Of a stretch of DNA of 24,520 bases, positions 1-24,520 are shown one piece after another (position 1 is the first letter of the stretch; every line of letters starts with the position of its first letter). Made by a program: the position numbers and the translations under genes. The DNA lies in the IMG/VR virus record IMGVR_UViG_3300020213_000110, positions 1-24,520 of that record, one strand, 5' to 3'. The notes beneath the pieces are model-generated. The model searched no databases and was not told where the DNA came from. It saw nothing but the letters and a program-made list of their open reading frames with translations. Source of the DNA: a virus (lineage: Duplodnaviria; Caudoviricetes).

Positions 1-179
1 CGCTCTGAGGCCGCAACCATCGCGCGAAAAATAGCCTCCACCGTTTCTTCTGCATCCTCGCCCCATTCGCGATGATACTGTGACAGGTGGTGCAGACCCG
101 CCCGGATCATATCCGGCGTCACCTCAATTCCAAGAGCGCGCTCGTCTGCGGTATTACGAAAGTTCGTGCTGACCATCAT
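1..179 (-). CDS. Phage hypothetical protein, partial (runs off left edge)
   Basis: Own translation MMVSTNFRNTADERALGIEVTPDMIRAGLHHLSQYHREWGEDAEETVEAIFRAMVAASE; AAGGA SD upstream; shares the T-x-x-M-x-RAG motif with 281..496. Confidence 0.65.
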   Translation of the reverse strand, partial: MMVSTNFRNTADERALGIEVTPDMIRAGLHHLSQYHREWGEDAEETVEAIFRAMVAASE

Positions 180-280
180 CTTGTATCCTTTTCGCGTTCG
201 CTGCAATTTTTCTCGCGGGCAGTATTTATTGCATGCCCAATATTACCACCGTTTCCCGATTGTCGGATCGCTGGGAAACA

Positions 281-496
281 TCACGGAACAACAAGCCTGG
301 ACAGTAATTCATTAGAAGCTTCCTTAACCTTCCAGTCCTCAGCCTCTAGCGCCGCTTTCGGGATAAAATTCACGCGGGTGGCATAGGATTCGTAATCAGG
401 GCTGAAGCCAAGCAACTCGGACCTGCCTGCCCTTAACATTGCCTCCGTGATTTCTATCTTACCTTTGCGCGCCGGCTTGACTTCTGTCGCCTTCAT
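281..496 (-). CDS. Phage hypothetical protein (EITEAMLRAG motif)
   Basis: 71 aa ORF, ATGA overlap with the upstream gene, AAGGA SD. Confidence 0.65.
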   Translation of the reverse strand: MKATEVKPARKGKIEITEAMLRAGRSELLGFSPDYESYATRVNFIPKAALEAEDWKVKEASNELLSRLVVP

Positions 497-684
497 GTTC
501 GTGGTTCCTTCAACACGAGGGCGGCGTCGCGCTCGGCAAGTAGCGCGGTGAGCATGGCGGCTACTGCCCGGCGCTGCTTGCCGAGTGGGGTATCTGAACC
601 GTCTTTGCGCTTGGATGCATCGGAAATCTTCGTCAAGTGCGAAGCTGCGCGCTCGACGCTCTCGCGTGATGTGTCAGTGGTCAT
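493..684 (-). CDS. Phage hypothetical protein (MTTDTSRESVE...)
   Basis: Start moved to ATG 684, which follows GGAGAAGG and overlaps the end of 674..1036; fits the coupled operon. Confidence 0.6.
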   Translation of the reverse strand: MTTDTSRESVERAASHLTKISDASKRKDGSDTPLGKQRRAVAAMLTALLAERDAALVLKEPRT

Positions 685-1036
685 GGGCGTGTGCCTTCTC
701 CACAGGGAGGGCGGGCTGAGGAGGGGCGGCGGAAATAGCATCGCGAATACAACAGCGGAGAACCGGATAATCGTCTTCATCGGCCACGCCGCCGGAATTA
801 CGCCAAATCGTCCACGCCACTGTCACCATCTCCTCTGTCGGATCCACAGGCACCAGCTTCCATCCCGCCTCCACGCTCGCCGGCGCGTCGAGTTGGGCGA
901 GGGCTGCGCGGGCGCGTTCAACCTTCATTAGCAAAATTGCCAACACCAAATCTTCACCAGCGTCTTCGATTTTATCATCCTGTAGTTGGGAGATATATTC
1001 CAGCGCTTCTCGCGCCATCCTGATCGCGTCAGTCAT
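674..1036 (-). CDS. Phage hypothetical protein with GWKLVPVDPTEEM motif (Eaa/DUF551-associated type)
   Basis: GGAG SD; motif GWKLVPVDPTEEMV...AISAAP is common in small phage early proteins. Confidence 0.7.
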   Translation of the reverse strand: MTDAIRMAREALEYISQLQDDKIEDAGEDLVLAILLMKVERARAALAQLDAPASVEAGWKLVPVDPTEEMVTVAWTIWRNSGGVADEDDYPVLRCCIRDAISAAPPQPALPVEKAHAHDH

Positions 1037-1454
1037 TTCGTGTCTCCGTTAAGGCGCTCATGTCGTCGCACCAGTCTGTCCCGGGAGAGTTGAGCGCGTT
1101 CAACGCCTCCCGCAACCGCGCTATCTCTGCGGCCTGTGCGGCGATGAGGCCCGCACTATCCTTTTGCCAGCGAACAATGTCTTTGGCCGTTACTGCATTT
1201 GCTGACCCCGGCACGTCTTCACCGCCGGCGGCAGCGAGTTTGATTTCGTAAATTTCATCGCTCAACGCGGTGATGTGGTTGATAGCATTTTCGACTGCTG
1301 AAGCCACAGCAATCGAAATGCTGTCGGTGTCGTGGCCCCAACGGTTGCTGAGTTTCTGTAACTTCGCCAACGTCTTCTCGATCTCGCCATCAGGCGCGCC
1401 TTCCGGGCGGTCCCAATAATAGACGTAGGGGAATAATTCCGGCCTGTCCGTCAT
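1029..1454 (-). CDS. Phage hypothetical coiled-coil protein
   Basis: Start moved to ATG 1454 (ATGA overlap with 1451..1699, GAGGGG SD); C-terminal AAEIARLREAL heptads. Confidence 0.6.
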   Translation of the reverse strand: MTDRPELFPYVYYWDRPEGAPDGEIEKTLAKLQKLSNRWGHDTDSISIAVASAVENAINHITALSDEIYEIKLAAAGGEDVPGSANAVTAKDIVRWQKDSAGLIAAQAAEIARLREALNALNSPGTDWCDDMSALTETRND

Positions 1455-1699
1455 TTCCCCTCGTCCTTCTGTAGCGCGGCGCGACCGGCGTCGGTGATGG
1501 AATAAAACGTGTCTGATTTGGCTGTGGCCGAAGACACGATTAAGTTTCGGAGCGCCAGTGCATTGAATGTCGCGTGATGGACTTTCATTGTGAACCCACG
1601 GTCTTTCAGCCAAATATTTCCGGTTAGGACCGAGTGAACCAAGATTTGTCCGTTTATAATCGCCGATAGTAGTTCTCTCTGCGCTTCTGTCAGGCTCAT
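1451..1699 (-). CDS. Small winged-helix-like phage protein
   Basis: LTEAQRELL N-terminus and YSITDAGRAAL wing motif; coupled overlaps at both ends. Confidence 0.65.
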   Translation of the reverse strand: MSLTEAQRELLSAIINGQILVHSVLTGNIWLKDRGFTMKVHHATFNALALRNLIVSSATAKSDTFYSITDAGRAALQKDEGK

Positions 1700-1833
1700 G
1701 GGGCGGTCCTCGGGGAGGGGGAGAAATCAAAGCCGGACGGAGTTTCCAGCGAAGGCAGCATCCAGCGTGCCGGCGGCTCCGGCCAAGGCACCAGCCGCGC
1801 ATACATGCGCGAAACGGCAGTTCCGATCGCCAT
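1696..1833 (-). CDS. 45-aa hypothetical protein (not in ORF track)
   Basis: MAIGTAVSRMYVRLVPWPEPPARWMLPSLETPSGFDFSPSPRTAP fills the gap exactly, with a TGATG overlap at 1833 and an ATGA overlap at 1696-1699. Confidence 0.5.
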   Translation of the reverse strand: MAIGTAVSRMYARLVPWPEPPARWMLPSLETPSGFDFSPSPRTAP

Positions 1834-2228
1834 CACGCAGCCTCCTTCGCTTCAAACCGCACAAGCCGCGCGCGGCCGGCGGTGATCTTATTTTCGTAAA
1901 GCTGTAATTCGTCGGCGGCCTTATCAGGCTCACATCCATTTCGCAGCCAAATGATAACATACGAAAGGTCAGGGAGGGCCGCCGTCATGAGCGCCAGGTC
2001 GGCCTGCGCTGATGCTAATTCAGCCTCCAGCGCCGCAATGCGAACCCCCCTAGCCTGCGCGGTCATAACCGCGTTTGGTCCATGCGGAAATTCATCCGCC
2101 CGCCCGCGCCACTTGTCAAAAAATTCAATGCCCATGCCTTCGCCGGCCTTGCCGGCGTCGTAAAAATTGCGATAGTAGCAATCAAAATAGACACCGGCCG
2201 GAATCGGTTCCCTCGTATCAGCCATCAC
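1833..2228 (-). CDS. Phage hypothetical protein
   Basis: 131 aa, strong AAGGAGG SD in the 10-nt gap after the integrase. Confidence 0.7.
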   Translation of the reverse strand: MMADTREPIPAGVYFDCYYRNFYDAGKAGEGMGIEFFDKWRGRADEFPHGPNAVMTAQARGVRIAALEAELASAQADLALMTAALPDLSYVIIWLRNGCEPDKAADELQLYENKITAGRARLVRFEAKEAA

Positions 2229-2238
2229 ATCCTCCTTG

Positions 2239-3312
2239 CTATTCCTTCACCGCCGGCGCCCACTTGGCGTCCAGCTTAAGCACCGCGGCCTCCGCCAACT
2301 CAATCCGGCCGCCAAGATAATGCGCGTCAAGAATCGCCTCGACGTCCTTTAGGCTGTGGCCCGTGATGGCCGCGATCTCAGGCACCGTGCAGCCGGCCAG
2401 CGCCAAGCGCGTAACAGCCGTGCCGCGCAGATCGTGGAAGTGTAAATCTTCGTTGATGCGCGACAGCTTAAACGCCTTGCTCCATGACGCGCGGAATCCA
2501 TCTTCGGTCCACGCCTTGCCAAGGCTGTTTAACAGGATCGCGCTTTGCGATTCCTTGCCGGCCTTCGCGTCGTCCAGCGCAGCCTTAAGCGGCCCGCCAA
2601 CCGGGATCGTCACTCGCTTGCCGGTCTTGCCCTGCTTGAGTCGTATCACGCGGCCGTCATACGAGACCCACGTTAACCTAAGCAGGTCGCCCTGCCGCTG
2701 GCCGGTCCACAACGCCAGCACCAGCGCAACCTGCAGCGGCGCGGACGCGGCCGCGCAAAACTGCGCGATGTGATGCGGCTCCCAAATCTTTTCCGCGCGA
2801 TCAGAGCCGTACAGCCGGCCGCCGCGCTCGCATACATTGATGCTGATCTTGCCGCGGTCCTTGGCGACGGACAGCACGCGCGCCAGCACGGTCCACGCGT
2901 AGTCCGCATCGCGCGGATGATCCGCCATCGAATCGCGCCAGGCTTTGAATTTACCGCGCGCGCGCGGGTCCTGCGCCAACGCTAGCGGCATATTCCCAAA
3001 CTCAGACGCGATCTTTTTTAGATAACGGTCATACGACTTGCGAGTCTTCTCCACGATGTTGGTTTTGTATTCGGCGCTGTTGCGAAAGATCGTAATCAGC
3101 GCTTCCATCGTGCCATCGGCATCAGGCTGCCTTTTGCGCCAGGCATCCGCATAAGCAACCGCAAACCGCGGATCGCCAGGCAACAGCGGCACGCCATCCT
3201 TGTCCGCCAGCAACGGCGCCTTCGCGCCACGCCACGCATAGTAATAACTGCGCTTAGTACCGTCAGCCAGGCGTTTTGTGACTTTATTAACGCCCCGCAG
3301 CCTTACGCGCAT
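2239..3312 (-). CDS. int: Tyrosine recombinase / phage integrase
   Basis: Catalytic motifs TGQRQGD (R), HDLR (H-x-x-R), TGHS (H) and HYL (Y); arm-binding-like N-terminus (KRSYYYAWRG). Start moved to ATG 3312 (MRVRLRG), overlapping the xis end. Confidence 0.93.
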   Translation of the reverse strand: MRVRLRGVNKVTKRLADGTKRSYYYAWRGAKAPLLADKDGVPLLPGDPRFAVAYADAWRKRQPDADGTMEALITIFRNSAEYKTNIVEKTRKSYDRYLKKIASEFGNMPLALAQDPRARGKFKAWRDSMADHPRDADYAWTVLARVLSVAKDRGKISINVCERGGRLYGSDRAEKIWEPHHIAQFCAAASAPLQVALVLALWTGQRQGDLLRLTWVSYDGRVIRLKQGKTGKRVTIPVGGPLKAALDDAKAGKESQSAILLNSLGKAWTEDGFRASWSKAFKLSRINEDLHFHDLRGTAVTRLALAGCTVPEIAAITGHSLKDVEAILDAHYLGGRIELAEAAVLKLDAKWAPAVKE

Positions 3313-3550
3313 CGTACCCGCGCTCCCACTTTTCAAAGGCGTCTTCGCCGGATTGACCATCGAAACCCGCCTCCCTGTCAAGCATGGCGTCGATCGCCTT
3401 GCGGTCCCATTTTTTCGTGCTGCGATACGGCGGCGGCATCAAACCGGAACCGGCCCACTTCTTAAACGTGGGCCCGGTCACGCCAACATAAGCCGCCGCA
3501 GCCTTGCACGTTAAAAGGCGGGGCGGCTGATTGTCGTTGGCGGGGGTCAA
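3287..3550 (-). CDS. xis: Excisionase / AlpA-like HTH DNA-binding protein
   Basis: PRLLTCKAAAAYVGVTGPTFKKW...MPPP...KKWDRKAID HTH pattern directly upstream of int; probable TTG start at 3550 overlapping the previous stop. Confidence 0.8.
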   Translation of the reverse strand: MTPANDNQPPRLLTCKAAAAYVGVTGPTFKKWAGSGLMPPPYRSTKKWDRKAIDAMLDREAGFDGQSGEDAFEKWERGYDARKAAGR

Positions 3551-3774
3551 GTGGCGCACTCGTATGCTGCAATAGCCATGTCGGCTTCGTGCGTATGCCG
3601 TTGCCAATCAAAAATCACATACTCGTACGTCTCCGTGATTCGACTATCGTGTCCGGTATCGGACAGCCGGCCCGCGACATAGTTGCGCGCCTTGAACCGA
3701 AGCATAGCGTCTGGAACGCCGCCAGCAGCCCGACAAATGGCGCGCGCAACCGCTTCTCTCTTTTCGTTGGTCAC
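3547..3774 (-). CDS. Phage hypothetical protein (EAVARAIC motif)
   Basis: GTGA overlap with the RNA ligase stop, GGAGGAGG SD. Confidence 0.7.
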   Translation of the reverse strand: MTNEKREAVARAICRAAGGVPDAMLRFKARNYVAGRLSDTGHDSRITETYEYVIFDWQRHTHEADMAIAAYECAT

Positions 3775-4901
3775 GCCGCCTCCTCCATTGCTCGATTGAT
3801 CGTATAGCTGGGCGTATAGCCGGCCAGCCGGTTGCCTGTAGGCCGCACCGCGCGATACAGCGCCGCGCGCGTGCGCGGATGGTGCCGCAGCCCGCCGTGA
3901 TTCCGCATCGGGAAAATAAACGCCCGCACGGCCGGCTCTATGTCTTTCAACGCCAGGCCAACCATCTTGTCGTCATGGCCGGCAAGCGCCCACGCAGTTG
4001 TCGCCGTTGCATCTTCAATCTCCGTTACGCTCGACTCCAGCGCCGCAACAATCGCGTCAAAGTCCACCCAAAACTCCTCCGGCAATTGCCGGCGAATCGC
4101 ATCAAGATCATCGCCCGCGGCCATCGCTTCCCACATCGCCAGCGGCGTAATGCGCGATACCAGCGCGTGGATGCGCTTGTATTCATCGCCCTTCACCTTA
4201 AGCCGCGTGCCGTCGCCAAACCGCAGCACAAAGCCTTCCTGGCTGGCCGGTAGCGTTGGCGCCAGCGCAAGCAATTCGGAGACCGACGTGTAGTATATCT
4301 GCGCGGCGGCGCGCCAGGACATTGATATGGACGCCGCGAAAATTGTGTCTGCGCTCAACTCCTTGCCGTCTTCGGCATAGACGCCAAGCAATACCAACTC
4401 CGGCCGATCATAATGAACCACGATGCGATTGTCCGGCGCAACGTATTCCGCAAGCCACGTTTCGCCCGGCGTAAACCAATAATCCAGCGCGCCGGCGTTC
4501 GCATCCAACAGCGCTTGCGCCGCCTTCGCCTGGTCGCTGCTAAAGCTGCCCTTCGTTGCGCAGCGCCAGCGGCCGCCATGATGGAAGATAATAATCAAGC
4601 TGCCGTCCAGTTTCTCAAACGTCTCAAACGGTAGGTCAGGCCAGCCTTCGCCGCGCTCGCCCACATTGAAAAACTTCGGGAAGGGCGTCGCCACAACGCG
4701 CTCTGCGACAACATCAACAATCAAACCGCGCGCCATCGCCGTAAACGGCGTCCAGGCGCGATCGTAAGCGCAGCTTTTGCTATAGCAAAACAGCCGCAGG
4801 TCGCCGTCCTCCTGCACATTCGCATGACCGGCGTCGACGGCCGCCCACAAGCCGGTCATCAACTCGTCGTAAGGCATCGCGCGGGCGGGATGGATGATCA
4901 T
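3771..4901 (-). CDS. T4 Rnl1-like RNA ligase
   Basis: ARGL and PFPKFFN (Rnl1 signature), motif I EKLDGS, motif IV EGFV, motif V KVKGDEY. Confidence 0.9.
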   Translation of the reverse strand: MIIHPARAMPYDELMTGLWAAVDAGHANVQEDGDLRLFCYSKSCAYDRAWTPFTAMARGLIVDVVAERVVATPFPKFFNVGERGEGWPDLPFETFEKLDGSLIIIFHHGGRWRCATKGSFSSDQAKAAQALLDANAGALDYWFTPGETWLAEYVAPDNRIVVHYDRPELVLLGVYAEDGKELSADTIFAASISMSWRAAAQIYYTSVSELLALAPTLPASQEGFVLRFGDGTRLKVKGDEYKRIHALVSRITPLAMWEAMAAGDDLDAIRRQLPEEFWVDFDAIVAALESSVTEIEDATATTAWALAGHDDKMVGLALKDIEPAVRAFIFPMRNHGGLRHHPRTRAALYRAVRPTGNRLAGYTPSYTINRAMEEAA

Positions 4902-4905
4902 TCGT

Positions 4906-5097
4906 TTAACTCCGGCTCGCCGTGGCGCGCCAATTGAATGTCGCGTCTTGTTCCTCCGTGTCCCACTGGCCGCGCGCTACTTTATCGCGCGCTTCTTCCT
5001 TGCTGGTCGCGCGAAGAAAAACTGTGCCGCGTCCGCTGAAAAGCATCGGCACCATCCAGTCGTGCTCCTCTTCCGGTTCGGCTTTTCTCTTTCCCAT
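4906..5097 (-). CDS. Small hypothetical protein overlapping the 3' end of the kinase/phosphatase ORF
   Basis: ATG 5097 preceded by GGGGAGG; 63 aa including VFLRATSKEEARDKV; stop lies 4 nt before the ligase start. Confidence 0.55.
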   Translation of the reverse strand: MGKRKAEPEEEHDWMVPMLFSGRGTVFLRATSKEEARDKVARGQWDTEEQDATFNWRATASRS

Positions 5098-6049
5098 CGC
5101 GCGGCCTCCCCTTAGCTTGCGTTGTGCGCATGTCAAACACGGTCACATTCTCAAGGCCGTCGCCGCGCAAAATGTCCTTAAGCTGCGACCGGAACGTCTG
5201 CTCGTGCTTGCCAATCAAATCGAATGGCGCGCCATCCGCATCACGCGCATCGTTGCGCCAGCCGCCCTGGGCGCGCTTGATCGCCATCGGCCGATTGACG
5301 ACCATGTAAATCACCGGCCCACCGTTCGCCAAAGCCGCGGCGGCCATACGATCCTTGCGGCGCAAATGCGTTGCGTCGATGATCGTAGGCAGGTTGTGTT
5401 TAAGGCGTGTACGCACCAGCGCATGCACCGCCGCGAACACTTCTACGTTTTTGCTTTGATCGCGAAAATCGCCGCACATATCCGCGCGGACTTCGTCGCT
5501 GCTAATAACACCATGCATTTTCATCTGCGCAACCAGCGCGCTCTTCCCGCCGCCGCTCGGGCCAACCATAATCACAAGCGGCACAGTCGCCGGCAGCGGC
5601 GGATCCGCTGGCGCGGCCTGCAAGCAAACAAGACCAGCCTCGCGCCACATATCTACAACGGATTGGCGGTCGTCTATTACGATGAACGGCTCGTAGCCGT
5701 CCTCGCGCATACCGGCCAGCAGTTGCGCCTTGACGATATGATCCGCCCGCGTGTCGCCCGCAGGGCTCATGTAAAGCGCGTCATACTTGATGTTGTGCTC
5801 ATCTAGCCACGCTTCCGTAGCCGCGCGATAATCTTCCGGCCGGCCGCTGCAAAGCACCACATCGCACTTGTCGTGCGCGTACCAAATCAAATCGGCAACC
5901 GGCTCGATAAGCCCGTCGTCACCCATGCCGGCAAAGAATGAATCCCAATCGCGTTTGCCACCCGGCAGCACATGATAAAGCCTGTGACGGCAGTCGGCCA
6001 GCGTACCGTCAATGTCGCAGATGATCGCTTTCTTCATTGCGGTGCCCAT
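4982..6049 (-). CDS. Polynucleotide 3'-phosphatase/5'-kinase (HAD phosphatase N-terminal, P-loop kinase C-terminal)
   Basis: DIDGT HAD motif I, CSGR, IDDR...VVDMWR as in T4 Pnk-type phosphatases; kinase part has VGPSGGGKS Walker A, ISSDEVR and IIDATHL. Start set at ATG 6049 (TGATG overlap). Confidence 0.88.
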   Translation of the reverse strand: MGTAMKKAIICDIDGTLADCRHRLYHVLPGGKRDWDSFFAGMGDDGLIEPVADLIWYAHDKCDVVLCSGRPEDYRAATEAWLDEHNIKYDALYMSPAGDTRADHIVKAQLLAGMREDGYEPFIVIDDRQSVVDMWREAGLVCLQAAPADPPLPATVPLVIMVGPSGGGKSALVAQMKMHGVISSDEVRADMCGDFRDQSKNVEVFAAVHALVRTRLKHNLPTIIDATHLRRKDRMAAAALANGGPVIYMVVNRPMAIKRAQGGWRNDARDADGAPFDLIGKHEQTFRSQLKDILRGDGLENVTVFDMRTTQAKGRPRDGKEKSRTGRGARLDGADAFQRTRHSFSSRDQQGRSAR

Positions 6050-6183
6050 CAATGCCAGTTGCGAGGATCGTCCAGTGGATCCGGCGAGCGCCGCTTGGCC
6101 AGCCAGCGGCCGGCGCGCTTGGCCACAATGACAGCGGCTCCGCCTAGCCCAAACCAGGCAGCAAAAATCAAAGCGTCAAACAT
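6049..6183 (-). CDS. 44-aa putative membrane peptide
   Basis: ATG 6183 with AGGAG SD; hydrophobic MFDALIFAAWFGLGGAAVIVA followed by a basic tail. Confidence 0.6.
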   Translation of the reverse strand: MFDALIFAAWFGLGGAAVIVAKRAGRWLAKRRSPDPLDDPRNWH

Positions 6184-6204
6184 CGCTGTTCTCCTAAAAG
6201 TAAA

Positions 6205-6274
6205 ATCGCGGGAACGGGCGGCGTCGCCATCCTTCTCAAGCGCGCCCAAAAGGATACGCGCGCCTGCCCGCGAT
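6205..6274 (-). other. Intergenic branched RNA structure (possible attenuator/processing signal)
   Basis: 8-bp outer stem ATCGCGGG/CCCGCGAT (6205-6212/6267-6274); inner 9-bp hairpin 6237-6266 with a G-U pair only on the minus strand; followed on the minus strand by TTTTACTTTT. Confidence 0.4.
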
Positions 6275-6280
6275 GTTTGG

Positions 6281-6517
6281 CTAGCTTTCTAATTCAGAAA
6301 GCAACCGGCCCGCCGCTGCGCGGGCGCCCGGCGCGTCATCCATCAAGGCGTTCAACGCTGCGCATAATGACTCATGCGCGTTCACTGCGCGCAGCGCGTA
6401 CGCCGCGTCCGCATCGTCATAAAACGTAGCGATCAAGTCGCTATGCTTGTCGGTGCCGCGCCCGCCATACAGCGCGCGCGTTTGCACCTTGCCGCGCTGC
6501 CACGGCGCCGGCGTCAT
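6281..6517 (-). CDS. Phage hypothetical protein (TPAPW...DAAYALRAVNAHESL type)
   Basis: ATGA-coupled start at 6517; TP(G/A)PW N-terminus and A-x-N-x-H-x-x-L pattern common in phage early proteins. Confidence 0.7.
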   Translation of the reverse strand: MTPAPWQRGKVQTRALYGGRGTDKHSDLIATFYDDADAAYALRAVNAHESLCAALNALMDDAPGARAAAGRLLSELES

Positions 6518-6768
6518 GACGCGCCACCTGCGGCAATAACCAGCCACGCCCACACAATAGGCACCAGCGCCACAACCACCGCGGCCTCCGCAATCTGCCG
6601 CACCGCGCTCGCATCCCGCCGCTCACGCTCCAGTAGCGCCGCGATCTCAACATGCCATTCAATGACTTCGGCCGCAGTAAAGCCAGCGCACAATAGCGCT
6701 ACCGGTACGTTGCGCGTATCGGCCGCGCGGGCGGCCTGGACCATGTCTGCGGGAGGGACGGGCCTCAT
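6514..6768 (-). CDS. Hypothetical protein with C-terminal transmembrane segment
   Basis: ATGA-coupled start at 6768; hydrophobic AAVVVALVPIVWAWLVIAA. Confidence 0.6.
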   Translation of the reverse strand: MRPVPPADMVQAARAADTRNVPVALLCAGFTAAEVIEWHVEIAALLERERRDASAVRQIAEAAVVVALVPIVWAWLVIAAGGAS

Positions 6769-6863
6769 AGCGAGCCCAACGCCATCACAACGGCCAGGAT
6801 AAAGGCGCAGGCTAGGGCGCCGTAGGCCGCCGCCAAAAAGCAATCTTCAATCGCGTGCCGCAT
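6765..6863 (-). CDS. 32-aa hydrophobic peptide, first gene of the leftward operon
   Basis: MRHAIEDCFLAAAYGALACAFILAVVMALGSL; GGGGAG SD about 9 nt upstream; stop overlaps the next ATG. Confidence 0.5.
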   Translation of the reverse strand: MRHAIEDCFLAAAYGALACAFILAVVMALGSL

Positions 6864-6885
6864 GGCATTGGCTCCCCTAGATGCC

Positions 6886-6931
6886 CTAGGAGCCACCATA
6901 CGCGAATCGATAAGAAAAGCAAGGAAAAAAA
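6886..6931 (-). promoter_or_regulatory. Leftward early promoter (PL-like)
   Basis: Minus strand TTTTTTTCC-TTGCTT-16 nt-TATGGT-GGCTCCTAG; flanks near-identical to the rightward promoter at 7774-7819. Confidence 0.7.
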
Positions 6932-6948
6932 TAAATAACTTATCGATT
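6905..6948. promoter_or_regulatory. Candidate repressor operator half-sites (ATCGAT core)
   Basis: Perfect 10-bp inverted repeat AATCGATAAG (6905-6914) / CTTATCGATT (6939-6948); GCGAATCGAT occurs at both 6902-6911 and 7785-7794, inside both promoters. Confidence 0.55.
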
Positions 6949-7735
6949 AGGCCCAAGAAGCGGTCGAAAAGACCACCTTATGAACAGACACCACATGGTC
7001 GCCGTCGAACACAAGTTTTTCCGGCGGATTAAGCTGCTCGACGGTTAGCTTGCCGTCGCTCCGAGACACGAGCCGCTTTACGTAGCCGCTAGGCGGGTCG
7101 CCATCGCGACCGGCTATTTGAATCACCACATAGTCCCCGCGCCGCGCCGGCTTGTTCGGGTGGGCAAACACGTAATTTCCGGGTTCAAAGCGGTCCGTCA
7201 TGGACGTGCCCGCGACCATGGTGGCGTATAGGCCCGCCACGTCCTCAAGGCCGGACGGGCACTGGACGCGCTCTACGATCTCGCCATTGAAAGAAGTATA
7301 GCCGTCGCTCGCTCCGCCAACGACAACTCCATAAACGGGCACGACAGGGTCGGGATAATTGCGGGAAATCGCAATTTGCTGCCCCGCGTTCGCGGGAATG
7401 GACATGCCGGCTACCATTTTAGCGCTGGGTGGGCCGCCGTCGTAGTATTTGGCAGTGGGCGGCAATTCTACTTCCGGGTGCTCGGTCGACCAGATCTTAG
7501 ACGTCTTGCCTTCAGCCTCGGCATACTCGTTGATCCAGTCGTTGGCCGTTTTCAAGTCCAAGCCAATCTGCGTGGCCACCTCTTTCCAATAGCCGGGCCG
7601 CGCGGTTTTTCCTTTAATTACCTAATTTAACCCGGCCTGGTCGGTTTTGCTTAGGCCAAAGTGTATCGCGCCCTTCTTTTGCGAGAGCTTGTGAGTGTTC
7701 AGATAGCGTTGAATTGCCTGCCCAAATTTGTTCAT
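6947..7735 (-). pseudogene. cI: CI/LexA-like repressor (HTH + S24 peptidase) interrupted by in-frame TAG at 7622-7624
   Basis: ATG 7735 MNKFGQAIQRYLNTHKLSQKKGAIHFGLSKTDQAGLN*VIKGKTARPGYWKEVATQIG continues in frame into the S24 domain (GTSMTDRFEPG catalytic Ser, YVKRL catalytic Lys). Confidence 0.8.
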
Positions 7736-7773
7736 GGACCCTACGTAACACAAAAATTTATCAATGCAAGTCG

Positions 7774-7819
7774 TTTTTTTCCTTGCGAATCGATCAAAGT
7801 CTTGTATGGTGGCTCTTAG
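7774..7819 (+). promoter_or_regulatory. Rightward early promoter (PR-like)
   Basis: TTTTTTTCC-TTGCGA(7783)-16 nt-TATGGT(7805)-GGCTCTTAG; mirrors the leftward promoter. Confidence 0.7.
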
Positions 7820-7858
7820 AGAAGGCGCCGCGATGTGCGGACTCGGGGGAGCGCCACA

Positions 7859-8191
7859 ATGCATGCTGAGATTAGACGCGCCATTGCGCGCGAACGGATA
7901 ACTGCTGGTGCTGGCTACGGCTTTATGGCGCTCATTCGGCCGGAGTCCTTGCCGCGCACCTGCAGCGATACCTACCGCGGGGCCCTTCCCGATCTGACGC
8001 CGACCGAGGCGGCCCTTGAGCACCGCAAAGACACCATTCGCCGCATGACCGCCGTCGAACAAGACACCGCCGCGCTGGCCGCCCTACGCCGGGGGCATCC
8101 GCACCGGGACTATAGCGGCCGGCCCCGGAGCCACCACCAGCAACGCGCGTCGCAAATGCCAAGTGCGACGCGAATAGGCGGGACGCGTTAA
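7859..8191 (+). CDS. Hypothetical protein, first gene of the rightward operon (no recognisable Cro HTH)
   Basis: ATG 7859 with GGGGGAG SD just downstream of the promoter. Confidence 0.55.
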   Translation: MHAEIRRAIARERITAGAGYGFMALIRPESLPRTCSDTYRGALPDLTPTEAALEHRKDTIRRMTAVEQDTAALAALRRGHPHRDYSGRPRSHHQQRASQMPSATRIGGTR

Positions 8192-8220
8192 ATCCACGGG
8201 CGCGTCCCGCCGACCCTTTT
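8146..8220 (+). other. Two adjacent perfect hairpins, the second followed by a short T tract (possible terminator/attenuator)
   Basis: CGCGTCGCA/TGCGACGCG (8146-8172) and GGCGGGACGCG/CGCGTCCCGCC (8177-8211), then GACCCTTTT. Confidence 0.45.
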
Positions 8221-8234
8221 GCCCGCGCAGGAGC

Positions 8235-8741
8235 ATGCCGATGAATTTTGAATCGACCGTTGCCGAAGATGTTGCGCAAGCGCTGCATCAGGGCAAAACA
8301 GAAGCGCAAACGCATGCGATGCTGCGCGCCAAGTGCGACCGCAACGGCGGGTTTCGGGATTGGCTGCTGGACCGCGCCATCCGTGCGCTGGTTGGCGAGC
8401 ACCGGCGCACGTTGCGCGCGCTGATCGTGCATCAGGAATCCGTTGCAAGGCCATTCACGGGAACGCGCCGTCAAGCGGCGGTAACAGGAACGGCGCGCCT
8501 GGTTCGCGAAACGCTGATGGACTTCCCGCTTTATGGCGGCGGCCGGCTGGGCAACGCGACGCGCGACGCGATCATGGATTCTGGCGCTGCGTTTTTGGCG
8601 CAGGGCAAAACGCAGGTCACCAATGGCAAGTGGCTACTTGCTGTTGGCGCAACGATGCCCAAGGGCGTGCGGTGCGAAGACTTTTATGCGGTGAGCAAGC
8701 TGCAGGAACTGAGAAAGGCGGCCGAACGTGCAAGCCATTGA
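8235..8741 (+). CDS. Hypothetical protein directly upstream of the guide-RNA array (candidate Tas partner)
   Basis: 168 aa, CAGGAG SD, helical and globular-looking (LMDFPLYGGGRLGNATRDAI...KWLLAVG); ends 30 nt before the array. Confidence 0.75.
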   Translation: MPMNFESTVAEDVAQALHQGKTEAQTHAMLRAKCDRNGGFRDWLLDRAIRALVGEHRRTLRALIVHQESVARPFTGTRRQAAVTGTARLVRETLMDFPLYGGGRLGNATRDAIMDSGAAFLAQGKTQVTNGKWLLAVGATMPKGVRCEDFYAVSKLQELRKAAERASH

Positions 8742-8770
8742 ATCAGCGGTGCTTGGCGCCGAAACAGAAT

Positions 8771-9414
8771 CCACGCGCAAGCGTGGTGCGCGGGTCATTA
8801 GCGTTGTGAGGCCCAAAAGTGGATTGCCCGCGCAATCTATCGCCAGCAACGGCGAGGAGTCGGCCGAGCGAATGATGCTGCCCACTGGTTGTCTGCCGAC
8901 TCCATCAATTCCAGTTGCGCGCAAGCGCAAGGCGCGGGCCGCTAGGCCGTTGGCAACCGAACCCGTCATGCCCGCGCCAACCAATACCGCCAGCGATGGC
9001 GGTGCAGCGGCCAATGGTAAGTTGGAATCCGTGCCTCCTATGCCGCTGCAGCAATCCCGTCGCAAGGCGGGCGGAGTCGGCCGCGTCCGCTTTGGTACCC
9101 TGCTGCTGGATGCCGACTCCAACCTTTCGCCGCGCAAGCGGCGTGTGCGGGCCGAAAGTAAACTGGCGCCCACGGTCGGGTTGCCCGCACAACCTATCGC
9201 CGGCCACATAAGGTTTGACGCCCAAACGTCGCCTGCCGGCGCGCCGACTCCTTCACCGGAGTCGGCAACCAATAGCGATGGCCTCCACGGAAATGCCCCC
9301 CGCACTGGTTTTGCCATCGCGCCGGCCGAAATGCCGGCAACCAATATCGGCGCCACAAGCGTCGATGGAGAGCGCCTGATTGCTGTTGACACCCACGTTT
9401 GCAATGCGCTCTCC
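8771..9414 (+). ncRNA. TIGR-like stem-loop guide-RNA array, 9 dual-spacer units
   Basis: Units at 8787-8834, 8856-8903, 8931-8978, 9003-9050, 9073-9120, 9144-9191, 9198-9241, 9275-9320 and 9367-9414. Each is a 7-9 bp stem enclosing CC-N-9nt-TG-4nt-CC-N-9nt-TG (unit 1 has TC for the first CC); stems covary and all 18 spacers differ. Confidence 0.88.
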
Positions 9415-10137
9415 GCCCATCCCGCAGTCGCTCCGCTCATCGCCGCCGGCCGCTACCGCCGCAAGTTGGCAAAAGGCCAGCAGCGAATCTTCAACGCCGT
9501 GTTCGGAATGTGTATGGAGATGACACTCGACACCAACGGCGACGTTGATAAAGCCGCCGCAGCCAAACTCAGCGCCAAGGTGATGACCGCATATCAAAGC
9601 GGCGATGACAAAGGCGACGCGGCTGTTATGGACGTGCTGATTGTCGCGGCTCCGTTTTGGGTCGGCCGGGCGCCGCTGGTTGAGGCCCAGGCGCGCATCG
9701 AAAAGCGAATGCGCGAAGACGCCCGCCTGTTGCCGGTCTGGCCGTGGGTTGAATCGGTGCGCGGCTTTGGCCCGCTGTCCTTTGCGAAGATTATTGCCGA
9801 AACCGGCGATTTGAATAATTACGCAACCGTTTCCAAAGTCTGGAAACGACTGGGCCAGGCCGTGACGGACGGCAAAACAGACCGCCGCGGAGCGCGAGGC
9901 GCCACAGCGTTCAACATCCGCGATCCGCTTATCAAGGCCCAGGGAAAATCAGAAAACGGAAACGCCGGTCCATACCGCCTTGTTTACGAATCAGCCAAGG
10001 CAAAAAAGCTGGCGGCCTTGGCGGCAGGTGAATGCACCTGGTCTCTCAAGCACATCGACGTGCACGCGCAGCGTGTCATGGTCAAGGAATTGCTGAAAAA
10101 CCTTTGGATTGAATGGCGCCGAGCGACGCGCGCCTAA
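9331..10137 (+). CDS. TasA-like Nop/IS110-Tnp-domain RNA-binding protein without nuclease domain (start uncertain; frame is open back to GTG 8728)
   Basis: Coiled-coil helices, then WVESVRGFGPLSFAKIIAETGDLNNYATVSKVWKRLG (IS110/Transposase_20-like helix-hairpin-helix) and C-terminal HAQRVMVKELLKNLWIEWRR. No DEDD RuvC, no HNH and no catalytic-Ser SG loop seen; adjacent to the array. Confidence 0.8.
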   Translation: MPATNIGATSVDGERLIAVDTHVCNALSAHPAVAPLIAAGRYRRKLAKGQQRIFNAVFGMCMEMTLDTNGDVDKAAAAKLSAKVMTAYQSGDDKGDAAVMDVLIVAAPFWVGRAPLVEAQARIEKRMREDARLLPVWPWVESVRGFGPLSFAKIIAETGDLNNYATVSKVWKRLGQAVTDGKTDRRGARGATAFNIRDPLIKAQGKSENGNAGPYRLVYESAKAKKLAALAAGECTWSLKHIDVHAQRVMVKELLKNLWIEWRRATRA

Positions 10138-10197
10138 CCACCTAATAGTTTTCACCACCGACTTTTTGCAACGCGCTGCGGCGCGAAAGGAGAAGTT

Positions 10198-10428
10198 ATG
10201 TCCAAAAATCTTACTAAGGCCGAATGCCTGTTTGCCGACCTGATGGAAGAAGCCATCGCGGACGATGAAATCACGCCAGCGGACATGACGAAAGCCGCCA
10301 TGAGGTTCGCCGCATGGCTCGCATATATGGCGGCCGGTCCGGTCATTGCCGTCGCCATGTTGGCCTCCGAACTGATCGACCTTGAACAGGCCAACGCGCC
10401 AACGGGCCTGTTGCGGGAGGCCGCATAA
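10198..10428 (+). CDS. Hypothetical protein
   Basis: AAAGGAG SD, 76 aa, TAATG overlap with the next gene. Confidence 0.7.
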   Translation: MSKNLTKAECLFADLMEEAIADDEITPADMTKAAMRFAAWLAYMAAGPVIAVAMLASELIDLEQANAPTGLLREAA

Positions 10429-10871
10429 TGGCCGCCCGTCACCTCAAGCTGGTATCGCCCGCGCCAGAGCAAGACGTTTGGGCCTTCGGGTTAGACGAGC
10501 CGGTTTACGTGCGCGAAAACGGTCAGCACGGCGTCGTTATCGCACGCACCGAATGGACCGACACATGCGAGGATTACATTGTGCGCCTGCCAACCGCAGA
10601 CGCGAAGCGCGTTGTTTTTAGTAGCTTTGACCTAGCTCCGCAGCACGGAAACTGGCCGCCTGACGCGCATAGCGACGATTGGAAATTTAGAATGGGCGCG
10701 GCCGTGTCGCTTGGCGGCGGCAAATTGCGCGGCCTGGTTATCGCCCGCACGGAGTGGGTCGACGGCCGCGAGGACTACCGCGTTCGATTCATGGCGCCAA
10801 CCGGCGATCTCGTAGAAACCAATCAACGCAGCTTTAATTTGCACACGATCGATGGAGGAGTCACGCAATGA
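10428..10871 (+). CDS. Hypothetical protein with two tandem SH3/KOW-like repeats
   Basis: Internal duplication GVVIARTEWTDTCEDYIVR / GLVIARTEWVDGREDYRVR. Confidence 0.75.
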   Translation: MAARHLKLVSPAPEQDVWAFGLDEPVYVRENGQHGVVIARTEWTDTCEDYIVRLPTADAKRVVFSSFDLAPQHGNWPPDAHSDDWKFRMGAAVSLGGGKLRGLVIARTEWVDGREDYRVRFMAPTGDLVETNQRSFNLHTIDGGVTQ

Positions 10872-11506
10872 ACTTTCATGTGGGAAATCTGGAGCCCGCC
10901 GCCGGATTCAAGGTGGGAGATCGCGTGCGGCTTAAGGAAAACGAAATCGGCGACGGTGGTGGCCGGGAGGGCGAGATTACGCAACTGGCCGACGGGGGTT
11001 GGGCTGTCGTGCTAATCGATGCGCCGTTTGACGGTTGGGGCCGCCTTGGTCGCGAGTGGGGGACGAGTACGTCCAATCTGGAGCGCGCCAGCGCACCTTG
11101 GACGTCCGCCAAATTCAAGGTTGGCGATCGCGTTACGAGTCTGGGCGACGAGGGAGTCGTCGTCAGTTTCGGGAGCGCCGGCGCTAGCGCGGCCGGCAGG
11201 ATCGCGGACAAGACACAAGACGATTGGCGCGCGGTTTGGTGCAAGTGGGGCGATGGCTCAATCGGCTGGTTGACGGAAAGCTGTCTCGAGTCGACAGCGC
11301 CAGCGCGCCACCCGCACATCGTTATCTTGACGCACCGCGGGCGGCTTTTGCCATCGGAAAATCCGCACGTTCATAACTCGCAGGAATCGGCCGAAACCGA
11401 AGCGCGCCGCCTGGCGGCAAAGGATCCCGGCAAAGAGTTCGCCGTTTACGCCCTGGTTAGCACCAGCGCAACCCGCATCCAGCCCGCTGAAACGGTTGCG
11501 GCTTAA
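10868..11506 (+). CDS. Phage protein with two FKVGDRV (SH3/KOW-like) repeats and a C-terminal EARRLA domain
   Basis: GGAGGAG SD; FKVGDRV twice; PHVHNSQESAETEARRLAAKDPGKEFAV. Confidence 0.75.
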   Translation: MNFHVGNLEPAAGFKVGDRVRLKENEIGDGGGREGEITQLADGGWAVVLIDAPFDGWGRLGREWGTSTSNLERASAPWTSAKFKVGDRVTSLGDEGVVVSFGSAGASAAGRIADKTQDDWRAVWCKWGDGSIGWLTESCLESTAPARHPHIVILTHRGRLLPSENPHVHNSQESAETEARRLAAKDPGKEFAVYALVSTSATRIQPAETVAA

Positions 11507-11556
11507 CGCAACCGTAGCCACGGCCGCGGGCAATTTCAAACCAACGAGGAGCAAAA

Positions 11557-12333
11557 ATGGCCCTTTCTCTTAAGTCATTGCGATCAGCCAAAAGCGACAA
11601 GCCGCCAATCGTTATTGCCTACGGAGTAGACGGCGTCGGCAAGACGAGCCTGGCTGCCGAATTTCCGAATCCCGTTTGCATCCAAACGGACGGCGAACGG
11701 CCGCCGCAAGACGTCGAGATTCAAACTTTTGGCGTGGCACAATCCTACGACGAAATCCTTGACGCCATCGGTGACCTTCTCACCCAGCCGCACGCGCATA
11801 AAACGCTTATCATCGACAGTTTAGATGGCGTCGAGCCGTTGGTGTGGCGCAAGACCATCGACCGGATCGGCGTCAAATCCATCGAGGACGCCGGCTATGG
11901 CAAGGGCTACGTCGAAGCGGACACGGAGTGGTGCGAATTGCTTGCGGCGCTGGGATGCTTGCGCGAAGCCGGCATCGCCGTCGTGTTGCTAGCGCATCCA
12001 GAAATCGTGCGTTTCGATTCGCCGGTGTCGGATCCGTACAGCCGGTACAACATCAAGCTTCACAAGCGCGCCAATGCGATAGTGCGCGAACGCGCAGATA
12101 TAGTCACCTTCATCAATTACCGGGTCTCGCTAAAGACCGCGGATGTGGGGTTTAACAAGAAAGTGACGCACGCAGAAGGCAGCGGCGATCGCCAAATGCA
12201 CTTCGAAGAGCGGCCGGGCTTTGTTGCCAAGAATCGTTACAGCATGCCGCCGGCCGTCTTATACAAAAAGGGCGACGGCTACACAAAAATTGCATCGTTT
12301 TTTCCACAGCCGACCGGCGTTGCGGCGGCCTAA
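11557..12333 (+). CDS. AAA_24 / Sak4-like phage ATPase (ssDNA annealing recombinase)
   Basis: YGVDGVGKT Walker A, TLIIDSLD Walker B, GYGKGY, VLLAH and AKNRY motifs. Confidence 0.88.
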   Translation: MALSLKSLRSAKSDKPPIVIAYGVDGVGKTSLAAEFPNPVCIQTDGERPPQDVEIQTFGVAQSYDEILDAIGDLLTQPHAHKTLIIDSLDGVEPLVWRKTIDRIGVKSIEDAGYGKGYVEADTEWCELLAALGCLREAGIAVVLLAHPEIVRFDSPVSDPYSRYNIKLHKRANAIVRERADIVTFINYRVSLKTADVGFNKKVTHAEGSGDRQMHFEERPGFVAKNRYSMPPAVLYKKGDGYTKIASFFPQPTGVAAA

Positions 12334-12350
12334 ACAAAGGAGTGTTGAAG

Positions 12351-13058
12351 ATGAATTTCAAAGTTGGAGATACTGTGCGGTGCATTGACACAAAAGGCCC
12401 ACCGCAGGTTAGACGTGATTGGCCATACAGTGTTTTGGGCATCGCGCCTGACGGTAGCATCTATATCGACCTGGTGCACAACGCGGCCCGCTTTGAACTT
12501 GTTAGGGCGGCGGAGCCGGCGACCAAGGCCGCAAAATTCAAGGGTGGCGACGCCGTAACGTTTACGGGCGAGTGCTCCCCCTTTTGGTGGTTTGGGCCGC
12601 ATACCGATTACAAGCATGGTGTCGTCATGGCAGAACACCCGGCCAGCGTCAAAAAATATGCGGTCACTGTGTCGAACAGCGGCCTTGTCTACATTAACGA
12701 CAACCACGCCGAACTGCGCGCACCCGAACCAGAGCGGCCTTACAAGATTGGCGACTGGGTGCGGGATGAAGATGGCGTCGTTGGCCTGGTGCTTGATGAC
12801 GACCTGGACGCTTGCGTGCCGTACTTGGTGCGCTTCCCATATGATCTGGACGGCGATTGGCACAACGAAGACGAACTGACACCCTGGGCGCCGGCTGTTG
12901 GTGACACGGTTGCCGCGGGAGGCGCCGGTGTGGTCGGAATAGTTGAGACCATCAGCGGCGACACAGCGATGGTTAGTTACACTTTGGCAAACGCCTGGAC
13001 CAGACCAATTGCCGACCTAAGGCCGGCAACCACTGCTGCCTTCGCCAAACTCACCTAA
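12351..13058 (+). CDS. Phage protein with four (F/Y)KVGD-type beta-barrel repeats
   Basis: FKVGDTV, FKGGDAV, YKIGDWV and PAVGDTV; AAAGGAG SD supports ATG 12351. Confidence 0.75.
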   Translation: MNFKVGDTVRCIDTKGPPQVRRDWPYSVLGIAPDGSIYIDLVHNAARFELVRAAEPATKAAKFKGGDAVTFTGECSPFWWFGPHTDYKHGVVMAEHPASVKKYAVTVSNSGLVYINDNHAELRAPEPERPYKIGDWVRDEDGVVGLVLDDDLDACVPYLVRFPYDLDGDWHNEDELTPWAPAVGDTVAAGGAGVVGIVETISGDTAMVSYTLANAWTRPIADLRPATTAAFAKLT

Positions 13059-13062
13059 AACT

Positions 13063-13094
13063 GCCGGCCGCCATAGCGGCCGGCCCAAACTTTT
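13063..13094 (+). terminator. GC-rich hairpin, possible weak terminator or stability hairpin
   Basis: GCCGGCCGC-CATA-GCGGCCGGC; the T tract is short and 6 nt away from the stem. Confidence 0.4.
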
Positions 13095-13122
13095 ACCACA
13101 GCATTTTTCAGCAGGAGATAAA

Positions 13123-13716
13123 ATGGCCAGCCTTGGACAGCGTTTTAACGCGGAAGATCACGACACAACGCAACGCGACTTTACGCCCGTACCAGACGGC
13201 GATTACGTTCTGGAAGTTTCTCAATCGGAAGTCGCTCCCACCAGCAACGGCAAAGGCGTCGTGATGAAGCTGGTTTATAGCGTCATCGCGCCGGAAGAAT
13301 TCAAAGGCCGAAACATCTACGACAACATCAACATCGAGCACTCCACCGCAAGGGCACAAGAGATCGGACGAGAGCACCTGGCCGCGTTGTGCCGCGCTTT
13401 GGAGTTGCCGGCGATCGAAGACAGCGACGAATTGCACTTCAAGCAGTTCGCGGCCCGCATCGGTATGGGCAAGGACTCCAAAGAACGAAACGAAGACGGA
13501 ACCGGGCCAAAGTATCCCGGCCGGCCGGAAGTGAAACGCTATTACTTCCCGGATGAAGGCGCGTTGCCCGAGGCCAAGGTTGCGGCCACAGCGCCGCCTG
13601 CTGCGGCCAACGACAACACGCCCGCGGCGTGCCCCGCGGCCAACGACAACACGCCCGCGGATCACCGGCGCGACGGCGCGCGCGGTGGCGCGCGGCCGTG
13701 GGCGAGGAGGGCGTGA
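13123..13716 (+). CDS. DUF669-family phage ssDNA-binding-like protein
   Basis: FTPVPDGDY, KGRNIYDNIN, LAALCRAL; Ala/Pro-rich tail ending RPWARRA; typical partner of Sak4-like ATPases. Confidence 0.82.
   Translation: MASLGQRFNAEDHDTTQRDFTPVPDGDYVLEVSQSEVAPTSNGKGVVMKLVYSVIAPEEFKGRNIYDNINIEHSTARAQEIGREHLAALCRALELPAIEDSDELHFKQFAARIGMGKDSKERNEDGTGPKYPGRPEVKRYYFPDEGALPEAKVAATAPPAAANDNTPAACPAANDNTPADHRRDGARGGARPWARRA
13603..13660 (+). repeat. 25-bp direct repeat x2 (period 33) encoding AANDNTPA twice
   Basis: GCGGCCAACGACAACACGCCCGCGG at 13603-13627 and 13636-13660. Confidence 0.9.
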
Positions 13717-13886
13717 TGGGCTGGCCGCAGATCGTATTTATTATCATTATGGCGATGCACGTAGGAGTGTTCGCCGCCAAGCACGGCACGCCAGTCATCA
13801 ACAAAAACTACAACGTTGGCGACGCGCTCTTCCGAGTCGTGTTCTGGTCCACGCTGCTTTGGTTCGGCGGCTTCTTTTCGCACTAA
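13716..13886 (+). CDS. 56-aa two-TM phage membrane protein
   Basis: TGATG-coupled; MGWPQIVFIIIMAMHVGVFAAKHG...LLWFGGFFSH. Confidence 0.7.
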   Translation: MGWPQIVFIIIMAMHVGVFAAKHGTPVINKNYNVGDALFRVVFWSTLLWFGGFFSH

Positions 13887-13939
13887 CCAGGCGGCCCGTT
13901 CGCGGGCCTCCTTCCTTGCACAATTTTGGGAGCTAATAC

Positions 13940-15016
13940 ATGCAAGTCGCCGTTGCCAAAAAAGACCTGGTCCAAATCCTGACCGGCACAACGCGCGTCT
14001 TGGAGGCGCGCAATACAATTCCGATCCTGGCCAACGTGTTGCTACAGGCCGCCAACGGCACACTTTCCGTGCGCGCAACCAATCTGGACATGGAAGCCTG
14101 CGCGGTCGCAGCCGCGGACGTCAAGGCGCCGGGCGCCACAACCGTTGCAGGCGCACGCCTGTTTGATATTGTGCGGCGCCTGCCAGACAGCGCTACTATC
14201 AACGCAACGCTAGGCGACGGCAGCCTTACGCTTAAATCCGGGCGATCCAGATTCGTGCTTCCGACTCTTTCGCCAGACGACTTTCCCGCGCTAAGCGGCG
14301 GCGACTTTACGCACACCTTTAGCCTGGACCTGCCGGCGCTGCTGCCTAGGGTGAAATTCGCCATCAGCAACGAAGAAACACGCTATTATCTGCGCGGCGT
14401 GTTTATGCATCAGATTGACAACGAATACCGCCTGGTCGCGACAGATGGCCATCGCCTGGCTGCTGTGAAGATCGATGTGCCAGACGGCGCGGAAGGCGTG
14501 CCGTCTGTAATCTTGCCGCGTGGCGCGATTGACGTGCTTGCAACGCTTAAGGGCGATGTTGAAATCAGCATCGCATCCACGCGAGCGCAATTCAAGTGCG
14601 ACGACTTCACGCTGATCACAAAGCTGATCGACGGCTCGTATCCAGATTACCAGCGCATTGTTCCCGCCGGTAACGATCGGATTCTTACCGTGGATATTAC
14701 CGACCTAAAGGCAGCGGTTGAGCGAGTGGCAGCGATTGGCGCAGAAGCCGGCCGCGGAATTAAATTTGGAATGGCTGCGGATAGCTTGCGGATTGAAATG
14801 AAAACCGGCAATGGCGCCGATGCAAGCGACGAACTGCCGGCGGATTATTCCGCCGAACCAATGGAGATCAAATTCAATCACAAGTATTTTCTGGAAGCCA
14901 TTAGCGCAGTTAGCGCCGAGTCGGTTGAAATCGCGATGGCCAACCCCGGCACGACCGCCATTCTGCGCGCGCCGGGATCGCGTGACTTTTCCATCATTAT
15001 GCCTATGCGGATTTAA
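13940..15016 (+). CDS. dnaN: DNA polymerase III beta sliding clamp (phage-encoded)
   Basis: RNTIPILANVL, ATNLD, ETRYYLRGV, VATDGHRLA, KLIDGSYPDY and C-terminal IIMPMRI; 358 aa. Confidence 0.95.
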   Translation: MQVAVAKKDLVQILTGTTRVLEARNTIPILANVLLQAANGTLSVRATNLDMEACAVAAADVKAPGATTVAGARLFDIVRRLPDSATINATLGDGSLTLKSGRSRFVLPTLSPDDFPALSGGDFTHTFSLDLPALLPRVKFAISNEETRYYLRGVFMHQIDNEYRLVATDGHRLAAVKIDVPDGAEGVPSVILPRGAIDVLATLKGDVEISIASTRAQFKCDDFTLITKLIDGSYPDYQRIVPAGNDRILTVDITDLKAAVERVAAIGAEAGRGIKFGMAADSLRIEMKTGNGADASDELPADYSAEPMEIKFNHKYFLEAISAVSAESVEIAMANPGTTAILRAPGSRDFSIIMPMRI

Positions 15017-15020
15017 GGCG

Positions 15021-15257
15021 GTGAGGGCGCCGGCGAGCGGGTGGAATAACTGCGACGAAATGCATGGGCGATTTTGCGCCCATTGCAGGCGGGGTAGCGA
15101 AAACGAGGGCGGCGACGATTCTTGCCCGGTCGTTTACGGCGACGCCCATTTTACCCACGACCATAACGGCACGCCGTTTTGTGATGAGTTTGAACCAGTG
15201 GCCGGCTACCGCCTGCGCTGCAGCGGAACAATGGAAATGTTTGGAGGTGCGATATGA
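15021..15257 (+). CDS. Small Cys-rich (putative Zn-binding) protein
   Basis: GTG 15021; FCAHC...SCP...FCDEF; ATGA overlap with the next gene. Confidence 0.55.
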   Translation: MRAPASGWNNCDEMHGRFCAHCRRGSENEGGDDSCPVVYGDAHFTHDHNGTPFCDEFEPVAGYRLRCSGTMEMFGGAI

Positions 15258-15406
15258 AAGCCATAATCTACATTGCTGCGATCGGCCTTGCCATTGCGAC
15301 AGCGGGATTTGTTAGCGCGGCCGAGAACAACCGCGAAGGCGTTGCGTGGGCATGGGCAATGGCCGCAGGCGCCTTTGGCTTGATCTTTATACGCGCCGCT
15401 CTGTAA
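15254..15406 (+). CDS. 50-aa two-TM membrane peptide (not in ORF track)
   Basis: GGAGG SD; MKAIIYIAAIGLAIATAGFVSAAENNREGVAWAWAMAAGAFGLIFIRAAL; overlaps both neighbours (ATGA, TAATG). Confidence 0.65.
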   Translation: MKAIIYIAAIGLAIATAGFVSAAENNREGVAWAWAMAAGAFGLIFIRAAL

Positions 15407-16362
15407 TGGCGCCGATCCCAAAGCCGCGGCCGCATACCGCGCTGGCGATCTACAGCGCCATCGAAGCCGCGGAGGCCGAAGGATTCGAATCCGTGGGCAT
15501 ATCCGCCGGCGACATTGGCGACGAATGCGAACGCGCCATGTTCTACAGCTTCCGGCGGGTATCGCCGCCGGAAGTCATCACAGCCCTAAAACGCCGCATC
15601 TTCGAACGCGGCAACATCGAAGAAGACCGCCTTGTCGCGCTGCTCAACCTGGCCGGCATTGAAGTCACGGACCAACAGGCGCGCGTGCGCGATTGCGGCG
15701 GCCACGTGCGCGGCAAAATCGACGGTCAGGCGATCGGTATAGTCGAGGCGCCGGCAACCGAGCACATCGTGGAGTGCAAGTCATCCAAGGACGATGCGTT
15801 CAAGGCGCTTAAGAAGGACGGCGTTCAAAAGGCCAAGCCGCTGCATTACGCCACGATTCAGTTCTACATGCACAAGCGCGGCCTGGGCCGCGCGCTGTAT
15901 ATCGTAAGTAATAAAAACGACGAGGAAATCTACACCGAGTGCGTGCCGTACGACGCGGAATTCGCCATGCGACTGGTCGCGCGGGCCGAACGCATCATCC
16001 GGTCCAGCAACCCGCCGGCCAAGTTGCACGAAGACCCGGCCGCCAAGATGGCGTTCCGATGCGGCTACTGCAAACACAAACGCGTTTGCCACGAAGGCGC
16101 CTGGCCGCGGATTCACTGCCGCACATGCCTACACGCAACCCCGGAGTTTATTGGCGATCAGGCTGCATGGTCCTGCGCGCGATGGGCCAAGCCGCTGACG
16201 CTGGCCGAGCAAGACGCCGGCTGTCCTGCGCATTTACTGCTGCCGGGCCTGGTTGCGGGCGAACAAGTTGACGCGGATGAGGACGCCGAAACCGTGACGT
16301 ACCGCATGCGCGACGGAACAATTTGGGTTGACGGCGCGCGCAACAAGCAGGAGGCGGCATGA
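15406..16362 (+). CDS. PD-(D/E)XK (Cas4/RecB-like) phage exonuclease
   Basis: GKIDG...IVECKS, HYATIQFYM, Cys cluster (ECER; CGYCKHKRVC; HCRTC); start moved to the TAATG-coupled ATG 15406. Confidence 0.85.
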   Translation: MAPIPKPRPHTALAIYSAIEAAEAEGFESVGISAGDIGDECERAMFYSFRRVSPPEVITALKRRIFERGNIEEDRLVALLNLAGIEVTDQQARVRDCGGHVRGKIDGQAIGIVEAPATEHIVECKSSKDDAFKALKKDGVQKAKPLHYATIQFYMHKRGLGRALYIVSNKNDEEIYTECVPYDAEFAMRLVARAERIIRSSNPPAKLHEDPAAKMAFRCGYCKHKRVCHEGAWPRIHCRTCLHATPEFIGDQAAWSCARWAKPLTLAEQDAGCPAHLLLPGLVAGEQVDADEDAETVTYRMRDGTIWVDGARNKQEAA

Positions 16363-18047
16363 CCCTCGTCCTTCGCGAATATCAGCGTCAGGCCGTTGAC
16401 AACCTGTACGACTATTGGGCGCGCGAAGGCGGCGCACCGCTCATTGTGGTCCCAACGGGCGGAGGAAAATCTTTGATTCTAGCCACACTGATGAAGGAGC
16501 TTTTGGAAAAATACCCTGACATGCGCATCCTGTGCGTTTCGCATGTCAAAGAATTGTTGGTGCAGTCATATCAGGAACTATTGGGCATCTGGCCCCTCGC
16601 CCCGGCCGGTCTATTTTCCGCCGGGCTAGGCCAGCGCGATTCCCAATCGCAGATTATTTTTGGCGGCGTCCAAACGATTGCCAATAAGGCGGCGTCAATC
16701 GGACACGTTGATCTGGTCATCGTAGATGAGGCTCACCTTATATCTCGTGATTCTAATACTCGCTATGGTAAGCTGTTCACCGACCTGCGGGCCATTAATC
16801 CCGATCTGATGATTTGCGGGCTAACCGCCACAGACTACCGGCTGGGCGAGGGCCGCCTGACCGAAGGCGACGACGCGATGTTTAGCGCAGTCGCCTTCGA
16901 AAAGTCCGTTGGCGAGCTAATTGATGAAGGTTTCCTATGCCGGCCAATCACCAAGGCGACGGTGACCGGCTTTGACCTGACCGGCGTTGGGCGCTTAGGC
17001 GGCGACTACAAGCAGGGCGCGCTACAGGCCGCTGTTGACCGGGCCGACGTAACCAGGCGCGCCGTTGATGAAATATGCGGTTACGGCGCCAGCCGAAAAT
17101 CATGGCTGCTGTTTGGCGCCGGCGTCGAGCACGCGATGCATATTCGCGACGAAATACGCGGCCGCGGCATAGGCTGCGAGACCGTCACCGGCGAGACGCC
17201 GTCAGGTGAGCGCGCCAGAATCCTGGATGATTTTAAATCTGGCCGGCTGCGCGCGGTCACAAATAATTCAGTGCTGACCACCGGCCTTAACGTGCCGGGC
17301 ATCGATCTGCTTGCAATGCTGCGGCCGACGCTTTCCACAAGCCTATATGTGCAAATGTGCGGCCGTGGCTTGCGCAACGCGCCGGCAAAGCAAAATTGCC
17401 TGGTGCTGGATTTCGCCGGCAACATACGCAAGCACGGGCCGATCGATGACGTCCGCGTGCGCCCGCCAGGCAAGGGCGATGGCGAGGTGCCGATTAAGGA
17501 ATGCCCAAACTGCCATTCGCTGGTCCACGCATCTAAAATGACTTGCGATGACTGCGGGTTTGTGTTTCCGCCAGGCGAAGAACCCAAACACGAAGCCAAA
17601 GCGGACGCCGCTCCAATCCTATCAACCGCAGCGGCGGAATGGATTCCCGTTACGACCGGCCGCGAATTCAATTATCACACAAGCAGGAACGACAATCCGG
17701 ATTCCGTGCGCACGCAGTATAATTGCGGCTATGTAAGCCACCAGGAATGGCTATGCCCGGCGCATACTGGATACGCGAAGGCAAAGGCGACCCGCTATTG
17801 GGCTGACCACGGCGGCCAACGTCCATTTCCAAAGACGGCGGACGAATGGGTAGCCCGCCAGGGCGAGTTAAAACAGACAGCCGAGATCAGCGTTAAGCCG
17901 AGCAAAACATACAAGGGCGGCTGGGACGTCGTCTCCTACAAGGTTGGCGAGATGGGGCCGCGGCGACCCGCCGATAACAGGACTTTCGCGGCAAGGTTAG
18001 CGGCGCGTAGTCGCCTGCCAGATTTAGATTCAGACATTCCATTCTAG
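16359..18047 (+). CDS. Superfamily 2 DEAH helicase (RadD/YejH-like) with Zn finger
   Basis: LREYQ Q-motif, PTGGGKS, VDEAH, LTAT, QMCGRGLR, CPNC..CDDC, C-terminal DSDIPF. Confidence 0.93.
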   Translation: MTLVLREYQRQAVDNLYDYWAREGGAPLIVVPTGGGKSLILATLMKELLEKYPDMRILCVSHVKELLVQSYQELLGIWPLAPAGLFSAGLGQRDSQSQIIFGGVQTIANKAASIGHVDLVIVDEAHLISRDSNTRYGKLFTDLRAINPDLMICGLTATDYRLGEGRLTEGDDAMFSAVAFEKSVGELIDEGFLCRPITKATVTGFDLTGVGRLGGDYKQGALQAAVDRADVTRRAVDEICGYGASRKSWLLFGAGVEHAMHIRDEIRGRGIGCETVTGETPSGERARILDDFKSGRLRAVTNNSVLTTGLNVPGIDLLAMLRPTLSTSLYVQMCGRGLRNAPAKQNCLVLDFAGNIRKHGPIDDVRVRPPGKGDGEVPIKECPNCHSLVHASKMTCDDCGFVFPPGEEPKHEAKADAAPILSTAAAEWIPVTTGREFNYHTSRNDNPDSVRTQYNCGYVSHQEWLCPAHTGYAKAKATRYWADHGGQRPFPKTADEWVARQGELKQTAEISVKPSKTYKGGWDVVSYKVGEMGPRRPADNRTFAARLAARSRLPDLDSDIPF

Positions 18048-18057
18048 GGAGGAATTC

Positions 18058-18765
18058 ATGACGCAACCAGACATCGGCCACAACGGCGGCCCACCGCTTG
18101 AGCCAACGCCGTTCGAGGCTGCAAAGATCACGATTGACGATATATTCATGGAGGCCAAAGCCTGGCTCGACGGCAGCGCAATCACAAACGAAAAGGAAGC
18201 CGCGGCCGTCGAGTTGCTCCTGGACATGGCGCGCAAGGGCAAGCAGGAAGCCGACGCGGCACGCAAGAAAGAAAACGGGCCGTTCGATACCGGCAAGGCC
18301 GAAGTCCAGACCCGATACAACCCGATTCTCAAGCGCGCCGACCTGATTGTCGACGCCGGCCGTAAGGCGCTCACGCCATGGAAGGCAGCCGTCCTTGCCG
18401 AACGTGAGCGGGTTGCCGCGGCGGCGCGACTGGAAGCCGACCGCATCGCCAAGGAAGCGCAAGACGCTATCCGTGCATCGCGCGGCGACGTTGAAGCCCG
18501 CGAGGCCGCGGAACTGCTGCTTAAAGAATCCAAGACCGTAGAGCGCGCGGCCAAGCGCGCGGAAAAATCTACGACTACCGATATAGGCATGCGCAGTACA
18601 TGGACGCCGCGCATCATTGACTGGTCCGCCGCGCTTGATTGGGCGTTCGAAAAATCGCCAGACGCCTTTGAATCCATGACGCTAGACCTTGCGCGCAGCG
18701 CAGTCCGCGGCGGCGCGCGCACCATCCCAGGCTTCGCAATCGAACAGATCAAGGTGGCGGCATGA
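18058..18765 (+). CDS. Phage coiled-coil protein (IGHNGGPP N-terminus)
   Basis: GGGAGG SD; long Ala/Glu/Arg helices; IPGFAI C-terminus. Confidence 0.75.
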   Translation: MTQPDIGHNGGPPLEPTPFEAAKITIDDIFMEAKAWLDGSAITNEKEAAAVELLLDMARKGKQEADAARKKENGPFDTGKAEVQTRYNPILKRADLIVDAGRKALTPWKAAVLAERERVAAAARLEADRIAKEAQDAIRASRGDVEAREAAELLLKESKTVERAAKRAEKSTTTDIGMRSTWTPRIIDWSAALDWAFEKSPDAFESMTLDLARSAVRGGARTIPGFAIEQIKVAA

Positions 18766-20156
18766 ACCCGCGGACATTCCTTGACGGCAAGGTCACACTA
18801 TACGGCGGCGACAATCGTGAAGTCTTAAAGACACTAGCGGACGCATCCATTGATTCAATCGTTACTGATCCGCCCTATGCGCTTGTTTCTATCGGCAGGC
18901 GGTTTGGCAAAGCCGGCAGCGCAGAAGCCAAGAGCGACGGCGCGACGGGCGTTTACAGGCGCGCGTCCGCCGGCTTCATGGGCCAACAATGGGACACCGG
19001 CGAAACCGCGTTCGCGGTTGAGTTTTGGGAAGAATGCTTTCGCATCCTAAAACCCGGCGGGCATTGCGTTGCATTTTCTGGCACACGCACCTATCATCGC
19101 ATGGTCTGCGCGATTGAAGACGCAGGCTTTGAAATTCGCGATCAGCTTGCGTGGGTGTACGGAAGTGGATTTCCGAAATCGCACAATGTAAGCAAGGCAA
19201 TCGATCGTGAAGCTGGCGCGACGCGCGAAATTATTTCGAGCCGACGCGCACACGACATGCGCGGCGGAAACTACATGGGGGCTTCGCAGGGCAAAGCCAT
19301 TGATGCTTATACGATTGATATCACCGCGCCCGCCACTCCTGCAGCGCAAGAATGGCAGGGATGGGAAACTGCGCTGAAACCATCTTGGGAGCCAATAGTC
19401 CTGGCGCGCAGGCCGTTGATAGGCACAGTGGCGCAGAACGTTCTGGCGCACGGAGCCGGCGGGTTGAATATTGACGGATGTAGAATAGGAGAAAGCGGCG
19501 GAACGGCCAAAGGCCGTTCCGCGGTGAAATCAACCACGGATTCTGTGGGCGGCTATCTAAATGCGAAGGCCGGCAGTCCCATAGACGCCGGCCGATGGCC
19601 GGCTAATATTATTCACGACGGTAGCGCAGAAGTTGTAGAATTATTTCCGAATTCCAAATCCTGCAGCGCTCCATCATCAGCAGATAGTCCTGGTGCGATT
19701 CTTGGCGGGTCCAGGACGCAAGGCGCTATCTATCCAGGGGAAGACGGTTCCGCCGCCCGATTCTTTTATTCAGCGAAGGCGAACACCGACGAGCGCGCGG
19801 GCAGTAAGCATCCGACCATCAAGCCAGTCGATCTCATGCAATGGCTGGCGCGACTGGTGACGCCTCCCGGTGGCGTAACGCTGGATCCATTCGCGGGCAG
19901 CGGCACGACTGGCGAAGCCGCTTGGCGCGAAGGATTTTCCGCCATCTTGATAGAGCGGGAGACAAAATTTCAAGAAGACATTGCAAGGCGCATGGATCTA
20001 GCAACCGCAGGACCAGCAACGCGGGCCGCTGAAATATCCAAGGCGCGCGGCCTGGTTGACGACGCCGGGCCGCTGTTCGCGAATGACAACGGGCCAGCCA
20101 GCCAGCCAGCCAGCCAGCCAAAACGTATGATAGGCCCCATCGGACTCAAGTACTAA
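18762..20156 (+). CDS. N6-adenine/N4-cytosine DNA methyltransferase (beta class, orphan)
   Basis: VTDPPY motif IV precedes HPTIKP...LDPFAGSGTTG motif I. Confidence 0.92.
   Translation: MNPRTFLDGKVTLYGGDNREVLKTLADASIDSIVTDPPYALVSIGRRFGKAGSAEAKSDGATGVYRRASAGFMGQQWDTGETAFAVEFWEECFRILKPGGHCVAFSGTRTYHRMVCAIEDAGFEIRDQLAWVYGSGFPKSHNVSKAIDREAGATREIISSRRAHDMRGGNYMGASQGKAIDAYTIDITAPATPAAQEWQGWETALKPSWEPIVLARRPLIGTVAQNVLAHGAGGLNIDGCRIGESGGTAKGRSAVKSTTDSVGGYLNAKAGSPIDAGRWPANIIHDGSAEVVELFPNSKSCSAPSSADSPGAILGGSRTQGAIYPGEDGSAARFFYSAKANTDERAGSKHPTIKPVDLMQWLARLVTPPGGVTLDPFAGSGTTGEAAWREGFSAILIERETKFQEDIARRMDLATAGPATRAAEISKARGLVDDAGPLFANDNGPASQPASQPKRMIGPIGLKY
20093..20120 (+). repeat. Tetranucleotide microsatellite (GCCA)7 in the 3' end of the methyltransferase gene
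   Basis: 28 nt of perfect GCCA repeats read directly. Confidence 0.95.
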
Positions 20157-20174
20157 ATAAATAAGGAACGCCGC

Positions 20175-20540
20175 ATGACTTGGCTGGGCACATGCGCCGT
20201 ATGCCGCAGGCGCCACGATAACGTGGGTTACGCGCCAAGCGAAAAGCACGCCATGAAATGGGCGTGCCTTGAATGCGCAACCGCATGCGCGATCGAAGGC
20301 GACCCAACCACCAACATTGTGAGGAAGCTATATCACATGCCCAAAAAGCAACTGGACATCTACGAGCTAAAAGCCGTTGAGGCGGGCGGCGAAGCGGCGG
20401 GCTCCTATTTGGACGATCTGGGCCGCACGGACCTTGCGGCGCTTGAGCTTCACGAATGGACCGAATTCCTGCGCCGCTTTCTAAACGGCTACGGCGAGTC
20501 CATGCGTACGATGCTTAAGAACAATGAGGCGCCGTTCTGA
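20175..20540 (+). CDS. DUF6511-like phage protein with CxxC pairs
   Basis: CAVC...CLEC, GRTDLAALELHEWTEF, C-terminal EAPF; AAGGA SD. Confidence 0.7.
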   Translation: MTWLGTCAVCRRRHDNVGYAPSEKHAMKWACLECATACAIEGDPTTNIVRKLYHMPKKQLDIYELKAVEAGGEAAGSYLDDLGRTDLAALELHEWTEFLRRFLNGYGESMRTMLKNNEAPF

Positions 20541-21922
20541 TGCTGAATTATCTCTCCGTCTGCAGTGGAATTGAAGCTGCCAGCGTAGCCTGGCATCCGC
20601 TTGGCTGGCGCGCCATCGGCTATTCGGAAATCGAAAAGTTTCCGGCGGCCGTACTGGCGCATCATTATCCGACCGTTCCCAACCTTGGCGACTTTACCGC
20701 CATCAACACGCATACGCTACCGCGCACAGATATCCTTGTGGGCGGCACGCCTTGCCAGTCCTTCAGCCTGGCGGGCTTGCGCAGCTCACTGGACGACGCG
20801 CGCGGAAACCTAACCCTTGCATTTGTGAGATTGGCCCATGACCTTGCAGCTAACAATGGACTTCGAAACGCACTTTGGGAAAACGTCCCTGGAGTTCTAT
20901 CCACCAAAGACAACGCCTTCGGCTGTTTCCTGGGCGGACTTGTTGGCGCAGATTCCGCCATCCTATGCGACGGCCGATGGCCAAGTGCGGGCATGGTGGC
21001 CGGTCCAAAAGGGCGCGCGGCTTGGCGGATTCTCGACGCTCAATACTTCGGCTTGGCCCAACGACGCAAGCGTGTGTTCGTTGTCGCAGATTTTGGAAAC
21101 GGGGCCGATCCAGCCGCGGTTCTTTTTGAGCGCCAAAGCGTGCACGGGAATTTTGCGCCGCGCCGCGAAGCGCGGGAAAGAATTGCCGACAGCCTTACAG
21201 TTGGCGCTAACCAATACAGCGGCTTCTGCGGCGAGCCGGTAGAGGCAGCCGACGACGTCGGCTGCCTCGCGGTCGGCAACACTGTCGGCAGCAACCAGTT
21301 TATGCAAAGCAAACAATTTGTTGTGCACGCTCCCGATCTCGCGCGTTGCGTCACAACGCGCGAAGGTTCATCGCAAGACTACGAATCCACCTCCATGATC
21401 GCGCATACCCTACGCGGCGTAGGGCATGACGCAAGCGAAGACGGAACAGGTCGCGGCGTACCGCTGGTTGCCTTCTCCATGAAAGACCACGGCGGCGACG
21501 CCGCCAATGACCTATCGCCAACATTACGCGCGGCCGACCACAGTAAAAGCCACGCAAACTCAGGCGCGCCACCGGCCGTAGCCTTTGACCTACGCGGTCG
21601 CGAAGGCGGCGCCAACCTGGAAAACATTGGCGACACAGCAGCCCTACGCGCAGCAAGCGGCGGGTCCAATCGTAGTTATGTCGCAAGCAGCGCTGTCCGC
21701 CGTTTGACTCCAATGGAGTGCGAAAGACTTCAGGGATTCCCGGATGGATATACCGCGATTAATCGCAAAGGCGTCGCCTCGGACGGACCGCGCTACAAAG
21801 CTTTAGGCAACAGCATGGCCGTGCCGGTCATGCGCTGGATTGGCGTCCGCATCGCCAAACACATGCCAATTATTGCAGCCAACGACAATCATAGGGAGCA
21901 ACAATATGCAAATGCAGCATAG
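20540..21922 (+). CDS. C5-cytosine DNA methyltransferase (orphan, long variable region)
   Basis: SVCSGIE (I), GGTPCQ (IV), WENV (VI), QRRKRVF (VIII), RRLTPMECERLQGFPD (IX), YKALGNS (X). Confidence 0.93.
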   Translation: MLNYLSVCSGIEAASVAWHPLGWRAIGYSEIEKFPAAVLAHHYPTVPNLGDFTAINTHTLPRTDILVGGTPCQSFSLAGLRSSLDDARGNLTLAFVRLAHDLAANNGLRNALWENVPGVLSTKDNAFGCFLGGLVGADSAILCDGRWPSAGMVAGPKGRAAWRILDAQYFGLAQRRKRVFVVADFGNGADPAAVLFERQSVHGNFAPRREARERIADSLTVGANQYSGFCGEPVEAADDVGCLAVGNTVGSNQFMQSKQFVVHAPDLARCVTTREGSSQDYESTSMIAHTLRGVGHDASEDGTGRGVPLVAFSMKDHGGDAANDLSPTLRAADHSKSHANSGAPPAVAFDLRGREGGANLENIGDTAALRAASGGSNRSYVASSAVRRLTPMECERLQGFPDGYTAINRKGVASDGPRYKALGNSMAVPVMRWIGVRIAKHMPIIAANDNHREQQYANAA

Positions 21923-22010
21923 ATTTGGCGATTGGATGCAGACCTACGCCGGCCGCCAGTTTTGGCCTTCGTGGCGGCCTTCCCATTGCGGAAGCAGGTA
22001 TTACCCATGA
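21906..22010 (+). pseudogene. 34-codon remnant resembling the N-terminus of a phage HD-domain phosphohydrolase
   Basis: AGGGAG SD, then MQMQHRFGDWMQTYAGRQFWPSW...; stop overlaps the primase ATG (ATGA 22007-22010). Confidence 0.5.
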
Positions 22011-24331
22011 CACCATACTCCGCCGCCGGCGCCAAACTCGTAGACGGGGGATATAGCGCCATCCCAGCCCTGCCCGGATCCAAGCGCCCCGGCAATTTCA
22101 GCATGGGCGAATGGTGGGGCGACTTCTCATGGAATCGCTTCTGCGACCGCCTCCCAACCGAAATCGAAACAAGCCATTGGGATCGCTGGCCCGATGCCGG
22201 CGTATGCATGGCGCTCGACCACACCATCAAAGTCATCGACATCGACACCGACGACGACGAAATCCGCGCCGCAGTCCTATCCGCGCTGCCCGTGCCAACC
22301 GTAATGAAACGCGGCCAAAAAGGATTCTCAATCTTCTACCGCGGCAGCGCCGATATCGTTTCCCGACCTTTCGACATCGTACCGCCTGGCGGCAAACGCA
22401 TGCGCGCCGTGGACCTGCTGGCGCACGGCAAACAAACCGTGCTGCCGCCAACCATCCATCCCGACACCGGCCGCCCTTACGAATGGCTTACCGACGAAAC
22501 ACTTTTCGACACCGCGCCCGACCAGCTTCCCGAATTGCCAGACGACGTGGCCGCGCGCATTGAATCAGCCCTGGCTCCATTTGGCTTCGAAGACACCAAC
22601 ACAGGCCCGCGCGCGCCGGGCAGCGGCGACTCCACATGGCGCGACATAAACGACGCCGCGCTGGCCAACCTTGACGCCTGGGTGCCCGGCCTGGGCCTGC
22701 CCAAGACCAAGCGATCGCGCGACGGCCGCTATCGCGCCGTTGCCGCATGGCGCGACGTCGACAACGCCAACCTGGCGTTCCATCGCGACGGCATCAAAGA
22801 CTGGGGCGGCGGCGAGTCCTACACGCCGCTGGACGTCACCATGCGCGCGCACGGCGCCGACCTGGACCAGGCCGCACGCTGGCTGCGCGACCAGCTTGGC
22901 ATCAAACCAACGCCGCTGATCGACGTGTCCCGGCTAATCGCCAGCGCCGAACGCAAGCGCCTGGCGGCCGCTCCACTGCAGCCAGCACCCACACCCGCGC
23001 CCACGGCCATACGCGCGCCACGCGGCGCTGTAGACCCGTTTACGCCGGCCGCTGCCGGCGGGCTCATGGAAGCCTACGCCAACTGGTATCTCGACACCGC
23101 GCGCCGGCCCGTCCCGGAATTCGCCGTGCTTAGCGCCGCGTCATTCGTTGCAACTATGTTTTCGCGCCGCGCCGTGGGACCTACCGGTTCCGGCCTGAAT
23201 ATGTACCTGGTGTGCCTGGGCCGCACAGGCTTCGGCAAGGAGCACGTCCACAAAACACTGCACACGCTGGCGCACGACGCCGGCTTCCACTACCTGATCG
23301 GCCCAGGCGAAGTCACATCCGGCACCGCGATCGAAAAAGTGGTACGGCGCCGGCCGTTTTACGTCATGCCATGGGACGAAGTTGGCATCGTGTTGCAGGG
23401 CGTGAACGGCAATAACGCCGCGTCCTGGTCCAAATCCATACGCAAGGTGCTGCTGGAGTTATACAGTAAATCGACGTCCGTTTGGACCGGCAAGGAGCAC
23501 GCAGATCCTACGCGCGATAACAGCGCCGAGCCGATACACTGCCCGACCGTTGGCATCCTCGGTGTAAGCACGCCGGAAACTTTCTATAGCGGCCTGAGCG
23601 ACGAATCTTTCCGGGACGGCTTCCTGGCCCGCCTCATCGTTGTCGACGCCACGGTAAAGCCGCCGCGGGGCAATCCGCCCGCGCTGCTGATCACGCCCGC
23701 ATCCCTGATCACGGCCGTCAAAAAAACCGCGGACGCGTTCCCATGGCCGCCGGGCAACCTGCCCGCCATCAAGTGGAAAAGCGCCCTGGCCCGACCATCC
23801 TTGGTCACCGTGCCGTGGGAATCGAACGAGGCCGAAAGCCAATGGCTGACAATCGAAGACTGGCAGGCCGAACAGGTTGAAGAACACGGCGCCCAGGACG
23901 GCATCATAGGCCGAGCCGCGGAAAACACCATCAAGCTGGCAACCGTGCGCGCCATCAGCCGCAACCCGGCCAACGCCCGAGTCACGACCGCTGACCTGGA
24001 TTGGGGCTACGCCGTCGTGCAGCGGTCCCTGGACAGCCTTGACGCCGGCGCTGGCGCGCATGTAGCCGGCAGCCCGTTTGAAGAGCTTTGCAAGGCGATC
24101 CTGCGCGCCCTGCGAGCAACTAAAGAAGCCGGGCTACCGCGGAGCGTGCTGTTGCGCGCCCGCGGTGTTTCCAAGGCCAACGACCGCGACGTCAAGGCGG
24201 CATTGGACCGCCTGGTTGAGCTTGGCGAAATCTATGCGCCATCCATCGGCGGAAGAGGCGTGAAGGTGCGATTGCGCGAACCGGCCAACACAGCAACCGG
24301 CCGCCAGAGGCAATTACAAATTCTGCTGTAA
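22007..24331 (+). CDS. Bifunctional primase/polymerase fused to a DUF3987-like P-loop helicase domain
   Basis: IPALPGSKRP, VIDIDTDD catalytic DxD, QTVLPPTIHPDTGRPYEW; C-terminal GRTGFGKE and WDEVG, DGFLARL; start moved to ATG 22007. Confidence 0.88.
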   Translation: MTPYSAAGAKLVDGGYSAIPALPGSKRPGNFSMGEWWGDFSWNRFCDRLPTEIETSHWDRWPDAGVCMALDHTIKVIDIDTDDDEIRAAVLSALPVPTVMKRGQKGFSIFYRGSADIVSRPFDIVPPGGKRMRAVDLLAHGKQTVLPPTIHPDTGRPYEWLTDETLFDTAPDQLPELPDDVAARIESALAPFGFEDTNTGPRAPGSGDSTWRDINDAALANLDAWVPGLGLPKTKRSRDGRYRAVAAWRDVDNANLAFHRDGIKDWGGGESYTPLDVTMRAHGADLDQAARWLRDQLGIKPTPLIDVSRLIASAERKRLAAAPLQPAPTPAPTAIRAPRGAVDPFTPAAAGGLMEAYANWYLDTARRPVPEFAVLSAASFVATMFSRRAVGPTGSGLNMYLVCLGRTGFGKEHVHKTLHTLAHDAGFHYLIGPGEVTSGTAIEKVVRRRPFYVMPWDEVGIVLQGVNGNNAASWSKSIRKVLLELYSKSTSVWTGKEHADPTRDNSAEPIHCPTVGILGVSTPETFYSGLSDESFRDGFLARLIVVDATVKPPRGNPPALLITPASLITAVKKTADAFPWPPGNLPAIKWKSALARPSLVTVPWESNEAESQWLTIEDWQAEQVEEHGAQDGIIGRAAENTIKLATVRAISRNPANARVTTADLDWGYAVVQRSLDSLDAGAGAHVAGSPFEELCKAILRALRATKEAGLPRSVLLRARGVSKANDRDVKAALDRLVELGEIYAPSIGGRGVKVRLREPANTATGRQRQLQILL

Positions 24332-24520
24332 TGTAAATGGCCGGATGCGGAATCGGCCGACCCATTTACAACGTGCAACAGAATTACAACCAACTTTAAA
24401 ACCTAATATCAATGACTTAGGTGCCTATTATAGTAATTGTAAAGCTCTCTCTTTCTACGTGAATCTAATTAGAATAGGACAGAGACATATATGTGTGCAA
24501 TTTCAGCAACGGCCGGAAAC
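24311..24520. other. AT-rich region with TTACA(A)/TGTAA repeats, candidate replication origin
   Basis: TTACAA at 24314, 24366 and 24384; TGTAA at 24327, 24332 and 24438; sharp GC drop right after the primase gene. Confidence 0.5.

Follow-up and report, generated by a model that had tools for sequence, protein, structure and literature searches.

A stem-loop TIGR array in a temperate phage that probably guides a nuclease-free TasA protein to matching DNA

What purpose is served by nine hairpins that share a shape but not a sequence, placed directly before a phage gene for a Nop-like protein? They lie on the plus strand at 8787-9414 of the window, by which is meant the whole 24,520-nt stretch analysed here (IMG/VR IMGVR_UViG_3300020213_000110, Caudoviricetes), a virus record that is 40% complete. 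The initial annotation saw in them an array conserved by structure. This holds, but the boxes and spacers within the hairpins were overlooked. The units are probably DNA-targeting guides and not merely structured RNAs. Their layout is that of dual-spacer guide RNAs of a TIGR-TasA system of the stem-loop type. We put the probability at about 0.82 that the array yields guides steering a nuclease-free TasA protein of a temperate phage to bind and silence matching DNA. The system itself is known, since TIGR-Tas has been published and thousands of stem-loop arrays catalogued, with 2,559 in TIGRFinder; the spacer-less hairpins described below are a modest architectural variant. The locus bears on two open questions of the published papers, the maturation of stem-loop guides and the gain and loss of guides in arrays.

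All nine units read stem-CCN-9 nt-TG-4 nt-CCN-9 nt-TG-stem:

8787..8834, plus strand: guide unit 1, spacers 8798-8806 and 8816-8824; first box C is TC
8856..8903, plus strand: guide unit 2, spacers 8867-8875 and 8885-8893
8931..8978, plus strand: guide unit 3, spacers 8942-8950 and 8960-8968
9003..9050, plus strand: guide unit 4, spacers 9014-9022 and 9032-9040
9073..9120, plus strand: guide unit 5, spacers 9084-9092 and 9102-9110; stem identical to that of unit 2
9144..9191, plus strand: guide unit 6, spacers 9155-9163 and 9173-9181
9198..9241, plus strand: guide unit 7, spacers 9207-9215 and 9225-9233; hairpin on the 3' side, none on the 5' side
9275..9320, plus strand: guide unit 8, spacers 9285-9293 and 9303-9311; hairpin on the 3' side
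9367..9414, plus strand: guide unit 9, spacers 9378-9386 and 9396-9404; its end is the start of the TasA core

TIGR arrays are described as carrying two spacers of 8-12 nt between box C (CCA) and box D (UG), and in stem-loop arrays variable palindromes replace the edge repeats (Faure et al. 2025, PMC12045711); according to the same text the motifs can diverge. In the window, box C is CC in 17 of 18 cases, the exception being the TC of unit 1, and box D is TG in all 18. These invariant inner boxes occur twice per unit, 10 nt apart, and the 18 spacers are unrelated in sequence. The closing stems comprise 6-8 Watson-Crick bp in all nine units and their arms match those listed in the initial annotation, whose statement that each stem pairs with its own 3' arm proved perfectly true in nine units of nine; the unit positions and the core-to-core spacings of 69, 75, 72, 70, 71, 52, 78 and 93 nt were likewise reproduced. 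Dinucleotide shuffles of the region contained no unit in 1995 of 2000 cases and a single one in the other five, and 99 of 100 shuffles of the whole window contained none. No further stem-bearing unit is present elsewhere in the window, where the box pattern occurs once more, at 5266, without a stem. Searches of the window with Rfam gave one weak match, outside the array, a tRNA scan gave nothing, and a promoter and terminator scan gave nothing above shuffles.

The third base of box C is relaxed, being A in 8 of 18 boxes of the window as against 443 of 536 in relatives. The last spacer base before TG is A or T in 14 of 18 cases, compared with about half in relatives. Because of this bias and the relaxed third base, the guide register in the window's lineage may be shifted by one base.

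The nine units align without gaps, with 96.7% of 90 cells paired and six pairs changed on both sides. The covariation score of 0.594 was reached by none of 500 shuffles, slid controls gave 0.03-0.11, and the array region folds with z = -6.0. These six covarying stem pairs agree with the conservation of structure over sequence that had been proposed. The further suggestion that divergence of the stems prevents misfolding between units is weakened by units 2 and 5, which have an identical stem and are both predicted to fold locally (the stem having a probability of 0.92 and 0.91, respectively). That stems diverge within stem-loop arrays has already been described in the text of Xu et al. 2026 (10.64898/2026.09.09.750476).

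The units are spaced by eight A/C-rich linkers:

8835..8839, plus strand: linker
8904..8914, plus strand: linker
8979..8985, plus strand: linker
9051..9055, plus strand: linker
9121..9127, plus strand: linker
9192..9197, plus strand: linker
9267..9274, plus strand: linker
9339..9345, plus strand: linker

The linkers carry A, C or T at 54 of their 56 bases. Their mean unpaired probability is 0.90-1.0 in seven and 0.65 in one, in keeping with the single-strandedness first supposed, and their supposed role as cleavage sites is made likely by stem arrays that are reported to be processed at linker regions (PMC12045711, legend to Fig. 7C). The linker words that had been reported, AACCAATA at 8979, 9267 and 9339 and AACCT at 9121 and 9191, are all present; their placing after closing stems is wrong for the copies of AACCAATA at 9267 and 9339, which follow the extra hairpins 9243-9266 and 9321-9338. 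CTT, corresponding to the CUU processing-boundary motif, is found in one of the eight linkers, and is not taken as defining because the motif is mapped as clade-variable in Xu et al. (10.64898/2026.09.09.750476, legend to Extended Data Fig. 6f). By analogy with published Tas systems, the transcript would be cut within these single-stranded linkers, and a host RNase may do the cutting; RNase E, named in the initial annotation, is a candidate.

The effector gene begins within or before the array, depending on which start is used:

8728..10137, plus strand: tasA reading frame, open from 8713; GTG 8728 overlaps the stop of the companion gene
9415..10137, plus strand: TasA core, a coiled coil and Nop domain without nuclease domain

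A search with the single core sequence (phmmer) matched TaTasR (9MTY) at E 6e-7, and a family profile built from 41 of 52 family sequences matched 9MTY residues 137-295 at E 4e-21 and SpTasH at E 4e-9. The profile match is confined to these residues of TaTasR, and the N-terminal extension of the window's TasA is the array itself. The predicted structure (pLDDT 91.9) is all helical, and in a fold search all nine matches at E<=0.001 were TasR or TasH, with IS110 recombinases (E 0.03) and Nop5/Prp31 ranking next. As Pfam gave no match to DEDD, RuvC or HNH in the 469-aa frame and no nuclease domain is present, the protein is classed as TasA (Nop only). The Nop-like gene does then belong to the array, as the initial annotation had supposed, being a Nop-only Tas by both profile and fold matches. 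The guide-binding residues of PlTasA (W295, H299, R306, K310, K314, R321) have their spacing kept when aligned by eye. The tail after the last conserved Trp is of 9 aa, as against the 27-aa extension described for SpTasH, and so leaves no room for a Y/H processing loop, as in stem-loop clades.

The closest known systems are the stem-loop TIGR-TasA systems PlTasA (PMC12045711; structure in 10.64898/2026.08.11.744272) and BlTasA/MbTasA (10.64898/2026.09.09.750476), as there described. They share with the window stem-closed two-spacer units, a 9-nt loop repeat (TG + 4 + CCN), variable stems, linkers, a Nop-only effector, a phage setting and units within the tas frame. In the window, unlike these, a spacer-less hairpin stands directly beside each unit, the open frame takes in all nine units, the third base of box C is mostly not A, and CUU is confined to the one linker. 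The best solved relatives are the dual-repeat TIGR-TasR and TasH systems (TaTasR 9MTY, SpTasH 9W04), which have in common with it the Nop fold, C/D boxes and tandem spacers, whereas the window system has no edge repeats, no nuclease and no C-terminal Y/H processing loop.

A related Nop-like RNA-binding domain is also found in the IS110 bridge RNA recombinases (IS621, ISCro4), and the locus could be taken for the remnant of an IS110/IS1111 transposon with bridge-RNA-like repeats, given a weak Transposase_20 match (E 0.067), the transposase label of PHROG 4285 and IS110 folds at ranks 10-17. Tas structures stand above IS110 by 2-3 orders of E, however, and the locus has nine different units instead of one two-loop RNA and a fixed place in an operon with a companion gene. 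There are no element ends as in IS621 or ISCro4, and since the catalytic DEDD domain is missing we consider this explanation refuted, with hardly any probability left to it.

In a quick tree the window Tas forms a long branch of unsure position. Given this and the relaxed box C, some decay of the array and TasA is conceivable. A missing His, the residue stacking on the adenine of box C, was considered as the cause of the relaxed box C, with the motif read in 13 of 24 loci, and was rejected, as L050 has Glu at this position and yet has A in 20 of 22 boxes. The window TasA peptide does not occur in four supplementary files of PMC12045711, a set in which Table S1 is partial, and the locus may still be catalogued there.

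The tas frame runs through the array with no stop codon, as against 4.5 expected, a result matched by 0.8% of 3000 shuffles. On the plus strand the two remaining frames contain 4 and 8 stops, and one minus frame also has none. The Tas core begins at about 9393-9415; the nearest upstream ATG, at 9331, has no Shine-Dalgarno word, whereas the GTG at 8728 has one. From the placing of these starts relative to the core, unit 9 is probably translated and the whole array possibly so; if it were, unit 9 and perhaps the entire array might also form a floppy N-terminal tail on TasA. Arrays within tas coding sequence have already been described in the text of Xu et al. (10.64898/2026.09.09.750476). Among relatives, 7 of 17 loci keep the tas frame open over the gap, compared with 6 of 34 other frames, a mild excess. 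The stop-free minus frame, the mildness of this excess and the flat codon-position GC given below weaken the case for translation of the array.

An open frame through the array, together with the lack of targets, might suggest a generic array of structured small RNAs, or the by-product of a low-complexity protein tail, with no guide function. The GC content by codon position is flat across the array, second-position GC being 0.60 compared with 0.46-0.51 in five genes, and this, the adjoining Tas gene, the invariant boxes at a fixed 10-nt distance twice per unit and the 18 unrelated spacers make such an origin extremely improbable.

A second element of the array is a series of small hairpins without spacers:

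8771..8786, plus strand: blank hairpin 1, GCAA loop; abuts unit 1
8840..8855, plus strand: blank hairpin 2, 6-nt loop; abuts unit 2
8915..8930, plus strand: blank hairpin 3, GCAA loop; before unit 3
8986..9002, plus strand: blank hairpin 4, with a GCGA loop; also present before a unit in L019/L045
9056..9071, plus strand: blank hairpin 5, GCAA loop; before unit 5
9128..9143, plus strand: blank hairpin 6, GCAA loop; before unit 6
9243..9266, plus strand: blank hairpin 3' of unit 7, assembled from the arms of the stem shared by units 2 and 5, their order reversed
9321..9338, plus strand: collapsed unit 3' of unit 8, reading stem, CC, 4 nt, TG, stem, without spacers
9346..9366, plus strand: blank hairpin 5' of unit 9, 5-nt loop; abuts unit 9

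Those before units 1-6 had been noticed and were found again in place, five with GCAA or GCGA loops and that at 8840-8855 with its 6-nt loop. To these are added hairpins on the 3' side of units 7 and 8 and on the 5' side of unit 9, so that all nine units abut a small hairpin; with either side allowed, the background rate is 0.17; a 5' hairpin called for unit 7 was discarded as it overlaps the stem of unit 6. The five GNRA hairpins have differing, fully paired stems of 6-7 bp and stand 0-1 nt from the guide stem. With the native hairpins, the mean closing-stem probability is 0.85, compared with 0.58 when the hairpins are shuffled, and none of 25 shuffles reaches the native value, a test that is partly trivial because any loose GC-rich flank competes. 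The hairpin at 9243-9266 looks as if two neighbouring units had been fused, 3' arm to 5' arm. The collapsed unit is the sole such case found near the arrays examined.

Relatives suggest what these hairpins may be. Of the 53 loci that encode this protein or a relative, the window being one of them, a strict unit finder detected the window's unit grammar in 36; its misses include a clade without detected units. A census, leaving out L053 and duplicate units, gave 277 distinct units, of which 174 lie in abutting runs, with 84 in first, 84 in second and 6 in middle position, and 103 are solo. The abutting pairs of relatives are separated by A/C/U-rich linkers resembling those of the window, which itself lacks pairs. 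Of the 103 solo units, 11 (five in the window, four in L019, one each in L005 and L044) have a GNRA hairpin directly on their 5' side. The same holds for none of the 84 first members, and for 10 of 12,150 places chosen at random. L019 has two types of stem, one for each slot of a pair. By eye, its ten second-type stems follow a guide in four cases and a small hairpin in six, four of these hairpins being GNRA-capped; one is identical in sequence to the window hairpin 8986-9002, and that at L019:10360 retains first-type stem arms, a visible remnant of a guide stem. The blank hairpins of L019 occur both outside and inside genes. Units at L019:8777 and L019:10205-10410, 5-7 kb downstream of tas and off the main array, have the same blank-hairpin layout. 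Two DNA-motif scans for more blank-hairpin arrays returned 11 and 6 stretches, recovering only L019/L045 and no new array.

On the basis of the L019 slots, the remnant at L019:10360 and the collapsed unit at 9321-9338, each small hairpin most likely stands in for a guide that was lost or never present, so that a module of two helices is kept. The RNA made would be a linker followed by two helices, about 65-75 nt in all. In many relatives both helices are guides, and in the window one would be a blank hairpin preserving the shape of the module. The blank might also keep neighbouring GC-rich arms from mispairing, and it may shield an end, as the initial annotation proposed for 5' ends. Such a module is not universal, since 92 of the 103 solo units have no GNRA hairpin. 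A blank hairpin in a guide slot points to a two-helix processing unit, and the pair, the blank plus guide and the collapsed unit form a natural mutant series. No mention of blank-slot hairpins was found in the text of PMC12045711, 10.64898/2026.09.09.750476 and 10.64898/2026.08.11.744272 as available, and the main text of 10.64898/2026.09.09.750476 has no mention of GNRA, tetraloop or doublet; supplementary fig. S13 of PMC12045711, on stem-loop arrays, may show linker hairpins.

A plainer account is that the guides are real and the small hairpins neutral leftovers of deleted guides, kept only by the constraint of the reading frame, in an array that may be decaying. The collapsed unit, the hairpin that reuses the arms of units 2 and 5, the first-type stem remnant of L019 and the relaxed box C all fit this. 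Leftovers would scarcely be expected to have stable GNRA loops on five differing, fully paired stems set so close to the guide, nor to show the GNRA-hairpin layout four times in L019 both outside and inside genes, and the perfect stems and box D of all nine units are at odds with decay; we therefore think this account unlikely. A bolder one, which we hold to be somewhat less probable still, is a two-slot guide RNA carrying two TasA dimers, which could join two DNA sites, with the companion gene as the missing effector and the blanks and collapsed unit as intermediates in a gain and loss of guides that needs no adaptation enzyme. If this were true, the window phage would be in a one-guide state, with the GNRA hairpin as the blank in the other slot. 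An abutting guide pair resembles the two-loop bridge RNA of IS110, one loop of which would be blank in the window; Faure et al. (PMC12045711) describe the bridge RNA as a fusion of two tigRNAs.

Two further genes flank the array on its left:

8235..8741, plus strand: companion gene, 168 aa, directly before the array and tas; no known family
6947..7735, minus strand: repressor gene of the S24/CI type, reading away from the TIGR operon; the assembly has one in-frame TAG in it, at 7624-7622

The companion has 113 relatives at E<=0.001, and with their profile 44 of 53 loci, duplicates included, show a homologue immediately before tas (E<=0.01); in 2 of the 9 loci without one, the contig ends close upstream. 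It has no match in Pfam, PHROG or PDB sequences and no usable Atlas match, and a word-index search found only itself. No Pfam match to ParB was obtained for the companion or 10 relatives, nor any ParB match in PHROGs or PDB sequences, and in this the locus is unlike the tasParB-tasA operon. A conserved stretch of the companion resembles DFPLxGGKRLGDAT...KGRWL. Loci L002-L004, L006-L011, L038, L039, L047 and L048 form a well-supported Tas clade with the companion and almost no units, a single far unit being found in L009; this clade has either another box grammar or no array.

The minus strand of the window encodes an integrase and the repressor, and the plus-strand early operon a Sak4-like ATPase, DUF669, a sliding clamp, an exonuclease, a helicase, methylases and a primase. 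The order of this operon is that of Rhizobium phage 16-3 and its kin, with the TIGR module near the head. The TAG of the repressor, at codon 38, separates the N-terminal DNA-binding part from the rest. As runs X2 and X3 have a sense codon there, the stop may reflect a repressor-null (lytic) variant in the source population, or an assembly error. The leftward operon, at 3771-6052 on the minus strand, also encodes an RNA ligase (T4 Rnl1-like) and a polynucleotide kinase/phosphatase, which make up a pair for RNA repair and lie 3-5 kb away from the array.

In the mechanism suggested by published Tas systems, a TasA dimer would bind the two C/D boxes of a guide, spacers A and B would pair with opposite strands of one 18-bp site, and the bound protein would block transcription without cutting. 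Repression by TasA has been shown for other loci in the text of Xu et al. 2026 (10.64898/2026.09.09.750476). Targets were sought in both geometries, spacer A with the reverse complement of spacer B and the opposite. With 220 distinct units against 1.7 Mb of related loci, target counts equalled those of re-paired controls. With 277 units against 2.1 Mb there were no exact matches, and six with one mismatch compared with about 3.7 in controls, three of the six being one site class at gap -1. Sixteen guides against 0.49 Mb (four cultured rhizobial phages plus the window) gave four 2-mismatch matches as against 2.7. A match of unit 5 in L014, with one mismatch and a 1-nt gap, was treated as chance. 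Since no target rose above chance in the window, the 52-93 related loci or the four cultured rhizobial phages, the class of targets can only be guessed at; the guides might conceivably be aimed at competing phages or other mobile elements, at genes of theirs met during early lytic growth.

The guides might instead be aimed at the missing part of the phage's own genome or at host genes, in control of lysis and lysogeny or in silencing of the host. The module, to the right of the repressor, takes the place expected of a cro-like switch gene, about 60% of the phage genome is missing, the host is not known, and such roles are listed as open in the text of Xu et al. (10.64898/2026.09.09.750476). 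Against own targets, none with up to 3 mismatches occurs in the 24.5-kb window outside the array (9+9 reading), the repressor, integrase and promoter region included, and seven units of the related phage RHph_X2_25, searched with up to 2 mismatches, match nowhere in the complete genome of that phage. The spacers, moreover, all differ between related phages. We regard own or host targets as possible though doubtful.

The whole stretch is present unchanged in run X1, which may be its source. In run X2 there are five differences in 6900-9243, two of them in the array at 9086 and 9105, in spacers A and B of unit 5, and neither makes a stop. Changes in both spacers of one unit, seen in one contig only, hint at spacer change in place.

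A search of 50,697 phage records found two that hold a Tas relative, Mycobacterium phage Rich (KY224000) and the cultured Rhizobium phage RHph_X2_25. In the latter (MW960032, 23652-25718), the TIGR locus is annotated as hypothetical proteins. The order of repressor, companion, stem-loop units and tasA is shared with the window, and three units lie in the 5' coding part of tasA; it differs in that box D is mostly CG, and most units are single. The stem-loop TIGR-TasA locus was placed at L113:3161-4700 (about 24258-25800 of MW960032.1). Seven units were detected in this phage, and the one at locus position 3161 has a small hairpin, its loop of 5 nt, directly before it. The phage has a known host, Sinorhizobium americanum, and the same operon, and so opens a native test of TasA and companion.
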